From a virus (taxonomy: Duplodnaviria > Caudoviricetes), in the IMG/VR virus record IMGVR_UViG_3300011868_000001, positions 64,001-128,000 of that record: a stretch of 64,000 nucleotides of DNA; one strand, given 5' to 3'. This document shows positions 1 to 64,000 of this stretch, one piece after another. The first letter of the stretch is position 1; every line of letters starts with the position of its first letter. The notes beneath the pieces are model-generated. The model saw nothing but the letters and a program-made list of their open reading frames with translations. It did no database searches and was not told the DNA's origin. Both the position numbers and the translations under genes were made by a program.

Positions 1-1
1 T

Positions 2-406
2 CATCCACATTTCAGCAGCGTTGTGTTGAATCAGAAGCTCGTCTTCTTCATTCCAGAGATCGTCAGCTTTCAACCAGTTCTCACGGGTATCGAGTTTCAC
101 CGGATAGATGGTTCGACACTTGTGACCGGTCATGATCATTCCGTGACAGCCATCGTCAATGAACTGTTTGATGATCACCGCACACTGCTCAACGTGATCG
201 ATGCAGTAATGCAGGTACTTGAGCGGATTGCCTGCTACAATGAGGTCCATGAGCAGTTGGCGCTGTATGGGCAGGGTCGTCTCTTTAAGAAGGCGCGTGG
301 CCATGGCGCGGACCTTCTTGGGGTTCTTGAGGTTGGCATCCTTGAAGACTTTGAGGATGGTCGACTCTTGGGCGAAGGAATCGGTGTAGCTGCTGCGATC
401 TGTCAT
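2..406 (-). CDS. hypothetical protein, 3'-partial (MTDRSSYTDSFAQESTILKVFK...)
   Basis: Manual translation of the minus strand is open from ATG 406 to the window edge with phage-like codon usage. The + strand ORF 23..433 is its antisense shadow. Confidence 0.7.
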   Translation of the reverse strand, partial: MTDRSSYTDSFAQESTILKVFKDANLKNPKKVRAMATRLLKETTLPIQRQLLMDLIVAGNPLKYLHYCIDHVEQCAVIIKQFIDDGCHGMIMTGHKCRTIYPVKLDTRENWLKADDLWNEEDELLIQHNAAEMWM

Positions 407-439
407 GATGAGTGGCCTGTTGTCTATGCGTGAAACAAG

Positions 440-458
440 GGAGGGGTATGACCCCTCC
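440..458. terminator. GC-rich stem-loop, probable intrinsic terminator
   Basis: GGAGGGGT/ACCCCTCC inverted repeat in an intergenic gap. Confidence 0.55.
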
Positions 459-485
459 GGTTATGCTGGAAGATTAATCTGTGGT

Positions 486-1256
486 TTATTTACCGCGCAA
501 ATCAGTAAACTGAGTTGCTGGCCCGGTGTTCAGATCGACCATGTCCGATACGGGAGCCGACACAATGTCGTGCACTTCACTCGGATCGAGTTCCATGGCA
601 GCCGTCCGAAGTAGGGCGCGAGCGACGCTCTTACGGAACGCGTCGTTCTTGATCGCATGTTCATCGACCAGCGGACTGATGAACTTGTTGACGTAGTAGT
701 CGCCTACTTGTTCGGGGGTGTGTTTGGCCAGGCCATTGACGATGGTTTCCATTTCGTCACAGCCCATGACCACCGGGATGCTGAAGTCACGGGTGGTGAT
801 CCGACTACCGCCCGAATGCGCACCAGCAACGTTCTTGTTACTGAATACTGACCACTGAGTGGTGATGTTGTCCACGGTAAAGTAAGGACCTGCCATTACC
901 GTCAATAGATCATAGAGTTCATCGGGGTTGATATCGGTTTCGATAACTGGATTATGGTAGCTGTCTTCGAAAACGCGGGTGTGTGGGACATAAGCCAGTT
1001 CCGTGGCTTTATCGCGCAGAGCGGCCAAGAGAACATCGAAACCCTGGTCTTCACTGTCGTATAGCCCATAGGCTTCGCCGCATGTCTCGATGGCATCCCT
1101 GACCGAAAGACTGTAGCCTTCATCTTGCACGAGGTCGAAGATGTCCGGATGATCCGTGCCTTGCAGATCGAGGACGACGACCAGCTCCTGTAGAGAAGGG
1201 TAATCATTGATGTTGGTGAAAACGATGCGGTGATATGCAACAGAACTCGTGTGCAT
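486..1256 (-). CDS. hypothetical protein (256 aa)
   Basis: Long ORF with AAGGAG SD; no recognisable motif. Confidence 0.8.
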   Translation of the reverse strand: MHTSSVAYHRIVFTNINDYPSLQELVVVLDLQGTDHPDIFDLVQDEGYSLSVRDAIETCGEAYGLYDSEDQGFDVLLAALRDKATELAYVPHTRVFEDSYHNPVIETDINPDELYDLLTVMAGPYFTVDNITTQWSVFSNKNVAGAHSGGSRITTRDFSIPVVMGCDEMETIVNGLAKHTPEQVGDYYVNKFISPLVDEHAIKNDAFRKSVARALLRTAAMELDPSEVHDIVSAPVSDMVDLNTGPATQFTDLRGK

Positions 1257-1310
1257 GGTGTAACTCCTTCAAAATGCATAAAGCGGTGGGACACCCCACC
1301 GCCTATGTGG

Positions 1311-2000
1311 TTAAACCGCTTTCTTAAAGTGATACTTCAGGATGTTCAGCAGTTCCTTTTCGATGTCGGCAAAGACCTCTTCGATCGGACGTTCGACATT
1401 CACCACCAGATACCGTCCCGGATCTTCATGGACCTGTTCCAAGTGAATCTGCCGGCTACGTTGTTGGAACTCGAGTCCTTCCTTTTCCAGGCGATCGAGT
1501 TTACCACGGGCGATCATGCGCTCCTGTAAATTGACAGGATCGCCGTCGAGCAGGATGATCAGGTCAGGCTTGAAGCTACCGATGGTCAGGGCGTGAAGCT
1601 GCTTGAGCGTCGGCACATCGATCTTTCGACCACCGCCTTGGTGTGCGTACGTCGAATCATAGTACCGCTCGCAGAAGACCATTTTACCGGCCTGCAAGGA
1701 GGGTTTGATCAGGACTTCGGTGTGTTGAACACGACTGGCCAGATAAAGCAGGGCTTCGGTCATGTGAGTCCAGTCATCCTTGCCTTCACCGGTGCCCCAG
1801 ATGACCAGTTCACGCAAGATTTCGGCTGATGGCGTACCACCCGGTTCGCGGGTTCGGATGAAGTCGACTTCTTGACGCTGCATGAACTCAGTCACCATGT
1901 TAGCAATGGTGCTTTTGCCGGTGGCGTCGATGCCTTCTAGGGCGATGAAGAATCCAGGGGCGTTAGAGAGACTGGGTATTTTCACTTGATGTTCCTTCAT
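1311..2000 (-). CDS. tmk: thymidylate (dTMP) kinase
   Basis: FIALEGIDATGKST P-loop, TREPGGT, EALLYLASR, ERYYDSTYAHQG, PDLIILLD, DRLE motifs. Confidence 0.95.
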   Translation of the reverse strand: MKEHQVKIPSLSNAPGFFIALEGIDATGKSTIANMVTEFMQRQEVDFIRTREPGGTPSAEILRELVIWGTGEGKDDWTHMTEALLYLASRVQHTEVLIKPSLQAGKMVFCERYYDSTYAHQGGGRKIDVPTLKQLHALTIGSFKPDLIILLDGDPVNLQERMIARGKLDRLEKEGLEFQQRSRQIHLEQVHEDPGRYLVVNVERPIEEVFADIEKELLNILKYHFKKAV

Positions 2001-2148
2001 TAACTAGATTGAACCACCGGTCCAGAAAATCTTGAACTGGGCTGGCTGTGGTTTCGGTAAATGTCATCACGATCCGTTTCCTGAACCAGGGTGTGCCACG
2101 GCGACGATTCTTTCTTCTATGGCCGATGTAAATCTTCTGTTTGCGCAT
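1963..2148 (-). CDS. small basic hypothetical protein (about 61 aa)
   Basis: Fills the gap between co-oriented genes; ATG at 2148. Confidence 0.45.
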   Translation of the reverse strand: MRKQKIYIGHRRKNRRRGTPWFRKRIVMTFTETTASPVQDFLDRWFNLVNEGTSSENTQSL

Positions 2149-2791
2149 GGACAGGCCCCTGTGGCATGGGAGGGATTTCAATCCCGCGTTTCGTCAACTG
2201 CTGCTCCAGCCAAGCAACAAACTTGATACGTTCTTCTTCCACGTACAGGTTGACTTTCTTCACCCCGTGCATGATGCTGATCTGTACCGCGGTGTTCGTT
2301 CCACCGTTCCATCTGGTCTGTTTCTTATTGGCCGGCTCTGCCCAAAAGATCGTCACCCAGCGTGGAAAACACAACTCCTCCGACAGCACCTGAAATGCAT
2401 TGCGGGTATGGAGGGCGATCCCGCTTGGGAAGAGCCCCTCGAAACTGCCGCGGGCTTTGAAGGCCAGTGCCTTAGCAGCTTCGTAGGTCTCGTAGCGTTC
2501 GGCCTCATGCATGCCATTGAGTGGATCGTGGAAGAGTCCGGCTCGTTGTTTCTTCAATCGGGTGTAGTACACTTGCGCCGGTGGCATGGTGTCGCGTTTA
2601 CCTTGGTTATACCCGAGGTAGAAGTACGTGTCAGAGCCTGGCGCATCGCCTGTACACAGCACGCCGCCAAGCAAGGCCATGCAATGGCCCACCCACATAA
2701 GCGTCGGGACATGCTCCTCTGGAACTTCACGACTGCCTACGCCACACCAAGTGAACGACCATTCCCAACCTGCACTCTTCCACAAATCCAT
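2117..2791 (-). CDS. SLOG/DprA-like (SMF/YpsA-type) nucleotide-binding protein
   Basis: CGVGSRE, TGDAPGSD, LHTRNAFQVL and GGTNTAV motifs typical of phage SLOG-fold proteins; start re-called at MDLWKS. Confidence 0.7.
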   Translation of the reverse strand: MDLWKSAGWEWSFTWCGVGSREVPEEHVPTLMWVGHCMALLGGVLCTGDAPGSDTYFYLGYNQGKRDTMPPAQVYYTRLKKQRAGLFHDPLNGMHEAERYETYEAAKALAFKARGSFEGLFPSGIALHTRNAFQVLSEELCFPRWVTIFWAEPANKKQTRWNGGTNTAVQISIMHGVKKVNLYVEEERIKFVAWLEQQLTKRGIEIPPMPQGPVHAQTEDLHRP

Positions 2792-2916
2792 CTCTAACCC
2801 CCGGCTGAAGCTGCCCAATAGCCCAATAGCGAACCACCAATAAAGCCGAAGTAGGCCATCAGCCAACCTTCTTGTGAAAACATCAGTGCTGTGTCAACGA
2901 CCTGCTCGACCATGGC

Positions 2917-3465
2917 TCATTCCTTCAGTTGTTCACGCAGGGCGCACAGGTCCGGAACTTTCAACTCTGGCGTGGTGATGATGCCTGCGTACTTCTTGAC
3001 CGTGTCGTAATGGGTGATCTCGAAGGGAACGCCGAAGTAACCGTTCTCAAGGATGGTCCTGAGGGTGTCTTCACCTTCCACGTCGGCAAGCAGTTCGGTA
3101 TCGACGATCGCACTCAGTGTAACCGGCGGGATCAGCTGGCCGTTATAAAACGGGGTGTTTTCCGCCTGACGCAATGCCATCTTCAGATGACCCGGCAGCA
3201 CCGGGAAGTTACCTTCGCCACGATCAGCGGCTTCCATGATGAATAGCGAACCCATTAGGGCCCAGTTGTTCATCCACCAAACAAAGATGTGGGTTTCTTC
3301 ATGGCCCTTGGTTTCAACGAAACCCCGACCGGTGATATCGAGCTTCCAGTAACGGTTGTCACGCTCAGTATGGAAGATTTCATCGGCATGCAATTTGCCG
3401 TCAAGGAACGCTAGGTCCAATGCAGCGCGGCTTTCGAACTTGATTACACGGTTGGTGATAGACAT
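2917..3465 (-). CDS. hypothetical protein (182 aa)
   Basis: ORF with GAGG SD and an upstream A-rich promoter-like motif. Confidence 0.75.
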   Translation of the reverse strand: MSITNRVIKFESRAALDLAFLDGKLHADEIFHTERDNRYWKLDITGRGFVETKGHEETHIFVWWMNNWALMGSLFIMEAADRGEGNFPVLPGHLKMALRQAENTPFYNGQLIPPVTLSAIVDTELLADVEGEDTLRTILENGYFGVPFEITHYDTVKKYAGIITTPELKVPDLCALREQLKE

Positions 3466-3564
3466 GCGTTACAGCCTCACTAGGGTATGATCACAGTATT
3501 GAGAGAGGGGGTTTGTTTTTACAGCCAAATCCTATGACATAATTTTTTCTGTAAGGGCTGTCCC

Positions 3565-4293
3565 ATGTTCAAAACTAAGGTGTCAGGGGCCTGGCGCGAT
3601 GTTGTCTTGCGAATCAAGGTCCTTTCATCGTGGAAAGAAGTGGTTCGCGGCTCAGTCAAAGTAAGTGGGGCGTGGAAAACCTTTTACAAACGCTTGGTTG
3701 TGTCCAACGGTCTACTTAACTGGTGGGGGCTCGATGGTGTCAGGGCCGATTACATCACCATGACATCAGTGACTCTGGCTGCCGGCGCAAGCTTCCAGTC
3801 CATTGCGGGGAAACTCGCCCTGAGGCTGGTCAGTGGCGGCTATGCGACCACGCCCAGTATGGCCTTGGGTAGCGGACCTTGGACAATCAACCTTTGGTAT
3901 TATCCGGTCAGTATCGCCTCATACAGCCATCTGTTGACGCACGCCGATGGTCAAGTTTATTTTGCCCTCAAGCTTGGGACCACCGGTGCATTTCCGGGAC
4001 GACCCTATCTGTACGCACAAAGCCTCGGCGCATCCCAGGTCGCTGATACTGCCTTGGCGATGAACCAATGGTCGATGGTGACATTTACCTATACAGCCGG
4101 CCGATTGAGAATATACGTCAACGGTGTGCTATCGAGTACATTTTCGATCACGCTCACTGTCCCGGCAGGTCAGATGAGAATGGGCGTCGGACATAACGAA
4201 GAAGCCTCCAATGGCTATCAACGTGATGTCTCACGATTCGACCGAGAACTGACCCAGGCTGAGATTACAGCACTGTACAACGATCAGTTATAA
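3565..4293 (+). CDS. LamG/concanavalin-A-like lectin domain protein, probable virion or tail-fibre accessory
   Basis: N-terminal KVSGAW repeats; LLNWWGLDG, WTINLWYYP, QWSMVTFTY, RIYVNGV, FDRELTQAEITALY LamG signature; TATG late-promoter element upstream. Confidence 0.8.
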   Translation: MFKTKVSGAWRDVVLRIKVLSSWKEVVRGSVKVSGAWKTFYKRLVVSNGLLNWWGLDGVRADYITMTSVTLAAGASFQSIAGKLALRLVSGGYATTPSMALGSGPWTINLWYYPVSIASYSHLLTHADGQVYFALKLGTTGAFPGRPYLYAQSLGASQVADTALAMNQWSMVTFTYTAGRLRIYVNGVLSSTFSITLTVPAGQMRMGVGHNEEASNGYQRDVSRFDRELTQAEITALYNDQL

Positions 4294-4698
4294 GACGATC
4301 CACAGCAGCAGAGCCGTGGCAATGAGTATCCCTGTAACGACCCAGGGCCAGCGCTTGCGGCGTTGTTGTTTGGATTGCTTCTTAGCGATTTGTCGCTCAT
4401 TCCACAAGGCGTTGTATTCTGCAGCGGCCCGAGACTCTAACTCATCGTACTGCTTAGCGCTGATAGTGCCTCTTGGTCCGTGGGAAATGACATCTTGTTC
4501 TGTTGGCCAGCTTTCAGATTCCCATTCTGATTGACTCCGTTCAACCAACGGACCGAAAAAAGCACCCAAATAACTGCGAACGCTTTGATCGTTGGTCTTT
4601 AAGTTAACAATGAATGAGGTAGCTGGAACCCAACCGTGACGAGTACGAGTGTATAGCTGAGTAATGTGATACATGACAACCCTCATGATAGACGACAT
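4288..4698 (-). CDS. hypothetical membrane-anchored protein
   Basis: C-terminal basic patch followed by a hydrophobic helix (WPWVVTGILIATALLLWIVL). Confidence 0.65.
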   Translation of the reverse strand: MSSIMRVVMYHITQLYTRTRHGWVPATSFIVNLKTNDQSVRSYLGAFFGPLVERSQSEWESESWPTEQDVISHGPRGTISAKQYDELESRAAAEYNALWNERQIAKKQSKQQRRKRWPWVVTGILIATALLLWIVL

Positions 4699-4699
4699 A

Positions 4700-4723
4700 C
4701 AGGGAGGGCCGAAGCCCTCCCTG
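4700..4723 (-). terminator. cUUCGg-capped hairpin terminator
   Basis: CAGGGAGGGC-TTCG-GCCCTCCCTG on the minus strand; the same core occurs at 22089 and 46428. Confidence 0.75.
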
Positions 4724-4730
4724 TATGCTG

Positions 4731-5024
4731 TTACTTGTAGAACTTCAGGAACTTGGCCAAAGGCATGGTGTTGGCATGCTTGTCTTCAGGCTTGTTCTTG
4801 TAGGTCACCGTATCCTTCTTGACCGAGATCAGGAAGATTTGAGTGGTCTGACCATTGCGGGTAGTGGAGTAGAACTTGTTCAGCTCGCCAGTGAACACCA
4901 AGGGCTCAGGCTGTGGCTGCGGAGCCGGCTTGATCCCATTGAGGTTCATCAGCTCCCCGAGGCTGCTCAGATCGCGACTGTGCGTGGTCTGGCGGGGCTT
5001 CCGAGATAGCGTGGACGTGTTCAT
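4731..5024 (-). CDS. hypothetical protein (about 97 aa)
   Basis: Strong phage codon bias; ends just before a terminator; start uncertain and overlaps the upstream ORF. Confidence 0.6.
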   Translation of the reverse strand: MNTSTLSRKPRQTTHSRDLSSLGELMNLNGIKPAPQPQPEPLVFTGELNKFYSTTRNGQTTQIFLISVKKDTVTYKNKPEDKHANTMPLAKFLKFYK

Positions 5025-5751
5025 CGAGTTTCCCTGTGTCATGTGTGGATGAAATGGGGTTAGAAGAAAGAGGTGGTGCCATGTGACGCTTGAACGCATT
5101 GATACCAAAATCGGGATTGGAGATGATCTTGACCTCAGTTACCAGTACAGCGATCTCATCGACATGCAATGAGATATCGGCCTGAAGGGCCAGTCGAAGC
5201 CGTTCGATGTCGTTATCATCGATGAGGGTGTGACGATGATCCGATAGCACGGATAACCGAAGCATACCCAGCAGTTCTCCTTGTAAGTCAATCATACTGG
5301 CCATCGCAATGAACGGACTATCGATGCCGGCCATTACTGTCAGCAAGTGATTCTGGTGGTTGAACACCGTAAACGAGTTGGACTCATAACGGTGAAGGAG
5401 TTTAGCTTCCCAGAACGACTCTGGGTTGAGCTTGAAGCGATATTCATCCATCAAGCGAGCGGCCGGACGGCGCATGGAACCGAAGTGAATTCTCACCTCG
5501 TTACCGATGTGCAATAAGCGTTTCTCTGTCAGGTACTGAATAAAGCCGGGCAAGGCTTCTTCAGTAAAGATATCGCGCGAGGATCGATTAACGCTTTCAC
5601 AAAAGGTGGCCATCTCATCACTGAGATCAATGTCTGAAAGGGCCACCACAGTGACGTGACGTTTCTTTTCGGGGATGGACTCGTCGTATGTAAAGGTAAG
5701 TATTTCTCCTGCCCGGACCTTTATCCTCCCCAGCGTATGATGCTCATACAT
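4906..5751 (-). CDS. hypothetical protein (281 aa)
   Basis: Long ORF with GAGG SD and a TACATTAT motif upstream. Confidence 0.75.
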   Translation of the reverse strand: MYEHHTLGRIKVRAGEILTFTYDESIPEKKRHVTVVALSDIDLSDEMATFCESVNRSSRDIFTEEALPGFIQYLTEKRLLHIGNEVRIHFGSMRRPAARLMDEYRFKLNPESFWEAKLLHRYESNSFTVFNHQNHLLTVMAGIDSPFIAMASMIDLQGELLGMLRLSVLSDHRHTLIDDNDIERLRLALQADISLHVDEIAVLVTEVKIISNPDFGINAFKRHMAPPLSSNPISSTHDTGKLDEHVHAISEAPPDHAQSRSEQPRGADEPQWDQAGSAATA

Positions 5752-5782
5752 GGCTGTGGACCTCAGGTTGTGGTTCAGTTCT

Positions 5783-5790
5783 ATAATGTA
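5783..5790 (-). promoter_or_regulatory. putative early (virion-RNAP) promoter TACATTAT
   Basis: One of 8 copies located about 20-50 nt upstream of minus-strand starts; resembles the phiKZ early consensus TATATTAC. Confidence 0.6.
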
Positions 5791-5799
5791 GCGTTGAAA

Positions 5800-7167
5800 T
5801 TAACTCTGTTCGTCTAAAAAGGCTTGATAGCCAGGGGCTAGACGATCGACCATAACCACAACTTCCGTGGTGGTCTGATGAGCTTTCTGATGAAGCCCGG
5901 TACCGGCCAGAGCCGAATACGCATGGGCATGGACCACTACACCATTGACAAACGCAGGTTCCCCATTGACGATAAACCCCACTTCGCATTGGAGCCCTGG
6001 GATGATCAGATCAGGATTGCTGTTCTCCCAGTTCATGACGAAATAGGCGCCATTTCGTTCGGCCAGACGACTGGCTTCATGAAACGCATTGGACCGAGTC
6101 AGGTTATCAGAAACCCTGGACATGCTGGTGCCTTTGCGTTGGATTGCCTCGTACTCATTTGCATTGTTAGTTCTTTTTGCCACGGCTTTGTTACCAGAGA
6201 CTTCGAAAAATCCCTGCAGTGCCGTGCTGGTGTCGACAAATCGCGTACCGTTGCCTTCATTGAGCAAACGGGTTTCCGAGGGGTCTAACCGGTTTACACC
6301 GCCGGTGATCAGGGCCACAAAATGCTTGTCCTGAATCCGGTAGGTGTGTTCGATCCCGCGGTAACGCTTAGAGGGTGCCAGAATAAACAATGCCGTGCGT
6401 TCAGCCTCATCATAGCGCTTGTAGTTATACAGCGGCCAGATGTACCACATGTCCTTTTGCAGGTAGCAACCAATGCCGGTGCTGTAGATGCCCCCGTACT
6501 GAGTCTGGAGCTTATCGGCGACCTGTACCAGCGGGATGCCATGAGGCAGGACCGTGTTACTGCGTTTGGTTTGGTTACTCGGCTCAACCGCGTTGATGCC
6601 ACGGATGGCATTTTCCTGATCGATATCCATGTTCTGCATGGACTGGGTCAACAGAGACAACAGGATGTCATACGGTCGACTGTCACGGAATACACCGCCG
6701 ACGATTTCCGTCCGTATTTGATCAAACGCTTCCTCTTGAAGCTGAACCTGAATGATGCGAATGCCAGTCAGGTCGGATGCATATTCGCTGGATGTCTCAG
6801 GACTGTCCGCCAGCATACCGGTTTCAGACTCTAACGGCAGCCGCGCGAGGTAGGTCTGTTCCAGTACACTGTCGGGCACCTCCACACCTGAGTGTGCGAG
6901 GGTCCGGCGAGTGAGGGTGAGTTTGAGATTTTCCTTGAACGGCAAGACCCGGTGAAGATACTGACCCCATTGGACGGCAACCTTGAGCAGGACCTCATCC
7001 GTAATCGCCTTGCGGTAATCACGGATGACGTCACGACTGATCACGGTCAAAGCGGGAATCTCTTCCCGCTCCGTGACAAACACAGCGTCGTAGGCGTAAT
7101 ACGAATCGACGCCTTCACGCTGGATCAGTTCAAGTTCCGCACCAAGGGTTGTTTGGGAGAATTCCAT
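5800..7167 (-). CDS. virion structural protein, baseplate hub-like (phiKZ gp101-like)
   Basis: 455 aa; last gene of the structural cluster; synteny and size. Confidence 0.6.
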   Translation of the reverse strand: MEFSQTTLGAELELIQREGVDSYYAYDAVFVTEREEIPALTVISRDVIRDYRKAITDEVLLKVAVQWGQYLHRVLPFKENLKLTLTRRTLAHSGVEVPDSVLEQTYLARLPLESETGMLADSPETSSEYASDLTGIRIIQVQLQEEAFDQIRTEIVGGVFRDSRPYDILLSLLTQSMQNMDIDQENAIRGINAVEPSNQTKRSNTVLPHGIPLVQVADKLQTQYGGIYSTGIGCYLQKDMWYIWPLYNYKRYDEAERTALFILAPSKRYRGIEHTYRIQDKHFVALITGGVNRLDPSETRLLNEGNGTRFVDTSTALQGFFEVSGNKAVAKRTNNANEYEAIQRKGTSMSRVSDNLTRSNAFHEASRLAERNGAYFVMNWENSNPDLIIPGLQCEVGFIVNGEPAFVNGVVVHAHAYSALAGTGLHQKAHQTTTEVVVMVDRLAPGYQAFLDEQS

Positions 7168-7181
7168 ACAAGCCCTTTGAT

Positions 7182-7757
7182 TTAGTGTTTCCTGTTACGC
7201 TCAGCGAGCAGACGTTCAATCCGATCCATGAGCGGTGAGGTTTCTTGCACATCCACACCCACTGCCGATGTGTTGAACAGCTCTTGAGCCCCCATCAGGT
7301 TACCGAACAGGCTGGAGACCCGACGCAGTTCAGGGACGTCATTGATATCTGGCTTGAAGCCGACGACCTGGTCCTTGATGGTCTGAGCAAAGTCGGACAT
7401 CAGGTACAGGGAATCGAGGGGTGCGTCTTTGACGTTCGGATCGTTGTTGACGTAATCCGCCCAAAATCCCAAGTGCGCGGTGATCACCTCGTAAATGGTA
7501 ACGAGGTCTTCGCGGGCGTTCTGGAACTTGATGTCCGCCCCTTGCTCGTAGAGCTTGAGAATATCGGCAATGGTGCCACCAATATTGACGTACTCGGCCA
7601 TGTAACGCTGGTTGAGCTCTTTCGAACCTGTGTGCAGATGACCAACTTTCTCGTTGTATTCTTTCGAATAGCGATAGTAGCCTGGGATCGCATAGAGGTA
7701 CGTGGTGTGGAAAATATGTCGACGCACTTCTGCGGGGTCATCGTATTTCCGACTCAT
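7182..7757 (-). CDS. conserved phiKZ-like protein (gp100-like, 191 aa)
   Basis: ATGA overlap with the upstream stop; synteny. Confidence 0.65.
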   Translation of the reverse strand: MSRKYDDPAEVRRHIFHTTYLYAIPGYYRYSKEYNEKVGHLHTGSKELNQRYMAEYVNIGGTIADILKLYEQGADIKFQNAREDLVTIYEVITAHLGFWADYVNNDPNVKDAPLDSLYLMSDFAQTIKDQVVGFKPDINDVPELRRVSSLFGNLMGAQELFNTSAVGVDVQETSPLMDRIERLLAERNRKH

Positions 7758-9151
7758 TTGATTCTCCGACGGTACACCCGAAGCAGGGTGAAGAGAATAG
7801 GGAAGTAATAAAACCGTTCGACGTTGTCCCAGCGTGGGGCATGTGTGCACAGCAAGTCCAGCATGCGGATGTCGATTGCCTCACCCTTCAATGCTGCAAG
7901 GGTCAGGGTCTCAAGCTTGCTGAGTTTGGTCTGGGCAGTGTGCTCGTAGAACGCCTGACTCAGGACGTAGTAGTCGTCGACAGTCACTCGTTTGATCTGC
8001 GGCGCACGCTCGGGGGCGATCGACTCGTAGACTTCGAACGTTGGGTCGAGTTCTAAGGTCGGTTTGAATAGGCGGTTGAGTTCGCGGAATCTGGCACAGC
8101 CACGTACCAGGTCTTCCAGCTCCTGATCGACAAACCCACTGTAACCGGCATCGACATTGGTGGGCGTCAGGTCCGGGTAGACCACGGCTTCCACACCAGA
8201 GTAGTAGATGCTGTTAAGACTCGGACGGCGATTGAAGAACTTACCGACGTCAACCAAGCCTGCCTGGTGCACACTCATGGACAACAGCGCATGGTCCATG
8301 GTCTCCAGACAGTTCCACAGGGTGAACTCGTACATGGTCTGGTCGCCCTGCACGTTCAGCTCCACCATGTGCCTTAGCAACGGATGATCGTCAGTGGTCA
8401 GGATGGTTTTCACATACCGTACCAAGAACGGGTCATACGTAACCCGAGGCTGGTTCGGCACCAGCAGCGTCTTGCGTTCGCGGCTGAAGAAATCGTGAAA
8501 GTACAGCTGGATCAGACGGGCGTAGTGCTCGGCCATGTTGTTGACGAGCTGGGTGTGCTCTTCACTGAGCAGCGGGGTGTTGCCCGTGTCAAGGAAGTTC
8601 TTGTGGAACACCACCGTTTCAACGGTCTTGGATACCAGCTCGTTGCGTACCGACTCACTGGACAGCTTGATCAGGCTGTACTCGATTTCGTAAACCGCCG
8701 ACATGTAGTGCGACAGCTTGTTCGAAGAGGTCACATGGAACATGCCCTCACGACCATCGCCGATGTCAGCAAGAAAGACATCGCCTTCCTTGGGAATCAG
8801 AATACCGTAGACATTGGCAGAGCCTTTAAGGCTCATGTCTTTGGTGGTGCTGTCTTGGGACGATTGCAACGGACTGGTGACTTTAAGCTCAAAGCCTTTG
8901 ATCAGCTTGTATTGCTGATAGACCGGGTGCAGGTCCGATTCAAAGGGTCTGGCGTCGTCGTCACGGCCTTTGACCAGGGAGAAGAAATCCACATCCCATG
9001 ACTGACCGGCGATGTAGGTAGTCAGTTGATCAAAACGGACTTCCTTGGTGTCAACGCTGGCGCCGACATACGCCTTAGGTTGGATTTTGACCGGATCGTT
9101 CTCTGGCGGTTTGACCACAGTGTCGATGTTCTGAATCGTTGGAACGGGCAT
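7754..9151 (-). CDS. virion structural protein (phiKZ gp99-like)
   Basis: 465 aa; PKEGDVFLADIGDGREGMF motif; synteny. Confidence 0.65.
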   Translation of the reverse strand: MPVPTIQNIDTVVKPPENDPVKIQPKAYVGASVDTKEVRFDQLTTYIAGQSWDVDFFSLVKGRDDDARPFESDLHPVYQQYKLIKGFELKVTSPLQSSQDSTTKDMSLKGSANVYGILIPKEGDVFLADIGDGREGMFHVTSSNKLSHYMSAVYEIEYSLIKLSSESVRNELVSKTVETVVFHKNFLDTGNTPLLSEEHTQLVNNMAEHYARLIQLYFHDFFSRERKTLLVPNQPRVTYDPFLVRYVKTILTTDDHPLLRHMVELNVQGDQTMYEFTLWNCLETMDHALLSMSVHQAGLVDVGKFFNRRPSLNSIYYSGVEAVVYPDLTPTNVDAGYSGFVDQELEDLVRGCARFRELNRLFKPTLELDPTFEVYESIAPERAPQIKRVTVDDYYVLSQAFYEHTAQTKLSKLETLTLAALKGEAIDIRMLDLLCTHAPRWDNVERFYYFPILFTLLRVYRRRIK

Positions 9152-9155
9152 GGCA

Positions 9156-10790
9156 CTATACCTTGTTACTGTTCTGAGCGATGATCGTCAGAATCTCGAC
9201 GTAAGGGGTGTCCAGACGACGACCAAAGCCGGTGTTATCGTTGTACCAGCTCGGATCATCCAGACGGTTGTTATTGACATTGCTTGGATTGGGTTTACCC
9301 ACCGGGCGGCCGGTGGCCTGATCCCGCAAGAACCCGAAGAACTTCTTGATATAGCTGATACTGAGCTTACCATCTTCGGTCATGTGGTTGGCAACGGCGT
9401 CTTCGACGTCCAAACGGTTGAGTACCGTCTGAAACAGGCGCAGCGTCACCCAACCATGTTCGTGCATGTCCAGCAAGGCCGCTTCAGTATACTTACCAAG
9501 CTCTGTGCAAAAGCTCATACGCAGGTGATAACGCTGGCGCAGGTCAGCTGGGGTTTTAGTGCGAATCTCAAATGCCGTGGGCGTGTCGACGTATTCCAGA
9601 TCACCATCGGCAATCGGCTGGTCATCACGGTACAGGGCAAAGTGGATCGGGCTCTGACCTAACCGCAGCAGTTTGTTACCCTGACGCTTGAGGTAAGCCA
9701 AGACCTCTGGGAGGTAGTTGGTAGCCAGCACATCGTCGGCTGAGAAAGCCAGATGCAGATCCTTGGGCTCGAACACGATCATCCAGCTGATAAAGGTCGT
9801 CGTGTACGGCACGATGCTGGCAGGAATCCATTCATCGTAGTCCGGCACCACCTGACCCCCAATCGGCCGTTGCGGAATGCGCGCCAGATAATCGAAGTGA
9901 TCCAGTGCAAACCGATAATCACTCTTGTACGACGGCAGCATCAGCGGGTCTTCGACCTTAGGCTTGACCACCATGAACTGTGGCGAGATCAGTTGGTTGT
10001 GCACCACCTGCGGATACACCACGTTCAATTCAACGGGTTTGCTGTAACTGAACTTGTAGGTAAACTGCACGAGGTAGGCAGGACCTTCTTCGTTCTTTTC
10101 TTCCTCGACTGGCAGATCGAAATCAAACCAGCCCTGAACGCCCAATTGCTTCTCGGCAATGACCAGCAGGGTGTGTTCATCGTCCCCCGCCTGGTTGGTC
10201 AAGACCGTGGCACGCTTGGTGTAATAGCGCTTAAGGTATTCACCTAGGCTCTCACCGTACCCTGCCACTGCTTCGCGCAGGTTGTAGATGTGACTCAACA
10301 GTGACGAGCAGAAGTTCGGCACTGGGAAGTGATAGGTTACCTGATGCAGGTGCGACTGGCGATTGTCGGCCATGCGGACCTTAACGTCATCGCGCCAGAC
10401 CATGGCTTCGGATTTACTCTTAGCCCGGTAGGTGAAGTTCAACTCCATCTCGGTGTTGCTGTAAACCGGTTTGATGTGCACGCCAATCATCGGGTCAGCG
10501 AAAATAGGCTGAGCGTAAGGATGCCGCACTTCGGCGTTGATGACCTCAGAATCCACGTAGGTCTCGCGGAAGGTGACGATCACCCGCTCATCTTGCGCCA
10601 AGCGCAGTGGGCTGTCCTCGTCATTCAACTCAGAGCCCGGCTGGGCGGCCACAGCACTTTCACCACGGATTTCAACCCGTGCACGTTTGTCAATGTTGGT
10701 GATATCAACCACTTTGTCGATAACCGATTTGGCCACCCGGCGGGAGACCGAATCGTAGGTCATCGGAATAGGGATCAGAAGGTTAGGCAT
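9156..10790 (-). CDS. virion structural protein (phiKZ gp98-like)
   Basis: 544 aa; synteny. Confidence 0.6.
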   Translation of the reverse strand: MPNLLIPIPMTYDSVSRRVAKSVIDKVVDITNIDKRARVEIRGESAVAAQPGSELNDEDSPLRLAQDERVIVTFRETYVDSEVINAEVRHPYAQPIFADPMIGVHIKPVYSNTEMELNFTYRAKSKSEAMVWRDDVKVRMADNRQSHLHQVTYHFPVPNFCSSLLSHIYNLREAVAGYGESLGEYLKRYYTKRATVLTNQAGDDEHTLLVIAEKQLGVQGWFDFDLPVEEEKNEEGPAYLVQFTYKFSYSKPVELNVVYPQVVHNQLISPQFMVVKPKVEDPLMLPSYKSDYRFALDHFDYLARIPQRPIGGQVVPDYDEWIPASIVPYTTTFISWMIVFEPKDLHLAFSADDVLATNYLPEVLAYLKRQGNKLLRLGQSPIHFALYRDDQPIADGDLEYVDTPTAFEIRTKTPADLRQRYHLRMSFCTELGKYTEAALLDMHEHGWVTLRLFQTVLNRLDVEDAVANHMTEDGKLSISYIKKFFGFLRDQATGRPVGKPNPSNVNNNRLDDPSWYNDNTGFGRRLDTPYVEILTIIAQNSNKV

Positions 10791-10843
10791 GGGGTGTCCC
10801 CGGATGAATGATCTTTGTCATAAAATCGGTCTAAAGCGCATAA

Positions 10844-10867
10844 AGGAGGAGCCAATTGGCTCCTCCT
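10844..10867. terminator. stem-loop terminator
   Basis: AGGAGGAGCC/GGCTCCTCCT 10-bp stem. Confidence 0.7.
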
Positions 10868-10874
10868 GTTATGT

Positions 10875-12287
10875 TTAGCGGTTGATGGCGACGTAGGCCT
10901 TCATCTGCTCCTCGAGCACACTGGTGGTCGAGTTGATCAGACGCAGGTACGGTGCGCGGCAGGTCTCGGTGTGGTAGTACGCCTTGTCCAGGAAGGTGAA
11001 CATCGAGGTGCAGGCGATATCCAGTGCACGCCACAGCTCATTGGTCATGTGAGCGAACTCCATGTTCACCACCATGCTCCAGAGCTTGTTGTAGCACTCG
11101 TTGGCTTCACGCCAGGCGATCGACAGTTCGCTGTAGTACGCGTAGTCGAAGGTCTTCTCACGCTCAACGGCGTCGATGACCACATCGAGGATAGCCTTCA
11201 GCGCCTTGAGATCGTCAGCCTGACCACCGGTACGACCGGTACGGCGATATTTCACACCCAGCTGGTTCGGCTCGAGCAGGTTGACCAGGTCCATGATCCA
11301 CTCGACGTCGCGGTAACGAGAACGATACCCCATGGAACCGTCGATGAAGGTCATGCCCGCCAGTTCACGACCGTATTCAACGGCCTTGGTGACCGGCAGT
11401 TCCTTGGTCAGTTCCTTGTACAGACCCTTCAGCTGTTCTTCCGCTGCGATACTGTCGCGCGCAACCAAGACCCCAGCCAGGACATCGGCCACGGCCGAAG
11501 AACGCTTGACCGCATCCTCAGCCAGCTTGTCGACACCGTATACGAGCACCTTGTAAGTGTCGTCGAGGGCTTTCTTCAGCGCAGTTTCGGTGAAGTCCAG
11601 GGGCTTGTTGTCCATGGAGAACGCCGAGGTCCAGCTGGCGTCGTAGCGGATCACCTTCGACGGGATGCCGTAGTCTTCCGGCATCTGCTCCATGCGCGCT
11701 TGCAGCGAGGCGATACGCTTGAGCATGACTTCACGGTACACCGCACCACGGCGGGCATTGATGGCCATGTTCTCAAACTTTTCCTTGATCCACTTCTTCA
11801 GCTTGCTGAATGCATTCTTGATGAAGTCGGTCAGGCCTTCCATCGAGGCGGTGGTCAACTTACCGTCTTCGACTTCAAGCCGCGGAGCCGTCTCGCCGGC
11901 TTGCAGGGCAATGGCACCCAGGGCGTTTTCAGCCATCTCTGCGGTGCTGTTGTCGATGCTTTCCATGGAGGCCAGGACGCTCAGCATTTCCATGGAGCTG
12001 ATCACGGTCGATACAGCTTCCTGGACATGGGCGATCTCGCCACGCAGGGCGGCATGTTCTTGCTCATTGCGTTCGAAGTAGTCTTCGGCGATTTGACGCT
12101 GAGTGCCTTCATCGCTGTAGCGCTCTTCTTTCATGTGCTCAAGCACATCTTGTTCGATCTGCTCGGCAGCGATCACGCTCAGGCTTTCGATGGGGCTGTC
12201 GAGTTCGGTGTTGGAGGTCACCGGTTCGTTCAGGTCTTTCAGGTCGCTGAGCGATGCAGCGAGGAGGGATTCGAGGCTGGATTTCAT
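10875..12287 (-). CDS. internal head (inner-body/ejection) protein, phiKZ gp93-97-like paralog family
   Basis: Acidic propeptide with several S-x-E sites (SLE, SME, ASMEG) followed by an amphipathic helix (LTDFIKNAFSKLKKWIKEKF). Confidence 0.75.
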   Translation of the reverse strand: MKSSLESLLAASLSDLKDLNEPVTSNTELDSPIESLSVIAAEQIEQDVLEHMKEERYSDEGTQRQIAEDYFERNEQEHAALRGEIAHVQEAVSTVISSMEMLSVLASMESIDNSTAEMAENALGAIALQAGETAPRLEVEDGKLTTASMEGLTDFIKNAFSKLKKWIKEKFENMAINARRGAVYREVMLKRIASLQARMEQMPEDYGIPSKVIRYDASWTSAFSMDNKPLDFTETALKKALDDTYKVLVYGVDKLAEDAVKRSSAVADVLAGVLVARDSIAAEEQLKGLYKELTKELPVTKAVEYGRELAGMTFIDGSMGYRSRYRDVEWIMDLVNLLEPNQLGVKYRRTGRTGGQADDLKALKAILDVVIDAVEREKTFDYAYYSELSIAWREANECYNKLWSMVVNMEFAHMTNELWRALDIACTSMFTFLDKAYYHTETCRAPYLRLINSTTSVLEEQMKAYVAINR

Positions 12288-12296
12288 GGCAAAACC

Positions 12297-13616
12297 TTAA
12301 TGGGAGGTGTTGAGGGATTTGCGACCGTAAGTCAGCAAGTGGCGTGAGACTGTCAGCAGGTTGGTGGTCATCTGATCGACAGGACCGGTGGCCCAGCTGG
12401 CGTAATTACGGACAAAGCGCAGGACGCTGATGTCGTAGTTATCGCCGTTATTGCTCGTGCGGTTCTGATAGGACTCACCGGCTCGCAGCACCGACTTGAT
12501 CTGACTCTCAATGCGGTTGAGTTTCATGACCTTCTCTTGCGAGTCGATCAGGTCGAGAATCTCGATCACGCGTCGTGCAATGGTTTCTACCTGTTGCCCA
12601 GAGGCAGTCTTGGCAGTACCAGACAACACGTTGCTCTGGTTGACGTTGGTCAAGGCAAACTTGACACCGGTGGTGCGCACAGCTGCTGCAAACCCAAGTG
12701 GATCGGTTTCAGCCAGGGCGCGTTGTTCATTCTCGAGGGTCAGGAAGTACAGGTTCCAGCCACCGATGATGGGCGGTGCTGCCATGGTCAGACGGCGACC
12801 AAAGCGAGGATCACGGTAGACCATGGCCTTGAGTTGACTGGCCAAGCGCTCTACTGGGATTTGCGTGAACAGCTGAGAGACTTCCTTAAGCTTCTCAACC
12901 CCGGTATCGGAGTCTTGCAGCAGGCGCTCAAACTTCTGACCGACATCGATCATGCCCGCACCATAGAGGTTGGTCACGATTCGATACTGATCCAAGGCCG
13001 CACTGACCGAACGGATCAACGCATCAGGGTCAGTGACGATGTTGTCGCCGACGATGAAGGATTTGATTTCCATGCCCAGTTGGACCGTGGGCTGACGTAC
13101 CGTGGTGATGCGGCGAGCCGAGGCATGTTTAGCCAAGTGTTCGGCACCCATGCGCAGTTGTCCACGGAAGGTGGCGATCCGGACCCAGAACTCCTTAAGG
13201 AACTTAAGGACGGCCAAGACAGCGGCGACCAGACGTGCCCACAGGGCTTTCATGCGGTCTTTCAGAGATTCGGTGGAAACCACCCCCATCTCGTGCTCTT
13301 GCAGGGTCGGCAGCAGGTCATTGACACTGATCCCTGAACTACCTACCAGGTTCTCAAAACTGATCACTACGGCCCGTTTGTGGGCTTCTGAGGCGATCTC
13401 GTTGGTGTCGAGGTGAGCAATCAAGCTCTCCAGGGAATCGGTTGCATCGAGCAGTGATTCCAGTTGGGCACGGGCGTTAGACAGATCACGCTCGGCTTCA
13501 AGGACGTCAACGAATCCCTCACTCTCATTGCCCATGACATCAGGCAGTTCTTCTTCAGACATAGCGAATGCTCGTAAAAGGAATGGAGTGTGTAATTCAC
13601 CATAGAATTCGGACAT
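12297..13616 (-). CDS. internal head protein paralog
   Basis: Acidic propeptide, VSTE^SLKDRMKALWARLVAAV; start may lie about 54 nt further downstream. Confidence 0.75.
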   Translation of the reverse strand: MSEFYGELHTPFLLRAFAMSEEELPDVMGNESEGFVDVLEAERDLSNARAQLESLLDATDSLESLIAHLDTNEIASEAHKRAVVISFENLVGSSGISVNDLLPTLQEHEMGVVSTESLKDRMKALWARLVAAVLAVLKFLKEFWVRIATFRGQLRMGAEHLAKHASARRITTVRQPTVQLGMEIKSFIVGDNIVTDPDALIRSVSAALDQYRIVTNLYGAGMIDVGQKFERLLQDSDTGVEKLKEVSQLFTQIPVERLASQLKAMVYRDPRFGRRLTMAAPPIIGGWNLYFLTLENEQRALAETDPLGFAAAVRTTGVKFALTNVNQSNVLSGTAKTASGQQVETIARRVIEILDLIDSQEKVMKLNRIESQIKSVLRAGESYQNRTSNNGDNYDISVLRFVRNYASWATGPVDQMTTNLLTVSRHLLTYGRKSLNTSH

Positions 13617-13629
13617 TCAGCATAAAAAC

Positions 13630-13655
13630 ACCTACCCGACCTAAGCCGGGTAGGT
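13630..13655. terminator. stem-loop terminator
   Basis: ACCTACCCG/CGGGTAGGT. Confidence 0.55.
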
Positions 13656-13676
13656 ATTCCTTACGCTGAAAGAGGG

Positions 13677-14987
13677 TTAGGCGTCGGCCTTCTCTTCTTT
13701 CTTGGCAGCCTTGCCGTACTGCTTCAGCATCTGGGTGCCGGTGGAAGCAGCGGCCTTGGCAGCAGTACCCATGAAGGACAGGTACTGGTGCGAGCAGCCA
13801 GTGGTCAGACGAGCAGCCTTGTTCAGCTTGGCCAGAACGGACTTGGCGGAAGCGACTTCGTCTTTTTCCAGGGAGTCACCGCTGGCAACGAGCTTGTTAC
13901 CGGCCTTGACGACGTCGTTGATGCCTTTTTCGGCAGCAGCGGCGACGGACTTGGCAGCAACCATGTTCTTGCCGATTTCGATGATCTGGTCGGCCATCTT
14001 CTCGATCTGCTCGACGGACATCTCTTCGAACTCAGTGCCGGCCTTGGCACTGATCGACTTGTCACGCGACAGTTTCAGGGAAGCCTTGGCCAGTACTTCG
14101 AGGTCGGTACCGCCCTTGACGTAGGCTTCCGGCAGGGTCAGGTCGAAGTAGTAGCCGCCAGGCAGCTTGCCCTTCATGTCGTCCGGCAGAGCTGCTTTCA
14201 GGTCGACCTTGGCAGCCGCTTCCTTCAGACGATCCGGATGAACTTCGCCCTTGTAGACCGCCTGAATCAGGGGGCTCAGAGCGGCAGTGACCTTGTTGGT
14301 GTACTGCTTGACGCCGACGTCGAAGCCATGGTTGATGGCCGCGAGGGCTTGAGCCGGTACCAGCTTGCCGTCGACAACCAGGGTGTCAGCAGCAGCGGAA
14401 GTCAGAGAGACCTTACCACCGACCGACTTCTGACCTTTGGCAGCCTGAGCGCGCTTCTTCAGCGACTGACCGGCAGCGATCACAGCCGGACCGGATTTGC
14501 CGATGGTGGCGAAGAACTGCTTGACAGCGTTCCAGGCAGACTGGACAGCGTTGCGGATGGCGTCCCAGATCTTGGACAGCAGTTGCTTGACGTTTTCCAG
14601 CGCTTCTTGGGAAGCAACCAGCTTGTCGCCAGTGCCGCCGAAGGATTCGGTGGAGACGGTGAAGTCTGCAGCGTTGACCGGCAGCTTGCGGGTGGCGATG
14701 GCCAGAGCGCGGCTGTGCATGTCAGCAGCTTGCGGACCCATGCCGCCGTCGGCGATGAAGCTTTCCAGGGAGGAGACCAGGCTTTCCAGGCTCTCACCGG
14801 CTTCAGCCAGTTCTTCGACAGCTTCGTCATGCTCGTCGACGCTGGCTTCGTCGCCACGCACTTCTTCGAGGATTTCGTCGACGGCGACGATGGTTTCTTC
14901 GGTAACCGGGTTGATTTCCTCGTTCTCGGTCAGATCAGCCGATTCCATGGAAATGTTCAGAGCGCTTTGCAGGATCGAGTTACGCAT
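13677..14987 (-). CDS. abundant internal head protein paralog
   Basis: ISMES, SLES, STESFGG, ASQE^ALENVKQLLSKIWDAI; strongly biased codon usage. Confidence 0.8.
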   Translation of the reverse strand: MRNSILQSALNISMESADLTENEEINPVTEETIVAVDEILEEVRGDEASVDEHDEAVEELAEAGESLESLVSSLESFIADGGMGPQAADMHSRALAIATRKLPVNAADFTVSTESFGGTGDKLVASQEALENVKQLLSKIWDAIRNAVQSAWNAVKQFFATIGKSGPAVIAAGQSLKKRAQAAKGQKSVGGKVSLTSAAADTLVVDGKLVPAQALAAINHGFDVGVKQYTNKVTAALSPLIQAVYKGEVHPDRLKEAAAKVDLKAALPDDMKGKLPGGYYFDLTLPEAYVKGGTDLEVLAKASLKLSRDKSISAKAGTEFEEMSVEQIEKMADQIIEIGKNMVAAKSVAAAAEKGINDVVKAGNKLVASGDSLEKDEVASAKSVLAKLNKAARLTTGCSHQYLSFMGTAAKAAASTGTQMLKQYGKAAKKEEKADA

Positions 14988-15089
14988 TGAGGTATTGCTC
15001 CACTTGTTTGCAAACAGAAGAAAGAGGTGCAGATGAACCTAGGCATTCTACACCTCTGCACACCATAGGGTGTTTTTTGACCCAAGGAT

Positions 15090-15620
15090 TTAGAGCGCCT
15101 TGGAGTGTTCGTGCCAGTTCTCTGGCAGGCTGCCGGCGATCAGATACAGCGAGTGTACCAGATCGGTCAAACCGCCTTCACGGCTTAACCAGCAGCTGAG
15201 GATGTCGCCGGGTGTGGCGGTGAAGAAACCGGTCAGGTCATGGTCGCGAATGAGTTGGTCTACATTGCGTTCAATGACGTCCTTCGGATGGAATACCAGA
15301 AGGTCACGGTAGTTCTCCAGCGCCATGCGCCGCGGGCCATCGCCTTTGATGAAGGCCAGGGTCGACAGGGTGAAGTCCAGAACCCAGCGCGAGCAAGGAG
15401 TCTTGACCTGCTGGATTAGGATGAAGCGACCATTGTGGGTGAACAGTACTTGACGGGCCGCTTGCAGCACTTCTTGCAGGTACTCAAAGTCCTCTGCAAA
15501 ATCGTGCGTGGTTTCCATGCGATGGTAGAGTCGATCCACCAGCGGCAGGTCCACATAGCCTTGCGGGTGCGCCGAGTGCGTGTCCACCGAGAACCCACGA
15601 TGAGTTTTCAGATGGCTCAT
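15090..15620 (-). CDS. conserved phiKZ-like protein (gp91-like, 176 aa)
   Basis: Synteny within the head cluster. Confidence 0.6.
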   Translation of the reverse strand: MSHLKTHRGFSVDTHSAHPQGYVDLPLVDRLYHRMETTHDFAEDFEYLQEVLQAARQVLFTHNGRFILIQQVKTPCSRWVLDFTLSTLAFIKGDGPRRMALENYRDLLVFHPKDVIERNVDQLIRDHDLTGFFTATPGDILSCWLSREGGLTDLVHSLYLIAGSLPENWHEHSKAL

Positions 15621-15623
15621 GCC

Positions 15624-16526
15624 TTATCGCTCCTGCTGACTGGCGTACTTCTCTTGCATCTTGGCAAGCTTTTCCGCCGTCTTGTTGAGGTACTGTTCGT
15701 ACTTCTCGATGGTGCGCTCAAGCTGAGCATCGTTCTTGCCTTCGGCCTGCAGACGCAGCTGCTCCAGGCGCAGTTGGATGGAACGTGCATCTTCTTTCAG
15801 ACGCTCGTACTTGGCCACCTGCAACTGGGCAAACCAGATACCGACAGCCAGTGCCACGTGCGTCACACCCGGAATGAAGTTGTTCTTCAGCGGATCGAGC
15901 TTGGTGTAGCCGACCTGCGGAACGATCACTTTCTCATCGTCTTCGGCAATGACGATATCCGGGATGGATTCGATCAGTGCGGCGACTTCACGGCTCGGGC
16001 GGGCAAAGGTGGTCAGCAGGGTCAGGAAGGCCTTCTGGTTATCGCGCAGCCAAGCCAGTTCAGGCTTGGGACGTTCTTGACCTTCGGGATGTTCCTTGGA
16101 CACGACAGACGCTTCAGCCACCAGCAGGTAATGCAGCAGTTGCATCGAGTACGAGACGACGAAGTCCATGTAACCGATGGTACGCAGCAGTTCAGCGCGC
16201 TTGTAGGTGATGCCTTCAATGACGATGTCCTGACCGTAACTCTTCTCGGCGATGGTCGAGAGCAGTTCGGTGGTCACTGCCATATTGGCCAGCACTTGAC
16301 GAATGTAACCGAACACACTGAGTTTCGGCGGCAGACGTGTGGCCTTATTCAGGTCAGCTTCGAACTGTTTACCGGCCTTGGACTTGAAGGAGGTCACAGT
16401 GGTCTCGGCGTTCATAAACGCTTCGATTGCCTTTTGCAACGCCTGGGTGTAGACCCGGATGTTCTGTTTCAGTTCATCCTTGGTCAGGGATGTCGCCATG
16501 CGGCGGAGGTATTCGAGGATACGCAT
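15624..16526 (-). CDS. inner-body head protein (phiKZ gp90-like)
   Basis: 300 aa with C-terminal coiled coil; synteny. Confidence 0.7.
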   Translation of the reverse strand: MRILEYLRRMATSLTKDELKQNIRVYTQALQKAIEAFMNAETTVTSFKSKAGKQFEADLNKATRLPPKLSVFGYIRQVLANMAVTTELLSTIAEKSYGQDIVIEGITYKRAELLRTIGYMDFVVSYSMQLLHYLLVAEASVVSKEHPEGQERPKPELAWLRDNQKAFLTLLTTFARPSREVAALIESIPDIVIAEDDEKVIVPQVGYTKLDPLKNNFIPGVTHVALAVGIWFAQLQVAKYERLKEDARSIQLRLEQLRLQAEGKNDAQLERTIEKYEQYLNKTAEKLAKMQEKYASQQER

Positions 16527-16556
16527 TTTCAGTAGTTCCTTGGGGGTGAGGGTGAA

Positions 16557-17972
16557 TCAGATACGACCGGGCGCTTTACCGAGCTGATAGGACTTGAGGA
16601 TGTCCATCAGTTCTTTACTGTCCGACTTGCCAGCCGACTTGATGTCGTTCTTGGTCAGCTTGGTCGGCATTTCGATGCCACGGGTGTAGATGGTCACCGA
16701 TTCCCAGTCCGGATCTACCACCACCATCAGCATGCTGAAGGTATGGCCGAAAATGCCCTGACGGGTCTTGAAATTGTCCAGCGAGCCGCTGATGCGACGC
16801 TCCAGTTCTTTGGCAGTCTTGATGTCCATGACGATGATCGACGAGGCAGTCGACAGCGACGGACCGCCAGCAAGAGCCTGGGCAGCATTGTTTTTGGTAG
16901 AACGGTTGTAGACGGTTCTGTAGTAACCGGTTTCATCGTTCATCATGGCAGCGCGGTGCGCATCGACGCGGTCCATGGCCAGTACGAAGTCAGCCCAGAA
17001 CTTGATCTCACCAGCGCGCCAGGCTCTCCAGCGACTGCGGAACGTGGCATCGCGACCGCCCACAGCGAGGGTTTCGGTCATGACGTCAGACGGCATACCG
17101 GCTACACGCAGACGGATGACCACAGGAACGGTGGCTTCTTTACCGTCTTCGCTGATGGTTACATCGATCACGTTACCAACAGCCAGGTTGTTGATCTTTT
17201 CGACATACTTGGCAGCGTTGGTCACGCCAGTGCCACCATTGGCAGCGTTTTCTTTCTTCCACTCGTCGAGGGCTTTCTTAGCCAGATCGTTGGCATCTTT
17301 GGCAGTGGCCTTACGAACGCCTTCCATCTCACGCTTGAGCTTCTCTTTGAGCTTCTCATCGGTGATCTTGTCAAGGGTCTTCTGGGCTTCGCTGTCATCT
17401 TTCTTTTCACGCTCTTCCAGAGCCTTCCCGATGATAGCAGCCAGTTCCTCGGCACTGATGTCACTGTCCGCTTCCATCGAAGCGGTGGCATTCTGCTCGG
17501 CGATGATTTCATCGATGAACGGTAGACCGAACGACTCGGACTGTGTCATCGATTCCATCGAGGTCAGCATGGTCATGGTGGCGTCGTTCAGGTCACGATC
17601 CGTGGCGAACTTATCCAGACGACGACCGACGGAAACACCATTGATTTTGGCGTCGAGAGAGACGGCAAGCAACCAGTAACCGGTGAACATGTTGTACGCT
17701 GTGTGGACCACGTCCTGGATGAACGGAATGTTCACGGCGCGCTTGTCCATCAGCATAATGGGCTCAACACGTGCAGATTGTGTGAAGCGAACCAGGTCTC
17801 CGGCTTGACGAGCTGCCAACAGTTCTTTGGCAGTCTTGATGGCTGTGGTACCACCATCCTCGGATACTTTAGTCAGCAATTGCTTGACAATAGCCCCACC
17901 GAGCGTGGCCAGCAGTGAGCCGCCGATAGCGACCAGTGGGAGCGCCTCCTGGGAGACAACTTTTTTGTTCAT
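16557..17972 (-). CDS. inner-body head protein (phiKZ gp89-like)
   Basis: FTQSARVEPIML, WRAGEIKFWADFVLAMD; internal SME sites; synteny. Confidence 0.7.
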   Translation of the reverse strand: MNKKVVSQEALPLVAIGGSLLATLGGAIVKQLLTKVSEDGGTTAIKTAKELLAARQAGDLVRFTQSARVEPIMLMDKRAVNIPFIQDVVHTAYNMFTGYWLLAVSLDAKINGVSVGRRLDKFATDRDLNDATMTMLTSMESMTQSESFGLPFIDEIIAEQNATASMEADSDISAEELAAIIGKALEEREKKDDSEAQKTLDKITDEKLKEKLKREMEGVRKATAKDANDLAKKALDEWKKENAANGGTGVTNAAKYVEKINNLAVGNVIDVTISEDGKEATVPVVIRLRVAGMPSDVMTETLAVGGRDATFRSRWRAWRAGEIKFWADFVLAMDRVDAHRAAMMNDETGYYRTVYNRSTKNNAAQALAGGPSLSTASSIIVMDIKTAKELERRISGSLDNFKTRQGIFGHTFSMLMVVVDPDWESVTIYTRGIEMPTKLTKNDIKSAGKSDSKELMDILKSYQLGKAPGRI

Positions 17973-18005
17973 GAACAATTTCCTTCATTAAAGGCGTGGA
18001 GCAAA

Positions 18006-19151
18006 ATGAGCGAGGAATTCAAACTAATGAAACAGGTGCTTGACGTGATAGCCAAGCACGGAGGTTTCGACAGTGATGATGCTGTGATGCGACGGCTGAC
18101 TCGTGAGCAGGGAACCGGTGCACTGGGTGCTCGCTTCCACGATCTGCTTGGAGGATACAATCGTACACAGCAAGGAACTGCGGTGCCTGCAAACACAGAC
18201 ATGCAGGGGCTTACGTTTTTCACACGCCCGAATTTGAACCTGTCATACGATAACGTGATGGCGGTGCGTCAATTGTCCGTTTTGGCCAGTGATAACCCTC
18301 GATCGTACAATCGAATCATTCGGCGAATGCTGTGGCCGGACAGTATCTATTCAGATATTCGTAACGACAATCTGATCTTCGATAACCGTCAAGCGTTTAT
18401 GCCGCTCTTCTCCAATTCCCTGACGAACATGTCAGGCTGGCCAGATTTGACCCTGCATGCCTACAGCTCTAGCGAAGGCATGGCTAAGGAAGTCTGGATG
18501 ATGAACGACAGCATTGCCGAGATCAACGGTCGTTTTGACCTTGACTGCACCTTCGAAAATACCATAGGCGATCCTATACCATTGTCGCTGTTTGCGTGGT
18601 TGCTCTATATCGGCGGTGTCTACATGGGCACCAAGATTCAGCCCGCCGGTTACAGCATCGTGCAAAATGAGATCGACTACATGACCCGCATCTACCGCTT
18701 CTCAATGGATTGGTCGGGGCGGTTTATTCAAAAATGGGCGGCCTGTGGGGCGGCGTTTCCAACCGGTCTGTCCTTGGGTACGTCGTTTAACTACTCACGC
18801 GACAATCCGTATAACGAAGCAAACAAATCCGTGCAGGCTTCCTTTGCCTGTACCATCGCCGAGTACAATGACCCGATCACCTTGTGGGAATTTAACAAGT
18901 TGGTGGTCATGTTCAACCCATCCATGGGTGATGGTATTCGGGAAAAGGACATGGTTATGATTACGCCAGAGGAACGCAAGCTCTTTAACTACAAGGGCTT
19001 TCCGTGGATCAATCTGATGGGCAATAACGAGCTAGAATGGTGGGTAGATCGAAGCGAATATATCGCCGTCACCAAAGGCCAGTTGCGTGAAGGCACCCAG
19101 CTTCAGGCGATCAACACCACCAGCGATAATCTCAACCAGACGACGGTTTAA
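18006..19151 (+). CDS. virion structural protein, tail-tube/baseplate-like (phiKZ gp88-like)
   Basis: GLTFFTRPNLNLSYDN, IDYMTRIYRF; opposite-strand gene pair as in phiKZ. Confidence 0.65.
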   Translation: MSEEFKLMKQVLDVIAKHGGFDSDDAVMRRLTREQGTGALGARFHDLLGGYNRTQQGTAVPANTDMQGLTFFTRPNLNLSYDNVMAVRQLSVLASDNPRSYNRIIRRMLWPDSIYSDIRNDNLIFDNRQAFMPLFSNSLTNMSGWPDLTLHAYSSSEGMAKEVWMMNDSIAEINGRFDLDCTFENTIGDPIPLSLFAWLLYIGGVYMGTKIQPAGYSIVQNEIDYMTRIYRFSMDWSGRFIQKWAACGAAFPTGLSLGTSFNYSRDNPYNEANKSVQASFACTIAEYNDPITLWEFNKLVVMFNPSMGDGIREKDMVMITPEERKLFNYKGFPWINLMGNNELEWWVDRSEYIAVTKGQLREGTQLQAINTTSDNLNQTTV

Positions 19152-19163
19152 TTGGAGACTGAG

Positions 19164-22079
19164 ATGTCAAGAACCGATCTTAATGCCATGATTGAGGCTG
19201 CCAAACTCAATCCCATGGCAGTACAACGCGCAGGCATCGACTACCTGGAAGCCGTGCATAATGGCGAGGTGGAGATTGTCGACCCGAGTAACGCATTTGT
19301 CTATCTCATGGAAATGGGTTCGACGATGTTTTCCAATCTGGCGCGCAAAGACGAACTGCTTAACCGGGTCCAGTACCCGGAACTGGCCATGACCCGCGAT
19401 GAGCTGTACCGTCACATGAGTGATGTCGATTACATCAACGTGTTCTCCAGTCCTTCGACGGCGCCGTTGCTGCTGATCTACAGCCTGAGCGAGATCATGG
19501 AAAAGGCCGTGGAAACCGGGCACGCAGGCATGCGTAAACTGGTCATTCCTCGTCACACCAAGATCATGGCAGGCGATGCGCCCTTTACCCTGCAATACCC
19601 CATTGAGATTCGGGTGCTGCCACATGGGGGCTTGCAGATCGTTTACGATAACTCCAAGCCGTCGCCCCTGCAGCGTCTGGAATCGAACAAAGTCGAGTGG
19701 TCGATCGTCAACTACAACGTGGGACATGAAGAATTCGTTCAGATCGAAACCCCTACGCAGCAGATCGAAATCAAGAGCTACACCGCGCCGATGTCAGCTG
19801 CGAAGGTCTTTAATAAGACCTACGGCTTCACCGATAAGTTCTACTTCTGCCGAGTCTACCAGAGCAATGCACAAGGCGGCTGGGACGAGATCAAGACCAC
19901 GCACAGTGACCAAGTCTTTGACCCGAGTACGCCAACGGCTGTGCTGAAGCTGCTTGAAGGGCAACTGAATGTCTCGATCCCTCAGGTCTACTATAGCACC
20001 GCACTGGTGACCCGTACCCTGAGGATCGATATCTACACCACCCGTGGTGTGTTCGAGCTGGCCTTGCAGGGTTACAGCCCCGACATGTTCAAGAGCACCT
20101 ACACCGACTATGACAACGATGACAACGGTAAATATACCGCACCTGTCTCGCGTCTGGTCACCGGGTACTTCATGGCCAGTGGTCCGGCCACCGGGGGCTC
20201 TAATGCGATCAGTTTCGAGAAGCTGAAGAAGCGGGTGATCAACAACGCATTGGGTAACATCGATGTCCCGATCACCAATGTGCAGATCGAGTCGCAGCTG
20301 GACTTGCTGACTGATGCAGGCTTTAGCTGTGTGCTTCACGTCGACAACGTAACCAATCGACTGTACGCTGCCTCACGGGAATTACCCACTCCTGAGATCA
20401 AGGAAATCTCCAGTGGCATTGGGGCAAACGTCATTACTTTGACCAAGACCATCGATCAACTGCTGGCCAGCGCCGATGTGATGAACAACGGTCAGCGTAT
20501 CACGGTACTGCCCAGCAACCTGTACCGTGATGAAGGCGGTTATCTGTCGATTGTCGACAAGGAAGCTCGTGCAGCCCTGATGGCCCTGCCCAGCGATGTA
20601 CTGGTCGAGCAGGTGAGCAATGGCAACTACTTCTACACGCCGTTCCATTACGTGTACGATGTCAGTGACGATGTCTTCTCGGTGAGGTCGTATTACTTCG
20701 GTTCCCCTGCACTGTCCAAGCGGTTCTTCGTGATGGACAATGGCACCATGGGCCTCGGGATTAATTCCAGTGGGCATGCATTCTCCCGGACTGAGACTGG
20801 CTGGGTCCTGCGGGTCATGACCAACAGCACGGAAAGCACCAAGGAACTGGACGACGATGGTCTGGTGGCACAGATCGCCTACATCCCACCGGGTGAGGTG
20901 ACCCGTACCTGCCTGAACGGCACCTTCGTGGGCCGTGACCCAAGCACTCGAGAGTGGATTTTCGAATTCCGCTTCGACTCCAGTTGGGATGTGGACAAGG
21001 CCAATCGAGTCTACCTTGACGGGTTTGAAACCGAAGGCATCTCGCCCCATCCGTATCCGGCCAACATGGACACGGTGTTTGATATCTTCTACGGGGTGCG
21101 GACCGATCTGGTTGAGGTAGGGGAGGAGACTCAGATCGATCAGGTCATGGGTAAGTTCCTCTTCGAAGATGCTGTAACCGGCCTGTACCACGAGCAAGTG
21201 ACGCTCACACTGGGTCATGTACTGGATGGTCTGTGGGCACGGGCACGTTCCTCGGTCGGTGAAGAGCAGTACCTGCGTTACGACGAAGATGTTCCAATGG
21301 TCTACACCACCAACATCCCGGCCCGTAATGGCGAAACCGGGGCTGTGATGATTGAGTACGACGCCAACAACAAACCCTCGATCGTGTACGAGCACCGTGC
21401 AGGCGATGTCGTCATGGAAGGTGACAATGTCGTTTACCTGCATCGTCGAGGAGATATCATCCTTCACAACGGTGAACCAGTGGTTGCTTCGCCACGGACC
21501 GTACTGCGTCAAGTCGAGCTGTGTCTGTTCGACGGTACGTACTACTTCGTGACCAACCAGACCGATTTGACCTATCGTGACAGCGTGCCGGATCAGATCG
21601 TTCAGTGGGTCAATGTCACACTCAAGCCCATTCGCAGTAAGCTTCTGGAGAAAACCAAACTCTGGTTCCATCCGAAGGCGACAGTGGGCCTGATCGATGC
21701 ATTGGTCGACGGTAGCATGCAGGTCACTCTACAAGCTGCTCAGCACCTGACGGTTGAATACTTCGTATCCAACAACGTCTATCGTGATGAAGCACTCAAG
21801 GAAGAGATTCGCAAAAGTACCCGTAAAGCGATCACCCAGGCTTTCAAGGAAACGCAAGTGACCCGCAACGGCCTGGAGACCTCGCTCAAGGAAATGATGG
21901 GTACTGATGTCATGGGTGTGACGGTCTCGAACCTGGGCGGTGAACGCAACTTCAGCGTGATCTCCATGAGCGATGAATCGTCGCGTCTGTGCATTGGCAA
22001 GAAGCTGGTGGCGCTGCCTAACGGCACCTTCGGGGTCGAAGACAGTATCACCATCGAGTTCGTCAAGCACTCGGTGTAA
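19164..22079 (+). CDS. virion structural protein, baseplate wedge-like (phiKZ gp87-like)
   Basis: About 971 aa; ATGGSNAISFEKLKKR resembles the baseplate-J/gp6 GG-D-ES motif; GGAG SD before ATG 19164. Confidence 0.7.
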   Translation: MSRTDLNAMIEAAKLNPMAVQRAGIDYLEAVHNGEVEIVDPSNAFVYLMEMGSTMFSNLARKDELLNRVQYPELAMTRDELYRHMSDVDYINVFSSPSTAPLLLIYSLSEIMEKAVETGHAGMRKLVIPRHTKIMAGDAPFTLQYPIEIRVLPHGGLQIVYDNSKPSPLQRLESNKVEWSIVNYNVGHEEFVQIETPTQQIEIKSYTAPMSAAKVFNKTYGFTDKFYFCRVYQSNAQGGWDEIKTTHSDQVFDPSTPTAVLKLLEGQLNVSIPQVYYSTALVTRTLRIDIYTTRGVFELALQGYSPDMFKSTYTDYDNDDNGKYTAPVSRLVTGYFMASGPATGGSNAISFEKLKKRVINNALGNIDVPITNVQIESQLDLLTDAGFSCVLHVDNVTNRLYAASRELPTPEIKEISSGIGANVITLTKTIDQLLASADVMNNGQRITVLPSNLYRDEGGYLSIVDKEARAALMALPSDVLVEQVSNGNYFYTPFHYVYDVSDDVFSVRSYYFGSPALSKRFFVMDNGTMGLGINSSGHAFSRTETGWVLRVMTNSTESTKELDDDGLVAQIAYIPPGEVTRTCLNGTFVGRDPSTREWIFEFRFDSSWDVDKANRVYLDGFETEGISPHPYPANMDTVFDIFYGVRTDLVEVGEETQIDQVMGKFLFEDAVTGLYHEQVTLTLGHVLDGLWARARSSVGEEQYLRYDEDVPMVYTTNIPARNGETGAVMIEYDANNKPSIVYEHRAGDVVMEGDNVVYLHRRGDIILHNGEPVVASPRTVLRQVELCLFDGTYYFVTNQTDLTYRDSVPDQIVQWVNVTLKPIRSKLLEKTKLWFHPKATVGLIDALVDGSMQVTLQAAQHLTVEYFVSNNVYRDEALKEEIRKSTRKAITQAFKETQVTRNGLETSLKEMMGTDVMGVTVSNLGGERNFSVISMSDESSRLCIGKKLVALPNGTFGVEDSITIEFVKHSV

Positions 22080-22088
22080 CGGCATAAG

Positions 22089-22108
22089 GGGAGGGCTTCG
22101 GCCCTCCC
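22089..22108 (+). terminator. cUUCGg hairpin between convergent genes
   Basis: GGGAGGGC-TTCG-GCCCTCCC. Confidence 0.75.
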
Positions 22109-22119
22109 TCTATGTTGCG

Positions 22120-23466
22120 TCACATACCGAACTGGTGGATGATGGCCGCAGTGCGCTTGGACGTCTTAACCACTATCTCAGCCAAGGTGTCAGCTGCTTC
22201 AGCCATAGCCAGTAAGGTTTGCAGGTTCTGCACCTTAGCTTGGAGTGACTCTATCGCATCGTGACTGGAACCGGGGGCTGACTGTAGCTTGGTCAATTCC
22301 CCATTGGCACGGTTCATTTCAGCGTTGATCAGCCCTACGGCCTTTGCCGAGTCGCGCTGGACATTCTCAATCCAGTTGAACCGGACCTTCTTCAGAGCAT
22401 CATTGGCATCTTTCAAAACGGTGTCAAAATCAACCTTATCCATGGCATCACTCGTCGATGCCAGCTTCTTGACAGCGGCCAAAGCATCGTTGACCGAGGT
22501 ACGTAGCATCCGATGATGTTTGACGACCGTCTCGATGCGGTGGTCATCAAACCCACTGATGTTAAGTTTGGTACCTACAGTGCCTTCAAAGAAGTACTTG
22601 ATAGGGCCTGACAGTGGCACGGCCTTGTCCGAGGATACGGCCTGACTGGTGATCACCCCCAGAAGATCATCAGCAAACGTCAGAAGCTGTTGATCGTAGC
22701 CATTGATTAACTTGACAACCAGGTCATTTAACGCCCCTTTGATTTTCTCCTCGCGGGCACTTAAGACCTTCTTGACGGTCTCGGCAGCTGGCACTTCAGG
22801 GTGTGCTTTGACTTCCGCAATGACCTGTTGGACGATCTGCGTCTGGGGTACGTCTTTAATTGGACGCGGCGCCGGAGCATTTTTCATCTCGTTTTCAAGC
22901 TGACGCAGCGCATCCAGACGACGCTGAGCTTCTCTGATCAGTTCTTCGTTGGCCACAGGCTTATATTCGGTCGTAACCTTCTTAACCGCCACCTGTACTT
23001 TCTTTGTTTCAACAGGCTTATTCTTGAATAGGCCCATCAGCGCTTTGACCTTGGAGCGAATCCATTCGATGGCTTTCTTGATCGCATCGATGATCCTACG
23101 ACCAATCGAGGAGAGCAGGTTTTCCATCGAGGCATCGTAGTTGACCTTGGACGGCATCAGGGTAAAACTTGAAAGCGGCATCAGCGCAAATGTATCTTCG
23201 AACCCTTCCATGGAAGTGGTCATCGACTGAATTGTCTGAGCATCGACACGGCTGATAGCGCCGGATTCTCTGAGTTCACCGAGCATGCCACGCAGACTTT
23301 CCATTGCAGGCGCCAAGGCGTCCTCAGGCAGTTCGCCGGATTCGACCTTATCGGTAGTATCCTCAATGCCGGTCAGGTCCTCGAGAAGGTCTTCAAGCGA
23401 AGTGTTCTCGATCTGTTCGATCATTTCTGGAGTGAGTTCATTCACGACTTCTTCGGGAAGGGACAT
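22120..23466 (-). CDS. processed internal head protein
   Basis: Acidic propeptide with AME/SME sites; ASME^NLLSSIGRRIIDAIKKAIEWI. Confidence 0.7.
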   Translation of the reverse strand: MSLPEEVVNELTPEMIEQIENTSLEDLLEDLTGIEDTTDKVESGELPEDALAPAMESLRGMLGELRESGAISRVDAQTIQSMTTSMEGFEDTFALMPLSSFTLMPSKVNYDASMENLLSSIGRRIIDAIKKAIEWIRSKVKALMGLFKNKPVETKKVQVAVKKVTTEYKPVANEELIREAQRRLDALRQLENEMKNAPAPRPIKDVPQTQIVQQVIAEVKAHPEVPAAETVKKVLSAREEKIKGALNDLVVKLINGYDQQLLTFADDLLGVITSQAVSSDKAVPLSGPIKYFFEGTVGTKLNISGFDDHRIETVVKHHRMLRTSVNDALAAVKKLASTSDAMDKVDFDTVLKDANDALKKVRFNWIENVQRDSAKAVGLINAEMNRANGELTKLQSAPGSSHDAIESLQAKVQNLQTLLAMAEAADTLAEIVVKTSKRTAAIIHQFGM

Positions 23467-23495
23467 ATCAGGTTCATCCTAGATAAACTGAATAC

Positions 23496-23523
23496 GATCA
23501 GTGGAGGGTATCCTCCACTGATC
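23496..23523. terminator. 12-bp stem-loop
   Basis: GATCAGTGGAGG/CCTCCACTGATC. Confidence 0.6.
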
Positions 23524-23539
23524 CAACGGTGTGGTTGCG

Positions 23540-23971
23540 TTAAACGACAAAGCGACGTACGAACTCAGCCACGTCGGAGCGCAGCAGGTTGCCATAGCCG
23601 CAGTTCAGGACTTCGGCATGAACCTGATCGACACTCTGCTCGAACGCCGGGCGTTTGAGTTGAGCGACGATGTCAGTGCAGCTCAGCTGACGGGGTTCGT
23701 GGCACAGTACGTAGCGGTTGCGGTAGACGTCGACCACCATGTTGTAGGTGACATTGACTGAGAACGGATACAGTTCATTCATCTCACCGATGACACGCTT
23801 GGCGGTCTCAGCATGGAACTGTTCGAAATGTGCGACCACCGAATCGACAGCCGCCGACGGCAGGGTGAAGGCGTAGCCCAGTTCGATGGCCAGAGCGGTT
23901 TCGAGGAAAGGCTTGCGCAGTTCAGGTTTTTCACAGCCTTCAAGGAGTTGGAGCAGGCGTTGCAGTTTCAT
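23540..23971 (-). CDS. virion protein, hypothetical (143 aa)
   Basis: Start re-called at MKLQRLL just after the upstream stop. Confidence 0.65.
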   Translation of the reverse strand: MKLQRLLQLLEGCEKPELRKPFLETALAIELGYAFTLPSAAVDSVVAHFEQFHAETAKRVIGEMNELYPFSVNVTYNMVVDVYRNRYVLCHEPRQLSCTDIVAQLKRPAFEQSVDQVHAEVLNCGYGNLLRSDVAEFVRRFVV

Positions 23972-23975
23972 GAGG

Positions 23976-25301
23976 TTACACCGTTTGCAGTTTGTTGGAG
24001 AGTTCGAAGAGACGGTTGTTGACCAGCTCTTCCAGTTGACGTTGCAGTTTCTGTTCGGCTGGACGACCATTGAAGATGCCAGTGAACCAAGCCGAGAAGA
24101 CAGCTGGGCCGAAGTAATGCTTGTGGGTCAGGTTATCGACGATTTCATCGATTGCCTGAATCTGCTCGATCAGACCGCGACGCTGTTGAACAGTCAGATT
24201 CTGATCTTTGGAGGAGGCAATCACTTCGCGGCGCATGGCCTTATAACGGTGTTCAATTGGGTCGTAGACGCCGTCATCGATGCCGCTGAACAGGACCATG
24301 ACAACGCTGAAGAAACCACCGATAATCAAGGCCGGGATGAGGGCGCCAGCGCCGAAAGCGACAACCATATTCCCTGCCAAGAACAGACCGGAACCCAGAT
24401 GCGACAGCCAATGCCCCATCGACGCGATGTAGTTGGCAGTACGACCTCGGTATTCGGCAAGGTACGCAGGATACGCTTTGTACATGAGATCCAGTGCTTG
24501 GACGATCAGGTGTGCGCCGCCATGACGGGCCACAAATTGGTCAGAGCTGAATTCGAAAGCGCGGCGGTCATAGAACTTGGTGCCCAATTCAGAACGAATG
24601 CTCTCGACAACCGAGGCCAGTACAATCTGCTGGATCACCAGTGGGTCACTGCTACGGTTGATTTCGCCGAGGTCACGAATACGCCAGCCAGTCTTCTGCT
24701 CGGCGACCCTGACAACTTCTTGAACCACTTTGTCATCTTCGCCTTCGTGTTGACGCCGCAGGATTTCAGAAACGACGACGTTACCCAACGCCATCTTGCC
24801 AAGGTAGCGCAGGTAGGTAAAGGCGTGACCCATTTCATGGGTCAGGATGGCCGCAATATGCTCGCCTTTAATGGCGTCTCTGAGGGACGGCCAAGTAAAG
24901 AACTCAATAGCGCAGAAGATATCCACCGGAATATCACTGTAAGCGCCACTGACCTTACCGGTCTTGATGTTGACCTCGCCTTTGAAAAGTTCTTGCTCTG
25001 ATACAGGGCGTTTCAGGCGAGTAACCCGTTCAACGATTTCATCAGAACGCATTGGGTTGGCGGCATTCGCCTGAGGTGGGATCACGAAGGCGTTCGGACC
25101 ACCTTGCTTGACGAAATGGAAGTTGAAGGTCATGCCGGTGTGCTTCTTGGCAATCTTCTTCATAGCGGCACTGACGGCATTGAACGTTGCATTAGATGGA
25201 TCGCTCAATGCAGAGTCCAGCTGAAGGGCCAGTTCAGCAATCAGTTTGGAATCTCGCTGGAAGTCAATCGCTTCCATCGAGGCAATTAGTGCTTTGTTCA
25301 T
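23976..25301 (-). CDS. virion protein with zincin (HExxH) metallopeptidase motif
   Basis: PNAFV, AILTHEMGH, EFSSDQFVARHG (M48-like), hydrophobic segment; N-terminal ASME site. Confidence 0.75.
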   Translation of the reverse strand: MNKALIASMEAIDFQRDSKLIAELALQLDSALSDPSNATFNAVSAAMKKIAKKHTGMTFNFHFVKQGGPNAFVIPPQANAANPMRSDEIVERVTRLKRPVSEQELFKGEVNIKTGKVSGAYSDIPVDIFCAIEFFTWPSLRDAIKGEHIAAILTHEMGHAFTYLRYLGKMALGNVVVSEILRRQHEGEDDKVVQEVVRVAEQKTGWRIRDLGEINRSSDPLVIQQIVLASVVESIRSELGTKFYDRRAFEFSSDQFVARHGGAHLIVQALDLMYKAYPAYLAEYRGRTANYIASMGHWLSHLGSGLFLAGNMVVAFGAGALIPALIIGGFFSVVMVLFSGIDDGVYDPIEHRYKAMRREVIASSKDQNLTVQQRRGLIEQIQAIDEIVDNLTHKHYFGPAVFSAWFTGIFNGRPAEQKLQRQLEELVNNRLFELSNKLQTV

Positions 25302-25429
25302 AGGTGGTCTCGTAAAAGTCAGGTTGGCATGAAGAACCCATCATAGAGATTGGCGTAAATTGTTACTACCTGTATATATCCATTTGAAAGAGGGCAGCGC
25401 CCTCGCCCACTTGATACAGGACACTTCTC

Positions 25430-27193
25430 ATGTCAGTTGTAAAGAAAGTCCCGCTCTTTGACAAGGATGAGGTGCTTGGCCTTGAGTGCAAGCACGCGGT
25501 TTACACCGAGAGTTCCCTGAATCCTGATGATGATCTGTTGACCGTCAAAGAACTGGTTCACCTTAAAGACGGGCGCAAGATTCCCCGGCTGCGCTTTTAC
25601 AAGAACCGCCCGCGGCCCTTTGGCATCACCAAAGAGAAATACCGCAATCACAAAGACAAAAAAGAAGTCGAAGACATCGACAAGCTGGTTGTGGTAGAAA
25701 CCACGCAGCGTGCGTTAAACCGCAATATCGTCAAGCGCCTGGGGTATGGTAACCCTAATACCCAATTGCGCATGCTGTGCCGCAGCCCGTTCATCTACGG
25801 GGCCGATATCACCCCAGCCACACTGATCAAGCAGCAATACCGTGAAAAGTGGCCGGGATTGTTCTATTCCAACCAGGTGGCTGTGCTCGATACCGAAACC
25901 GACATGTGGAACGGCGACGGTAAGGATGTGATCATCTCCACAGTGACGTTCAAGAAGAAAGCCATCATCACCATTCTTGACACGTGGATCAAAGGCATTC
26001 CCGATCCGATCAACACCATCCTTAAAGCACTGGATGAACACCTGGGACACATCACCAAACCCCGTGGCATTGAGTTTGAGATTCAGATTCAAAAGTCCGG
26101 TGGGGAAATGATCAAGACCTGTATCGATCGCTGTCATGAATGGATGCCTGACTTTGTCAGCTTCTGGAACATGGACTTCGATATGACCGTCATGATCCGG
26201 GAACTGGAGCGTTCTGGGTACAACCTGGCGGATGTGTTCAGTGCTCCAGAAGTGCCACCAGAGTTTCGTTATTTCCGCTACAAGCGCGGTCCTGATCAGA
26301 AGGTCAAAGCGGACGGTAAGTCCGAGAACCTTGCCTGGTACGACCGTTGGCACGTGGTGGAGACTCCCTCCAGTCACTTCTGGATCGACTCGGCGGCTGT
26401 CTACCGGAACATCCGTCGGGCCAAGGGTAAAGAACCTAGCTATGCACTGGACAGCATCCTGAAGAAGCAGTTGGGTGAGGACTGGGGCAAGTTGTATTTC
26501 CCCATGGGTGATTCCAAGGCCTCGCCTGGCAGTGTCGAATGGCACCGGCAGATGCAGAAGGACTACAAAGTCAACTACGTGGTCTATAACGTCTACGACT
26601 GCTTGGGTGTTGAGTTGCTGGATGAGAAGGTCACTGACCTGAACACCCAGATCGGGATTCTGTCGGAGAGTTCGGAATACACTATCTTCAACTCCAACCC
26701 TAAGCGCAATATCAATGCCTTCTACTTTGACATGCTCAAAGACGGCAAGATGGCTGGGACCTTGTCGGATCAGATGGAGGATGAGCTCGACAAGCTCTTG
26801 CTGGGCAAGGATGACTGGATCGTGACGTTGCCGACGAGTCTGGTGGAAGCCAATGGCGTGTACATGATCCAAGACCTGCCTTCGGTCAGAAGCTTTGTTC
26901 GTCGCTACACCTCGGACGCGGACATCGGTTCAACCTACCCGAACGGCGAGATCATCCTGAACCTGTCGAAGATGACCACGATGTATGAAGTTGGTCGAAT
27001 TGCCGGGATCACGGCCAGCAAGCAGCGGTTGGTGGGCATTAACCTGACGGGTGGGCCGGTTAACTCGATTGAGATTCTCACTGACGTGATGAAAGCCCCT
27101 GACCCCTTCCAGCTCTTGGAAGCGTTCGAGGCTGAACTGGCTCAGGAAGAGACTCCGGCGCAAAAGACTCTCAGGCTAAGCTCGGTAGTCTGA
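25430..27193 (+). CDS. split family-B DNA polymerase, N-terminal 3'-5' exonuclease-containing subunit (phiKZ gp82-like)
   Basis: ExoI VLDTETD, ExoII FWNMDFD, ExoIII YNVYDC, PolB region II DIGSTYP; no YGDTDS motif. Confidence 0.8.
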   Translation: MSVVKKVPLFDKDEVLGLECKHAVYTESSLNPDDDLLTVKELVHLKDGRKIPRLRFYKNRPRPFGITKEKYRNHKDKKEVEDIDKLVVVETTQRALNRNIVKRLGYGNPNTQLRMLCRSPFIYGADITPATLIKQQYREKWPGLFYSNQVAVLDTETDMWNGDGKDVIISTVTFKKKAIITILDTWIKGIPDPINTILKALDEHLGHITKPRGIEFEIQIQKSGGEMIKTCIDRCHEWMPDFVSFWNMDFDMTVMIRELERSGYNLADVFSAPEVPPEFRYFRYKRGPDQKVKADGKSENLAWYDRWHVVETPSSHFWIDSAAVYRNIRRAKGKEPSYALDSILKKQLGEDWGKLYFPMGDSKASPGSVEWHRQMQKDYKVNYVVYNVYDCLGVELLDEKVTDLNTQIGILSESSEYTIFNSNPKRNINAFYFDMLKDGKMAGTLSDQMEDELDKLLLGKDDWIVTLPTSLVEANGVYMIQDLPSVRSFVRRYTSDADIGSTYPNGEIILNLSKMTTMYEVGRIAGITASKQRLVGINLTGGPVNSIEILTDVMKAPDPFQLLEAFEAELAQEETPAQKTLRLSSVV

Positions 27194-27220
27194 CCAAAGA
27201 AAAAAGAAAGAAGCACAGGA

Positions 27221-27255
27221 GACTGGTACTAGGCCATTACAGCCTAGTACCAGTC
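27221..27255. terminator. 14-bp hairpin between convergent genes
   Basis: GACTGGTACTAGGC/GCCTAGTACCAGTC. Confidence 0.7.
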
Positions 27256-27273
27256 CCTATGTCGTTTCTTCGG

Positions 27274-27522
27274 TTACATCAGAGAGCGAATTACATCCAT
27301 TAGCCAGTAGGCGTGTTCCGTAATTGTATCCCATCGTTTAAATACCTTGTAGCCCAGAGACAGGAGTTGCCATTTGTAACGGTCAACCCATTGCACGGTA
27401 CGGTGTAACACAGGTGTTTTCTGTGTCTTTCTTACCTCTTCGGTTGCAAGTACATTGGTTGTGGTGTAAGTTGCGTTTACTGTAACGGTCACCTTTATTA
27501 TCAAGACTTTATTATTTTTCAT
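27274..27522 (-). CDS. small AT-rich hypothetical protein (82 aa)
   Basis: AAGGA SD; composition differs from flanks. Confidence 0.55.
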   Translation of the reverse strand: MKNNKVLIIKVTVTVNATYTTTNVLATEEVRKTQKTPVLHRTVQWVDRYKWQLLSLGYKVFKRWDTITEHAYWLMDVIRSLM

Positions 27523-27641
27523 ACGTAGTTCCTTATTTAAGCCCAGGTCAATCGAGACCCAGAGCAGTTAGTGTGTCGCCCAACCAGTTACACCTACGCG
27601 ATCCCTTATCGGCAGGCAGGAGGGTTGCTCTCCTAATGCTT

Positions 27642-27682
27642 AAGGTATCACGTCTTGATGGGTTTGTCAAGACGTGATACCT
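27642..27682 (-). promoter_or_regulatory. sigma70-type promoter (TTGACA-N17-TACCTT, extended TG) inside a perfect 16-bp inverted repeat
   Basis: -35 at 27670-27665, -10 at 27647-27642; arms 27643-27658 and 27667-27682. Confidence 0.55.
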
Positions 27683-27696
27683 AGTTAGTTACATTG

Positions 27697-28413
27697 TCAG
27701 ATCAGTCGATGGGATTCGATGTCCTCGGCTTTCAGGTCGATGTAAAACTCCTCGACGCTGTAAGGACCGTCTATCAGCTTGCCCTCGCTGAATCGAGCCA
27801 AGATGCGACACATACCACAGATACGGACAGCATGGCCCTCAGAGAGCTTCGCAGCCACCTTCATGACATCCTCCTGACGCTCGGCGTAGAAGTACGGCTG
27901 CATGTGGGTTTCCAACTCAATGGTCAGTTGACAATAATGGTTCTCATACGGCAGGTATTCAAACGCCTTGTTGTTGAACAGGTAGTGTTTGAAGTAGCTG
28001 TACTCACCCACGATGGCTACATCGTCGATGACGACTTTGACCAGCCGGCCGTAATTGATGCCATTTTTAATAACGGGTGTCATTTGTGGTTCTCCCATGA
28101 TCTCGGTTGGAAGGACCTCACAGGGAAGTCCGTTGATGTAGCTGATGCAGTTCACGTCCAGCCCTGACAACACGGTGGTACCATCGACTTTAAGGCAATG
28201 GTCAGCGTGCTGTTCTGCTTCAGCAACCGTATCGTCGTACAGCTCGAGCAGACGCGCGCACAACGACTCATCGACACGAATGACCATCTGCGTCTCTGCA
28301 TTGGGCATGCCACGCGCAACATTGACACTTTGACATGTCAGGGCGTAGTTCGCCCCTTCAGGCAAGGTGACTGCAAATGCAGCTAAGCGGCGTTTGAGTT
28401 CAGTTACATCCAT
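27697..28413 (-). CDS. hypothetical protein (238 aa)
   Basis: AAGGAG SD. Confidence 0.75.
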   Translation of the reverse strand: MDVTELKRRLAAFAVTLPEGANYALTCQSVNVARGMPNAETQMVIRVDESLCARLLELYDDTVAEAEQHADHCLKVDGTTVLSGLDVNCISYINGLPCEVLPTEIMGEPQMTPVIKNGINYGRLVKVVIDDVAIVGEYSYFKHYLFNNKAFEYLPYENHYCQLTIELETHMQPYFYAERQEDVMKVAAKLSEGHAVRICGMCRILARFSEGKLIDGPYSVEEFYIDLKAEDIESHRLI

Positions 28414-28430
28414 GCTGGTATCTCCTTGAG

Positions 28431-28838
28431 TTAATCTTCGTCAACAGGCCATTCATCATCATCGATTGGGTCATCCTCGATCTCGTCATCATCGGGAAGC
28501 TCATCGAGTTCTTCGGCATAGCGTGCACGCTGATGTTCAACACAGGCTTCACAGAGTTCGTAGACCGGGCCATTGTTCCCTTCTTCGAAATCACGGTAAG
28601 GCTTGAGGTTGGAGGAGTGAGTTCCGCAACTATCACAATTACCTTCAATCGTTGCATTGCGGATTTCATCGGTACGGATGGTCAGATGTTCAGCGCAGTA
28701 GTATTCCCACTCGACGCCCATCGAATCCACTTCACCGGCGATCTTGCCAACTGCGTGCTCATTACAGTCTTCGTACTCGCAGTTAAATGCTCGTTCCTCA
28801 CTAACCAGTGACCGACGGGCACCAGGTAGAATAGACAT
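28431..28838 (-). CDS. Cys-rich putative Zn-binding protein with acidic tail
   Basis: CEYEDC, YCAEH, CDSC, CEAC; D/E-rich C-terminus; AAGGAG SD. Confidence 0.75.
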   Translation of the reverse strand: MSILPGARRSLVSEERAFNCEYEDCNEHAVGKIAGEVDSMGVEWEYYCAEHLTIRTDEIRNATIEGNCDSCGTHSSNLKPYRDFEEGNNGPVYELCEACVEHQRARYAEELDELPDDDEIEDDPIDDDEWPVDED

Positions 28839-28873
28839 GGTAATCTCCTTTAGATTATGGGTTATCCACGACT

Positions 28874-28881
28874 ATCATGTA
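28874..28881 (-). promoter_or_regulatory. putative early promoter (TACATGAT variant)
   Basis: CGATACATGAT about 36 nt before the start. Confidence 0.5.
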
Positions 28882-28904
28882 TCGTTACAATTAATTCGAA
28901 TCGG

Positions 28905-28937
28905 ACATAGAGCCAGGGCATTGCCCTGGCTCTATGT
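28905..28937. terminator. long perfect hairpin
   Basis: ACATAGAGCCAGGGCA/TGCCCTGGCTCTATGT. Confidence 0.65.
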
Positions 28938-29493
28938 TCACCACTTAAAAGCAGGAGGCAAGCTTTCCAGAGAGGCATCATCTACAGTGGCGCCCGTCTT
29001 TTGAAGCATCCGTTTGAGGTTCTTCTCCCGTTGCTGATCCGAGAACAGGGTGGAAGAATCCCAGCCCCATTGCAGCAGGCCCTGCCGTTGCTTGACATTG
29101 CACTTCTTGTCAGACAGCGAACAACTGGATTTGAGTTGGCCCATGTGCCTTGCTACAAAACTCTTCCAGCGCTTGATCTGCTTATCGTCCTCAGTGCCTA
29201 AACGACGCCCAAGGTAGTATTTGATATACCATTCCCACCAACCTAGCGGGGAGTCTCTGGTTGTCCATCCCTTACGCTGCCATTCTTTCAAAGACTGCCT
29301 GGATTTAATTCCATAGTGATTTATACTCACGTCAGGGTCAGACCCTCGCTTGAGCACTTTCTTGTGGTTTTTTATATTCGGCAGGAATGTCCTGGATGGC
29401 AGAGGTATATATTCCTTCAAATATTCCTTTGTCCAACATCTCCATTGGAGTATACGATGGACAAAAGTCGGGATGCCATAATTTCTTATCCAT
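28938..29493 (-). pseudogene. full-length replacement copy of a conserved hypothetical gene, interrupted by one extra A in an A6 run (29368-29373)
   Basis: Frame 1 MDKKLWHPDFCPSYTPMEMLDKGIFEG...AEYK; frame 2 NHKKVLKR...GWWEWYIKYYLGRR...QIKRW...RQGLLQWG; removing one A restores colinearity with 30204..30479. Confidence 0.7.
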
Positions 29494-30148
29494 TTCCATC
29501 CTCATCTAGCTTTTGGATGAATCTCTTAGCTACTGCTTGCGCAGGCGTCATGCCAGAATTTATCCTATTTAAAATCGTTTGATAAGGTATATCGAACATT
29601 TGTGAGAACTGTTTAATGGACATTTCATTACCGTTATAAATCAATTTACGTGTAGATCGCCTATTATTAGCCTGCTCTAATCGACTGGCCCATCTACAGT
29701 TATCCGGAGAGTACCCTTTGTCATTCTCTATTCTTTCTAAGGTATTACCGCCACAGTTTCCCATGTCCGAGTAAAAGTTTTCAAATGAATTAGTCCAGCG
29801 CGAACATACGGTTATACCACGCCCGCCATATGCGTGATAATTATCTGCGTTTGGATTATTGCATCTGTTTAACATAGCTCTCCATATGCGATATTCTGGA
29901 GAATTGCTCATTCCATGGGTTGTCTTTGTTTCTGTAGCGACCTCTTTATGGTAGCAGCCACAGCTGGTAGTTAAACCACCTTGTAGACTAGCCGCTCTAA
30001 CTTTAACGACGTTACCGCAGATACATGAACAATTCCAGACAACTTCCTTGGAATTAGGTTCTCTTCCAATAACAGTAAGGCGTCCGTAAACAAGACCAGT
30101 TTTATCATGAAATACGCCGGGCTTTGACAAATAACGATTAGGTTCCAT
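29486..30148 (-). CDS. free-standing HNH homing endonuclease (Cys-rich N-terminal domain)
   Basis: GRLTV, WNCSCICG, TSCGC, YGGRGITVCSRW, TLERIENDKGYSPDNCRWA; markedly AT-rich. Confidence 0.9.
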   Translation of the reverse strand: MEPNRYLSKPGVFHDKTGLVYGRLTVIGREPNSKEVVWNCSCICGNVVKVRAASLQGGLTTSCGCYHKEVATETKTTHGMSNSPEYRIWRAMLNRCNNPNADNYHAYGGRGITVCSRWTNSFENFYSDMGNCGGNTLERIENDKGYSPDNCRWASRLEQANNRRSTRKLIYNGNEMSIKQFSQMFDIPYQTILNRINSGMTPAQAVAKRFIQKLDEDGNG

Positions 30149-30186
30149 CTATGTCTCCGTATGGAAATAGTTATATCGACTCAAAT

Positions 30187-30194
30187 ATAATGTA
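30187..30194 (-). promoter_or_regulatory. putative early promoter TACATTAT carried by the HNH cassette
   Basis: Motif copy between the truncation point and the HNH start. Confidence 0.55.
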
Positions 30195-30203
30195 TCGGTA
30201 TAA

Positions 30204-30479
30204 TTATTTCCACCAACCCCCTTCATCGGTCATGATCCAACCGTTAGCCTTCCATGCGGACAGGGGCTGTCTGGATTTGACACCGTAATAGTTCAGTGAG
30301 ACATCAGGTGGATCTTTGGGACCTACGACCTTTTTGATCTTCTTCCAAGAGGCCGGGATGCCCTTGATGATGTTGATGTACTTGCCTTCAAAGACACCCA
30401 TCTCCAGCATTTCTTCAGGCGTGAAGGACGGAGTGAATTCAGGGTGCCAAGTTTTCTTTTGTGCTTCCATGGAGATCAT
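30204..30479 (-). pseudogene. 5' fragment of the original conserved hypothetical gene, truncated at GWW by the HNH cassette
   Basis: Colinear with the first 90 or so residues of the downstream copy; stop directly after GGWWK. Confidence 0.75.
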
Positions 30480-30530
30480 GATCGCAGTCTCGGTATGAGG
30501 TTATCCATAGCGATACGAACAAAAAAGAAA

Positions 30531-30548
30531 GGGAGGCCGAAGCCTCCC
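30531..30548 (-). terminator. cUUCGg hairpin with U-tract
   Basis: GGGAGGC-TTCG-GCCTCCC then TTTCTTTTTT on the minus strand. Confidence 0.8.
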
Positions 30549-30564
30549 TGATGCATCTCATCAT

Positions 30565-30723
30565 TTACACTTTGAGTAGTTGATGATGGAGCTTTAAGTT
30601 GCGTTTAAGGAGGGTCTTCATGAAACGTGAGGAGTTGTTGTAGAAGTTCCTATTGCGCTTCTTACAAGCACCGCCAAGTGCGATCTCATCGATATTCCAC
30701 GTAAGCATGACCGGCGTGTTCAT
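30565..30723 (-). CDS. small basic protein (52 aa, MNTPVMLTWNIDEIALGG...)
   Basis: ATGA overlap with the upstream stop; below the ORF-track cutoff. Confidence 0.45.
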   Translation of the reverse strand: MNTPVMLTWNIDEIALGGACKKRNRNFYNNSSRFMKTLLKRNLKLHHQLLKV

Positions 30724-31004
30724 GCGTCAACCAACCTGTCCAGAATGAACTGGAGCTTCTGGACGGCAGGGGCTTCTTCGACGATCTCGAGGTTATCCAA
30801 CGCCATTGTGTTGGGTTTGGACGTGTCGATCTCAAGGCCTGTAGTGAAATAGGTAGGAATCTCGCTACCATGCGTCACATAGATCGTGACCTCACCGTTC
30901 TCACCGGCTTCGGTGCCTACGACCTCGCTGATGAAATCCGGGATGTTGGTAAAGGACAGCTTAGCGCCGACTTGCAGTTTGGCAAGTTTCTCTTGCGGGG
31001 TCAT
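30720..31004 (-). CDS. hypothetical protein (94 aa)
   Basis: AAGGAG SD; operonic. Confidence 0.75.
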   Translation of the reverse strand: MTPQEKLAKLQVGAKLSFTNIPDFISEVVGTEAGENGEVTIYVTHGSEIPTYFTTGLEIDTSKPNTMALDNLEIVEEAPAVQKLQFILDRLVDA

Positions 31005-31006
31005 GA

Positions 31007-31438
31007 TTAGACTCCTTGCCTGTAGTCGCTGAACGCGTCGACCATATCCTGCATGGTGATCTTGCGGTCGAGGTCCGTGATGTTAAATGAGAACAGGGTA
31101 CTGGTACTGCCCACCGTAAGGCTTTCTTTGATGCGGGTTTCACGTTTGAATTCCCATTTGTTCTCTGAAGACTTGCCGGTCTTCTCGATGCGCCCCCAAT
31201 ACGCGTACTGCGAATAGAGTTCTTTGTTGCACAGCATCGAACGCGAGCCGTTAGGCAGGGACTTGGCGGAAACCACCGTGACCTGGATCAGTTTCGGCGT
31301 GATGATCTTAACGATGTAGGCACAGCGATCAGCAATCTCGAACAGTCCGTCGTAGGCGTTATGAGTGGCGTTGATGTGGGCGTTAATCAGATTGAGGATT
31401 TTCTTGCGTGTATCTTGACGTTGTTGACGAGTACTCAT
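31007..31438 (-). CDS. hypothetical protein (143 aa)
   Basis: AAGGAG SD. Confidence 0.75.
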   Translation of the reverse strand: MSTRQQRQDTRKKILNLINAHINATHNAYDGLFEIADRCAYIVKIITPKLIQVTVVSAKSLPNGSRSMLCNKELYSQYAYWGRIEKTGKSSENKWEFKRETRIKESLTVGSTSTLFSFNITDLDRKITMQDMVDAFSDYRQGV

Positions 31439-31466
31439 GGTGCAGCTCCTTCTAGGTGAGACGACA

Positions 31467-31492
31467 TAGCAGGTAGGCGAACCTACCTGCTA
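31467..31492 (-). terminator. UUCG hairpin terminator
   Basis: TAGCAGGTAGG/CCTACCTGCTA. Confidence 0.65.
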
Positions 31493-31505
31493 GTCTGTTG
31501 GGTAT

Positions 31506-31901
31506 TTAGGCGATCATGGCTGACAGCTCGCTCACGGAGGCGGGCTTGGTCAGTACAACGTGTTCCAGGACGTCATAGCGCTCGTTCTTGAGCAGGCAGG
31601 CGATCATGGAGGCACTGGATTCGTCGCATGGCCGTTTGGCTTCAAGGTCCCAGCCAAAACGTTGGACGATCTTTTCGATGATGGGGTTGTATTTCCGATC
31701 AATGCTGGTCACTTCCACCGACATAACCAATTGATCGACCCCATCGCCTTCTTCATCCAGTTCTGCAGTCTTGAGTTTGACCGCCCCAAGTTCCAGGGCG
31801 TTGCCAAAAGAATCGCCGATGCACATGAACTTGCGCAGCAGCTCTTTGCTCTCAGAATGCTCGTTGCTCAGAACCGGATGGAGAAGAAAATACTGTTGCA
31901 T
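31506..31901 (-). CDS. hypothetical protein (131 aa)
   Basis: AAGGGG SD. Confidence 0.7.
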   Translation of the reverse strand: MQQYFLLHPVLSNEHSESKELLRKFMCIGDSFGNALELGAVKLKTAELDEEGDGVDQLVMSVEVTSIDRKYNPIIEKIVQRFGWDLEAKRPCDESSASMIACLLKNERYDVLEHVVLTKPASVSELSAMIA

Positions 31902-32059
31902 GTGAAGCCCCTTATACAGCGTTCCGTGATATGTGATCGTTACCGATCCCTAGTGTGGCAAGGCGTAGTTGTAATTGCATACTGTAGTCGTATGCTGTAT
32001 TTTTATAATTATCGTGCATAAGTGCCCATTGTCGGCTAAGAAAATGGGCACGGTGCAAG

Positions 32060-32410
32060 TCACGCAGGGTTGTTCGCATTCCAATCGATGAAGTAAGCAT
32101 CGAGCAATGTCTCGAACTCCTCCATTGACTTGGCTTCATTGCGAAGCTCAGCAAAGCGTTCTCTGAAAGCCGTCACGTCTGCCTCAGTGCTGGCCAGTAG
32201 GCGGTCATGAATGGCATCACGTTGAACTTTGGTGAGGCGCTTGGTGGTCTGGCAAATCATGATAGGTACCTCAATGCCTTTCTCTTCACAGACACGTACC
32301 AGATCGTCATGGGCCTTGCGGAAGTCTTCGACTGCCTTAAGGGTTCTTTCACGACTGGTAGAATCGGGTTCGGCTCGCTTGAGGTCCTGCAAACGAATCG
32401 ATGGAATCAC
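32060..32410 (-). CDS. hypothetical protein (about 116 aa)
   Basis: GGAGG SD before GTG 32410. Confidence 0.65.
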   Translation of the reverse strand: MIPSIRLQDLKRAEPDSTSRERTLKAVEDFRKAHDDLVRVCEEKGIEVPIMICQTTKRLTKVQRDAIHDRLLASTEADVTAFRERFAELRNEAKSMEEFETLLDAYFIDWNANNPA

Positions 32411-32411
32411 G

Positions 32412-32618
32412 TCATGCCTCCAATACTGGCTCGATGAGCGATTGATCGGAAGGCTTGCGACGCTCATGGGTGATCGCCATGGCAATAATGAATTGCGCTA
32501 CCCCAAGACCTACAGCCCAATGGACTGAGATCAATGCCCCGATAGCTGCAAAGATCACCACTGCCAGCGCCACCAACACAGTACGAAACAGGATGAATTC
32601 CCTAGCTTCCTGCGACAT
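32412..32618 (-). CDS. small two-TM membrane protein
   Basis: Two hydrophobic helices in 68 aa. Confidence 0.7.
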   Translation of the reverse strand: MSQEAREFILFRTVLVALAVVIFAAIGALISVHWAVGLGVAQFIIAMAITHERRKPSDQSLIEPVLEA

Positions 32619-32621
32619 GGA

Positions 32622-33047
32622 TCAGCGCACCATTTCCAGACGTTCGGCCAACAGATCACTCAGTGAGCGCATGAGTGATTCTTGCTCACGCAGCTTGAGG
32701 ATGTGTGGACTGACGAGTTCGACCGAATCGAGGTAGGCGATGAGCTTGGACAGGCGATCATCCAGCTGAGCCTTTTCAGCGACCAGACGCTGGACCCAAT
32801 CTGGGCAATCGGACACATCACCCATGGGCAGGTAGGCGCCTTCAAATACAGCACTGGGCGACCAGCTGATGTAACCATCGTGCTTGGGGTGGTTTGGCTG
32901 CCCCCCATCGGTGTACTCAATCAGATAGCCGGTATCTTCCGGATTTTCGTCAGCCGGAATATCCCACCCGCGGTAGACATTGTAGTCACCGCGGGTCATG
33001 GGCGTTGCCTTGATGATCTTGGTACCGACATAGTGCTGCATTGACAT
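32622..33047 (-). CDS. two-domain phage protein (YxGTK...GYISWSP domain plus crAss001_48-like helical domain), candidate anti-defence nucleotide sponge
   Basis: YVGTKIIKATPMTRGDYNVYRGW...GYLIEY...GYISWSPSAVFEGAY and WVQRLVAEKAQLDDRLSKL...QESLM...LAERL. Confidence 0.6.
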   Translation of the reverse strand: MSMQHYVGTKIIKATPMTRGDYNVYRGWDIPADENPEDTGYLIEYTDGGQPNHPKHDGYISWSPSAVFEGAYLPMGDVSDCPDWVQRLVAEKAQLDDRLSKLIAYLDSVELVSPHILKLREQESLMRSLSDLLAERLEMVR

Positions 33048-33162
33048 CTTCCTTGTTGGCTAGTTATAGGCGGGGAGTTCTCGGTAGCCTGTCTTAAGTG
33101 CCGACGGGGAAGGCACGACAGGAACGGGTGTAGATGGGCCCTCTACCGGACCTCCCCTGTTC

Positions 33163-33290
33163 TGGACGTTGTGGACGGGAACCGAAACCCGTTCCTCCTC
33201 AGCAGTGCTTTCACCGCTATGCGGGCGGCTAACTCAGATGCATTGTCCAAGTAACCTTGCTGAGGCGTTCGTATGTAAACTACCACAACG
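33163..33290 (-). ncRNA. tRNA-like RNA with encoded UCCA end and an approximately 53-nt insertion replacing the anticodon loop
   Basis: CGTTGTGG/CCACAACG acceptor, TA, GTTT/GAAC D-stem, CCTCAGCA/TGCTGAGG stem, ACGGG/CCCGT T-like arm, TCCA. Confidence 0.65.
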
Positions 33291-33583
33291 AACTGGGTTG
33301 GGGAATTGCCCAGTAACGCTCACGTCACCCTAGACGACTACTTGACTGTCGGGGCGTGGATACCAGGTACAATTCCCCAAACTGGGAGGAAGGGCCGGGA
33401 CTTAGGCAGTGATACCTGGGGGAGGGTTCCTTGCCGGGCTGCTGAAGGCCCTGCAACTCACTACCCTCACCCCGGCCCTTCCAAACAGGACGGGAGAGTC
33501 GTCCGACTGGTCAAGGGGACCAATCCAGCACCAGTCATCCGATCGCCGTGACGAAATCGGTGGACGGCTCTCCCTAACTGAGA

Positions 33584-33713
33584 CAAGTAGTCGGAGTCGA
33601 ACCGACTGGATACAGGGTATCCACAGCTACCACCCTTCCTGACCCGATGCCGACAATATGGCTCCAGGAAGCTAAGGCCGAATCTCACGGCGAGCACGGT
33701 TAAGCTGTACTTG
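33584..33713 (-). ncRNA. tRNA-like RNA with a canonical T-arm and an expanded central domain
   Basis: CAAGTA/TACTTG acceptor-like stem; GTCGG-TTCGACT-CCGAC T-arm; GGATAC/GTATCC extra arm. Confidence 0.6.
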
Positions 33714-33787
33714 AATTTAAACCGACTGTCGGGACGGCATCCACCTTTACCGCATGCAAGACCTGCACACGACCAACAGTCGAAAAG

Positions 33788-33862
33788 GGTCTCAGTGACC
33801 AGGACTCGAACCTGGGACTTGGCCTACGGCCTTTAGTTCTAACCGACTGAACTACCACTGAG
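33788..33862 (-). tRNA. tRNA-like gene with shortened anticodon arm (pseudo-tRNA or tRNA mimic; GUA in a 3-nt loop)
   Basis: TCAGTGG/TCACTGA acceptor, TA-GTTC-AGTCGGTTA-GAAC D-arm, CCAGG-TTCGAGT-CCTGG T-arm; anticodon arm only GGCC-GTA-GGCC. Confidence 0.7.
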
Positions 33863-33905
33863 CACGAAATGCTTCGAGAGCGTCCAATGATCGGACGCTC
33901 TGTCG

Positions 33906-33935
33906 CATAGATTACATCCCGCTGTACTTTTTTAC
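33906..33935 (-). promoter_or_regulatory. putative middle/late promoter for the RNA array
   Basis: GTAAAAAAGTACAGC...TATG; similar A-tract motifs lie upstream of other minus-strand operons. Confidence 0.45.
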
Positions 33936-33938
33936 GAT

Positions 33939-34397
33939 TTACTTGTCTTCACCGTCTTCGATATAGCGTTCATAGTACTCGACCAGCTTGCGGTAGGTGT
34001 AACGATCAGTCACGCCTTGCTTGATACACGCCAGAGATGAGTCACGACGAACGCCCTGCTCGAAGAGTAGGCTCTCCAAGGTATCGACAACGGTGTATGA
34101 GCGAATCCGTCCTTCACCACAGTTGACGTAGATAAGCCCCTTGTCCTTGTGCTCGTTGACAAAGTCAAAGATCTTCTTGGCCAGTTCAGGCCGCATGCAG
34201 TGGTCGCGCTCATCCTCGCTCATGTGGTCGCCAGGGAAGAAGTCAATGCGCAGCAGTGGGCGATTGTCTTTGTTCGGGATGGCGGCACCGGGACTGTACT
34301 TATCGCTGATGCTGATCAAAGGCGCATCGATCGGAATCTGACCGACTTTCTTCTTACTGATGTTGGTAAGGCGTAGGGTGGTGTTGGGCGTTATCAT
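33939..34397 (-). CDS. Cx5R (PTP/dual-specificity-like) phosphatase
   Basis: IYVNCGEGRIRS P-loop; LISISD; start re-called at MITPN (ATGA overlap). Confidence 0.8.
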   Translation of the reverse strand: MITPNTTLRLTNISKKKVGQIPIDAPLISISDKYSPGAAIPNKDNRPLLRIDFFPGDHMSEDERDHCMRPELAKKIFDFVNEHKDKGLIYVNCGEGRIRSYTVVDTLESLLFEQGVRRDSSLACIKQGVTDRYTYRKLVEYYERYIEDGEDK

Positions 34398-34555
34398 GCC
34401 GAGGCCTTCTTGGTGAGTTGGTTGTTGGTGCGCTGCTGACGAATCTTGGCGCATTTGACATGGTTATAACGCTTATCGCAACGACGGTGACCACAGACAT
34501 CGCACAGTGCGGTCATAGGGGCGCCGAAACCATTGCTGTTAAATCCACGGGCCAT
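34394..34555 (-). CDS. 53-aa Zn-finger-like microprotein
   Basis: MARGFNSNGFGAPMTALCDVCGHRRCDKRYNHVKCAKIRQQ...; AAGGAG SD; ATGA-coupled to the phosphatase; missed by the ORF track. Confidence 0.7.
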   Translation of the reverse strand: MARGFNSNGFGAPMTALCDVCGHRRCDKRYNHVKCAKIRQQRTNNQLTKKASA

Positions 34556-34570
34556 GCTGGACAGTTCTCC

Positions 34571-35023
34571 TTACTGGGTGGGTGCGCCTGTGGCGCAAAT
34601 GTAGTTGGCTTCAACAAAAGGTAACATCGACAAGTAGACGTACCTGATGTCGTCTTCAAAACTCAGACCGCCGTTACCGCAGCCCATGGGCGGGATGGCG
34701 ATGGTCTTGAATTTATCCGGGTGTCGATTGACCAGGTTTACCAGCTTGTTGAAGTTATGGATCACCAAGTCACGCGGTGACGGGTTGCGCCAGTTCAATT
34801 TGGTGGGCACTAAGAGGTACTTTACCCCTTCGTGCTGATACAGAATGAACTGGGTCGGATCAAGGATGGGGTACATCTTCTTGTAATGTTTGTACAAACC
34901 AGGGATGGTGTCTCGAGCCGTTTTAGCAATCCCGGCGCCCATGGCACCCACCAAATTGATGGTTATGATTACCGTGTCCGCCTCGACACTGAACAAGTCC
35001 TGCTGAACAATCTCCAGGGCCAT
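34571..35023 (-). CDS. macrodomain protein (DarG/Poa1p-like ADP-ribose hydrolase)
   Basis: DLFSVEADTVIITINLVGAMGAGIA, VPTKLNWRNPS, IAIPPMGCGNGGL. Confidence 0.9.
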   Translation of the reverse strand: MALEIVQQDLFSVEADTVIITINLVGAMGAGIAKTARDTIPGLYKHYKKMYPILDPTQFILYQHEGVKYLLVPTKLNWRNPSPRDLVIHNFNKLVNLVNRHPDKFKTIAIPPMGCGNGGLSFEDDIRYVYLSMLPFVEANYICATGAPTQ

Positions 35024-35059
35024 ACTGGGTATCCTTACACGGATTGCTAAGACATGTAG

Positions 35060-35067
35060 ATAATGTA
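35060..35067 (-). promoter_or_regulatory. putative early promoter TACATTAT
   Basis: About 37 nt upstream of the macrodomain start. Confidence 0.6.
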
Positions 35068-35089
35068 CTGTTTCCGGCAAATCGAATAG

Positions 35090-35113
35090 AGAGGAGGGGC
35101 GAACCCCTCCTCT
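35090..35113 (-). terminator. UUCG hairpin terminator
   Basis: AGAGGAGGGG/CCCCTCCTCT. Confidence 0.7.
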
Positions 35114-35605
35114 TTACTTTTTCATACCTGCACCTTCCATCAGTGACGCGACTGAGGCATCCTCTTTCGAGGAAACGACATCAGAACGCTTCAAGATGGC
35201 TTCTGCTCGGTCACGAGGCAGCTTCAGAAACTCCTGAAAACTGATCCCGGTGTACTTCAACACATTGGCGGCCAAGTACCGCTCAAGGTAGACATCGAAC
35301 GGATCAACGTTTGCCAGGTCCTCTGCGTTATGCATGGCAACCAAGGCGTAGTTGGAATGACCCTGACCACTGCTTTGATAAACACCGAAGTACTCATCAT
35401 AACACTCAGTGGCTACGATCTGGGCAGCGATGCTGTCTAGGGTCTTTTCAGACGTCGACAGCACTGTATCCAGAACGGTGGGTTCATCGATCCGTTCGAG
35501 CTTGTCCATGCCAAATTGACGATCACCGATGTGATGGCCGATCGGCAATATTACATCGCCACGCCTTCTACTTGGCTGATCTTCAGCGCGGCTAGGGTGA
35601 AAAAA
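35114..35605 (-). CDS. -1-frame ORF, probable C-terminal (gpT-like) part of a frameshifted tail assembly chaperone
   Basis: Open in the -1 frame across the slippery site; no good SD/ATG; TGISFQEFLKLP motif. Confidence 0.6.
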   Translation of the reverse strand, partial: FFHPSRAEDQPSRRRGDVILPIGHHIGDRQFGMDKLERIDEPTVLDTVLSTSEKTLDSIAAQIVATECYDEYFGVYQSSGQGHSNYALVAMHNAEDLANVDPFDVYLERYLAANVLKYTGISFQEFLKLPRDRAEAILKRSDVVSSKEDASVASLMEGAGMKK

Positions 35606-37155
35606 ACGTAGCCGATATCGATTGGGATCAGATGCGGATGGCTGGTGTCGCTGGACTCGCCTTGACAGCTCGGGCACTTGATCTTCGGCAGTGCGACGTA
35701 AGACACCGTCGACTTCTTGATCCAGTCAATGATTTCCCGATTGATCTTCTCGCTCATCTGCGGGTCTTCACTGAGCATCTCAAGGATGCGGTCCTTTTCC
35801 TCGTACCCATCATAGGTAACAGGGATGCTGTCCGGATCAACGGCGTGTTCAAACGCTGCGACCCAATGGCTGTACTGACGCAGGTTGGTCAGAGCACCCG
35901 AACGCATGATGTGTCGAACCCGATCCATCTCGTTCAGACGCGCACCAAACGCCTCGTTGGTGGCCTTGGCGATACCGTCCACCCAGATATGACCAGCGTC
36001 GATCTGCTCGGCCAGCGAGGGTACGCGCAATACCGCAGTCAGCCCCTTGCCAAGCGGCAGGCGCTTCTCGAAGAAGGTGAACTCCTTCTGGTACTCTTCC
36101 AGCCAGGCGCGGTCACGCTTGGTGGTACGCGAGGCCATCATGCGGGCTTGTTTCTCATTGATCTTCTCACGATCAACAAAGCCCATGCGTGCGAAGTTCA
36201 AGAGCAGTTCGTCGACATGACTGCACTTCTCCGGATTGGCCACGCACGGCTGACGCAGCGGATAACCATCCGGATACATGGCGCAGATCAGACCCCAGAG
36301 CACTTGCTGGTAATCGCGCGAACGAATTACCTTGAGCATCTCCTCGACAGTGTCGCCGGTTTCGAACGTGTAGTTCACCGAAACCATGTGCTCAAGCGCA
36401 AAGCGCATGTAGGTCTCGACCGTGTACACTTCGATGCTGGAGAAGACCATGCCGTTGGTCGAACGACCGAGGTTCATCTTCTCCAAACGGGTCTTCTGCT
36501 CGAAGTCCAGCAGTGCCTGTACCGTCGGTGCCCGGAAGGTGATCCACAGGCCCGTGTTCCACAGCGGAACCTGTACCATAGAACCTTGGCCGAACGAGGC
36601 ACGGATGGCCAGGACCGGGTCCTTGATGTTCTGGGTCTTGACCTTGCCCACGCCGAGCTTGGTCTCGTTGTGCAGTACGTACTGACCCCAGTTACCGGAC
36701 TTGTCGATGTTGTCGAAATACAGGTCCTGATAGATACCGGACATGGTACGGGCAAGGTTTACCAAGCGCCGCTCTTCGCGCGTCAGTTTCTCGGCCCGCT
36801 CGTCTGTCAGATCATGCAGATCACGGGATTCGAGCAACTTGGACAGTTCTTCAACACCAACCTTAAGGGCTACCAAATACGGCAGGGCAGGGTCGGTCTT
36901 CTGGCGCTTCAGGATCGGGTTGTCAGCGTTGACATGTTCATTGGGGGCGAATGCCTCATCCCACATGTCCGATGCTTCTTCCTCAGACTCCGGCTCAGCA
37001 GGCAGTTCAGCCTCACTGTTCAGTTGTTCAGCTGCCTGAAGGGTGGCCGCCTCGAAAGAAGCAGCTTGGTCGACATCTGGCACCAGCGTCGAGGAGATGT
37101 CCTCATCGATAGTGTCCATGCCCTCGTCGTGAGTATTGTTCAGTTCGTCCGTCAT
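35551..37155 (-). CDS. conserved phiKZ-like protein (gp77-like), probable tail/baseplate-hub assembly chaperone with Zn-binding Cys pairs
   Basis: PCVANPEKCSH, KCPSCQG, acidic N-terminus, ends ...GYVFF over a slippery heptamer. Confidence 0.65.
   Translation of the reverse strand: MTDELNNTHDEGMDTIDEDISSTLVPDVDQAASFEAATLQAAEQLNSEAELPAEPESEEEASDMWDEAFAPNEHVNADNPILKRQKTDPALPYLVALKVGVEELSKLLESRDLHDLTDERAEKLTREERRLVNLARTMSGIYQDLYFDNIDKSGNWGQYVLHNETKLGVGKVKTQNIKDPVLAIRASFGQGSMVQVPLWNTGLWITFRAPTVQALLDFEQKTRLEKMNLGRSTNGMVFSSIEVYTVETYMRFALEHMVSVNYTFETGDTVEEMLKVIRSRDYQQVLWGLICAMYPDGYPLRQPCVANPEKCSHVDELLLNFARMGFVDREKINEKQARMMASRTTKRDRAWLEEYQKEFTFFEKRLPLGKGLTAVLRVPSLAEQIDAGHIWVDGIAKATNEAFGARLNEMDRVRHIMRSGALTNLRQYSHWVAAFEHAVDPDSIPVTYDGYEEKDRILEMLSEDPQMSEKINREIIDWIKKSTVSYVALPKIKCPSCQGESSDTSHPHLIPIDIGYVFFTLAALKISQVEGVAM
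35599..35605 (-). promoter_or_regulatory. putative programmed -1 ribosomal frameshift site T-TTT-TTC
   Basis: In-frame X XXY YYZ heptamer, 6-nt spacer, then an 8-bp stem GCCGCGCT/GGCGTGGC. Confidence 0.65.
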
Positions 37156-37164
37156 GACTCAACC

Positions 37165-37560
37165 TTAAATGGAAGCGGTTTGTTCGAGACTGGCCGATTC
37201 GGCAGCCAGCAATTCGACCAGTTCACCGACCAGTGGGCTCAGAGCAGCCGTGGCGTCGTCGATGAAGGTCACGTAGTCACCACCAGCCCGGAGGATTTCG
37301 GGATGATGAGGATGGGCGAGCACTGCGCTGGAAATGGTGCGCTTGTGGCGTGCTCCGATGGTGTTCAGGCGTTCCTGGAATTCAGTCAGGTCACGCTTGA
37401 TGAAACTGGCGAGTTGGGCGCAGCGAGCGGCCTTGGTATCGTCGCTCCAACGGTGAGCGGCGGCATCGCGAGTGGCTTTGGCAAAACGATAAAGAAGATT
37501 GCGAGACTCTTGCTGGAGCGTCTCAAGACTCTGACGAGGAGTCATGCGTGAAGTGGTCAT
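37165..37560 (-). CDS. hypothetical helical protein (about 131 aa)
   Basis: Operonic with the downstream gene; start uncertain. Confidence 0.65.
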   Translation of the reverse strand: MTTSRMTPRQSLETLQQESRNLLYRFAKATRDAAAHRWSDDTKAARCAQLASFIKRDLTEFQERLNTIGARHKRTISSAVLAHPHHPEILRAGGDYVTFIDDATAALSPLVGELVELLAAESASLEQTASI

Positions 37561-37656
37561 AACTACAAACCCTAGTGAAATGGAAAACGGACTGGCCAAT
37601 TATTTGTACTTTACTCATATTAGGTCGGGTAAACTTTTTTTATTAAGGATGGTGCC

Positions 37657-38490
37657 ATGTTTGAAGAACTCTCCGATATCCTGAAGGGTCGAGTCGACCC
37701 GGCCGTGTGGGTCGGTATCAATGCCATCACCTCAGCACTGGAGAAACACAGTGCGACTGTCTGGCAAGAGCGCATCATCACCTTGCGGATGGATGCAAAC
37801 AACCGCGAGATGGGGGCGGTGGTCGAAGAAGCGTTGCACATTATCTACGATCAAGTGCGCGCACTCTTGCAACAGATGCAGATCACGCTGGAACTCGATA
37901 CGCTGTCGATGGACCGCCTGGCGATGATTCTCGAGGCACTGGTATTTACCCCCAACGACTTGGACAGTGAGGCGCTGGCGGCGCTGGAAGCGGGCGAAGA
38001 TACTGTCGAAGCCTTCTGCGATGTGCTGGGTATCTACCTTAACCTCGTGCCCGAGGAACTGATGGAGTACGTCATCGATGTCTCCAATCAGGCCATCCTG
38101 GCGATCCAGGAGAAGCTTGGGCAGAACCTAAGCTATCGGGAAGAAACCGGCGAAGGCGTGGCCGAAACGGTCCGACTCCTCAATCGTCATCAGCTCTTGG
38201 TTGGCGACACACTGACAGTTGGCATGGAGTCCCTGAATCAAGGTACGGCGCCCGGCGCGGACATGACCTCGATGGTCCTGGCTAACCGCGGACGTTTGGT
38301 CGATCTGGCGCCTGATGCGCTGGCCGATGAACTGCTGTCGTTGGCGATCCTGTCCAAAACACCATACGATGCCCTGGAAGACGAAGTCATGCACTTTGTC
38401 GAAGGCATCCTCAATGACCCATTCACGATCCAGCGAGCCTTCAAGCGTATTCGTTCGCGCCTGGGTGAGTTGCCGGAGCACACGCCATGA
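37657..38490 (+). CDS. conserved virion protein (phiKZ gp79-like)
   Basis: 277 aa; coupled to the vRNAP subunit gene; AAGGA SD. Confidence 0.65.
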   Translation: MFEELSDILKGRVDPAVWVGINAITSALEKHSATVWQERIITLRMDANNREMGAVVEEALHIIYDQVRALLQQMQITLELDTLSMDRLAMILEALVFTPNDLDSEALAALEAGEDTVEAFCDVLGIYLNLVPEELMEYVIDVSNQAILAIQEKLGQNLSYREETGEGVAETVRLLNRHQLLVGDTLTVGMESLNQGTAPGADMTSMVLANRGRLVDLAPDALADELLSLAILSKTPYDALEDEVMHFVEGILNDPFTIQRAFKRIRSRLGELPEHTP

Positions 38491-39806
38491 AAAAGCAAGA
38501 CTTTTACATTCAAGCCCTGCTCGGTGGGGCGTTCCGCCGTAAGGACTGGGTCATCAGTGCCTTCTCGGTGACGCGACCACAAGTCGATGAAGAGCACTCG
38601 CTGACCGCGTATCAGTTATACACCATCTGTTACAACCGTGATTCGACAGAAGTCTATGTTCCCACCTTAGGCGGAGATGAGTGGGTCACCATTGAAGACA
38701 GCCCGCCGATGCAGCAGTTGTTCTTCCCCGGTGATCCGTTGACGGTGACGCCGGAGATGATCCCCAATTGCAAAGAGCCGGTTGAATCGACCTATGGCGA
38801 CCTGCTGTTTAACTGGATTGCGTTGGTGGAACCGTTTGGCGAACGGATTGACTATCAGGTCGGTCCCGTCAACATCCGTAAGATCGAGCGCATCATTGCG
38901 ACAAAGCTGGTTGATGATCCGGAAATCTCCGGCCGTGAACTGGCGCCTGATGAAATCCCGATCAAGATGTACATGCGCTACGGGCGCTGCATGGGAGCGT
39001 TGGCGGGATTCACCCAGGTCTTCGTTCCTACACTGAGTCCTAAGGCGCTGACTACCGATCCTCGAGTGCGCACTGTACGTGATGAACTGCTCGAGAAGAA
39101 CAAAGAACGCTTACATGACCCAGTGGTCGTGGCCGGCATCCAGAACGAGTTGATTGCCATCGACAAAGAATGGATCAAAGACGATCCGTCTGAAGGCTTT
39201 CTGATCTCGAACAAGACCTTCGGCACGGCACGTAAGCGGATGTTCCTGATTCATGGTCCAGAAGCAGGCTTTAATGAAGGCGGTAACGCAGAGCTTGTAG
39301 TCAACAGCCTCAATGAAGGTTGGGACACAGACAAGCTGGTGGCGATGTTCAACTCCACTCGAGCCGGTTCGTTCTACCGTGGTGCATTGACGGCCTTGGG
39401 TGGTGAGGCGGTGAAGTTCTTCATGCGCGTCTTCCAGAACACCGCCGTTGGGGAAGAGGATTGCGGATCAACCCTGGGCATCGAACGGATCGTTGAACCG
39501 GGGCAATCGGATTACTACGTCGGACTGTGGGAAATCAAGTCGGACAAGACCAGTCAAGTGATCACCCCTGAGCGAGCCAAGGCACTGGAAGGCAAGAAGT
39601 TCATGAGCCGGTCTCCGCTGTTCTGCAAGACAGGAGCAACCGATTTCTGTGAACGTTGCGTCGGACAAGCACTGGCTGCTATCCCATACGCCCTGGGTGC
39701 TGAGAACGTCTCGGTCGCCTCGAAGTTCATGGACATCATGATGGCCTCGGCACACGCCAAGGAACTCAAGACGGCCAAACTCAATATCCATGAAGCCTTT
39801 ACCTAA
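38487..39806 (+). CDS. virion RNA polymerase beta' C-terminal subunit (phiKZ gp80-like)
   Basis: Bridge-helix-like RAGSFYRGALTALGG, EDCGS, RSPLFC...FCERCVG Zn site, trigger-loop-like MMASAH. Confidence 0.85.
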   Translation: MKKQDFYIQALLGGAFRRKDWVISAFSVTRPQVDEEHSLTAYQLYTICYNRDSTEVYVPTLGGDEWVTIEDSPPMQQLFFPGDPLTVTPEMIPNCKEPVESTYGDLLFNWIALVEPFGERIDYQVGPVNIRKIERIIATKLVDDPEISGRELAPDEIPIKMYMRYGRCMGALAGFTQVFVPTLSPKALTTDPRVRTVRDELLEKNKERLHDPVVVAGIQNELIAIDKEWIKDDPSEGFLISNKTFGTARKRMFLIHGPEAGFNEGGNAELVVNSLNEGWDTDKLVAMFNSTRAGSFYRGALTALGGEAVKFFMRVFQNTAVGEEDCGSTLGIERIVEPGQSDYYVGLWEIKSDKTSQVITPERAKALEGKKFMSRSPLFCKTGATDFCERCVGQALAAIPYALGAENVSVASKFMDIMMASAHAKELKTAKLNIHEAFT

Positions 39807-39817
39807 AGGGTAACCTC

Positions 39818-42736
39818 ATGAGCAATAAATACAACGGTAAGTACCCGGCTGCCTGGTCGGAAGGGGATATCGCCTTCTATGAACAGGTGGGTCGGGAACC
39901 TGATAAGACCAGCAATGGCCTGTGGGTCTCGGACAAGACCCGTGAAGCCAAAGCCTTGGTTGACTGGACGCTGGCTGAACTGTACGCCTTGGCCAATAAC
40001 GAACTGCTCAGCGAGTATTCCTCCGGCAGTGAAGAGTTCTACAAGGTCGTGCGAGCCAAGGCGCTGCTTGAGCACAAAGACGCCCTGAACTGGGGCGAGG
40101 AAGACCTGTACGAATGGCTGTTGTTCGAACGCACTCCGGCCAAGAGTCCGAATGGCTACTACATCAATGACCCAGAGCGTTGGGTCAAGGATGCGGCCCT
40201 CTGGAACGACAGTGAGCTGGTCGATCTGGGCATGGGTTACTTCGGTGAGCCGAGCAAGCGTGAGCTGTATATTCTTGATGAAGCCTGCGGGCGGTTTGAT
40301 CTGCCGCTTGGCATCACCTGGGAAGACTACTGCACCTACATCAAGACGTCCGTCAAGCCCGAACTGACCAGCACTGGGGTGTTGATCAATGATCGTCATC
40401 GGGCAACCAAGTCCATTGATGATTGGTCGGAGGCTGAGCTTAAAGCGTATGCGTTAGGTGAGATCGAAACTGACTCTACCGATAAAGCCTTGTTGGCCAA
40501 GGCCCTGGAAACCTTCGGTGGGGAATGGTACTGGGATCGCCTGTCACTGATGGTCTGGGTGGGCGATGGGGAAATCCCTGAGTTTGTCCATGCGTATGAC
40601 GAATACACCGATGACCAGCTCAAGTGCTTGATTCGTGAGACTCAAGATGCCGAAGCCATCGATGTCCTCGAAGCGCGCCACATCCGTGAACTGGCAGATT
40701 GGTGGACGACTGAACAGCGCCTGACTTATCTGCTCGACGGTATTGAACCTGTAGCGCCGGTTGTTGAAGAGGTCGTCGAAGATGAACCCGAAACTGAACC
40801 TGAGCCTGAAGAACCCGAAGACGTTCCCGAGGAGTCGCTGGCCGAAGCCGAACCAGAAGTGGCCGACGTCATTGAAGAAGCCCTCCCCGAAACTGAACCT
40901 GAGCCGAGCGTTGAAGTCAGGACACTTGAGTGGACGGACTTGGTGGCAGAAGGCACTGAACTCTTTGATGCAATGGCGGTAACCACCTCCGAAGCCATCA
41001 TAGCCGATGAGGAGCGCCGCCAGTATCTCACGGCGTCCAAGTGGAGCTTGGCAGAACTGGTCGGCTGGGCCCGTGATCTCATCCCGTCTGGCATGAACAC
41101 CACCGCCAGCACGCTTGTAAGCGCCTTACGACGTCACTGTGATGCCTTTACGGCTAACTGGACCGATGATGCTGTCAAACAGTTTATCGGCTTCAAAACG
41201 CTTCCTGAAGGCCTTGGGAAAGGAATGCTGGTGCATGATGCAGTGCGGAATCGTACTCATCCCGGTGATTGGTCTGACGCTGAGCTGCGGGCCTATTTCC
41301 GAAACGAAATCCAATCCACACGAGAGCGCAAGGAAATCTGGCTGAGTGCCTGGGTGCGATTCAATGTCCCCAGTCATTTCACCGATGAGCAAGCGCTAGA
41401 CTACATCACCACAGGTGTAAAGCCTGTTGAAGAGGTTGCACCTATCGTGGCTGGCACACCCATCAGCATTGCACAGTTGGATGCATGGCTGGCCGGGACC
41501 TTGAAAGTTGAGGATGCGGCAGTTGAAGAGACCCTCTTCGCAACCGCCCGGCAGCATTACAAGATCGATGTACGCTGGACCGACTCGCAGATACTGACAT
41601 GGTTCCGCAATGGTACCGAACCCAGGACCGTTGAAGGCGGGATTCAGATTGAAGACCGCATGCGTGACTCTTCCAGCCCGGCTAACTGGAATTGGAAGGA
41701 ATTGCGGGCGTTGGCACTGGGTTTGATCGAGGCTGACTTTGATCTGCGGGATCAACCGAGCATGGAACGTATCCGGCGGCTGATCGATGTTCAGTTCGGC
41801 GTGCGCCCGGCTCATTGGTCGGATGATGAAGTGCTGGACTATCTGCGTGACCAGACTGTGCCCAAGGCGTTGGAAAACGGCGTGTACATCAATGATCCCA
41901 CCCGTGCCCGTAAGCAAGCTGTCGAGTGGCGTGATGCCGAACTCAAGGCATGGCTGAAGGGTGAGATCGTCGCTACAGAGAAAGCCACCGAGCCCGACCT
42001 GTGGGAAGAGGTATACGTACGCTTTAAGGTTCCGGTCTTCTGGTATCAGGAAGACGCCAGATCGTATGTACTGGACCGTGCCATGGTGCCTTCCACCTTG
42101 TCAGGTATCTGGGTCCGTGACCGTAACCGCGATGCGCGCAAAGCCTCCCATTGGACGCGGCGTGAAATCAAAGCCTGGTGTCGGGGTCAAATCCTGCCAG
42201 GTATCAACGCTCCAGCGGATGATCTACTCAAGCGAGCAGTGACCCTGTTCGGACTGTCCCACTATCTCGATGCCGATACGGTCAAGAAACGTATCAGCGA
42301 AATCACTGAGGAATCGATGACCATGACTGTCAAGTTTGTTGACGAAGACCTGAAGAGCTACGAAGCAGGTCGTAAAGAGGCTGGGGACAACGGCACCAAG
42401 GCCGCTCCCTACCAATCGCTGTTGGAGCGTTGCATCAACCGTGTACTGCGGCTGGATGGCGAAGACTTCGTGCAAGGCTGGACGGAACTGCTGAACTTCT
42501 TCCATAAGAACAGCAAGGACATCTGCTCGCCGAAGAAAATCTACGTCGGTGTGGGCCAGATGGCCATTACCCCTAAGGGTCTGCGCACCTTCCAGAACAT
42601 GACCTCCATCCTGTCGACCACCTGCGACCCGAGCACCCGTGATCGTTCGGTCAAGCAGATCGACTGGACCGCGGCTTTGAAAGATGTGGCCAACGAGAAA
42701 GCACGACAAAATGTGCTTTCATATTACGGACAGTGA
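39818..42736 (+). CDS. large Trp-rich repeat protein (972 aa)
   Basis: At least 8 GxxxxDxxR-x7-WxxxEL repeats; central E/P-rich linker. Confidence 0.85.
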   Translation: MSNKYNGKYPAAWSEGDIAFYEQVGREPDKTSNGLWVSDKTREAKALVDWTLAELYALANNELLSEYSSGSEEFYKVVRAKALLEHKDALNWGEEDLYEWLLFERTPAKSPNGYYINDPERWVKDAALWNDSELVDLGMGYFGEPSKRELYILDEACGRFDLPLGITWEDYCTYIKTSVKPELTSTGVLINDRHRATKSIDDWSEAELKAYALGEIETDSTDKALLAKALETFGGEWYWDRLSLMVWVGDGEIPEFVHAYDEYTDDQLKCLIRETQDAEAIDVLEARHIRELADWWTTEQRLTYLLDGIEPVAPVVEEVVEDEPETEPEPEEPEDVPEESLAEAEPEVADVIEEALPETEPEPSVEVRTLEWTDLVAEGTELFDAMAVTTSEAIIADEERRQYLTASKWSLAELVGWARDLIPSGMNTTASTLVSALRRHCDAFTANWTDDAVKQFIGFKTLPEGLGKGMLVHDAVRNRTHPGDWSDAELRAYFRNEIQSTRERKEIWLSAWVRFNVPSHFTDEQALDYITTGVKPVEEVAPIVAGTPISIAQLDAWLAGTLKVEDAAVEETLFATARQHYKIDVRWTDSQILTWFRNGTEPRTVEGGIQIEDRMRDSSSPANWNWKELRALALGLIEADFDLRDQPSMERIRRLIDVQFGVRPAHWSDDEVLDYLRDQTVPKALENGVYINDPTRARKQAVEWRDAELKAWLKGEIVATEKATEPDLWEEVYVRFKVPVFWYQEDARSYVLDRAMVPSTLSGIWVRDRNRDARKASHWTRREIKAWCRGQILPGINAPADDLLKRAVTLFGLSHYLDADTVKKRISEITEESMTMTVKFVDEDLKSYEAGRKEAGDNGTKAAPYQSLLERCINRVLRLDGEDFVQGWTELLNFFHKNSKDICSPKKIYVGVGQMAITPKGLRTFQNMTSILSTTCDPSTRDRSVKQIDWTAALKDVANEKARQNVLSYYGQ

Positions 42737-42756
42737 GAAAAGAAAAAAAGAAAGAT

Positions 42757-42790
42757 ACATAGAGAGGAGCCATCGGGCTCCTCTCTATGT
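42757..42790. terminator. 15-bp hairpin between convergent genes
   Basis: ACATAGAGAGGAGCC/GGCTCCTCTCTATGT. Confidence 0.75.
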
Positions 42791-42794
42791 CTGC

Positions 42795-43250
42795 TTAACG
42801 CACCTTGGCTAGGATAGCGTTCACCACACTCGGGCGGCTGTGTGCATCGCTCCGCTGAGCCACCGCGTCCAACGCCAGTGCTACGAACCGTTCTTCTTTC
42901 GTAGCGATCTCGATGAACGCATCTTCAGTCAGACGGTTTTCATCGAGCAACAGCTTCAGTTCCTTCCTGAAGATGAGGTTGGCATTGCCAGAACCGCTGG
43001 TGTAACAGAAGTCATAGACGATTCCCGTTACGATATTAGCCACCAATGCAACGATCGGGTCTTTCAAATCCCGATCAAGAATTGTCGCTACGGGCTTCAT
43101 GGCGACCACTATAATGGCGCACTTACGGCTGATAACGCCACCGTAAATTTTGTTGGCCATAGCGACGGCGTTATCCAGACTGGTGATCTCCACCTGGAAG
43201 CGACGTGCCCAGACAGCGACGTTCTGGTGCATTTCAGTTTTATAGGACAT
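42795..43250 (-). CDS. hypothetical protein (151 aa)
   Basis: AAGGAG SD before MSYKTE; promoter variant TACATAGT at 43287-43294. Confidence 0.7.
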   Translation of the reverse strand: MSYKTEMHQNVAVWARRFQVEITSLDNAVAMANKIYGGVISRKCAIIVVAMKPVATILDRDLKDPIVALVANIVTGIVYDFCYTSGSGNANLIFRKELKLLLDENRLTEDAFIEIATKEERFVALALDAVAQRSDAHSRPSVVNAILAKVR

Positions 43251-43366
43251 GGCGATCTCCTTTAGATCGTGGGTATGGTCACCCCTACTATGTATCGTTG
43301 AAAAACTTTCGAATCGAATACACGAGGGGCCTGTACAAATAGGTGAGGTTGGTTTTTGGTGACACG

Positions 43367-43681
43367 TTACTCGGTACGCAACGACCACGTCCAGCGGAGA
43401 TCGTTTTCGTGATTAAGGCACTTGGGATGACCCAGCCACTTATCGAGCTCGGCTTGTTCGAGCACGTAGGCTTCTTCACGGGTCTGAGTGACGACGTATT
43501 CAAACACCATATTAGGATCGTCTGAATACAACTCCGAGAGCCGTGTGTTGAGGTGGGTGCGTAGGGTGAGGGAGGACATCAGGCCAATTTCTCGTCGATA
43601 GAGGTTATTGGTACTGCCGATGTAGAAGGTCCCGGAACTGATGTGGTTGAGGATATAACATCCAGGCTGTCGTGGTATCAT
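43367..43681 (-). CDS. minimal GIY-YIG nuclease
   Basis: GCY-x9-FYIGST, R, LEQ, CLN motifs; 104 aa; AAGGA SD. Confidence 0.8.
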   Translation of the reverse strand: MIPRQPGCYILNHISSGTFYIGSTNNLYRREIGLMSSLTLRTHLNTRLSELYSDDPNMVFEYVVTQTREEAYVLEQAELDKWLGHPKCLNHENDLRWTWSLRTE

Positions 43682-43702
43682 CGATGGTTCCTTTCGGAAT
43701 AA

Positions 43703-43724
43703 GTGAGGGGCCGTAGCCCCTCAC
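43703..43724 (-). terminator. stem-loop terminator
   Basis: GTGAGGGGC/GCCCCTCAC. Confidence 0.6.
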
Positions 43725-43726
43725 GG

Positions 43727-46306
43727 TTAATGCAGGCTTAGTGTATACTTAGAAACCAGTTGCATGTGACTAAGTACTTTGCCCCGAAAAAATTCTTCCT
43801 TGTTGCGTCTGTATTTCATGTGTTGTTCTATCTCAAGGCAACCAAAGTAAATGAACTCCGGTGTCACATCTGGCCAGTCTTTCAGCGGTCGAGTCCGACC
43901 CAGTACCTGTTCATTGGACTGCCGTGAGTCAATGGCGGTCGTCATGAAACTGGTGCGCAGGTTGGGTTTATCCACCGCTGTACCAGCAGAACCAATGGTA
44001 GAGACAGCGATGTCTGCTTCCAGGAAGTCCTCGTAGGAGTCGTTCTCGGAGCCGACGTAACGCACGATGTTAAGTTCCGGGTACATCTTGCGCAAGCGTT
44101 CAACCATCAGGGTACACAGATCGACCCGTGCAAAGAACACCAAGGCGGTCTGGCCTTCTTCTCGCACCGAGACAAATCGATGGTAGATAGCATGATCGAC
44201 GATCTTGAGGTAGTTCTTAAGCAGGCCCTTATGTCGCATCAAGGACTCTTCGAACGTGGTGTGCGAATAGCCCTGTGCCCCCATGTACCGAATCTTTACA
44301 TCCGGGTCCATGTGGTACAGTACCGCGGTTACGGCAATGTAGACGTTATATCCGCCGCCATCGTGACGTTGCATCACGGGGTATCCGATGTCATACATCC
44401 GGTTCTTGAACGCATCCGAACTGGTCATGGTCGCCGACAGTCCCAATGACTTGGGAATGTGGGTGTACAGATCAATCCGGTAGTTGTTGTGGAACTCTTG
44501 ATGCAGTTCGTCCGTGACGCGGAACCCAGCGCCGATGGTTGGGTAGAAGTCGATCGGCTTGATCGGGTAAATCTTGGTCGAGCCGTTGGTGTCCTCGTAG
44601 TACTTGATGTAATCACGCATGGTGGCCGAGGTGATGATGATCACCTTGGCTTCGAGGGTACCTTCCAGTGCCATCTTCTGCAGCGCGATCATGTCCTTGG
44701 AACCCCGGACAATGAGGAACTCACCACGCTTGAACTTGAAGGTCTCCTCAAGGTCGGATTTCCAGCGTTCGACGTAGCCCCCTTTGAAATGGATCACAGT
44801 GCGGCGACGCAGCTTGTTCATGCAGTACTGGGCGACGAAGGTGTTGTGGGTGACGATGAAGTCTTGGACCACAAACAACTTCGACGCGTTATCGACCGCA
44901 ATGCAGGTGGCCTCCTCGATACCCACCGGTTCGATCGACTTGACTTGCAGCTTCAGCTTGTGCGAGTACTGATTCGCATCGTTCACGCGTTCAAGCTTCT
45001 TCGGCAGGCTGACAGCATCGCTGGGCTTGGGTAGGCGGATATAGACATTATACGCCAACTGGCCATCACGTTTTTCGCCGTTATGGGTGTAGACGGGGTT
45101 CTTGGTCCTGATGCGGGCCATGCCTCCTAATGACCGGACCAGGTACTGCACATCCTTGGCCAGTTGTTCGCTGACGGTGCAGTAAGAAATTGTGCCATGA
45201 CCATTGACATAACCGTCTGTGTCAACCAGGCCTTTGAGCAGTTCCTTACGTTGCTCGATGGAGGCTTCCAGGTACATGGATGGGATGAACTTATCTTGAG
45301 CAAGGCACCCCATCAGACCGAGTTCTCTTAACGACTCACGGATGACATTGTACCTGGCACTCCCAATGACGATTCCATAGGTGATCCCGTGGCGCTTAGT
45401 TACCTGCTGACCAAATCTCATCGATCTTGTCATCCTGTCTACGATGTAATCATCCGGGGTGGAGAATGAGACATCGCCCCCGGAAACACAACCATCGCCA
45501 ATGAGGACTCCTAGAACCCATGGATCAATAGGCAATACCTGAGGTGGGATATCTTCAGGCTTGAGCAGAGGGACGTAGACGCGGGGATTGGGCATCTCAA
45601 TTAGACGTTTCAATTCCAACGTATCTCGCACCTGCCAACGCTGGTGTTCTACGGTGTTGACATAGTAAGACTGCCATAGATGCTCTCCGCATACTTCGAC
45701 ATGTCGACCATCGTAGAAGGTGACTCTGTAGAGTTGTTTCTTCCCTTGGGGGTAAACTCCAATCACCCTAGTGGGTTTTCCATCGTCGCCGATGACATAA
45801 TCGCCGACTTTAACCAACCCCATCCTCTTCCATCCGCCCGGTATCCTGATGGGGGTGTTGTCTGACGTGGCTTTACCACCCCCGGTCTGGAGAGTCACCA
45901 TCTTGATGATCGGGTCCCATTTAGGGTCCTGATCGTCTAAGACGTATTCGATAATACCGACTTGTTTCTCCCGTGGCGGGAACATCTTGCGGACTTCGAA
46001 GTTGACCTCAGGCAGGTCGGTCAGTTTTACGACATGGTGAACAATAGGGACTAGGTGTTCAGCATAGCCGAAGTTCTTAAACAGGTGGTTCTTCAGCGAA
46101 TTCAGTTGATTGCGATGAAAACTGAATTCGCGGCGATTCCTGGTAGCGGCAGCAAAGGTTCTGACTTTCTTAGGGACGAACTTCTTGCCTTTCTTTTCAT
46201 AGCCGATTTCGATGAGCGGCTTGCAGAACGAAAACATCGCCTGTAAGTCGCGCTCGGTGATCACGTCGGATACTTTGATCGCGTGACTATAGACATCAAT
46301 TTTCAT
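43727..46306 (-). CDS. SF2 (DExH) helicase, phiKZ gp75-like, intein-containing
   Basis: QTGGGK^T Walker A, DELH, LSAT, SAGTAVD, QVLGRTR; 516 aa after splicing. Confidence 0.9.
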   Translation of the reverse strand: MKIDVYSHAIKVSDVITERDLQAMFSFCKPLIEIGYEKKGKKFVPKKVRTFAAATRNRREFSFHRNQLNSLKNHLFKNFGYAEHLVPIVHHVVKLTDLPEVNFEVRKMFPPREKQVGIIEYVLDDQDPKWDPIIKMVTLQTGGGKATSDNTPIRIPGGWKRMGLVKVGDYVIGDDGKPTRVIGVYPQGKKQLYRVTFYDGRHVEVCGEHLWQSYYVNTVEHQRWQVRDTLELKRLIEMPNPRVYVPLLKPEDIPPQVLPIDPWVLGVLIGDGCVSGGDVSFSTPDDYIVDRMTRSMRFGQQVTKRHGITYGIVIGSARYNVIRESLRELGLMGCLAQDKFIPSMYLEASIEQRKELLKGLVDTDGYVNGHGTISYCTVSEQLAKDVQYLVRSLGGMARIRTKNPVYTHNGEKRDGQLAYNVYIRLPKPSDAVSLPKKLERVNDANQYSHKLKLQVKSIEPVGIEEATCIAVDNASKLFVVQDFIVTHNTFVAQYCMNKLRRRTVIHFKGGYVERWKSDLEETFKFKRGEFLIVRGSKDMIALQKMALEGTLEAKVIIITSATMRDYIKYYEDTNGSTKIYPIKPIDFYPTIGAGFRVTDELHQEFHNNYRIDLYTHIPKSLGLSATMTSSDAFKNRMYDIGYPVMQRHDGGGYNVYIAVTAVLYHMDPDVKIRYMGAQGYSHTTFEESLMRHKGLLKNYLKIVDHAIYHRFVSVREEGQTALVFFARVDLCTLMVERLRKMYPELNIVRYVGSENDSYEDFLEADIAVSTIGSAGTAVDKPNLRTSFMTTAIDSRQSNEQVLGRTRPLKDWPDVTPEFIYFGCLEIEQHMKYRRNKEEFFRGKVLSHMQLVSKYTLSLH
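44843..45871 (-). mobile_element. class-3 intein (343 aa) with LAGLIDADG homing endonuclease in the helicase P-loop
   Basis: Starts with Ala (ATSDNTPI), ends VTHN^T; WCT triplet (EHLW, ATCIAV, VTHN); LGVLIGDG and LKGLVDTDG. Confidence 0.9.
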
Positions 46307-46427
46307 TGGAATACCCTGCGTCGCGCATAAGCTGTTTTACATAAGAAAGCCCAATAAAATGATAAAAAACTAAATCCAAGGAAGTCCATGGACGTCCGTA
46401 GACGTCCATCCTTCTAACAAAATAAGA

Positions 46428-46449
46428 AGGGAGGGCCGAAGCCCTCCCT
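46428..46449 (-). terminator. cUUCGg hairpin with U-rich tail
   Basis: AGGGAGGGC-TTCG-GCCCTCCCT-TCTTATTTT. Confidence 0.8.
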
Positions 46450-46453
46450 ATGG

Positions 46454-48520
46454 TTAAATGACTTCCGGGTAGACGAACGGATCGAGCAATCCAGCAGGTC
46501 GCTTGGTGATCAAGTAGCTGTCGGGGTCTTCGATCATGTCCGGCTGACGCTCGTACGCCAGTTGCACGCCGGCAGAACGGTACTGCATGAGTGTGCGGTG
46601 TTCTTCGAACTTCGACGGACGATCGAATGCCGGGAGACCGTAATCATCCGGGTCATCGGCAGGGCGCATCAGACTCAGCAGGATGCCTTCCAAGTGCGCT
46701 ACGTTGACACGCAGCTTGGAGTTGACCAGGTCACTGAAGTCCAGCAGGGCTGCCACTGGATCGTCGTAGCTGGTCAGCATCTTGCCGGAGAACCCATTGC
46801 GCTCGGACTTCTTCGCCGGCGAACGAATGAACGCCTCGACTGCTGCCATGAAATCCAGGGTGGACGCATGGCGCCGTGGCAAGGAGAACGCTGGCTGAGC
46901 AAAGTCCCAGTGCGACAGGTCGATGCAGAAGTTACCGAACTCATCAACAGTGTAGCCGTGTTCTTGGATGTAGTACAACATCACCCGAGACAACGACGCC
47001 AGTCGTGCGCCCTGACTGACAGGGATGAACACCGAGGTGGTCTCATCGCGCAGGTTGGTGACGCGTACCTGCACTTCGCGGAACGACGTGAATCGATGGA
47101 TGTTCAGTCGCTCGATTACGGTTTCCTTGTTGATACTGACCAGACCGGCCCCATTTTCCATGTTCTTGTCAGGCGAGGCTGCCAGGACCAGGACGGGGTT
47201 CATCTTCTTCAGACGCGGGTTGAACTTGAGCAGTGAGCTGTCCTTAGCCGAAGACGGCATGGCTTCACCCAACAACTCTTCGGTCTTCTCGTTCTCTGCT
47301 TCATCCGGGTCAGCGGCGCAGATGTCGATGTACGGCAAGTACTCCTCTGGAATGATGATCTCTTCGACCACCGAGCTACCGTCGAGGTGCTTGACCGACA
47401 GTGTCCGCTGAGAACCCTCGCGGCACAGTTCCGTGGCACAGACGTGGCCCAGTGAGGTATCGCGTGGGATGGACCATGCCAGCTCACCAAAGCAGACGTG
47501 ACAGATGGCTCCCTCACCGCGATGGCGACAGAACATCCCGGAGCGCATGCGGATGGTCTTACCTACCAGATGACGGTCTTCCGCCCGGACAGGCCGGAGC
47601 TTGTTGTTGTCATCCAGGTAGATCTTACCTTCCAGATGCGGCAGAATAACCGAGTCCACCGGAATCTCGGCGTAACGGTCAGAGCCACAGTCTTCCCAGA
47701 TGAGCTTGTCCACCACCGTGGTTGAGAGCTGCATCTTGCGGTTGAAGTACTCAACGATACGCAGCGGCTTCTTGGTGAACATCAGTGCTTTCTTAGCCGA
47801 GCACGACTCGATCATGATGTCGTGTAGCTGAGTCAGGCCCTCGAAGTAACCGGTGGTGATTGGCTTGCGGAAGATCACCTGGTCGATGTCGGTCAGGTAA
47901 CCACGGCAGATCAGAATCTGGAGGAACTGGGCGATCTTGATCTGCTTGCTGCGCAGGCCCCGGACAATCGGGTTGTGCAGGATAGCCGGGTCCTTCATGA
48001 GGATTTCAGTAGCCCGGTCATACGCGGTGGTGATGCTGAGCTGATTCGGCCGGACTGCCAGACGCACTTCCGCCAGTGGCGGGTAGTCGTACAGTTCGAG
48101 CAGATGGAAGGCGTTGATGGACACCTGCCATTCTTCGAGCTTGATGCTCAGCTGGTTGTAGATTTCATTGCCGATGTCCTTGACAATGCGCCAGGCGTCT
48201 TCGCGGTCGTAGCAGGAATCGTGGTTGGCATGCTCGACACCTGGGGTGAAGTAGGTGTAGTGCAAGTCACGCATGATGTTAGACAGCGTTTTGGGAATGG
48301 TCTCGGCACTGGGGAACACGTTGCCGATATGGTGCGAGATGTTCAATGGCGTGCGGGGAAACTTGCGGTGCAGTTCCCAACAGAACCAGCTGAGGGCGGT
48401 CCGACGGGTGGTGGTGGTCAACACCCCATCGTCAAACTCGATCTCAAGCTTCTCATCCGGCAGGGGCCAGACTGCCATGAGATCTTGGTTCATGAAATTA
48501 CGAGCATTGATACGGCGCAT
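46454..48520 (-). CDS. non-virion RNA polymerase beta' C-terminal subunit (phiKZ gp74-like)
   Basis: EDCGS, MRSGMFC...ICHVCFG, SQRTLSVKH, VAHLE; GGAG SD before MRRIN. Confidence 0.88.
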   Translation of the reverse strand: MRRINARNFMNQDLMAVWPLPDEKLEIEFDDGVLTTTTRRTALSWFCWELHRKFPRTPLNISHHIGNVFPSAETIPKTLSNIMRDLHYTYFTPGVEHANHDSCYDREDAWRIVKDIGNEIYNQLSIKLEEWQVSINAFHLLELYDYPPLAEVRLAVRPNQLSITTAYDRATEILMKDPAILHNPIVRGLRSKQIKIAQFLQILICRGYLTDIDQVIFRKPITTGYFEGLTQLHDIMIESCSAKKALMFTKKPLRIVEYFNRKMQLSTTVVDKLIWEDCGSDRYAEIPVDSVILPHLEGKIYLDDNNKLRPVRAEDRHLVGKTIRMRSGMFCRHRGEGAICHVCFGELAWSIPRDTSLGHVCATELCREGSQRTLSVKHLDGSSVVEEIIIPEEYLPYIDICAADPDEAENEKTEELLGEAMPSSAKDSSLLKFNPRLKKMNPVLVLAASPDKNMENGAGLVSINKETVIERLNIHRFTSFREVQVRVTNLRDETTSVFIPVSQGARLASLSRVMLYYIQEHGYTVDEFGNFCIDLSHWDFAQPAFSLPRRHASTLDFMAAVEAFIRSPAKKSERNGFSGKMLTSYDDPVAALLDFSDLVNSKLRVNVAHLEGILLSLMRPADDPDDYGLPAFDRPSKFEEHRTLMQYRSAGVQLAYERQPDMIEDPDSYLITKRPAGLLDPFVYPEVI

Positions 48521-48566
48521 CGCTATCTCCGGTGAATGCGGGTGGTAAACCACCCGCTACAGGTTG

Positions 48567-50792
48567 CTATTCGTTGGTGAGTTCCTTACCCGAACACTGG
48601 AACATGTGGCGCATGTACGCCAATGGCCGGTGTCCGCCGACGGGTACCATCTTGCGGTCCAATACTTCTGGAATGTTCGTCGGAGTCGGATGGGTCAACA
48701 GACGCCGCAGCACGAACTTGTGTGCAATCGGGTTGTTACTGGCATCCTTCTGGTCAGCAATGGCTTCACCGCCGCATGTGGCAGCTTCGGCGCGGTATTC
48801 GGATTCACCGACACGGATCGAGGACTGACGACCGGGTGAGTCGTACTTGTCGTTGTTCGACAGGCGTGCCGTGGTACCGAACACGTTACACTTGGCAGAC
48901 GAGGCGGCCATCCAGGAATCTTCGGCTGTCTTCTCCAGGTTGATGTACCAGGAGGGTGCGATCAGCTTGGGTTCACGGGAGACCTTCATCTTGCCGTCAC
49001 GACCCCGGAAACGTACCGGAGTAATGAATGGCGGCCAGCGCTTCTGGATTTCACGGATCACGTCCGGCATGGAGACCGGGTTGTCCGTCGGCATGTACAG
49101 ATACAGTCCGTATAGATGATCCAGCAATACCGATGCCACATGCGTGTGCATGAAGTCCGGGTTCTTTTCACGGAACTTAGGGTCACTCAAGTCTTCGTGC
49201 TGGAATGGCACCACGACCTTGTAAAACTCCATCAGTTCGTTGAACGCTGCCTCCACCAGGTCATTGTTTTCCGGCGTGTAAACGACATCATTGACCTCAT
49301 CCTCGGTCAGCTGGATGTTGCGATCAAAGCCGAAGCTTTCTTGAATCCGCTTACCTAGGTCACGGCCAGCTGCTGAAATGATCATCTCGATCGGAGACGC
49401 CGGGGTTTCCCGGTTCCAGCGAGAGTTCGGGTCCACCACTACGTCAGCGCGGATTCCGTTCTCGTCGACTGGCATGTCTTCGTCGTCGACCACCTCAACC
49501 ACTACCGACTTGTTACCGTTGATGTCGGTGATCTTATAGCCTTTGTTGGGGACTGAGGTGTACTTGAATGTGATCTCCACACGCCAAGCATCCATCTTGA
49601 CCCCACGGTAGACTTTGTCGACCTTACCGCCACCGTCTTCACGCAGCTTGGCATTGAACCCACGGTCCGGTTTGATGTAGTCCGGGCCCACGCGACCGAT
49701 GGCCTCCTTGACGAGTTGGCTAAACTCAGGTTCAAGGCGTAGCGACATGTTGCGCATGGCTGCCTGCTTACGCAGGTTGACCCAGACGTCAACGATCCGG
49801 CGGTACCACTCGGTGTCGGCGTTATAGTACTTCAGCAGTTGCTCTTCCATGCCGACCGGCAGTGGCGGGATATTGATCGAGGTGTTGCGCTCAACCTTGA
49901 TGTCCACAACCACGGCGTCCAAGTGCTGCACGAAACGCTTACGGTCGAAGATGTAGTCGGTCTCAAGCAGAGCCTCAGTCGTCATGTTCGACACCGCACT
50001 GATCGGGTCGTAACGGCGCAGTGCCACCAGCAGGCCAGTGGAGTCTACCTTGTCGCCAAGGTCTGGGAAGATTTTGTACTGCCCAGGTACCCGTGACTGG
50101 TTGATAGGGTAGTACTCCCGACCGAATTCGAACACGCGTGTCTCAAATCCTGTGGGAGCCAGTGCATCCAGATAGCCGCGACGAACCTTGACGCCGTCCT
50201 CAGTCCCGGCGACATCGGAATCCATCAGCAGGTTGGTTTCCCGACCGTACATGTAGTTGCCATGTTCATCGATCAGGGGTGAACGAGCCAGCTTAGTGCC
50301 CTTGCGAAAGCGCTCTCCTTTACGCAGGCGCTCCATGGTATCTGGATCGCGCTTGAACTCGGTACCGAAGTGCTGGTGCGTGACCTGGTAATCGGTCAAC
50401 ATCAACACACCGATTTCACCGGTGTTGTAATTTTCGTAGATCACCGCCGTCTGCGGCGAGTGTTTGATGCGGTTAGCGCCTGCAGTATGGGCAAAGCGCG
50501 GAATGACCTCCAGTACCTGAACATCGTCTGGAAACTCGATAGAAAAGGTCGCCTCCCCAAACGGCCGTTCCATGCCTGACATGATGCGCTTGCGCATCGG
50601 TTCCTTGATGACTACCATCTGGGCGAGGTTGCCGGTGAACATTGCAGCCCGTGATGCCGAAATGTGTCGGATGAACGGATTGAGTCCGTACAAGGACATC
50701 AGTTCGGGTCGCAGCTCGACAGGATTAGTAAGAGCCGGGCTCTTGTAGCGCTGTTCTAATTGTTCTGCGACAGATAGGTTAGTGTTAAGCAT
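48567..50792 (-). CDS. non-virion RNA polymerase beta C-terminal subunit (phiKZ gp71-73-like), uninterrupted
   Basis: ISASRAAMFTGN, GTEDG, GYKITDINGNKSVV, DVVVDPNS, IRVGESE. Confidence 0.9.
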   Translation of the reverse strand: MLNTNLSVAEQLEQRYKSPALTNPVELRPELMSLYGLNPFIRHISASRAAMFTGNLAQMVVIKEPMRKRIMSGMERPFGEATFSIEFPDDVQVLEVIPRFAHTAGANRIKHSPQTAVIYENYNTGEIGVLMLTDYQVTHQHFGTEFKRDPDTMERLRKGERFRKGTKLARSPLIDEHGNYMYGRETNLLMDSDVAGTEDGVKVRRGYLDALAPTGFETRVFEFGREYYPINQSRVPGQYKIFPDLGDKVDSTGLLVALRRYDPISAVSNMTTEALLETDYIFDRKRFVQHLDAVVVDIKVERNTSINIPPLPVGMEEQLLKYYNADTEWYRRIVDVWVNLRKQAAMRNMSLRLEPEFSQLVKEAIGRVGPDYIKPDRGFNAKLREDGGGKVDKVYRGVKMDAWRVEITFKYTSVPNKGYKITDINGNKSVVVEVVDDEDMPVDENGIRADVVVDPNSRWNRETPASPIEMIISAAGRDLGKRIQESFGFDRNIQLTEDEVNDVVYTPENNDLVEAAFNELMEFYKVVVPFQHEDLSDPKFREKNPDFMHTHVASVLLDHLYGLYLYMPTDNPVSMPDVIREIQKRWPPFITPVRFRGRDGKMKVSREPKLIAPSWYINLEKTAEDSWMAASSAKCNVFGTTARLSNNDKYDSPGRQSSIRVGESEYRAEAATCGGEAIADQKDASNNPIAHKFVLRRLLTHPTPTNIPEVLDRKMVPVGGHRPLAYMRHMFQCSGKELTNE

Positions 50793-50840
50793 CGGTTACT
50801 CCCATTACCTTTTACAGGTCAGCTACTGCTTACCATTGTA

Positions 50841-50848
50841 ATAATGTA
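50841..50848 (-). promoter_or_regulatory. putative early promoter TACATTAT
   Basis: Upstream of the nvRNAP beta gene. Confidence 0.6.
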
Positions 50849-50880
50849 TCTCTGAAGAAAATTCAAACCAGGAGCCTGAC

Positions 50881-51219
50881 ATGAGTGTCACGTTAAACAA
50901 TCTGATGGTCAACAGCGGTGATACCATGTACCACAGCGCTGATTTCCTCAATTTCGTCCACACCCACAAAGCTTATTTGAAAGCCAATTCAGTGGCGACG
51001 CCACTCGATCCAGGCATTGTCCACAAGTTCGAATATAACTTCGTCTCCCTCCTTGTAGAGTTGGCGTATCCGATGGAAGATTTGATACTACTGATGGTGG
51101 TAAACGACATCGTCTGCCCTACGCAAATGACTCAAGATTTCAAAGAAATCCTTATACCCGATCCCAGCACCGTGAGTCAGTTAAAAGCGTTGTACCGTCA
51201 AACGCCAGGACGCATTTGA
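50881..51219 (+). CDS. small conserved protein, possibly LysM/gp53-like baseplate component
   Basis: AGGAG SD; LLMVVNDIVCP...ILIPD pattern. Confidence 0.6.
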   Translation: MSVTLNNLMVNSGDTMYHSADFLNFVHTHKAYLKANSVATPLDPGIVHKFEYNFVSLLVELAYPMEDLILLMVVNDIVCPTQMTQDFKEILIPDPSTVSQLKALYRQTPGRI

Positions 51220-51229
51220 GGACAAAGAA

Positions 51230-51257
51230 AGAGGAGAGGGGTCATCCCCTCTCCTCT
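51230..51257. terminator. 12-bp hairpin between convergent genes
   Basis: AGAGGAGAGGGG/CCCCTCTCCTCT. Confidence 0.7.
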
Positions 51258-51265
51258 ATGCCGGC

Positions 51266-52582
51266 TCAGAACCCCAAACGGCCGCTGCCATTCCCGAAAG
51301 AACGGCGACCGAATGAACGTTCGTCGCGGCGGTTGAAGCCGAAATCACGATCGCGGTCACGCCCACCGCCCTCGTAACGACGCTCGCTGCCGCGGCCGAA
51401 GCTGCGTTCACGAGAAGAGTCACGATCACGGGAGAAGGAGAACGATTGACGGTCCTCGCTACGGCGGCCGAAGCTGTGGCGACGATCATCGTCATCACGG
51501 CGACCACCATGGAGGAACTCATCCAGCGACTTACCGCGTTTCTGAGGTTCGGCACGGCGCTCGGCAGTGCGGCGCGGTGCTTCACGTTCTTCTTCCCACG
51601 GCAGGTCGACTACTTCGTCTTCCTTCTCGCGACTGGCGCGGTCACGGTTGGCCGGCGCGATGCGACTGGCGACTTTCTCGGCGATTTCTTCCTTGCTCTT
51701 GGGCTCGGAGACAATGATGGCGCCTTCGTTACCTTCCTGAGGAGGTACCAGACGACGCATCTCTGCCAGACCGTCCATACCCTCATGCCAGGTCAGGTCG
51801 ATGGTCAGGCTTTCAACGATCTCTTTGCCGAGCAGTTTCTTGTGCTGCTTGATCACCTCGTTAAGGTGCGTGGCCATGTTGAAATAGCCAGTCATCAGCG
51901 CATGGAAGTAAGGCGCCACCATGTTCTTGCTGCCGTAGTCGTAGGAGGCACGAGTTTCCTCATCGCCCAGCACGATTTCGAACAGCGCACGCAGGGTGTT
52001 GCGGGCCTTCTTGGACGGGTACTTCACCCCGAGCAGATCAGGTTCATCGGTCAGCAGAGCATCGAGGACCGGGAACTTGAACTTGACCGAACGCAGGACG
52101 CCATCGGCCTTCTGGCCCTTACGCAGGCTGATCGACACCAGACGCTTTTCCGGCTCCGGACCGACCCGCAGGACGACCTTCTGGAGAAACTCGTAGGTGC
52201 GCTCATCCATCTCGCTCAGCTGCTTGAGGTACTTGCCCGAAGCAGGATCAAGGCGCTTGTGCTCGCTCGGCGTGGCCGCCACCCGACCCAGCTCAGTGAT
52301 CAGCGTGACGCTGGTCAGGGTGAGCTTGTACATGATCGAATCACGCAGCGACTTGATCATGTCGGATTCCGCGCGGGTGATGTTCTCCGACAGCGGATGG
52401 TAAATGATGGTGCCTTCGCCATTGCTGCGCAGGTGCTCGGACGTTGGCAGCACCACGCGCTTGCCGTTGATGGTAAACGGACTGGTGCCTTCGCCGATAA
52501 CGCGGCTCAAGTGACCCTTGCCGGTTTCATCGATGATACCGATCGAGTTCAGAACTCGGGTGTTAAACTCATGAAGGTCCAT
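51266..52582 (-). CDS. core chimallivirus protein (phiKZ gp70-like) with R/S/G/F-rich disordered tail
   Basis: GKRVVLPT, YHPLSENITRAES; synteny. Confidence 0.75.
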   Translation of the reverse strand: MDLHEFNTRVLNSIGIIDETGKGHLSRVIGEGTSPFTINGKRVVLPTSEHLRSNGEGTIIYHPLSENITRAESDMIKSLRDSIMYKLTLTSVTLITELGRVAATPSEHKRLDPASGKYLKQLSEMDERTYEFLQKVVLRVGPEPEKRLVSISLRKGQKADGVLRSVKFKFPVLDALLTDEPDLLGVKYPSKKARNTLRALFEIVLGDEETRASYDYGSKNMVAPYFHALMTGYFNMATHLNEVIKQHKKLLGKEIVESLTIDLTWHEGMDGLAEMRRLVPPQEGNEGAIIVSEPKSKEEIAEKVASRIAPANRDRASREKEDEVVDLPWEEEREAPRRTAERRAEPQKRGKSLDEFLHGGRRDDDDRRHSFGRRSEDRQSFSFSRDRDSSRERSFGRGSERRYEGGGRDRDRDFGFNRRDERSFGRRSFGNGSGRLGF

Positions 52583-52591
52583 GGATACTCC

Positions 52592-54076
52592 TTAGAAGCG
52601 GTAGCCGCTAGAATCGGTGATGATGTTGCTGACGCCACTGTCGCGTTCGTTACTGCCAAGCGAATCGACGATACCCACCAGCGTCTCGCCCATCCGTTCG
52701 ATGCACTTGCGGTCATCGACAACCACAGGTGCTACCAGCGAGTCACAGAACACAGGGAACGCGAACTCGGCTGGGTCTTCGCCCTCAAGCTGGATGTTGA
52801 TCACGACGTCACTTGCCAGGCTGGCGTTAACGCGCAAATCGAACATGCAGTTCTCCCACGGCAGCATGTCGACAAACAGTTCGGTGATAAGGCGCTGTTC
52901 GAACGCCATCAGGGCTTGTTGGTTGATGGTCTTACCCAGAATCGGCAGGCATTCTGGAATCATGATTACCGGCTCGCCCATGTGAGCGTAGTTGTTGGCT
53001 TCGAACTGAACGTGGGCCAGGTGATGGAACGCCATGTACGTTGGCAGAGCACGCGCCACCTGAATCGCCGCCAGGGTGGTGTTATCCCGGCCGCCCCAAT
53101 CCGTAGAGTCTCGCGAGAAGTCACGAGCAGTCTCAGGACGTTCGAAGAACACCTTGACATCGTCCCAGGGGAAGTCCGGATTCATCGCGACGAGTTCGCC
53201 GTAGGTGATGAACCCTTGTTCAAGGATGTTGGTGTCACGGGCCAAGTCGGCAAACGGTGCCAGGCTGGTGAAGGAACGCTCACGTACCTGACTGCGGGCA
53301 TCGCGCATGATCTGGCTAGTATCACGCTCCAGACCGTTGCCGTCGCCGAACACCTCACCTTCGTTGGCGGTGGTCAGTGCTTTGAGCGAACGATGGAAGT
53401 AACGCGTCGAGGAGTCGTTCCAACGATTAGACATACGCAGGCCCGGCTGGGTGAAGCTATTGCGCATGTCCATGAACTGACCCGATTCAGCACGACGGCT
53501 GAAGGCGGTAGACAGTACATCCTTAGGGCTGGACTGGAACACGTCCTCCGGACGCATGGTCATGGTGCCTGGTGACAGGCGATCCCGACTGAAGTCCGGC
53601 ATGGTCTGCGGTGCGATCAGGTGATTGGAACCGGCAATCTGAGTACGCCAGGACGCGCCTGTGGGCGAATCCATGTAGCTCTGATTGATCTCGGTGACCG
53701 AGTTGAAGTACATGGCCATGTCTTCGGCCATCTTAACGCCACGCAGGCTGTTGGTCGCACCTACAAAGTCGGTATGACCGGTGATCTCAAGCATGGAGCG
53801 CGCGGTCTTCGAGTCACGGACCATAACGGTCATGATGAACATGAAGCGCTTCTCACCCCAACCGTTGGCGATGCGCGCAGCAGTGTGGGCGTTGGCCTGA
53901 GGGCGGATGATCCGACCGGCAACACGGCTCAAAGCGGCTGGAGACAAGTCCGTACCGCCACGGGTGTCGTGGTCGAGTTGGGTGATGAGTTCACTGGTCG
54001 CATCCGAGGCCCAGGGGCGAAGCTGAAGGTCGCGATAGCCCGAACGCTCACGAAAAACGATATCAACTAACTGCAT
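52592..54076 (-). CDS. picA: phage-nucleus protein import factor PicA/Imp1-like (phiKZ gp69 position)
   Basis: Position directly after the gp68-like gene; about 494 aa; IANGWGEKRF, TMRPEDVF, PVFCDSLVAPV; identification is mainly syntenic. Confidence 0.65.
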   Translation of the reverse strand: MQLVDIVFRERSGYRDLQLRPWASDATSELITQLDHDTRGGTDLSPAALSRVAGRIIRPQANAHTAARIANGWGEKRFMFIMTVMVRDSKTARSMLEITGHTDFVGATNSLRGVKMAEDMAMYFNSVTEINQSYMDSPTGASWRTQIAGSNHLIAPQTMPDFSRDRLSPGTMTMRPEDVFQSSPKDVLSTAFSRRAESGQFMDMRNSFTQPGLRMSNRWNDSSTRYFHRSLKALTTANEGEVFGDGNGLERDTSQIMRDARSQVRERSFTSLAPFADLARDTNILEQGFITYGELVAMNPDFPWDDVKVFFERPETARDFSRDSTDWGGRDNTTLAAIQVARALPTYMAFHHLAHVQFEANNYAHMGEPVIMIPECLPILGKTINQQALMAFEQRLITELFVDMLPWENCMFDLRVNASLASDVVINIQLEGEDPAEFAFPVFCDSLVAPVVVDDRKCIERMGETLVGIVDSLGSNERDSGVSNIITDSSGYRF

Positions 54077-55631
54077 GTTGGTGGCTCCCGATGATGTTGT
54101 TGACACGAATGATCATGTCGGCAAGTTGTCGTTTGATGTCCCCTGAAATGTACATGTGCCCGGTTTGAGCAAGCATGGGGATCTTCTCGATGATGTCACG
54201 TGGTGCATGAGGTTTCCAAGCACGGCCGCTCATTTGCTCAACGACCTGGTCAATGGCGATCACCGCCACATTGCTGCGCTTACCAGGGTCTTGGCGCTTG
54301 GTTTCCTGACGGTAATATGGGTACTGTCGATCCAGAATCTCCGCTTGTTGTTTGGTGATTTTGTTACGGGTCTCGCTCGGCATGAATGCCGCGTCGCCAT
54401 CTTCGTGGAAGTATTCTTCAGCCGAGACCAGAATGGCCAGCTCGTAATACCCCCAGTGTGCCAGAATCGCTTGCGCCATGCCCATCAACCGGAAATGCGT
54501 AAGCTTAAGCAGCAGGTCACGCGCCTCAGGTGAGATGGAACGAATCACCCAGAACACCATGGCTTTCTGGAAGGGCTCGATCGGGCGGATGTCGGCTCGA
54601 GAACAGATCGAGATGCACTGCTGAACTCGACCGAGGTCAAGATCGGGTGCGATCCGGTTGATGATGATGTCAGCCTTCTCGGTGAAGACCTCGATCATCT
54701 GCCGGTCGCCTTCGGTGATCTCTTGTGTCTGACTGTAGTCATCCAGCACCGAGGAGTTATCCTCGTCGTTCTTGTCCAGCGTACGGTGGCGCTTGGGCTG
54801 GACCAGTCCGGTCACACTCTGAAAACGACCGTCCATCCGCAAATGAGTGCCGGTGACGTAGTTAAACAGAATGCGTGCCAGGCTGTCACGCTCGATCGAT
54901 GTCGACAGAGGGCCGATGGAAATCTTGCGCACCAGGGCCATGGCCATCAGATGCCGCGGCACTTCCTCGCTGGAAAGACCGGCCATGACCATGGTCATGC
55001 TGATGTCCTTATCCACGCTGGCTTCGATGTACTCGACCATGCGGATATAAGGCGGCCACTTGTCGAGCCCGGCCAGTTCAATCAGCTTGACTGCCTCGGA
55101 CTCCTTGTAGCCGTTGCCGTTGATGCTCGATACGTTCTGGATGTACATCCCCCAGATCGGTACCATGAAACGCAGCCCGAGAGCCATCGCCACCATATCC
55201 AAGTAATCGGACCGGATGTAGGTACGGCTACGGTAATTGCGCCCGCGTTCGTTGAACTCCTCGAACTTCTCGCTGACATCACTGGGGATGGTGAGGCCGG
55301 CTCGGTCAACGAAGCTACGCAGGGCATCGTACGTGATCAGGGTATACAGCTTCTTGACCACCGCCTCGATACGTTCACGCACCATGAACGAGGAACGGAT
55401 TTCTTCGGAAGAAAGGTATTCGTCGACCTTGACGTACAGGGCCCACAGTTGGTCCTGGACATCTTCAGGCAGGGTAGCGATAAACTCATTGGTCTCCTTG
55501 AATAGCACTTCACGATTGAGGATGGCCGCCGAATGATAGCTGCCGGCCGACAACACCATTTCATGACCCTTGTGATCGAGCCGGATGGTGTTAATCCCCT
55601 TCGGGGACAGCTCTTGGACGTGTATCCGCAT
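54063..55631 (-). CDS. non-virion RNA polymerase promoter-specificity subunit (phiKZ gp68-like)
   Basis: About 522 aa, synteny, RTYIRSDY...MVPIWGMYI; GAGG SD before MRIHV. Confidence 0.7.
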   Translation of the reverse strand: MRIHVQELSPKGINTIRLDHKGHEMVLSAGSYHSAAILNREVLFKETNEFIATLPEDVQDQLWALYVKVDEYLSSEEIRSSFMVRERIEAVVKKLYTLITYDALRSFVDRAGLTIPSDVSEKFEEFNERGRNYRSRTYIRSDYLDMVAMALGLRFMVPIWGMYIQNVSSINGNGYKESEAVKLIELAGLDKWPPYIRMVEYIEASVDKDISMTMVMAGLSSEEVPRHLMAMALVRKISIGPLSTSIERDSLARILFNYVTGTHLRMDGRFQSVTGLVQPKRHRTLDKNDEDNSSVLDDYSQTQEITEGDRQMIEVFTEKADIIINRIAPDLDLGRVQQCISICSRADIRPIEPFQKAMVFWVIRSISPEARDLLLKLTHFRLMGMAQAILAHWGYYELAILVSAEEYFHEDGDAAFMPSETRNKITKQQAEILDRQYPYYRQETKRQDPGKRSNVAVIAIDQVVEQMSGRAWKPHAPRDIIEKIPMLAQTGHMYISGDIKRQLADMIIRVNNIIGSHQHAVS

Positions 55632-55668
55632 TGTTTTGACAACCTCAGTGGTTACTGGATTCAAAAAG

Positions 55669-55676
55669 ATAATGTA
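55669..55676 (-). promoter_or_regulatory. putative early promoter TACATTAT
   Basis: About 38 nt upstream of the re-called start. Confidence 0.6.
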
Positions 55677-55725
55677 TTGCTGTAGAACGGTTCAATAAAA
55701 CGATTTTCCCTGGCTAAGGGTATAG

Positions 55726-55756
55726 TCGACACTGGACCGAATCGGTCCAGTGTCGA
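55726..55756. terminator. long perfect hairpin
   Basis: TCGACACTGGACCGA/TCGGTCCAGTGTCGA. Confidence 0.6.
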
Positions 55757-55765
55757 GGTGCTCAG

Positions 55766-56209
55766 TTAAGCAAGAACTGTAGTAAAGATAAACTCGCTGT
55801 CTTCCATCTGTTTTTTCTTGCCTTTGATATACGGGTTATTTTCTCCCGTACGGCTCCGACAATAGTCAAGAAATTTAGGGTAATTAAGGTTTTCCTTTTG
55901 AGTACCCCATCTCAGATTTTCTGACGAGTTATTGCGCGAATTCTCGTCCTCGTGTAGAGCAAGCTGGCCGGGGGCCGGCGGACCATTAAAAGCTTCGCAC
56001 ACCAAACGTGCCACCTTGAGTGTCTTCTTTCCACGGCGAGGGTATACATACCTCTCCCCATCCCATTGTCCCTTAGTTGGGACACCGCCATACTGGCGGG
56101 TCCCTCCATAGGGCATCTGGGATTCGTACGGAAGTGTCATAATTCGTCCGTGGGAAGACACTAACAGATCTGGATTAGACGGCGAGCGTCGCCAGACCTC
56201 ATCCATCAT
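55766..56209 (-). CDS. free-standing NUMOD4-HNH endonuclease
   Basis: EVWR...VSSHGRI, RLVCEAF, LHEDENSRNN...NLRWGTQKEN. Confidence 0.85.
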   Translation of the reverse strand: MMDEVWRRSPSNPDLLVSSHGRIMTLPYESQMPYGGTRQYGGVPTKGQWDGERYVYPRRGKKTLKVARLVCEAFNGPPAPGQLALHEDENSRNNSSENLRWGTQKENLNYPKFLDYCRSRTGENNPYIKGKKKQMEDSEFIFTTVLA

Positions 56210-56988
56210 AAAGGCACATCGTCGTCGAAGGAGAAATCGTTTCCACCGGAAGGAGCTGCCGAGGACGTCTGTCCACCGTTGCCACCGCCATTGTTGTTCC
56301 AGCTGCCCCCGCCTTGGCGGTTGCCACCACTGTTGTTGTTCCAGCTGCCACCGCCTTGACCGCCACGGTTGCCGCCGTTGTTGTTCCAGTTACCGCCGCC
56401 CTGACCACCTTGACGGTTACGATCCATCCAGGCCGGACGGACGTAGTTGTCGGCGATGACTTGGTTGACATAGGTACGGACTGTATCGACCCAACCCAGG
56501 CAGTACAGACGAGAAGCAACCGAGACTGGCATCGGGCCATTGGCGTCACGGAAGTTGTGGTAGGTCTCGTCGAGGAACGGGAACTCGATCAGGGGACGGT
56601 TCTTGCCCGCACTGATGCAGATGGAGATGACGCCTTCGGCATTCTTCTCGATCTTGATGGTGCTCATGATCGACGGGTTCGGGTCGCGCTTCTTATCGAT
56701 GAAACGGTGACCTTTGTTGTCCATCATGATGCTGGTCGGTTCTTTGTGGTTGGCCACAGCTTCGACCGCCCGCAGGAACGCATGGAAGGTGCGGTTGTTA
56801 AACGCCGCTTCGATCTTGCCATGGTTACGGTCGTTCGGGACGCGGGTCTTGACCACCAGACGGGGGTTGTTCTCGTAGTAGGCAGGGCGGAGCGTGGGAT
56901 CGCCTTCCATGCCGTCCTGGCGCTTGGCTTTCAGCGCCAGCGAGGGTTCATCCAGGATCGTCTCGGGACGCTGATTGGTTTCGCTCAT
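56206..56988 (-). CDS. chmC: ChmC-like single-stranded nucleic-acid-binding protein (phiKZ gp67 position)
   Basis: NNPRLVVKT core; G/N/W-rich disordered tail; synteny next to gp68. Confidence 0.7.
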   Translation of the reverse strand: MSETNQRPETILDEPSLALKAKRQDGMEGDPTLRPAYYENNPRLVVKTRVPNDRNHGKIEAAFNNRTFHAFLRAVEAVANHKEPTSIMMDNKGHRFIDKKRDPNPSIMSTIKIEKNAEGVISICISAGKNRPLIEFPFLDETYHNFRDANGPMPVSVASRLYCLGWVDTVRTYVNQVIADNYVRPAWMDRNRQGGQGGGNWNNNGGNRGGQGGGSWNNNSGGNRQGGGSWNNNGGGNGGQTSSAAPSGGNDFSFDDDVPL

Positions 56989-57062
56989 TTTGGTCTCTCC
57001 AAGTACACGGCTTTACTCAAATAGATACAGGCCGCAGTTTATTTTTTACCCACCGAAATGCC

Positions 57063-57932
57063 TCATGCCTTCGAATAGAGGTTCATCACCAGTTTTTCAA
57101 GCTCCGGCTCATACGCCTTCTTGAGCGAACTGAGGATGTAGTCCTTCGTTGTCATGGACGTCCAGCGATTCTTTTGGGCGATGTCGAGCATCGTCCGACG
57201 ATACTTGATCGGGAAGGCAGTAAACAAGTTACTGTTATCGCCGAAGAACTGGATGGTCATCCGGTCAAAGGGGATGTTGCTCAGTTCTTTGCCGTTTGAC
57301 AGTTTAGTGTGCCAAAGTGCAGGAGGCTTGGTTGCACCCGTGTGCGACTCCAGCAACGTCAGCGAATTGAACCTATAACGTTGAAGCAAATCCACGGCAT
57401 AGCTGGTCATCATCAGGACGCGACGATTGTCATTTTCCAAATCGATGTCCGTTTCCATGATCTTGATCGATGGGTTGCGGCTGAGCTGCTCCATCAATTC
57501 AATGATAGCGTTCTCTTCACGCAAGGCTGCCAGCTTCTGCTTTTCAGTGTTGGCCGCTTTCAAAATGGCGTAAGGAAAACGTTTAGGAATGCCGCGGTAG
57601 TTACACAGATAAATCTGTGTCTTAACCCGCCCACTGCTGACACGTGCGACCGATTGCTCGATGATTGTCATCTCATTGATAAGGGCGTACGCCAGGTCTT
57701 CTGGGAAGACGTCGTTCAAACGCTCTGAGTCAATGGCACCGATCAAGTTGCGGATCAGGGTGCGCAGATTGACGTACAATACGTCAATCTGATTGATGAT
57801 CGGGTTATGGTTGGGGTTGTCCTCGAGGATGCCGAAGGCACCCTCAAGCGCCAAGCTACTGCCTATGGAGATAGGTATCTGACCCACCTCCCGGCTGGAG
57901 ATGGTTTCCATGGCCCGTGCATCAAATGCCAT
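57063..57932 (-). CDS. core chimallivirus protein (phiKZ gp66-like)
   Basis: REVGQIPISIGSSLALE, NLRTLIRN, LLESHTG; synteny. Confidence 0.7.
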   Translation of the reverse strand: MAFDARAMETISSREVGQIPISIGSSLALEGAFGILEDNPNHNPIINQIDVLYVNLRTLIRNLIGAIDSERLNDVFPEDLAYALINEMTIIEQSVARVSSGRVKTQIYLCNYRGIPKRFPYAILKAANTEKQKLAALREENAIIELMEQLSRNPSIKIMETDIDLENDNRRVLMMTSYAVDLLQRYRFNSLTLLESHTGATKPPALWHTKLSNGKELSNIPFDRMTIQFFGDNSNLFTAFPIKYRRTMLDIAQKNRWTSMTTKDYILSSLKKAYEPELEKLVMNLYSKA

Positions 57933-57941
57933 GTGGCCTCC

Positions 57942-59111
57942 TTATTGCTCTGCGTAGGTCCCAAGCACGGTCATGACCATCTGGGCTTCCTGACTGGACT
58001 CATCGGGGATAAACCGTTTGAGGCGTTCCGAAACCAGATGTCCGATATTGGTGGGAGTGATGCTGATGGGTTTGACCTTAGGCAGTTCGACATGCGCCAA
58101 GTCGATCTTCTCCTGGGGTTTAAGGTCATCCATCTGGGTGGTGATACGAAACTGCGGGAACCGCTTGCGCAGGTCCTTGAGTCCGTGTTGGACAGGGGTG
58201 CCACGGGCAATCATCAGGCGGAAGCACGAATCATCCGGTTCGTTTTCATACGACTCCAGAATTTCCAAGACCTGATCGGTGTCCATCTCACGGCAATCGA
58301 GGGTCTTATACAGCCGCGCGCCGTTGTTTTCCACAAACCAGTGGTAGTTCTTACCCTGGCTGGAAATGCAAGCCCGGTAATGGCCCTTAGCAGCCTCCTC
58401 ACCGTGACTTAGCCGGTCAAAGGACCCTTGTGCCAGGATAACCGACGAATACCGCGGTAGCGAGCGCTCCGTGCGTATGTGCACGTGCCCGATACCGATG
58501 AAGTGCCGAACGATGGACAGGTAGGCTTCGTGGTTATGGTTCTTCGCCGACTCAATGGGCAGCTGGTAATCAAACGAGCCGTGCATGCAGGCGACATCGA
58601 CCTTATCGAGGCCGTGAATGGACAGCAGTTCTTGAACCTGCTGCCAGGTCACGCCGGCATCGGCATTCCATTCATCCGGGACGTACAGCACACTCAGGCC
58701 ACCCAATTCCTCGATCACCTCGATACTTAAGGTATCGACATATTTAAGGTTAGCTGGCGTGCTGAGGGTTCTGTTGACGTTAACGAATTGCTTGGACTGA
58801 CGCCAGTCGTGGCTGGGGGTGCCTTCCAGCACCCGGACCACGATGTTACGCTTGGCGCAGATCAGGAGGATATCGGCGATCCACTCTTGGATGGCGTCCA
58901 CTTCATCTTGTGGCAGGCTCATCAACCGATCGAACACATCCCCTGCAAAGAACAGGATATCCAGCTTACCCGTCTCCTCCGTGTCAGGGAATGCCTGCCG
59001 GAGGTTCTTGATGATGTGGTAGGTGTTGGTCCGCGGATGGGCCAGGTGAATATCCGAGATGAACGCCATGAACAGATCAGAGCGGTTCGAAGTCGTCGTC
59101 GTCAAATTCAT
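57942..59111 (-). CDS. sbcD: SbcD/Mre11-like metallophosphoesterase nuclease
   Basis: SDIHL, AGDVFDR, GTPSHD, HGSF, IGHVH. Confidence 0.88.
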   Translation of the reverse strand: MNLTTTTSNRSDLFMAFISDIHLAHPRTNTYHIIKNLRQAFPDTEETGKLDILFFAGDVFDRLMSLPQDEVDAIQEWIADILLICAKRNIVVRVLEGTPSHDWRQSKQFVNVNRTLSTPANLKYVDTLSIEVIEELGGLSVLYVPDEWNADAGVTWQQVQELLSIHGLDKVDVACMHGSFDYQLPIESAKNHNHEAYLSIVRHFIGIGHVHIRTERSLPRYSSVILAQGSFDRLSHGEEAAKGHYRACISSQGKNYHWFVENNGARLYKTLDCREMDTDQVLEILESYENEPDDSCFRLMIARGTPVQHGLKDLRKRFPQFRITTQMDDLKPQEKIDLAHVELPKVKPISITPTNIGHLVSERLKRFIPDESSQEAQMVMTVLGTYAEQ

Positions 59112-59676
59112 TAATCGGTTTCCGAACAGGGGTATCGACGCCCCCTTCTTCAACCGGGGTGCCGCTGAGTTCCGACTCTACCAACTTGGCTTTATCGCCA
59201 AAGAGCAGCGTCAATGGGATGTTGTAACGCTTGTAAATCATCGCCCACATCTTACCGTAGACGGTAGAGATGGCATCGGCAGGCGTATGATTGAGGGCCA
59301 CCAGACGACTGACGTAGTTGTCGATGACAGCGCCCGGATGTGCCGTGGTGATCTCCGATTCGAAATTAGCGGCCAGTTCAGCCACGTCCGTCTCAGGACC
59401 AGCATGCAGGGTGCGGATGGCCATGGGCGTCGGAGCCAGCAGCGGTGGGACGACAAAGAGGACCTTGTTCGGGTCATTGTCTGCCACTACATCGATCATG
59501 CGATTGGGGTGGCCGGCTGCCGCCACGAAAATCTCGACCGGACGGTTGGTGTCGCCATTCGGTGAAGGGAGCAGATGAGGCAGAAGTCGACGAACAAAGT
59601 CACTTTCGCGCAGTTTGGCGTTAGCGTCTTTACTCATGGCTTCGAGATTGGCAAAGTCATGCTCATTCAACTGCAT
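59077..59676 (-). CDS. conserved hypothetical protein (199 aa)
   Basis: GGAG SD; VLFVVPPLL; acidic C-terminus. Confidence 0.75.
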   Translation of the reverse strand: MQLNEHDFANLEAMSKDANAKLRESDFVRRLLPHLLPSPNGDTNRPVEIFVAAAGHPNRMIDVVADNDPNKVLFVVPPLLAPTPMAIRTLHAGPETDVAELAANFESEITTAHPGAVIDNYVSRLVALNHTPADAISTVYGKMWAMIYKRYNIPLTLLFGDKAKLVESELSGTPVEEGGVDTPVRKPINEFDDDDFEPL

Positions 59677-59692
59677 AACGGATTCTCCATAA

Positions 59693-59715
59693 AGAGGGCG
59701 GTAAGACCGCCCTCT
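59693..59715. terminator. stem-loop terminator
   Basis: AGAGGGCGGT/ACCGCCCTCT. Confidence 0.6.
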
Positions 59716-59730
59716 ATGCCCAATGGTCGA

Positions 59731-60306
59731 TTACTCGTCAGCCGGCTCTTCGTTGGCGCCAGTGGCGGCCGTTACGGCCATGGCCTGCTTCGAAGCTTCC
59801 TTACGGAATTCTTCCAGGCTGATGGAATCGATGACGTAGTACGGACGACCGATTTCACCGCCGTAGGAGATGACCAGGTCACCCATGGCGTGCTGGACCT
59901 TGCTGTCCCTCAGGCCTTCGGACACTGCATCACCGGAGAGCCACTCTTGAGTGGCGGTGTGCTGTTCTTCGACCAGCGGACCGTCTTCGGTCAGGGTCAC
60001 ACGGATGGAGCCAGGCACGTAGCCTTCGACGACGACCATTTCCGGTGCACGCTGCTTGGACTGCTTGGCCTTGAAGGCAATGGCGTTAGCCGCGGCGATG
60101 AACACGCGCTGAGCGACGCTGTCGATCATGACGTCATCGTTGAACAGGCGCTGGATATGATCGGCAGTCAGTTCGACCAGGGTGCGATTGATCGCCAGCA
60201 TGGCGTCGTTAGCCTGGATCAGACTTTCCTGAAGCTGAGCGACTTGGGTTTCCAGTTGGGCGATGCGCTCTTCCTGGGATTGTTCACGTGCTTCATCGGT
60301 GGTCAT
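59731..60306 (-). CDS. hypothetical protein with N-terminal coiled coil (191 aa)
   Basis: AAGGAG SD; strong codon bias. Confidence 0.8.
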   Translation of the reverse strand: MTTDEAREQSQEERIAQLETQVAQLQESLIQANDAMLAINRTLVELTADHIQRLFNDDVMIDSVAQRVFIAAANAIAFKAKQSKQRAPEMVVVEGYVPGSIRVTLTEDGPLVEEQHTATQEWLSGDAVSEGLRDSKVQHAMGDLVISYGGEIGRPYYVIDSISLEEFRKEASKQAMAVTAATGANEEPADE

Positions 60307-60316
60307 ATATCACTCC

Positions 60317-60739
60317 TTAGTTATTAAAGCCAGCCGCAATGAACGGCTTGCCATCGTTTTGCAGATCAATGATACTGCGAATCTTCGAATTGGCTGAACT
60401 TACGACGTGTTTCAAATCAATGGACTTGTCCCCGTCTCGTAAGATAGCACTGATTTGTAAATCAATACCAGAAGGCGTGCTGAGGGCCGAAACATCCAGC
60501 TCTGCCGAGTCAAACTGGCGATCAAGGTAGTTCTGTAGACGCAGTCTGACTTCGTTTTCCAGCTCCAGACGGTTGTTGCCGAACTGACTGACGATACTGG
60601 ACAAACTGGTGACCTGACCCCGGTAAAGGTCTGTCTGAGAGCGCTGGGTGATGTAGAAATTACTCATCACCTCATCGGCTTTGATGGTCAAATCGGTAGC
60701 AAACCCGGCAGCGCCGAGCACAGGGATTACGCGGGCCAT
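60317..60739 (-). CDS. conserved phiKZ-like protein (about 140 aa)
   Basis: GGAG SD before MARVIP. Confidence 0.7.
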   Translation of the reverse strand: MARVIPVLGAAGFATDLTIKADEVMSNFYITQRSQTDLYRGQVTSLSSIVSQFGNNRLELENEVRLRLQNYLDRQFDSAELDVSALSTPSGIDLQISAILRDGDKSIDLKHVVSSANSKIRSIIDLQNDGKPFIAAGFNN

Positions 60740-60822
60740 AATAACTCCGGACAAAAGAAAAAAGTCCACCGTAAGGAGGAAGGTGGCACACATACCCATT
60801 AGGACAGTGTGCCACTATTCAC

Positions 60823-61446
60823 TTACAGAGAGCCGTTATTTTCGTCGGAGGGGTCATCCAATCCTTCATCCAAGAAGCTATTGAAGTTGGCCCACATCGA
60901 GTCACGGATGGTGGTCTGCTGGTCGAAGCGCAGTTCCGTACGACCGTCTTCATCGATCAGGTGCAGGTACTGCACAAAGTGCGAGTGCCCTTGCTCATCG
61001 AATTGGAGCAGACCGTGCATCACTTGCTGGTAATCCGGATCGTCATCACCGTAGCGACCGGGGTTGCGGTTGATGTAGCTGTCACGCCAGCCATGCATCA
61101 TGTCCTTCTCGAACAGACGCTTGGCGCGCGGGTTGGCCATCAGCCAGCGTTGCTGGACCGGGCCGGCTTGCTGGAACTGACCGATCCGGGACATTGGCTG
61201 GATGTCGTCCTTATCGAACAGGTGCGTGACCTTACGTTTGAGTGCAGCGATCTTACGTTCAATCCCATCGAAGTCGAAAGAATTGAACCGTTCTACAGCA
61301 CGCTGGTAAAGGTCAGAACCTACCAGTCCGAATGATCGGGCGGTGTTCTCCAGACGATCCCGGATAGCTGCACGGTCCTCCGACCGTGGTAGTCCGTAGT
61401 GCATCGCCCCGAACTCACGGTCATCCGCGTAAATAGCTATCGCCAT
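60823..61446 (-). CDS. core chimallivirus protein downstream of nvRNAP beta' (gp59-like position)
   Basis: AAGGAG SD; QRWLMANP, DYQQVMHG, DDPSD. Confidence 0.7.
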   Translation of the reverse strand: MAIAIYADDREFGAMHYGLPRSEDRAAIRDRLENTARSFGLVGSDLYQRAVERFNSFDFDGIERKIAALKRKVTHLFDKDDIQPMSRIGQFQQAGPVQQRWLMANPRAKRLFEKDMMHGWRDSYINRNPGRYGDDDPDYQQVMHGLLQFDEQGHSHFVQYLHLIDEDGRTELRFDQQTTIRDSMWANFNSFLDEGLDDPSDENNGSL

Positions 61447-61458
61447 GCTTTACTCCTT

Positions 61459-61653
61459 TTATTTCGAGACTTGGTCACCCTCGATGATCCAGTTGGTCAG
61501 GGTGGCAATCAACGGGGCCGGCAGCGTCGTGTTGCGCGACACTGTGAACGGCTTGTTGAGGTCCATGACACCGGTTACTGGGTCCAGACGACTCATGACC
61601 TTAGCGTTCTTGTGGTCGAGTGGGAGCTCGCCCCAGAGCGCATCACCGTCGTA
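61459..61653 (-). CDS. nvRNAP beta' N-terminal subunit, exon 2 (YDGDALWGELPLD...QVSK*)
   Basis: Begins right after the intron terminal G and completes the NAD-YDGD catalytic motif; 64 aa. Confidence 0.9.
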   Translation of the reverse strand, partial: YDGDALWGELPLDHKNAKVMSRLDPVTGVMDLNKPFTVSRNTTLPAPLIATLTNWIIEGDQVSK

Positions 61654-63057
61654 CCTATTGTCCAGCTCCTTCGCGACAGGAGCCCGGTGCGCTATGGCAC
61701 CCGCACACGGCTTTCCCGTATGAGCAGACTATATCTTCACCTTCAGCATGACCTGGTCAGGTGTTCCCCATTTCCCTGCCGCTGGCAGGTACGAGCCGCT
61801 ACGCTCTAGTCGTTGAACCTTTCCCATATCCGAAGGACGTAGGGACTTGGCTGCTAAAGGGACTCTTAGAGTCCACGGTTGCCCATTGTATCATCCGTCT
61901 CGTTTTCAGACCGTGGCTTTGTCTTTCGACTCGCAGTGGTGAGACAGCTTTAGGGGTTTCCAGCAGTTAGAGGAAAATCACTGCACTGTTTAGAATGCAG
62001 GGGACTGTTTACAAATAGCTCAGATGAAAATCTCTCCAGCAGCCCATGTTCGAGTTCATGGATTTCTGGATAACCGATTTACCCACCCCTACCGAGTGAG
62101 CAAATGCCTGTACTGACTCCCATTCAGTTGTTAAACCGCTCAGTTTGTCAAGTACTTTAACTTTCCGAGGCAGGCGTTTGAAATTAGGCCTGATCACAGA
62201 TTTGCGATGACTGGGTATGACTACGTGACCACTCACATCGCTTTCGTACTCTTCAAGATAACAAACCTCCAACCCGTTAATCCTGGCGGTGCCGGCCAAG
62301 ATAGAGTACAGTTTAGATTTCGTCACCCCGAAGGCACGGGAAACGTCAGCAATGCTGGAGAATAAAAACTTCTTATCATCCTTCACCACTACAACATCTC
62401 TTGACTGTCCATTTGCCTTCTTGCCAATGTCCAGCTCTGTCAAACCTCTCCACGATGATGTCTCGTAAATCAGTTCGAACCTAGATTTCCACGGCACCAG
62501 CGAATCGCTACTCAAGTAACGGTGTATGTCTGCGCCGTTGACTTTGAAGTAGCGAGCTGCTTCTTGCAGACTGTAAAAGTACTGGACTTCTCCGGTCTTC
62601 AGGTCCTTAGCGAGCAGCGGACGATTATCTACCCTCAATCCTTCCCGATATGCGTGAAACGCGTTATCAGAAGAACTCGTCCATTCAAGGTTACATGGGT
62701 CGTTATTAAGTTTGTCGCCATCGATATGATTGACAACGCATTCGTCGAAAGGACCAGGACATTGGTTGAATGTCATGGCAATTAGACGGTGTAAAGTCTG
62801 GGTTCCATGCCCCCACACGTTTATCTGATAGTACGGCCAGTAGTGCTCCCGCAGAAAGGGGATGAAACATACCAGATTTCTCTGATCTATTACATGGCCA
62901 GACTTACTGATAACCAGTGTCTCGAAAAGGGGGCAGTGGTAGAATCCTTTAAACATCTCGGATTCAACAAGCTGTTCATCTGGTTTGAGCATTTCATCAC
63001 CCATTCGGTTACTGCTACACCTAGGTAATGTAGGGCTCAGGCTATTTGCAATAATTT
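61654..63057 (-). mobile_element. group I self-splicing intron (1404 nt) with HNH gene
   Basis: 5' exon ends in U (GAT); intron ends in G; core elements AACTGCTGGAAA (P), TTAGCAGCC (Q), GTTCAACGACTA (R), AAGATATAGTC (S). Confidence 0.92.
62009..63004 (-). CDS. intron-encoded HNH homing endonuclease with NUMOD1-like repeats
   Basis: LHRLIAMTF, VNHIDGDKLNNDPCNLEW, repeated F-x-S-xx-E/D-A helix-turn-helix units. Confidence 0.9.
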   Translation of the reverse strand: MGDEMLKPDEQLVESEMFKGFYHCPLFETLVISKSGHVIDQRNLVCFIPFLREHYWPYYQINVWGHGTQTLHRLIAMTFNQCPGPFDECVVNHIDGDKLNNDPCNLEWTSSSDNAFHAYREGLRVDNRPLLAKDLKTGEVQYFYSLQEAARYFKVNGADIHRYLSSDSLVPWKSRFELIYETSSWRGLTELDIGKKANGQSRDVVVVKDDKKFLFSSIADVSRAFGVTKSKLYSILAGTARINGLEVCYLEEYESDVSGHVVIPSHRKSVIRPNFKRLPRKVKVLDKLSGLTTEWESVQAFAHSVGVGKSVIQKSMNSNMGCWRDFHLSYL

Positions 63058-64000
63058 ATCCGCGTTCTTGTCGATCAAGTTGAGCGGGGACAGCGAGATG
63101 GTGTTGTCAGTCGGGTCGGTCTTGATTTCATCGATCTGGTTAAACCCGATCGAGCCACGGGTCAGGGTCGGGTTACGACCGAATGTCGTGGGAATGGTGC
63201 CGTTCGGGGCTTCGGCTAAAAGCTCCTTGAACAGCTCATCGAGTAGCGGGTGGTAACGCAGGGTGTTCTCGTAGATCAGCGTCTGGATCTCATTGGGCGA
63301 ATACCCTTTGGCCAGCAGCTTATTCTGCAAGTGCACCTTAAACAGCAGGGTGCTCATCGACCACGGCACCTGCAACGCATCCTGACGGTGCGGCTTTTGC
63401 CGGGAGGTGATAACAGCACGGAAGCCAAAGTGCGGGCGGGTACCGTAGATCAGCTTACGGGCGATACCGGGCTTCTTGAAGATGACTTCAGATTCGAAGG
63501 TCCGATAGTACTCGTTAAATTGCTGATGCGCACTGACGACACGCGCTTCTTTGACAGCTTGGGTGAGCTTGGGCTGGTTCTCAGCCGTCTCACGGTTATC
63601 AATGCCGATGAGGATGTGGGCTGCGTTGACAGCCGCGACCATCTTCGGGTCAGCAGTGATGCGGTTGTTGGCACTTTCACGGATGAACCCAAGCCGCGTC
63701 GGGAAGGGCAGGTATTCCGAGAAGGTCCGATCGAAGTTTTCTTGCAGGAAGCGCATGATCTTCCGGCGCCGACGGGCAGATGCCGAAGGACCGATCAAGC
63801 CTGCCTTGAACAAGGCCACCAGAATAGGTTCGTAGTTCTCGATGAAATGGTTGTATCCACGCGGGATGTCCAGTCGCTCGAGCTTACGTATCTTGTCTGC
63901 CGCCAATGGCGAGGGGGCAGTATAACGCGGGTTACACAGGTACTCCAGGATATTGAAGTTCGAGTGGGTCAGGTTCTTTGACAGAATCCGCCACACGGTC
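63058..64000 (-). CDS. nvRNAP beta' N-terminal subunit, exon 1 (phiKZ gp55-like), 5'-partial
   Basis: KPGIARKLIYGTRPHFGFRAVITS, GRNPTLTRGS, ends KNAD at the splice site. Confidence 0.9.

What the first reader, a model, noticed from the sequence alone, without database searches (positions are those of the whole stretch)
33069..33901. Beads-on-a-string array of eight structured, tRNA-derived or tRNA-mimic small RNAs
Seen: about 830 nt without a credible ORF parse on the minus strand into a 5' hairpin (33877-33901) and eight back-to-back domains, each closed by its own stem. They are 33791-33862 (tRNA-like), 33722-33783 (11 bp with G-U), 33584-33713 (T-arm), 33492-33574 (13 bp, one mismatch), 33388-33482 (12 bp), 33298-33380 (11 bp plus CCCA), 33167-33290 (tRNA-like plus UCCA) and 33072-33157 (plus GCC). 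Spacers are under 10 nt and the interiors differ from each other. Established: RNase P, RNase Z and the CCA-adding enzyme read a 12-13-bp acceptor/T helix with a 3' NCCA. Inference: a phage tRNA operon has been turned into a cassette that uses host tRNA maturation to release diverse small RNAs, for example decoys for anticodon nucleases or tRNA-sensing defences, aptamers or guides. I know of no description of such an array in phiKZ-like phages.
Basis: partly seen in the sequence, partly recalled or inferred. Interest (0 to 1): 0.93.

Follow-up and report, generated by a model that had tools for sequence, protein, structure and literature searches.

The report
Phage tRNA operon without its tRNAs
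A phiKZ-type jumbo phage has lost every ordinary tRNA gene but keeps, at its tRNA-type locus, a string of eight conserved folded small RNAs of unknown function; one also occurs in unrelated phages and another has a likely counterpart in the laboratory phage phiKZ, where it can be tested.

Summary
Minus strand 33067-33933 carries a promoter-like motif, a 5' hairpin and eight stem-closed RNA units (U1-U8), directly upstream of a Sequestin (PF21825) anti-Thoeris sponge gene. The genome (254 kb, DT01-like Chimalliviridae type) has no canonical tRNA. In about 20 relatives, the same RNA families and promoter motif occur in this region, some interleaved with tRNA-Tyr/Asp/Asn/His/Gln. Units are gained, lost and reordered as modules. 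U2, U3, U5 and U8 covary (91-96% of cells paired, 11-18 two-sided changes). Rfam matches only tRNA. New here: the U3 cargo recurs on a plain stem in tRNA clusters of unrelated phages, and a reduced U8 appears to be a stand-alone unit in phiKZ (263189-263257). Expression, processing and function are untested. Best guess: host tRNA-maturation nucleases release stable decoy RNAs. This scan noted such operons before on other DNA, including this clade (e1-5381095, e1-5381108). Verdict: new variant of a known kind.

The parts
33906..33933 (-). Promoter-like motif AAAAAAGTAC-N14-TATG; predicted start near G33906 (resembles phiKZ middle/late promoters, from my own knowledge)
   Evidence: Same motif heads the arrays or tRNA operons in 19 of 26 related loci; 6 hits in own genome vs 0.55 in shuffles
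33877..33901 (-). 5' leader hairpin, 11 bp
   Evidence: z -6.3; 7 homologues with compensatory stem changes
33787..33862 (-). U1: tRNA-derived RNA (Asp/Asn-type D and T arms); anticodon arm replaced by a 4-bp GGCC hairpin; ends ACCC
   Evidence: Rfam tRNA 41.2 bits, ARAGORN negative; homologue in L009 has a different loop; related scaffolds carry a GGCC hairpin inserted in the anticodon loop
33722..33783 (-). U2: three-way junction, 11-bp closing stem, no CC tail
   Evidence: 9 homologues, 12/23 pairs with two-sided change; lies in tRNA operons of L086, L103, L104
33579..33713 (-). U3: acceptor-like stem + variable hairpin + T arm (33590-33606) carrying a portable ~75-nt cargo (about 33625-33700) with a T-loop-type hairpin CCG-UGAGAUU-CGG (33678-33690)
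   Evidence: Covariation; cargo found on a plain stem in tRNA clusters of unrelated 41-45% GC phages and in Vibrio phage CHOED
33488..33574 (-). U4: 13-bp stem, two hairpins, conserved UCACGG loop and C-rich loop; tail GUCC
   Evidence: 7 homologues with compensatory stems
33384..33482 (-). U5: long stem, inner three-way junction, C-rich CUCCCCCA loop; tail UCCC
   Evidence: 18/32 two-sided changes; duplicated in L007; cargo deleted but stem kept in L066/L067 vs L068
33294..33380 (-). U6: 11-bp stem with GAC-A-GU-loop-GU-C-GUC hairpin motif; tail CCCA
   Evidence: motif recurs once or twice per unit in related modules
33163..33290 (-). U7: tRNA-shaped scaffold (8-bp acceptor, D arm, T arm with 8-nt loop) with ~50-nt cargo in the anticodon arm; ends UCCA
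   Evidence: Cloverleaf equals the MFE; compensatory T-stem change in L007/L072
33067..33157 (-). U8: most conserved unit; three-way junction with UCUA and YCCCGUC loops; tail RCCUA
   Evidence: 21 matches to model R1, covariation, independent folds; reduced version in phiKZ 263189-263257
32622..33047 (-). Downstream gene with a C-terminal PF21825 (Sequestin) domain; no terminator found between array and gene
   Evidence: Pfam 39.7 bits, above cut-off; terminator scan; family shown to sequester 3'cADPR (10.1101/2025.07.12.664507); this protein untested
33939..34397 (-). Upstream PTP-like gene (CGEGR motif), used as synteny anchor

Best explanation
The locus is a remnant of this clade's tRNA-type operon in which the non-tRNA stable RNAs were kept after all canonical tRNAs were lost. 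The phage RNA polymerase makes one middle/late transcript from the TATG start through the array into the Sequestin gene (inferred). Host tRNA-maturation enzymes cut it at the short U/A-rich spacers (RNase E type), mature the 5' ends of G-starting stems (RNase P, as for pre-4.5S RNA) and trim to the NCC tails, releasing about eight stable 60-130-nt RNAs (inferred, about 75%). Each RNA is a carrier (plain stem or tRNA scaffold) plus a conserved cargo fold, and the two are exchangeable (shown by comparison). Most likely function (about 40%): the RNAs are decoys or ligands for host RNA-binding proteins, such as defence effectors or sensors that act on tRNA elbows or ends, or translation factors, and form part of a counter-defence transcript. 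Encoded NCC(U/C) rather than CCA suggests they use the processing pathway but are not aminoacylated for decoding.
For: Shown: same promoter motif as tRNA operons of relatives; U2, U3, U8 and U1-type scaffolds interleaved with canonical tRNAs; no tRNA in own genome; covariation; modular gain, loss, duplication and an ORF replacing U1 in L008; NCC tail in 37/51 units; cargo on different carriers in unrelated phages; hammerhead cores with GUC/GUU sites in front of units in four relatives, a second route to cutting the precursor. Literature: T4 species I/II RNAs come from the same precursor as eight tRNAs (PMC2330249) and RNA C accumulates late (PMC9697503); RNase P pairs with the 3' RCC and also cuts pre-4.5S and phage RNAs (PMC4919922). 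Context: Sequestin gene follows the array in most relatives; nuclear-shell homologue present (E 2e-12).
Against: U2 and U3 lack a CC tail. A global fold mispairs U3, U7 and U8. No binding partner or target was identified; the counter-defence role rests on gene neighbourhood and analogy. In L089, L090 and L107, U8 is followed by tRNA-like units rather than Sequestin. Covariation counts are on 6-20 related sequences and do not correct for phylogeny.
Confidence: 0.6

Rival explanations
1. The released RNAs are base-pairing regulators: the C-rich loops of U4, U5 and U8 pair with G-rich Shine-Dalgarno or other sequences and tune host or phage translation.
For: Nearly invariant single-stranded CUCCCCCA (U5) and YCCCGUC (U8) loops; C-rich seeds are known in RNAIII/RsaE-type sRNAs (own knowledge).
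Against: No target search was done and the host is unknown; other invariant positions (UCUA, T-loop, junction bases) suggest tertiary folds; loops are 7-9 nt inside three-way junctions.
Confidence: 0.2
2. The array is one unprocessed RNA, or a structured leader or riboswitch controlling the Sequestin gene.
For: U8 sits 20 nt before the Sequestin start in most relatives, with no terminator between; 9-10 nt complements exist between units.
Against: Units are gained, lost and reordered independently; U8 also precedes tRNA-like units and in phiKZ is followed by a terminator; inter-unit complements are near the number I estimate by chance (4 seen, about 1.6 expected); no Rfam match.
Confidence: 0.1
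3. The RNAs assemble into an RNA or RNP complex (virion, nucleus or cage-like), partly through kissing loops.
For: In L006, L062, L064, L106 and L107 a 5' hairpin loop CGCCGUGA is complementary to the next unit's UCACGGCG loop, with a compensatory change in L064; window U3/U4 have the same 9-nt complement; GOLLD/ROOL form cages and lie near tRNA islands (PMC12286853).
Against: UCACGG is kept in L007 and L009, which lack U3; in U3 part of the complement lies in a conserved stem; variable unit content is hard to reconcile with a fixed complex.
Confidence: 0.1
4. Decaying tRNA pseudogenes without function.
For: U1 is clearly tRNA-derived; the genome has lost its tRNAs; some units are truncated in relatives (U2 in L008, U5 in L066).
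Against: Compensatory change across genomes whose flanking proteins are 40-70% identical; the cargo is conserved in unrelated phages; five units show no tRNA ancestry.
Confidence: 0.03

Closest known systems
T5 stable RNAs RNA I, III, IV, 1, 2, 2H, 3 (AY543070, 'stable RNA with unknown functions')
   Same: Back-to-back 70-170-nt RNAs in a phage tRNA cluster; both plain long-stem closures (RNA III, IV, 2H) and tRNA shapes with an enlarged arm (RNA 1, 2; like U7).
   Different: No sequence or model match beyond generic tRNA arms; T5 keeps its tRNAs, this genome has none.
T4 RNA C and RNA D (species 1 and 2; rnaC, rnaD)
   Same: Co-transcribed with tRNAs, late, function unknown; RNA C has a hairpin plus T arm at its 3' end, like U3.
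   Different: No homology detected; two RNAs versus eight modules; experimentally shown to accumulate, which is untested here.
Canonical tRNA (RF00005)
   Same: U1 has acceptor, D and T arms; U3 and U7 have acceptor and T arms.
   Different: No 7-nt anticodon loop; U1 ends CCC; ARAGORN negative.
GOLLD (and ROOL) RNAs
   Same: Phage non-coding RNAs near tRNA islands, of similar total length.
   Different: Single long RNAs with a fixed domain order; no Rfam match here; modules shuffle.
tmRNA (RF00023) and Y RNA/YrlA (RF02553)
   Same: tRNA mimics with an acceptor/T-arm half.
   Different: No match in the genome or window.

Membership tests
T4/T5-type tRNA-cluster stable RNAs (class) | Encoded in a phage tRNA operon or cluster | tested here: met
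   Met through relatives: U2, U3, U8 and U1-type units lie among tRNAs behind the same promoter motif; the window genome itself has no canonical tRNA
T4/T5-type tRNA-cluster stable RNAs (class) | Stem-closed or tRNA-like non-coding units with short spacers | tested here: met
T4/T5-type tRNA-cluster stable RNAs (class) | Accumulate as discrete processed RNAs in infection | not testable with these tools
T4 rnaC/rnaD or T5 RNAs (sequence families) | Homology to these RNAs | tested here: not met
   nhmmer and models R1, R2: no hits beyond tRNA arms
tRNA (RF00005) | Cloverleaf with 7-nt anticodon loop | tested here: not met
   U1 has a 4-bp hairpin with a 3-nt loop, U7 a 50-nt insert, U3 no D arm
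tRNA (RF00005) | 3' CCA | tested here: inconclusive
   Encoded in U7 and U6, not in U1 or U3; repair by the CCA-adding enzyme cannot be tested
tmRNA (RF00023) | tRNA-like domain plus tag frame, model match | tested here: not met
   0 matches in the genome, controls positive; ARAGORN 0
Y RNA / YrlA | RF02553 match | tested here: not met
   No window match at E<=5
Y RNA / YrlA | Linked Ro60 (TROVE) gene | not tested
   Not seen among the neighbours scanned; whole genome not searched
GOLLD / ROOL | Rfam match and fixed domain order | tested here: not met
Riboswitch / cis-regulatory leader | Fixed position 5' of a regulated gene | tested here: not met
   U8 precedes tRNA-like units in L089, L090, L107 and a terminator in phiKZ
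Hammerhead ribozyme | CUGANGA/GAAA core with NUH site in the window units | tested here: not met
   The clade's core is absent from this genome and present only in relatives; no Rfam ribozyme hit

The most novel reading that the evidence does not exclude
Phages trade a library of aptamer-like RNA cargos, mounted on tRNA or plain-stem carriers and released by host tRNA maturation, that neutralise bacterial immunity by binding defence proteins or even signalling nucleotides: an RNA counterpart of the Sequestin sponge encoded on the same transcript.
Probability: 0.15. Interest if true: 0.93.

Novelty: new variant of a known kind. Interest (0 to 1): 0.64.

Why it matters
The role of the stable non-tRNA RNAs in phage tRNA clusters (T4 RNA C/D, the T5 RNAs) is still described as unknown. 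This locus shows such RNAs kept under structural selection after every tRNA was lost, so they are not passengers of the tRNAs. It supplies several covarying families absent from Rfam 15 and shows carrier and cargo moving independently between unrelated phages. It also points to cultured test systems: U8 in Pseudomonas phage DT01, a reduced U8 in phiKZ and its close isolates, and the U3 cargo in Vibrio phage CHOED.

Tried and rejected
Rfam on the window and nine related loci gave only tRNA-type hits. tmRNA mimicry (lead from e1-237526): no RF00023 match; pairing with a host tmRNA was not tested because the host is unknown. Homology to T4/T5 RNAs: none. Coding: small overlapping ORFs broken in relatives. 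Blastn of the array against cultured phages hit only tRNA arms. RNAalifold on the raw MAFFT alignment of U8 failed (3 pairs) because stem lengths differ; replaced by single folds and a model-fitted alignment. U8 pattern scan of IMG/VR: 10 clade hits and 3 chance hits; model R1 found nothing in 12 more distant records, mostly incomplete. Thermodynamic tiling did not single out the array. Inter-unit kissing in the window not shown to exceed chance. Resemblances recalled from memory (CCCGUC in 16S rRNA h44, twister-sister loop, T-box, SRP, type I-F repeat) were considered; none is supported by Rfam and none was tested further. Hammerhead pattern scan of IMG/VR gave 0 but was too strict for the known L090 variant. 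Literature searches for such arrays in jumbo phages and for PHIKZ288/289 RNAs found nothing; the library lacks most subscription papers. First script timed out.

Full report
Setting. The window lies in a 253,747-nt IMG/VR virus record, 53% GC, 96% complete. Its nearest cultured relative is Pseudomonas phage pPa_SNUABM_DT01 (67% identity in the baseplate protein; other phiKZ-like phages about 30%). It encodes homologues of phiKZ gp54 (nuclear shell, E 2e-12), gp55 and gp50. ARAGORN finds no tRNA or tmRNA in the genome. The host is not known.

Observation. The whole region folds 7 SD better than dinucleotide shuffles, but 280-nt tiles are not outliers against the best tiles of the window, and a global fold mispairs U3, U7 and U8. 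Stability alone is therefore suggestive only. Rfam finds U1 as tRNA (41 bits) and a sub-threshold tRNA-Sec hit on the U3 T arm, nothing else.

Comparative evidence. Using the flanking PTP-like and baseplate genes I collected the locus from about 20 related genomes. Every unit has homologues. Pair counts: U5 92.5% paired with 18 of 32 pairs changed on both sides; U2 91.5%, 12/23; U3 96%, 11/29; U8 91%, 17/23 on an alignment fitted to the model. No shuffle of 500 reached the paired fraction, and slid registers gave 26-59%. These controls do not remove relatedness, but 18 of 19 U8 sequences also fold on their own into the same three-way junction. Overlapping small ORFs are broken by frameshifts or stops in L007, L008 and L072. 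The region is non-coding and under structural selection.

Origin in the tRNA operon. In L079, L084-L088, L103, L104, L106, L107, L089, L090 and DT01 this region holds canonical tRNAs (Tyr, Asp, Asn, His, Gln, Ser, Thr, Leu) alternating with stem-closed non-tRNA units. In several of them U8 sits in a short array before the Sequestin gene and the tRNAs follow it in a second array. Both arrays start with the motif AAAAAA(T/G)(T/A)AC-N14-15-TATG, as in the window at 33906-33933; it occurs 6 times in the genome against 0.55 in shuffles. From my own knowledge it resembles phiKZ middle/late promoters; 201phi2-1 transcribes its tRNA from a middle promoter (PMC11512511). U2 lies in the tRNA operons of L086, L103 and L104, and U3 plus U8 between tRNAs in L090 and L107. 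Relatives carry a tRNA scaffold with a GGCC hairpin inserted in the anticodon loop and an ACCC end; U1 looks like its collapsed form, with the hairpin in place of the anticodon arm. U1's hairpin loop differs in L009, so it is not an anticodon.

Modularity. Unit content differs between close relatives: L007 lacks U1 and U3 and has two U5; L009 lacks U3 and U7; L008 has a 172-aa ORF in place of U1 and a truncated U2; L066 keeps the U5 stem with the cargo deleted while L068 keeps both. The ~75-nt 5' domain of U3 recurs (nhmmer E 1e-7 to 1e-12) in six uncultured contigs of 41-45% GC and in Vibrio phage CHOED; in the six it lies in tRNA clusters, without a T arm, most clearly on a plain stem in L126. 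None of the ORFs in those loci matches this genome. Cargo and carrier are thus exchangeable across phage lineages.

A counterpart in phiKZ. The U8 model finds one site in phiKZ, 263189-263257 (+), between PHIKZ288 and PHIKZ289, at 23.5 bits, E 0.01 for the genome. The score is modest, but the site has the family's hallmarks: closing stem, CCCGUCCG loop and ACCUA tail, 61% GC in an AT-rich genome, TATG 21 nt upstream and a terminator-like hairpin downstream. The loop-plus-tail signature never arose in 30 random genomes of that size. It lacks the second hairpin. It is at least 99% conserved in about 45 phiKZ-like records. I found no paper naming it and could not read the supplementary ncRNA tables, so it may be among 17 phiKZ candidates in PMC10914365.

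Processing signals. After the closing stem, 37 of 51 curated units have NCC but only 6 have NCCA, whereas 37 of 39 canonical tRNAs in these loci encode CCA. RNase P pairs with the 3' RCC and also processes pre-4.5S RNA and phage RNAs (PMC4919922), so G-starting stems with NCC tails are plausible substrates; the AU-rich spacers resemble those after the real tRNAs. U2 and U3 lack the tail. Four relatives have a hammerhead core with a GUC/GUU site in front of a large unit, a second way to cut the precursor. None of this was tested on RNA.

Function. No terminator was found between U8 and the next gene, which carries PF21825, the Sequestin family of 3'cADPR sponges that block type I Thoeris (10.1101/2025.07.12.664507). 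This link holds in most relatives but not all. With invariant loop and junction bases, a T-loop-type hairpin in the U3 cargo and tRNA elbows without anticodons, I rank protein decoy or ligand in counter-defence first (about 40%), base pairing through C-rich loops second (20%), then an uncut leader or an RNA complex (10% each). All of this is inference.

Comparison with known systems. T4 rnaC/rnaD and T5 RNA I, III, IV, 1, 2, 2H, 3 and X are annotated stable RNAs of unknown function in tRNA clusters; T4's come from the tRNA precursor (PMC2330249) and remain unexplained (PMC9697503, PMC3014915). Their folds show the same two designs, plain stems and tRNA shapes with enlarged arms, but no homology to U2-U8. 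The array works like that class; membership rests on location and architecture, and accumulation as stable RNAs is untested. It is not tmRNA, Y RNA, GOLLD, ROOL or a fixed leader by the tests listed. This scan has noted similar operons on other DNA, two from this clade; those notes are unchecked and I did not count them as evidence.

Verdict. A real, conserved, modular array of new small-RNA families; a new variant of a known but unexplained kind. Interest 0.64, for the tRNA-free state, the portable cargo and the testable phiKZ and DT01 copies.

Noticed in passing
L060 955-1040, L063 845-920, L090 5515-5610, L107 6770-6845, L062 3625-3707: Type I hammerhead-like cores (CUGANGA or CUGAAUGA, one extra base each side of stem II, GAAAC, GUC/GUU site) with a conserved CAUCG/CGAUG pairing that could form a pseudoknot; not found by Rfam; the L062 copy is cut or degenerate.
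   Followed up: partly
L060 1045-1210, L090 5615-5800, L107 6850-7045, L063 920-1095: A conserved ~170-200-nt RNA follows each hammerhead (ACGG...GGAUUAGUC...AACCGUACG...GACUAAUCC...GCAGCCGU) with a possible long-range pseudoknot; its GGUGCUGGAUUAGUC segment resembles window U4.
   Followed up: no
L006 16445-16560, L062 1470-1580, L064 1330-1420, L106 5480-5586, L107 5480-5585: 5' hairpin loop CGCCGUGA is complementary to the next unit's UCACGGCG loop; L064 has a compensatory change (10 bp). Candidate kissing interaction.
   Followed up: partly
window 31900-32010 (-): Conserved ~100-nt element with two or three small hairpins just upstream of the 131-aa gene, also in L007, L058, L072, L109, L110; candidate cis-regulatory RNA. 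L007 and L072 have a second RNA array at this place that the window lacks.
   Followed up: partly
L008 13333-13851 (also L056): A 172-aa ORF with a G-x-G-K-S-T motif and no Pfam hit is inserted between the 5' hairpin and a truncated U2, replacing U1.
   Followed up: no
L079 7035-7145, L084 7509-7620, L086 7337-7455, L088 7445-7555, L103, L104: tRNA scaffolds with a ~45-nt hairpin inserted in the anticodon loop, a 1:72 mismatch and an ACCC end; intron-like position but no evidence of splicing.
   Followed up: partly
L006, L007, L009, L072, L079, L085, L088, L103 arrays; window 33333-33350: Recurring hairpin motif GRC-A-GY-loop-GY-M-GYC, often two copies per unit, suggestive of a repeated protein-binding site.
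   Followed up: partly
window 34571-35023 (-): Weak Macro-domain protein (Pfam 19.1 bits, below cut-off) two genes upstream of the PTP-like gene; with Sequestin it may belong to an ADP-ribose-related counter-defence neighbourhood.
   Followed up: no
L079, L084-L088, L103, L104: The canonical tRNAs kept in this clade are mainly the GUN-anticodon set (Tyr, Asp, Asn, His) plus Gln.
   Followed up: no
window 29486-30148 (-): HNH endonuclease in a low-GC (39-42%) stretch, absent from the relatives compared; probably a mobile insertion.
   Followed up: no
L078 5900-6000, L089 9575-9655, L107 8330-8415, L060 1318-1403: Another conserved unit family (AAUGCGAG...UCGGAAGC...CUCGCGCCUA), often just 5' of U3.
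   Followed up: no

Follow-up and report, generated by a model that had tools for sequence, protein, structure and literature searches.

The closest phage precedent for the RNA array described here is the set of stable RNAs encoded in the tRNA clusters of phages T4 and T5. These RNAs (T5 RNA1, RNAI, RNAIII, RNA2, RNA2H, and RNAIV; T4 RNA C and RNA D) are ∼70 to 170 nt long and lie in tandem in phage tRNA regions (PMC9697503). They are annotated as stable RNAs, and some are tRNA-like with inserts, as is also seen in the present array. Their ends are similar, too: T5 RNAI finishes as helix-GCCA and T5 RNA2H as helix-GCCU, both of which resemble the ends of array units. There is no sequence homology between the two sets, and, different from the T4 and T5 clusters, the array consists mostly of Y-shaped units that are not tRNAs, has uniform linkers of 8 to 9 nt and a promoter-like motif of its own, and, in the genome studied here, contains no decoding tRNA.

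Two bacterial systems share parts of this layout. Polycistronic tRNA operons such as valVW and leuQPV string together acceptor-like helices with short spacers. Their tRNAs are cut apart by RNase P, for which RNase E may or may not be needed in addition (PMC2190699). Unlike such operons, the array carries cargo that cannot decode, and most of its ends read NCCC or NCCU, not NCCA. In the 4.5S (SRP) RNA of Escherichia coli, encoded by ffs, a long helix between the G-rich 5′ end and the 3′ end is followed by ACCC-AUUU, and several of the phage units end alike. Its precursor is a non-tRNA substrate of RNase P that derives from a single gene, whereas the phage units form an array; none of them matched SRP RNA by sequence, Rfam, or covariance model. 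Among phage RNAs, the small C4 antisense RNA of P1 and P7 likewise owes its maturation to RNase P of the host (PMC2190699).

Eight structured RNA units in a jumbo phage genome

The stretch of DNA analyzed here (64,000 nt, hereafter the window) comes from a virus record of 253.7 kb, a genome judged 96% complete. It encodes homologues of PhuZ and ChmA as well as a phiKZ-type RNA polymerase subunit, and we therefore consider it a nucleus-forming jumbo phage. Among named phages, Pseudomonas phage pPa_SNUABM_DT01 (DT01) is the closest, with 67% identity in one neighbouring protein; the host is presumed from a relative, and the enzyme rules used below are those of E. coli and Salmonella.

Between a phosphatase-like gene ending at 33939 and a PF21825 gene starting at 33047 lie ∼890 nt without a convincing gene, which fold better than shuffled sequences (z −4.9). 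This stretch harbors eight structured RNA units on the minus strand (33862-33072), each closed by a terminal helix. With units set by coordinates and automatic tiling, the features are, from 5′ to 3′:

33939-34394 (-): upstream gene, phosphatase-like, with a Cx5R motif; position conserved, weak DSPc matches in 2/8 members
33906-33936 (-): promoter-like element, an A-run with TAC, a 14- to 15-nt spacer, and TATG; the motif recurs ahead of relatives' arrays
33878-33900 (-): 5′ leader hairpin, conserved in L001, L002, L003, L024, and L044 (L numbers denote related loci)
33791-33862 (-): unit T0, tRNA-like, its anticodon arm collapsed to a 4-bp stem and a 3-nt loop; tail A-CCC then U4
33723-33782 (-): unit H, a branched hairpin of 60 nt
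33584-33713 (-): unit A, tRNA-like, with a 6-bp acceptor and T arm, a variable arm, and a large insert, without a D arm
33575-33583 (-): linker A-B, 9 nt, UCUC in place of NCC
33492-33574 (-): unit B, a Y-shaped RNA with an invariant UCACGG loop
33483-33491 (-): linker B-C, 9 nt, GU-CC-UGUUU; certain close relatives have lost the CC
33388-33482 (-): unit C, a 14-bp terminal helix, a second helix, and two loops, one of them C-rich
33379-33387 (-): linker C-D, 9 nt, U-CCC then AGUUU, in agreement with the RNase E consensus RN/WUU
33300-33378 (-): unit D, a long hairpin
33291-33299 (-): linker D-E, 9 nt, AA-CCC-AGUU
33167-33290 (-): unit E, tRNA-like, with an 8-bp acceptor, a D arm, a T-like arm, and an insert replacing the anticodon loop
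33158-33166 (-): linker E-F, 9 nt, U-CCA then GAACA, without a U-run; identical in L001, L002, L024, and L049
33072-33157 (-): unit F, a Y-shaped RNA and the most widely kept unit
32622-33047 (-): downstream gene, PF21825 (contig-table label Sequestin, an anti-defence nucleotide sponge family)

Resemblance to tRNA is confined to some of the units. T0 scores 41.2 bits against the Rfam tRNA model and has homologues in L003 and L044, while ARAGORN called no tRNA over the window, T0 included; unit A reaches 20 bits against tRNA-Sec, which is under the cut-off. A cloverleaf with D and T arms is present in T0 and largely in E. The canonical 7-nt anticodon loop is missing, being only 3 nt in T0 and replaced by inserts in A and E. 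Units B, C, D, and F have neither a T-loop nor a D arm. The closing helix measures 10 to 17 bp in C, D, most B copies, and families D2 and G of related phages, and a small capped-hairpin motif is common to D, D2, and G. Family G (L005:17998-18106, L031-L035, L045, L046) is a 100- to 111-nt RNA whose 12- to 17-bp closing helix ends in ACCC, ACCU, or AUCC, with a tRNA following at once; GCAGC-type capped hairpins recur in it as they do in D and D2.

The promoter-like motif occurs in 23 distinct instances ahead of RNA arrays in relatives and three times genome-wide, making it a probable promoter of the array for the phage RNA polymerase. We take it to resemble the middle and late promoters of phiKZ. 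An A-rich middle-promoter motif is known to drive tRNA genes (PMC8244752, PMC11512511). No terminator-like site was found between unit F and the PF21825 gene, and the latter is probably cotranscribed with the array. Further upstream lies a macrodomain-like gene; a small conserved Cys/His-rich ORF (∼53 aa, 34410-34571, minus strand) sits between it and the phosphatase-like gene. Elsewhere in the window, a helicase- or terminase-like protein (43727-46306, minus strand) carries an intein (Hint) and LAGLIDADG domains.

The linker rule and its conservation

Our first-pass annotation had proposed that successive RNA domains are each followed by the motif YCC(A/U)GUU. Its five sequences are indeed located on the minus strand directly after closing stems, and two further linkers, of 8 and 9 nt, lie upstream of them; the one after H (9 nt, A/U-rich) is an exception in lacking CC. 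The linkers thus are real and their CC is conserved, but only three of the five match YCCWGTT exactly, and the GUU is not conserved. The linker read as CCCAGTT (33299-33291) is present, except that its first two A's had been counted into the stem, where they may pair with an upstream UU. By itself, the heptamer is common, with 43 matches in the window versus 31.6 expected. What is rare is the arrangement: a chain of five stems, each followed by N-CC and spaced by 7 to 11 nt, occurs once in the 253.7-kb genome, the longest stem-plus-N-CC chain elsewhere comprising two. The domains had also been described as sharing no sequence. While there is no BLAST-detectable similarity among the units of the window, each of them is a member of a family that relatives have conserved.

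Locating related arrays through their flanking proteins revealed that unit number and composition vary while the punctuation is kept. An automatic rule was applied to held-out tails, meaning tails that differ from all those of the window and of the relative closest to it. Among 31 such tails, 27 carry CC within ≤5 bases of the stem, compared with a background of 20% for 737 comparable genome stems, 22% for GG-starting stems, and 28% for strong stems. An exact YCCWGTT is contained in only 1/31 held-out tails, which rules out the exact heptamer as the conserved signal. The corrected rule reads stem, 1 to 2 nt, CC, and an A/U-rich tail, for a total of 7 to 10 nt. This length holds at 31/31 junctions, which comprise 25 distinct sequences. 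In 22 of the 25, the first C of the CC lies between +1 and +4, against 9.2 after within-linker shuffling (p < 5e-5), although the linkers are related by descent, such that the effective sample is ∼6 to 7 families, not 25 to 31, and binomial p-values overstate the case. The start is at +2 in 10 of the 22 linkers, at +3 in 11, and at +1 in one. CC falls in the 5′ half, and the last three positions are 84% A/U. By family, CC always follows C, D, D2, E, and F, usually follows B (GCUC being found after B in close relatives), and is absent after A and H.

Could a dedicated phage-encoded endonuclease or RNA-binding factor read YCC(A/U)GUU, in the manner of CRISPR or type III antitoxin repeats? Such a factor would fit the motif's three exact occurrences in the window, as well as the conserved adjacent genes without an assigned substrate in a phage whose genes are mostly unannotated. 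Yet the near-absence of the exact motif from held-out tails and the degeneracy of the linkers argue against it, and host-type determinants account for the part that is conserved. CRISPR and type III antitoxin arrays have near-identical repeats of ∼20 to 40 nt or more, unlike the short and varied linkers seen here. Moreover, the neighbouring genes resemble a phosphatase, a macrodomain protein, and a nucleotide sponge, and searching the phage genome for RNase P RNA, a CCA enzyme, the RNase T family, RNase III, and RtcB found none, with the caveat that divergent forms could be missed. We consider a dedicated factor the least probable of all explanations.

Alternatively, the linkers might be functionless leftovers of cassette duplication combined with a C-rich composition beside G/C stems. 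Such an origin would agree with the two family C copies found in one array, the loss of CC after some B copies, and the runs of C at stem ends. However, a base other than C mostly stands between stem and CC (28/36 tails versus 12 to 19% in the background), CC is kept across families without detectable similarity (column identities 44 to 69%), and R-CCUA follows unit F without exception in 16/16 aligned copies. We therefore regard this origin as very unlikely.

Probable processing by host tRNA and 4.5S enzymes

We think it probable that the linkers are punctuation of the tRNA and 4.5S type, by which host enzymes would divide a polycistronic precursor into small stable RNAs: RNase P would cut at the 5′ side, exonucleases would trim to CC, and RNase E would be optional. 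RNase P pairs with R73-C74-C75 to anchor its substrates, and both model hairpins and pre-4.5S RNA are cut by it (PMC11143913). At the array, the host enzyme would bind each closing helix, its GGU motif pairing with NCC, and cut at the 5′ base of the helix, thereby also freeing the upstream unit. On a duplex with an overhang, RNase T halts when it meets CC, and 4.5S RNA retains ACCC (PMC3439924); RNases PH and T would shorten the phage trailers in the same fashion and halt at CC, leaving an overhang of 3 to 5 nt like that of 4.5S RNA. The predicted end of most units is thus NCCC, NCCU, or NCC, not NCCA, which would make for stable and mostly non-chargeable RNAs.

A CCA-like 3′ end plus a U-rich cleavage signal had been suggested from the start. 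The polarity of CC followed by A/U, its conservation, and the 4.5S-like layout support this in part. Two corrections apply: NCCC or NCCU is the usual predicted end, and a U-rich part is not required, given that ACA closes most of the linkers ahead of unit F, mostly without a U-run. RNase E prefers RN/WUU (PMC5222698), a consensus with a full match in 2/25 distinct linkers, while 14 contain WUU. With so few matches and mostly no U-run before F, we take RNase E as optional; it may cut U-rich tails first and would be dispensable for linkers ending in ACA. As for a phage-encoded inhibitor of RNase E, no homologue of Dip was found in the genome, though a divergent form could be missed.

Several observations count against processing by host enzymes. 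In about half of the linkers (the 11/22 at +3), CC is one base off the tRNA register; in our reading, most of these could regain the register through one extra U-A pair. In addition, CC is lacking after A, H, and some B copies, and T0, A, and E start with C instead of the usual G+1. The missing T-loop of B, C, D, and F, the scarcity of full RN/WUU matches, the shared descent of the linkers, and enzyme rules carried over from other bacteria to a presumed host weigh on the same side.

The array might also stay one long RNA, a multidomain scaffold or a leader of the downstream mRNA, with the linkers serving as single-stranded hinges or binding sites of fixed length. The uniform spacing of 8 to 9 nt, the lack of a terminator-like site after F, and the conserved order of unit families are all in line with this. 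Against it, units are gained, lost, and duplicated singly, ranging from 1 to 8 per array, and related units occur singly among real tRNAs. Furthermore, the CC-then-A/U polarity fits known processing signals, and the terminal F keeps its R-CCUA though no unit follows. On balance, a persistent long RNA appears quite unlikely.

Host processing is a grammar already known, and the motif itself is no new mechanism. The new part is that this grammar is most likely applied to RNA families that are apparently uncatalogued, with the exact ends of at least six such phage families being predicted from it. Three of the families are carried by DT01, a cultured Pseudomonas aeruginosa phage, so processing and function are open to direct testing.

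The units, their ends, and a possible role

The units are conserved structures: family C shows double-sided changes at 19/28 pairs, a number reached by 0/500 shuffles, and the loops of family F are invariant across 16 copies. A natural deletion has removed the core of unit C in L038 (5489-5524, compared with L040:5489-5585) while retaining closing stem and linker. In relatives, long-stem units related to those of the array immediately precede real tRNAs and are punctuated alike, which, as does the L038 deletion, favors host processing; in distant relatives, a second cluster alternates similar units with real tRNAs. Units are interleaved with tRNA genes in DT01, L032-L035, L045, and L046; the window has pseudo-tRNAs only.

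The tRNA was the only Rfam match in the window and 13 related loci. Among GenBank phages, DT01 alone matched the units, two DNA pattern scans of viral contigs returned no further arrays, and a search of open papers found no description of these RNAs. There was no ARAGORN tmRNA call and no Rfam match that would identify a unit as tmRNA or YrlA. A phiKZ ncRNA (270485-270595) was rejected as a counterpart, since it is missing the stem-plus-CC layout. Upstream of PHIKZ302, phiKZ has two hairpins with C-rich loops (L057:5453-5665) that recall the family C loop, homology not being implied.

A further regularity concerns the 3′ ends. Decoding tRNAs in relatives have an encoded CCA end in 31/31 cases. 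Of the tRNA-like RNAs that Rfam detects and whose anticodon arm is collapsed or carries an insert, 8/8 end in NCCC or NCCU and 0/8 in CCA, these eight representing two families only. The split is not absolute: unit E, alone among the window units, has an N-CCA end in tRNA register (U-CCA), and one long-stem family (L032, L034) ends in RCCA. N-CCA in register is found in 2/25 distinct linkers, the predicted end usually being NCCC or NCCU. Judging from how the CCA enzyme works, NCCC ends would block CCA repair and charging. The processing grammar further suggests that a CCA versus a CCC or CCU end may sort chargeable from non-chargeable products of one pathway.

What the released RNAs might do is more speculative. 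The conserved loops suggest binding partners, and our guess is that the RNAs would act through them as ligands or decoys for host proteins. With the Sequestin-labelled gene downstream and the macrodomain-like gene upstream, a decoy role is therefore plausible but unproven. A more elaborate proposal, which we offer as possible though unlikely, is a swappable library of decoy RNAs: NCCC and NCCU ends would allow maturation by RNases P and T yet block CCA repair and aminoacylation, and the RNAs, released beside the mRNA of a Sequestin-family sponge, would titrate host defence or translation-control proteins as an RNA-based counter-defence. The C4 RNA of P1 and P7 has a loop-displaying shape as well; different from C4, the units have no such Rfam match, and searching the phage's own sequence for complementary targets gave nothing significant. 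Mimicry of rRNA or pairing with it was dismissed, given that the best matches (unit A with 5S rRNA, 15/16; the F loop with 16S rRNA, 11 nt) are at chance level for ∼70 queries.

Relatives have a second RNA cluster that the window lacks (L001:11934-12340, L024:5940-6340, L044:12130-12300, L005:18530-18990). It opens with a tRNA-like RNA that carries a large insert and continues with longer stretches of structure, which the loci have in common; it had no Rfam match in the scanned loci. In tRNAs of five loci, a variable hairpin interrupts the anticodon loop (L032:7378-7489, L033:7089-7197, L034:7445-7553, L045:13293-13407, L046:12802-12905), every one of these tRNAs ending in CCC or CCU. One close lineage has a 172-aa gene in place of T0 inside the array, with H cut to 32 nt (L002:9330-9850, L019:853-1371). 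Lastly, distant relatives carry nested or doubled tRNA-like sequences in which D- and T-arm motifs are repeated (L022:6600-6870, L037:6000-6920, L045:13560-13720).

Follow-up and report, generated by a model that had tools for sequence, protein, structure and literature searches.

Phage tRNA genes are usually read as a codon supply or as substitutes for tRNAs that host defences have cleaved. Non-decoding elements with a tRNA shape are represented by mascRNA of MALAT1 and by the TMERs of murine gammaherpesvirus 68, where tRNA-processing enzymes cut out or define the neighbouring RNAs; in this virus the TMER genes are clustered, the tRNA-like units being attached to cargo hairpins. C4 of P1/P7 (Rfam family C4, RF01695) and CI of P4 are antisense RNAs with functional loops, cut from longer transcripts by the host RNase P via a terminal helix and CCA. 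Engineered tRNA scaffolds of the Ponchon and Dardel design reportedly carry their cargo on an extended anticodon stem and keep the acceptor, D and T arms together with the CCA, so that the cell processes and protects the chimera. Phage T4 itself makes two stable RNAs from its tRNA cluster, RNAC (species 1, 139 nt) and RNAD (species 2, 119 nt), whose roles are unknown (PMC3014915). In RNAC, a T arm close to the 3′ end is combined with a large structured interior. These two T4 RNAs are the closest precedent for the module described here, M5, which sequence comparison presents as a conserved, non-decoding and, on suggestive evidence, tRNA-derived member of an undescribed family, lying within an array of modules.

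The window, a stretch of 64,000 nt, comprises bases 64001-128000 of a 253.7-kb IMG/VR virus record. We place the virus among the phiKZ-like jumbo phages because the record carries split multisubunit RNA polymerase beta genes (phrog_2962, 3015, 3295) and because its 534-aa baseplate-hub-like protein gave tblastn matches in 223 phiKZ-like phages. The nearest cultured relative is Pseudomonas phage pPa_SNUABM_DT01 (hereafter DT01; 67% on the same protein). M5 is located in a gap of 890 nt (33048-33938) that is flanked on both sides by minus-strand genes. The upstream side has a weak match to a macro domain, a match to a phrog ‘phosphatase’ and a gene of 171 aa, and this macro-domain/phosphatase operon looks early; downstream lies a 141-aa crAss001_48-like gene.

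Searches of IMG/VR with an exact 18-mer and with a gapped motif returned the same three relatives only, and a fourth, L017, was added by a profile search with the neighbouring 534-aa protein (60% identity). The four related uncultured phages comprise L002/L003/L007, L006/L009, L008/L010 and the more distant L017. M5 is absent from L017, which has other non-canonical tRNA look-alikes with elongated anticodon stems. A single metagenome scan gave three matches, all of them false positives in a lysine-rich coding region, and the arrays of the window, L006 and L008 had no blastn match among 50,697 phage records. M5 is known from three genomes only, those of the window, L003 and L006. Between the window and L003, identity over the whole block 33739-31510 amounts to 95.5% (87.6% upstream of it), and the block looks, from this step in identity, like a recent mosaic exchange. 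Since the entire block is equally similar, the identity to L003 carries little weight; taking its value of 97% as a sign of exceptional conservation was considered and rejected, the flanking downstream genes being just as similar. L006 is about 74% identical over M5 and 70-74% identical in the flanking genes.

On the minus strand, the minimum-energy fold of M5 is a cloverleaf (RNAfold, -45.6 kcal/mol, z -2.60), with 1 of 200 shuffles folding as well; the plus strand gives a poorer fold (z -1.27), matched by 25 of 200 shuffles. The four arms follow the order found in a tRNA (acceptor, D, anticodon, T). The acceptor has 8 bp, not 7, all eight pairs are Watson-Crick, and the helix is followed by an unpaired discriminator base and CCA (U+CCA, 33166-33163). 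An earlier note, made from the letters alone, had listed an 8-bp acceptor, a UA linker, a 4-bp D arm, an 8-bp long stem, AGGA, a 5-bp T-like arm and UCCA, and every one of these elements was recovered on the minus strand (Table 1). It had also drawn a CCGC/GCGG hairpin inside the insert; a hairpin is indeed present there, in two possible registers. The single-sequence fold prefers p67-70/p74-77, and covariation (a C-G to G-C change at p66:p74) favours GCCGC (p62-66)/GCGGU (p74-78) with a 7-nt loop.

Table 1. Features of M5 and of the neighbouring modules. Coordinates are those of the window; positions in the M5 RNA are p = 33291 - window coordinate.
Feature	Window coordinates	Position in M5 RNA	Strand	Evidence and remarks
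M0, tRNA look-alike, anticodon arm GGCC-GUA-GGCC (3-nt loop)	33788-33862		minus	Rfam tRNA, 41.2 bits at 33791-33861; not called by ARAGORN
M1, CAAGUA/UACUUG closing helix on canonical T arm GUCGG-UUCGACU-CCGAC, large interior	33584-33713		minus	window and L003 only
M2, GGGAGAG/CUCUCCC closing helix, tail GUCCUGUU	33492-33574		minus	folding and comparison
M3, 12-bp closing helix, tail UCCCA-GU	33388-33482		minus	14 of 33 predicted pairs compensatory (RNAalifold); tandem duplicate in L006
M4, 11-bp closing helix, then C+CCA+GUU straight into M5	33298-33380		minus	10 of 21 predicted pairs compensatory across 4 phages (RNAalifold)
M5, whole module	33163-33290		minus	128 nt; RNA 5′ end 33290, 3′ end 33163; cloverleaf minimum-energy fold, conserved
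Acceptor-type helix, 5′ strand CGUUGUGG	33283-33290	p1-8	minus	8 bp; pairs with 33167-33174; invariant in window, L003 and L006
UA linker		p9-10	minus	precedes the D-type arm
D-type arm GUUU-ACAUAC-GAAC	33267-33280	p11-24	minus	4 bp, 6-nt loop without GG
Long (‘anticodon’) stem, 5′ strand CCUCAGCA	33258-33265	p26-33	minus	8 bp; three pairs changed on both sides in L006
53-nt insert (‘cargo’), two-hairpin head	33205-33257	p34-86	minus	fold and alignment
Insert hairpin 1, 7-bp stem, invariant loop CAAUGCA	33232-33252		minus	two compensatory pairs and two A.A mismatches in L006
Insert hairpin 2, GCCGC/GCGGU, 7-nt loop with invariant CGCAU	33213-33229		minus	C-G to G-C swap in L006; G-U in L003
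Long stem, 3′ strand UGCUGAGG	33197-33204	p87-94	minus	fold and alignment
Variable region AGGA		p95-98	minus	
T-type arm ACGGG-UUUCGGUU-CCCGU	33175-33192	p99-116	minus	5 bp, 8-nt loop not of T-loop consensus; A-U to G-C swap in L006
Acceptor-type helix, 3′ strand CCACAACG	33167-33174	p117-124	minus	fold and alignment
Unpaired U and encoded CCA	33163-33166	p125-128	minus	read directly; U+CCA also in L003 and L006
M6, three-way-junction element between M5 and the ribosome-binding site of gene 32622-33047	33072-33157		minus	closing helix covaries in L006, L008 and DT01

Covariation was assessed on an alignment of the window with L003 (3758-3885) and L006 (11675-11801). The 37 proposed pairs are standard in 97.3% of cases, a value that falls to 38-46% when the partners are slid by 1-3 columns. 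Seven pairs are changed on both sides, a count that none of 500 shuffles reached and that derives effectively from one diverged sequence, L006; three lie in the long stem, two in head hairpin 1 and one each in head hairpin 2 and the T-type stem. The loops CAAUGCA, xCGCAUx and UUUCGGUU are invariant and sit on stems that covary. The two head loops may also touch one another through AUGC (p48-51) and GCAU (p69-72). The acceptor and D helices are identical in the window, L003 and L006, and so are without covariation support of their own. A covariance model of M5 found a single copy in each of the three genomes, at 139-157 bits. Because it is conserved with compensatory changes, M5 is, on this comparative evidence, a selected RNA structure.

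The same data bear on the idea that M5 is a functionless, decaying tRNA pseudogene whose anticodon arm has received an insertion, which we consider improbable. Decay would suit the likely tRNA ancestry, seen as a weak model match, as well as the degenerate T and D loops, the absence of a working tRNA from the phage and from two close relatives, and the confinement of the element to three known genomes. It would not explain why seven compensatory pairs, some of them inside the insert, and invariant loops persist at about 74% identity, a pattern that indicates selection on structure, nor why the neighbouring modules covary too.

The relatives also delimit what is constant in this structure. The single-sequence minimum-energy fold of L006 differs from the cloverleaf, the constrained cloverleaf being 1.0 kcal/mol worse and keeping the long stem as a 4+5 bp helix. 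There is an alternative outer pairing of CCC-A-GUUC with GAAC-A-GGG, in which UCCA is buried as a bulge in a longer helix; this pairing is present in the minimum-energy folds of L003 and L006 with flanks. The covariance model found no M5 copy in the L008 genome or in DT01. At the same position, L008 carries a different 8-bp helix, UUGAGAAC/GUUCUCAA, and a rod-like interior, followed by C+CCA, and this version also has the CAAUGC motif. L008 has a new helix and a new interior but still an N and CCA; the combination of helix, N and CCA therefore persists, and the interior appears replaceable.

ARAGORN, run with default settings or with introns of 0-300 nt allowed, reported no tRNA or tmRNA in the window or in the whole genome; at threshold ps80 it gave 240 calls, which are noise. 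The Rfam tRNA model RF00005 had no match on M5 at E <= 10 over 32500-34800, and a genome-wide search with it matched M0 only. With the Rfam models together, applied to the window at the gathering threshold and to 32500-34800 at E <= 10, only the M0 tRNA and chance-level miRNA and snoRNA matches were obtained, and the relatives’ sequences yielded nothing further. M5 is without the tRNA elbow, as its 8-nt T loop UUUCGGUU departs from UUCRANY and its D loop ACAUAC lacks G18 G19. It has no 7-nt anticodon loop, and the head loops CAAUGCA and CCGCAUA contain neither U33 nor a purine at position 37. Given the silence of ARAGORN and Rfam, the non-canonical T and D loops and an anticodon loop that cannot be rebuilt, M5 is not a tRNA and is unable to read codons.

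This conclusion extends to the case in which the insert is a short intron spliced from a working tRNA gene, which we regard as scarcely credible. The insert does sit in the anticodon arm, where tRNA introns sit, but the intron-tolerant ARAGORN run was empty genome-wide and the Rfam tRNA model was silent; moreover, once the 53 nt are taken out, what is left is an 8-bp helix that lacks a 7-nt loop, U33 and an anticodon, and neither hairpin loop could supply the missing positions. The extended helix covaries, which points to its being part of the mature structure. The insert had earlier been judged too short for a group I intron, and with 53 nt and no intron or ribozyme family matched in Rfam this judgement holds; a bulge-helix-bulge is not evident either.

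A tmRNA-like or minigene RNA is another reading of the head. A frame opens at the AUG of loop 1, encodes MHLS-stop in the window and L006, and is preceded 8-11 nt upstream by an SD-like AAGG/GAAGG. All three differences between the window and L006 within this 15-nt frame are synonymous third-position changes, and CAAUG is retained in L008. Two of the three changes are, however, equally explained as compensatory stem changes, the L008 frame consists of 16 unrelated codons, and a 4-codon frame, the only one present, is expected by chance. M5 also lacks the G3.U70 alanine identity pair and drew no tmRNA call from ARAGORN or Rfam (RF00023), so that we hold this reading to be very improbable. As for a YrlA/Ro system, PF05731 (TROVE) had no match in the 253.7-kb record, and Rfam none at E <= 10.

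Although it does not decode, M5 probably descends from a tRNA gene. Beyond its three copies, the sole match of the M5 covariance model was an anticodon-less tRNA look-alike of L008, a weak match of 18.9 bits (E 0.026, with rough calibration) that aligns end to end with the head skipped. The two have GUGG-UA-GUU...GAAC, the T arm and ...CCA in common, and it is this shared framework that makes descent from a tRNA suggestive; the segment GUGG-UA-GUU...GAAC is also common to M5 and the anticodon-less look-alike M0. DT01 has genuine tRNA genes in this region: past its orthologue of gene 32622-33047, some 1.5 kb downstream of the matching position, it carries a tRNA-Asn and a tRNA-Asp whose CCA is encoded, together with an unannotated tRNA look-alike (MW735835:171762-171836). 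No decoding tRNA occurs in the phage studied here or in two of its three close uncultured relatives.

M5 is the fifth unit of a co-oriented, gene-free row of about 700-800 nt, made up of some six adjacent stem-closed modules. Under span-limited folding, the gap is tiled in each phage with modules of 83-130 nt whose closing helices measure 7-18 bp and which are spaced 5-8 nt apart. M2 to M5 have long covarying closing helices, and M3, M4 and M5 end in CCA. The linkers read helix/UCCCA-GU/helix from M3 to M4, helix/C-CCA-GUU/helix from M4 to M5 and helix/U-CCA-GAACA/helix from M5 to M6, and in M3, M4 and M5 the following helix is immediately preceded by a U. The motif CCCAGTT forms no cluster elsewhere in the genome. 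A protein-coding alternative for the row was not borne out, as indels, the duplication and absent modules break the short ORFs, which are consequently not conserved.

The content of the row varies among the relatives: the window shares M0 with L008 and M1 with L003, and L006 has a doubled M3. The M0 homolog of L008 has the anticodon arm GGCC-UGCG-GGCC; M0 is absent from L003 and L006. In L003, a 172-aa ORF stands in place of the window’s M0. Even in DT01, M6 is found beside the ribosome-binding site of the gene that follows, and it is probably a cis-leader in its own right. The unit of function may be the array rather than M5 alone, and tandem duplication of modules could have produced the (N)CCA linkers as a side effect.

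A minimal RNase P substrate consists of a long helix followed by NCCA, with a U at -1; in pre-tRNAs, C4/CI RNAs and model minihelices the helix is a coaxial one of about 12-13 bp, and U is the preferred base at -1. M5 offers an 8-bp helix with a 5-bp T-type stem, U+CCA and a U at -1 (33291); M4 likewise has a helix and NCCA with U at -1, and M3 has the same arrangement with a 2-nt spacer. On the strength of this resemblance to a minimal substrate, we propose RNase P cleavage and trimming to the CCA. In the model that we favour, to which we give somewhat less than an even chance, M5 would be a tRNA-derived module excised by host tRNA-processing enzymes, its frame acting as a handling tag and its head carrying the function. 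The row would be transcribed as a single precursor, host RNase P would cleave at the 5′ side of each closing helix, and 3′ trimming by exonucleases would stop at the CCA, so that a stable RNA some 128 nt long is left. The tRNA frame of M5 would then serve as a processing and stability handle and the invariant head loops CAAUGCA and CGCAU as the working surface, which most likely would act as a decoy or sponge for a protein or RNA of the host while the phage takes over. Such an arrangement would resemble a bacterial tRNA operon in which the tRNAs have been swapped for other folded RNAs.

Two further observations bear on these steps. The elbow is normally read by RNase P and other tRNA-binding factors, and its absence from M5 (T loop UUUCGGUU, D loop without GG) counts against recognition by them. 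No RNase P RNA, CCA-adding enzyme or TROVE/Ro gene was found in the phage genome. As to the partner of the head, complementarity of the insert to host or phage transcripts had been put forward as something to look for; blastn-short of the module and of the insert against the whole phage genome gave only stretches of 9-13 nt, at chance level (insert 12-13 nt, E >= 0.37). With no antisense target above chance in the phage genome, binding of a protein or of a host RNA is the more plausible role. The earlier note’s picture of a natural tRNA-scaffolded functional RNA is sustained in part: covariation supports a selected structure with scaffold topology, but M5 is not a solitary gene, being one of about six modules, and the cloverleaf does not extend to L008, which has a rod instead.

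The main rival to excision is an unprocessed structured leader. M5 would then remain a domain of one long RNA, either a leader of about 700 nt at the 5′ end of the downstream gene or a large multi-domain non-coding RNA; its tRNA shape would be a relic and the CCA linkers would be junctions or hinges. We think this unlikely, yet it deserves serious weight. The whole gap 33048-33745 folds strongly (z -3.2) and contains no promoter- or terminator-like site, the modules are just 5-8 nt apart, an outer helix burying UCCA is possible, and M6, conserved to DT01 beside the ribosome-binding site, has the look of a cis element. The relatives have nevertheless gained, lost and duplicated modules and replaced an interior, which speaks against a single integrated tertiary fold. 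M6 has remained with the gene in DT01, where the tRNAs and other modules are found elsewhere; in L008, helix, N and CCA are retained despite the changed helix and interior. Matches to ROOL, GOLLD, group I or II introns, RNase P or tmRNA were likewise absent at E <= 10.

Returning to excision, a broader version may be formulated, which we offer as a speculation and consider rather unlikely. This clade of jumbo phages would carry an operon of cassettes, several of them CCA-tailed, that hijack the host tRNA-maturation enzymes to cut out and stabilise changing cargo RNA domains, which would act as decoys or sponges against host factors in early infection. The operon would be a natural counterpart of engineered tRNA-scaffold and polycistronic tRNA-guide systems, and M5 would be the clearest case of such a cassette because its tRNA ancestry is still visible.

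Together, these results present a phage without a decoding tRNA in which selection still maintains an apparently tRNA-derived RNA as well as a row of modules, three of them with a CCA end. If the modules are excised by host tRNA-processing enzymes, they would stand for a class of phage small RNAs that are invisible to standard annotation, being neither tRNA, ORF nor Rfam family, and they would provide a natural model on which scaffolded RNA expression could be patterned. A wider family whose cargo can be exchanged, together with the cultured Pseudomonas relative DT01, would also ease the decades-old question of the role of RNAC and RNAD in T4.

Like RNAC and RNAD, M5 is phage-encoded, non-decoding and about 120-140 nt long. 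The T4 RNAs directly adjoin tRNA genes on the same strand, and M5 stands in line with the tRNA look-alikes M0 and M1. RNAC has the canonical T loop UUCGAAU and no encoded CCA, whereas in M5 the 8-nt loop is degenerate and CCA is encoded. Unlike the T4 pair, M5 belongs to a row of at least five modules in a phage without decoding tRNA, and the likeness is one for which a sequence relation was neither seen nor sought.

tmRNA and YrlA resemble M5 in being natural RNAs that join a tRNA-like part to a large part that is not tRNA. M5 differs from tmRNA in having no G3.U70 and no detector match and in being far too small; YrlA has the reverse topology, with its ends at the anticodon side, and the phage is without Ro/TROVE. 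C4 and CI share the terminal helix and CCA with M5, but M5 has no Rfam match and no antisense target in the phage genome, and C4 and CI are immunity regulators of temperate elements, whereas the phage of M5 is a jumbo phage of lytic type. The mascRNA and TMER systems are eukaryotic, employ RNase Z and Pol III and place the cargo beside the tRNA-like unit, in contrast to M5, where it lies inside. C4/CI, mascRNA and the TMERs follow the same logic as that proposed for M5, none of them being a relative.

The architecture of engineered tRNA-scaffold constructs, to which M5 had been likened at the outset, agrees with it in topology, with the cargo at the end of an extended anticodon stem, a closing helix and the CCA. 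The likeness stops at topology, as the elbow of M5 is doubtful and the tRNA detectors are silent. Whereas the engineered scaffold has a fully canonical elbow, M5 combines non-canonical T and D loops with a natural origin and a place within an array.

The only match to the Rfam tRNA model in the whole phage genome (41.2 bits) is M0, a tRNA look-alike in the row of stem-closed RNA modules, whose anticodon arm is shrunk to GGCC-GUA-GGCC. A counterpart is kept in the related uncultured phage L008 (GGCC-UGCG-GGCC); M0 is absent from L003 and L006, two further relatives, and an ORF occupies its place in L003. In the neighboring module M1, the closing helix CAAGUA/UACUUG stacks on a canonical T arm (GUCGG-UUCGACU-CCGAC); the interior is large and the D arm is absent. 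M1 is carried by the window and L003 only, and its match to tRNA-Sec is weak (20 bits, E 0.94). L003 is the closest relative of the window, with an identity of 95.5% from window position 33739 on versus 87.6% upstream; this abrupt onset suggests that the array begins at a recombination boundary. In L006, both tandem copies of module M3 retain the internal CAGCAGC and CCCCA motifs, and their closing helices are unlike each other.

Coordinates of RNA modules, their parts and associated genes
Feature	Coordinates	Strand	Remarks
HNH homing-endonuclease gene	window 29486-30148	-	free-standing; phrog_374, E 1e-74
M6	window 33072-33157	-	three-way junction, ~86 nt
M5 head loop 2, GCAU	window 33219-33222	-	RNA p69-72; invariant
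M5 cargo frame	window 33229-33243	-	4 codons; RNA p48-62; AUG in loop 1
M5 head loop 1, AUGC	window 33240-33243	-	RNA p48-51; invariant
M1	window 33584-33713	-	130-nt module
M0	window 33788-33862	-	canonical D and T arms
Two genes just upstream of array	window 33939-35080	-	
ORF, 172 aa	L003:2754-3272		exactly at M0's place
M3 tandem copies	L006:11358-11454 and 11462-11560		
M6 equivalent, DT01	L015:800-879 (MW735835 169799-169878)		
Module, DT01	L015:2233-2341		109 nt; 15-bp closing helix; tail ACCUAGUU
tRNA look-alike, DT01	L015:2762-2837 (MW735835 171762-171836)		23 bits; canonical T arm; tail AACCCA
tRNA look-alikes, L017	L017:13368-13451 and about 13790-13880		

The 53-nt cargo of M5, the tRNA-derived 128-nt module, holds a small reading frame, AUG CAU CUG AGU UAG in the window and AUG CAC CUA AGC UAG in L006, which encodes MHLS-stop in either case; an SD-like AAGG/GAAGG is located 8–11 nt upstream. 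All three differences between the two frames fall at third positions; two of the three also serve as compensatory stem changes, and the frame is therefore probably a chance occurrence. The AUGC of loop 1 in the cargo head is complementary to the GCAU of loop 2, and the two loops could thereby form a kissing contact of 4 bp. Loop 1 additionally contains the self-complementary UGCA.

At the downstream end, M6 directly precedes the ribosome-binding site of a crAss001_48-like gene, and its closing helix (GGGG.../...CCCC) shows covariation in L006, in L008 and in pPa_SNUABM_DT01 (DT01; MW735835, L015 in the table), a cultured Pseudomonas phage. M6 is a candidate cis-regulatory leader, set apart from the CCA-tailed modules. 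One of the two genes preceding the array encodes a 171-aa protein whose only match, to phrog_5614, is weak; its DT01 orthologue is annotated as a protein tyrosine phosphatase. The other encodes a 169-aa protein that matches phrog_335 ('phosphatase') and, weakly, a Macro domain. Together, the two genes may represent a modification-eraser set beside the RNA row. The HNH homing-endonuclease gene lies ~3 kb downstream of the array.

Non-canonical tRNA look-alikes also occur in the more distant relative L017 (60% on the marker protein), within a gene-free stretch of 1.2 kb. The anticodon stem of one is 9 bp long and carries an 8-nt loop (Rfam tRNA, 41.5 bits); in another, a long hairpin replaces the anticodon arm. 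DT01 encodes an unannotated look-alike positioned after its two real tRNAs, and its tRNA-Asn is directly preceded by the 109-nt module. DT01, a phage that can be grown, shows the same design principle as the window array.

Follow-up and report, generated by a model that had tools for sequence, protein, structure and literature searches.

A tRNA-Asn-derived, apparently non-decoding tRNA mimic in a small-RNA array of a nucleus-forming phage

Introduction

Phage tRNAs are currently explained mainly as nuclease-proof substitutes for host tRNAs. RNA C and RNA D of phage T4 are encoded in the tRNA region and are partly tRNA-like, and mascRNA, menRNA and the organellar t-elements are tRNA-like units with a reduced anticodon arm, which are excised from longer RNAs by tRNA-processing enzymes. 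The two T4 RNAs (species 1 and 2) are small and stable, and no function is known for them (PMC9697503). As to the nuclease-resistant phage tRNAs, they achieve rescue by taking over decoding from the cleaved host tRNA (PMC12445682; PMC11464382).

Here, we describe a phage element that keeps the body of a tRNA and apparently does not decode. No family is available for it in Rfam beyond the generic tRNA family. The literature that we searched, to which most subscription journals do not belong, yielded no description of this element family and no case of a defence system being blocked by a phage tRNA mimic that does not decode.

The tRNA-like element and its fold

The window, i.e. the whole stretch of 64,000 nucleotides that was analysed, belongs to a phage record of 253,747 bases that is 96% complete. 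The genome encodes homologues of chimallin (E 1.6e-18) and of tubulin (PhuZ), which point to a nucleus-forming jumbo phage. Among cultured phages, Pseudomonas phage pPa_SNUABM_DT01 is the nearest relative (67% for a protein encoded nearby), and the host is likely Pseudomonas.

The tRNA-like element is real and lies on the minus strand, as do all features of the window described below. Its predicted mature form, from C-1/U1 to a C-rich tail, spans 33862-33787, and the Rfam tRNA match, the fold, the covarying orthologues and the isotype comparison lead us to annotate it as a putative non-decoding tRNA-like RNA derived from tRNA-Asn. The acceptor stem has 7 bp (33861-33855 paired with 33798-33792), the 5' strand starting at U1. 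The D arm (33852-33836) consists of a 4-bp stem and a 9-nt loop with G15, G18 and G19. The anticodon arm is replaced (33835-33821) by a UAAA linker (33835-33832) and a 4-bp hairpin with a 3-nt loop, GGCC-GUA-GGCC (33831-33821). The variable loop (G46, U47, C48) and the T arm occupy 33820-33799; a 3' linker, AAGUC (33820-33816), separates the replacement hairpin from the T arm proper (33815-33799), where T54-A58 and the partners of G18/G19 are intact. The last segment (33798-33783) holds the 3' acceptor strand, the discriminator G73 at 33791, an ACCC tail and a linker of four U.

The element has the 7-bp acceptor, the 4-bp D stem, the 5-bp T stem and the conserved elbow bases of canonical tRNAs, and it lacks their 5-bp anticodon stem, 7-nt loop and U33. 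By sequence, all elbow and core positions are present (U8, A9, A14, G15-C48, G18, G19, C13-G22-G46 and T54-A58). The Rfam tRNA score is 41.2 bits (gathering threshold 29), with the anticodon arm left unaligned. ARAGORN neither called the element as a tRNA nor gave it an isotype, and lowering the threshold returned only noise. The predicted fold includes the 4-bp hairpin (z -3.2, none of 200 shuffles being equally good), and the spacing between the D and T stems is 20 nt, as compared to 23 nt in related tRNA-Asn genes. An earlier note on this DNA had described intact acceptor, D and T arms together with a 4-bp hairpin closed by a 3-nt loop, and the sequence, the Rfam score and the fold bear this out.

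Orthologues and evidence for selection

Orthologous loci were located via the upstream anchor gene, which is tyrosine/dual-specificity phosphatase-like (33939-34454). At the same locus, the short hairpin is common to the relatives L027, L002 and L026/L042 (three distinct variants), and two further sequencing runs span the element with no indel and keep the short arm. The RNA-labelled runs X14 and X20 yielded a few short contigs, none of which overlaps the element, a result that speaks neither for nor against its expression. Because MAFFT put the hairpin in the wrong register, we aligned the sequences by hand before counting base pairs. None of the 20 pairs is lost in any variant, and 10 of the 21 variable columns lie in stems. 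Both sides of a pair have changed in four instances, two in the acceptor stem, one in the T stem and one in the replacement hairpin; L026 has a hairpin pair changed from G-C to U-A and a T-stem pair from A-U to U-A. The UAAA linker is invariant, and the D arm is identical except for one loop pyrimidine. When an equal number of stem changes was drawn at random, all pairs survived in 24, 15 and 1233 of 400,000 trials, statistics that are limited by the three distinct variants and do not separate selection on structure from selection on sequence. Between variants, the element is 80-86% identical, as compared to 43-59% at fourfold-degenerate sites of the flanking genes.

The hairpin loop is not conserved (GUA in the window; UGCG, of 4 nt, in L002 and L026). 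This free loop argues that no codon is under selection, and no conserved anticodon fits the Asn-type body. A canonical arm with a 5-bp stem and a 7-nt loop forms at best two to three of its five pairs in any variant (two of five in the window). These data support the view that the element does not decode, as the earlier note had proposed from the window alone. They also favour its suggestion of a selected mimic over random decay, since the short hairpin persists in the orthologues through compensatory substitutions; the comparison with orthologues that it called for, in which a normal tRNA in relatives or a private lesion would have told against the mimic, showed the short arm in L027, L002, L026/L042 and the two runs.

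The acceptor end is more variable. The note had also singled out an extra C-G pair extending the acceptor stem. This eighth pair joins C(-1) to G73, the discriminator base of tRNA-Asn, and is possible in the window, L027 and L026. It is broken in L002, where the first pair is U1-G72 and the discriminator A73, so that it is not a conserved feature; U1-A72 and G73 are both retained in the window and L026. CCA is encoded in no variant, and R-C-C directly follows the 7- or 8-bp stem in each of them.

Pattern scans based on the exact D arm found no further copies in metagenome or bacterial genome collections, and scans of viral sequences returned only the contig of L002, besides unrelated or chance matches. 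The family is therefore small or under-sampled.

Origin from tRNA-Asn

Over the acceptor and T arm, the element shares 27-30 of 32 positions with tRNA-Asn, and 22-23 of 32 with the next isotype; the tRNA-Asn panel was partly fetched by an L026-based pattern, and is thus biased to likeness, with the genes of DT01, L018, L019 and LPKP23 fetched independently. The T arm is identical to that of Pseudomonas tRNA-Asn at 17 of 17 positions. For a family model built from L002 and L026, the best outside match among ordinary tRNAs was Pseudomonas tRNA-Asn (53 bits). The D arm and the lower hairpin resemble tRNA-Asp, and we considered an Asn/Asp chimera. We dropped this idea on finding that the tRNA-Asn of Klebsiella phage LPKP23 shares both the D arm and the C31-G39 pair with the element, so that a single tRNA-Asn ancestor suffices. 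We infer that the hairpin consists of the lower anticodon stem, now closed over the former loop, and that A-rich linkers have taken the place of the upper pairs.

The small-RNA array and its distribution

The element is the second unit of a protein-free array of 860 nt made of stem-closed modules (region fold z -4.5). The first unit is a 5' leader hairpin (33906-33870). The fold and the unit maps of relatives place seven more stem-closed units after the mimic (33782-33072), at 33782-33723, 33713-33584, 33574-33492, 33482-33388, 33378-33300, 33289-33168 and 33157-33072. A CC lies within 5 nt of the closing stem in 36 of the 47 distinct array units, as compared to 27 of 113 shuffled (24%) and 13 of 76 coding (17%) controls; these 47 units are homologous rather than independent, and the count is not a formal test. 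It is worth noting that RNase T halts at a CC following a duplex, the 3' end of 4.5S RNA being a duplex followed by ACCC (PMC3439924), and that RNase P base-pairs with R73-C74-C75 (PMC11143913). From these preferences and the CC-tailed units, we propose that the tail of the mimic follows a stable-RNA format common to the whole array.

The array, which was absent from all cultured phage records searched, is probably a larger finding than the single mimic. Among its nine CC-tailed units (33906-33072), many closing stems have 11-15 bp, similar in length to the acceptor plus T helix of a tRNA. The 130-nt unit at 33713-33584 comprises an acceptor-like stem, a variable-arm-like hairpin, a second T arm and a long inner domain; it is nearly identical in L003, L004-8, L010, L011, L027 and L046, and matches tRNA-Sec weakly (20 bits). 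In the unit at 33482-33388, which most relatives retain, a CANGGA motif is followed by an unpaired stretch rich in C that by eye resembles an anti-Shine-Dalgarno sequence or an RsmA site.

Modules are gained, lost and duplicated between relatives. The mimic is absent from the arrays of L004, L010 and L046, in which unit 1 is joined straight to unit 3, and the arrays of L020 and L025 have no T-arm unit at all. In a baseplate tree, L003 and L010 fall together with the window (100/100) but do not carry the unit, which is present in the more distant L002 and L026. In L003, the slot of the mimic is taken by an ORF of 172 amino acids (5635-6153; phrog_2586, function unannotated), in which visual inspection suggests motifs like a P-loop and a Walker B. 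Judged from these genomes, the mimic is an optional cassette that has been repeatedly lost or exchanged. Apart from the mimic, the genome gives no Rfam tRNA match. Of the relatives, two complete ones lack tRNAs altogether, a partial one has this element alone, and more distant ones retain a real tRNA-Asn in the same region.

Promoter and neighbouring genes

A phage-polymerase promoter of the phiKZ middle type (AAanTTAC + TATG; consensus in PMC4666361) is predicted at 33906-33933, with +1 at 33906. The motif and its spacing of 14-15 nt are conserved in 11 of the 11 relatives examined; at this spacing the motif occurs once genome-wide, so that it is supported by its conservation and its similarity to phiKZ rather than by enrichment. 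The minus strand showed neither a sigma-70 promoter nor an intrinsic terminator. The downstream gene (32622-33047) ends in a C-terminal Sequestin domain (PF21825), of a family that sponges the Thoeris signal (bioRxiv 10.1101/2025.07.12.664507). Its N-terminal domain is 73% like a domain fused to Tad2 elsewhere, and a structure search with the protein gave no match. Two genes upstream, at 34571-35080, lies a macro-domain-like gene (weak PF01661, phrog_335) with a patchy occurrence among relatives. Searches of the genome detected no TROVE protein, CCA-adding enzyme, class II synthetase or RtcB.

Other tRNA-like elements

Several other tRNA-like elements were observed in the course of this work. 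In L018, an outer tRNA-like body (7712-7860; z -3.4) has an anticodon stem leading into an inner, circularly permuted tRNA body whose acceptor is sealed by a tetraloop, and a second tRNA body (7143-7232), not called by ARAGORN, carries a 13-nt loop on its anticodon stem. Phage DT01 has an unannotated T-arm element (L001:9367-9442; Rfam tRNA 23 bits) among further stem-closed modules around real tRNA-Asn and tRNA-Asp genes. Another T-arm element lies downstream of the Sequestin region in L020, L021 and L022 (about 7300-7380) and in L043 (about 14024). In the tRNA-Asn genes of L036, L038, L039 and L041, the D stem and the anticodon arm are set apart by about 30 additional bases. In an unrelated phage (L204:6679-6752, minus strand), an Asn-like tRNA body with a short, irregular anticodon arm was given no isotype by ARAGORN.

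Discussion

We consider it very probable that a tRNA-Asn gene became a non-decoding tRNA-body mimic maintained by selection. Since evolution has preserved the tRNA shape, the element probably acts as a tRNA look-alike. What it would act upon is more tentative, and the role that we put forward, with less than even confidence, is that of a decoy, made of a processed and stable tRNA body, for a host protein reading the elbow or acceptor helix, probably a defence effector. The phage RNA polymerase would transcribe the array from 33906, and host RNase P would cleave the transcript where the mimic begins. The U/A-rich linker would be cut by an endonuclease, and exonuclease trimming would halt at the CC following the stem. 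The product would be a stable, L-shaped RNA of 75 nt with an R-C-C end, perhaps completed by the host CCA enzyme. With an intact elbow and acceptor helix and no readable anticodon, such an RNA would not be consumed by ribosomes, and could serve as a decoy or competitive inhibitor of some host protein recognising the body of tRNAs, the likeliest candidate being a tRNA-directed defence effector.

The patchy distribution of the mimic and its Sequestin neighbour, on the same strand and under the same predicted promoter, are what suggest a decoy aimed at a defence effector; the adjacency, as evidence of an anti-defence role, is guilt by association. That CCA is not encoded and that the discriminator and first pair vary both speak against a decoy, and the missing loop makes the element a poor bait for enzymes reading the anticodon loop. 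A wider proposal, which we regard as rather doubtful, is that of an RNA-only counter-defence factor, namely a tRNA-body decoy inhibiting a tRNA-directed immune effector with no decoding, carried as an interchangeable array cassette and co-transcribed with a Sequestin sponge gene in nucleus-forming phages.

The main rival to a decoy is a processing, or punctuation, signal, a reading to which we give about one chance in several: the tRNA fold would recruit RNase P and 3' trimming to free the leader, the downstream units or the Sequestin message, the RNA itself being a by-product. The retained parts (acceptor plus T helix, elbow and R-C-C) are what RNase P reads (PMC11143913), the anticodon and CCA are lost, and the mimic is second in a polycistronic RNA array. 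However, the same neighbouring units occur with no mimic in L004, L010 and L046, the arrays of L020 and L025 have no T-arm unit, and the invariant UAAA linker and D arm also count against this reading. We find it unlikely that the mimic serves inside the phage, in nucleus formation or host takeover rather than in immunity, by binding a phage RNA-binding protein or by titrating EF-Tu, RNase P or modification enzymes. The chimallin and PhuZ homologues and the middle-type promoter motif would suit such a role, and, by analogy with YrlA (PMC4201824), a stable tRNA body would be a ligand for general tRNA enzymes, but a core function fits badly with absence from most close relatives.

The anticodon, which is a major determinant for AspRS and AsnRS, is gone, and this weighs on a further reading, quite improbable to us, in which the CCA-completed RNA is aminoacylated or bound by the host Asp/Asn pathway (non-discriminating AspRS, GatCAB) and acts off the ribosome as an amino-acid donor or inhibitor. 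The window and L026 do have U1-A72 and G73, the former pair being a GatCAB determinant, but U20A, a GatCAB antideterminant, is also present (PMC1635274), L002 has U1-G72 and A73, and neither a phage class II synthetase nor a CCA enzyme was found in the genome. A decaying tRNA-Asn pseudogene, an assembly error or a private deletion would agree with the loss in many relatives and with the 3' end lacking CCA. The same short arm recurs in independent assemblies and runs, no pair is broken, covariation extends even to the new hairpin and conservation exceeds that of neutral sites. The short arm with covariation across orthologues thus excludes error or private deletion and disfavours decay, and we hold this reading to be very unlikely and largely refuted. 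The least credible reading of all is a nuclease-resistant tRNA still decoding via an abnormal arm, either through GUA, read as Tyr, in the window or through the 6-nt loop C-U-GCG-G of L002/L026. Opening two pairs does give a 7-nt loop with a central GUA, C32-U33-G34 is retained in L002/L026, and OLD-resistant tRNAs have a shorter stem (PMC12445682). Against it, only two to three pairs would be left, U33 is missing in the window, the triplets differ between orthologues on an Asn-type body and ARAGORN gives no isotype. Resistance to anticodon nucleases, which the earlier note had offered as an example of what is selected, did not find support: known resistant tRNAs rescue by decoding, so that resistance alone explains nothing here, and the element lacks the anticodon stem-loop that AriB recognises.

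This phage clade has shed all its decoding tRNAs and yet retains a selected tRNA body that apparently does not decode, which indicates that the tRNA shape is useful beyond translation. The 75-nt size of the unit, its known parent tRNA, its three variants and the sister genomes with and without it offer a clean test of decoy versus processing signal. Genes of this type are missed by ARAGORN or left with no isotype.

How the element compares with known systems can be summarized as follows. Relative to tRNA-Asn(GUU) (RF00005; Pseudomonas chromosome, phages pPa_SNUABM_DT01 and LPKP23), it has no 5-bp anticodon stem, 7-nt loop, GUU or encoded CCA. The conserved eighth acceptor pair of the tRNA-His or tRNA-Sec type is not seen, C(-1)-G73 being absent from L002, and the tRNA-Sec model did not match the mimic unit. 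A tmRNA is ruled out by the D stem, by A3-U70 or C3-G70 instead of G3-U70, and by the lack of a tmRNA call. The YrlA RNAs (RF02553; PMC4201824) are, like the element, non-decoding with a D arm, a T arm and tRNA tertiary contacts. However, YrlA is a circular permutant whose acceptor ends in a closed loop, has a GNCGAAN0-1G motif and lies beside Ro60; the element shares none of these, having the normal arm order, no Rsr-binding motif and an Rfam match to tRNA only, and Ro60 (TROVE, PF05731) gave 0 matches in the 96% complete record, from which a very divergent homologue could escape. The 3' end of E. coli 4.5S RNA (PMC3439924) has the duplex-then-ACCC format also seen in the window and L002, in an RNA that is unrelated to the element in sequence, fold and function.

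The T4 RNAs C and D are longer, whereas the element keeps the full cloverleaf order with one shortened arm, in a genome with no real tRNAs. The mascRNA, menRNA and t-elements are eukaryotic, whereas the element can be absent from its array and shows clear descent from a single tRNA isotype. The T5 tRNA-Lys active against PARIS and the phage tRNA-Thr active against OLD (PMC11464382, PMC12445682, PMC10264068) resemble the element in their altered anticodon arm and plausible counter-defence setting, but they retain an anticodon and rescue by decoding, which the element presumably cannot do. Together, these comparisons and the sequence evidence indicate that the element is a selected, non-decoding derivative of tRNA-Asn, a tRNA mimic rather than a canonical tRNA, a YrlA RNA, a tmRNA or a rescue tRNA.
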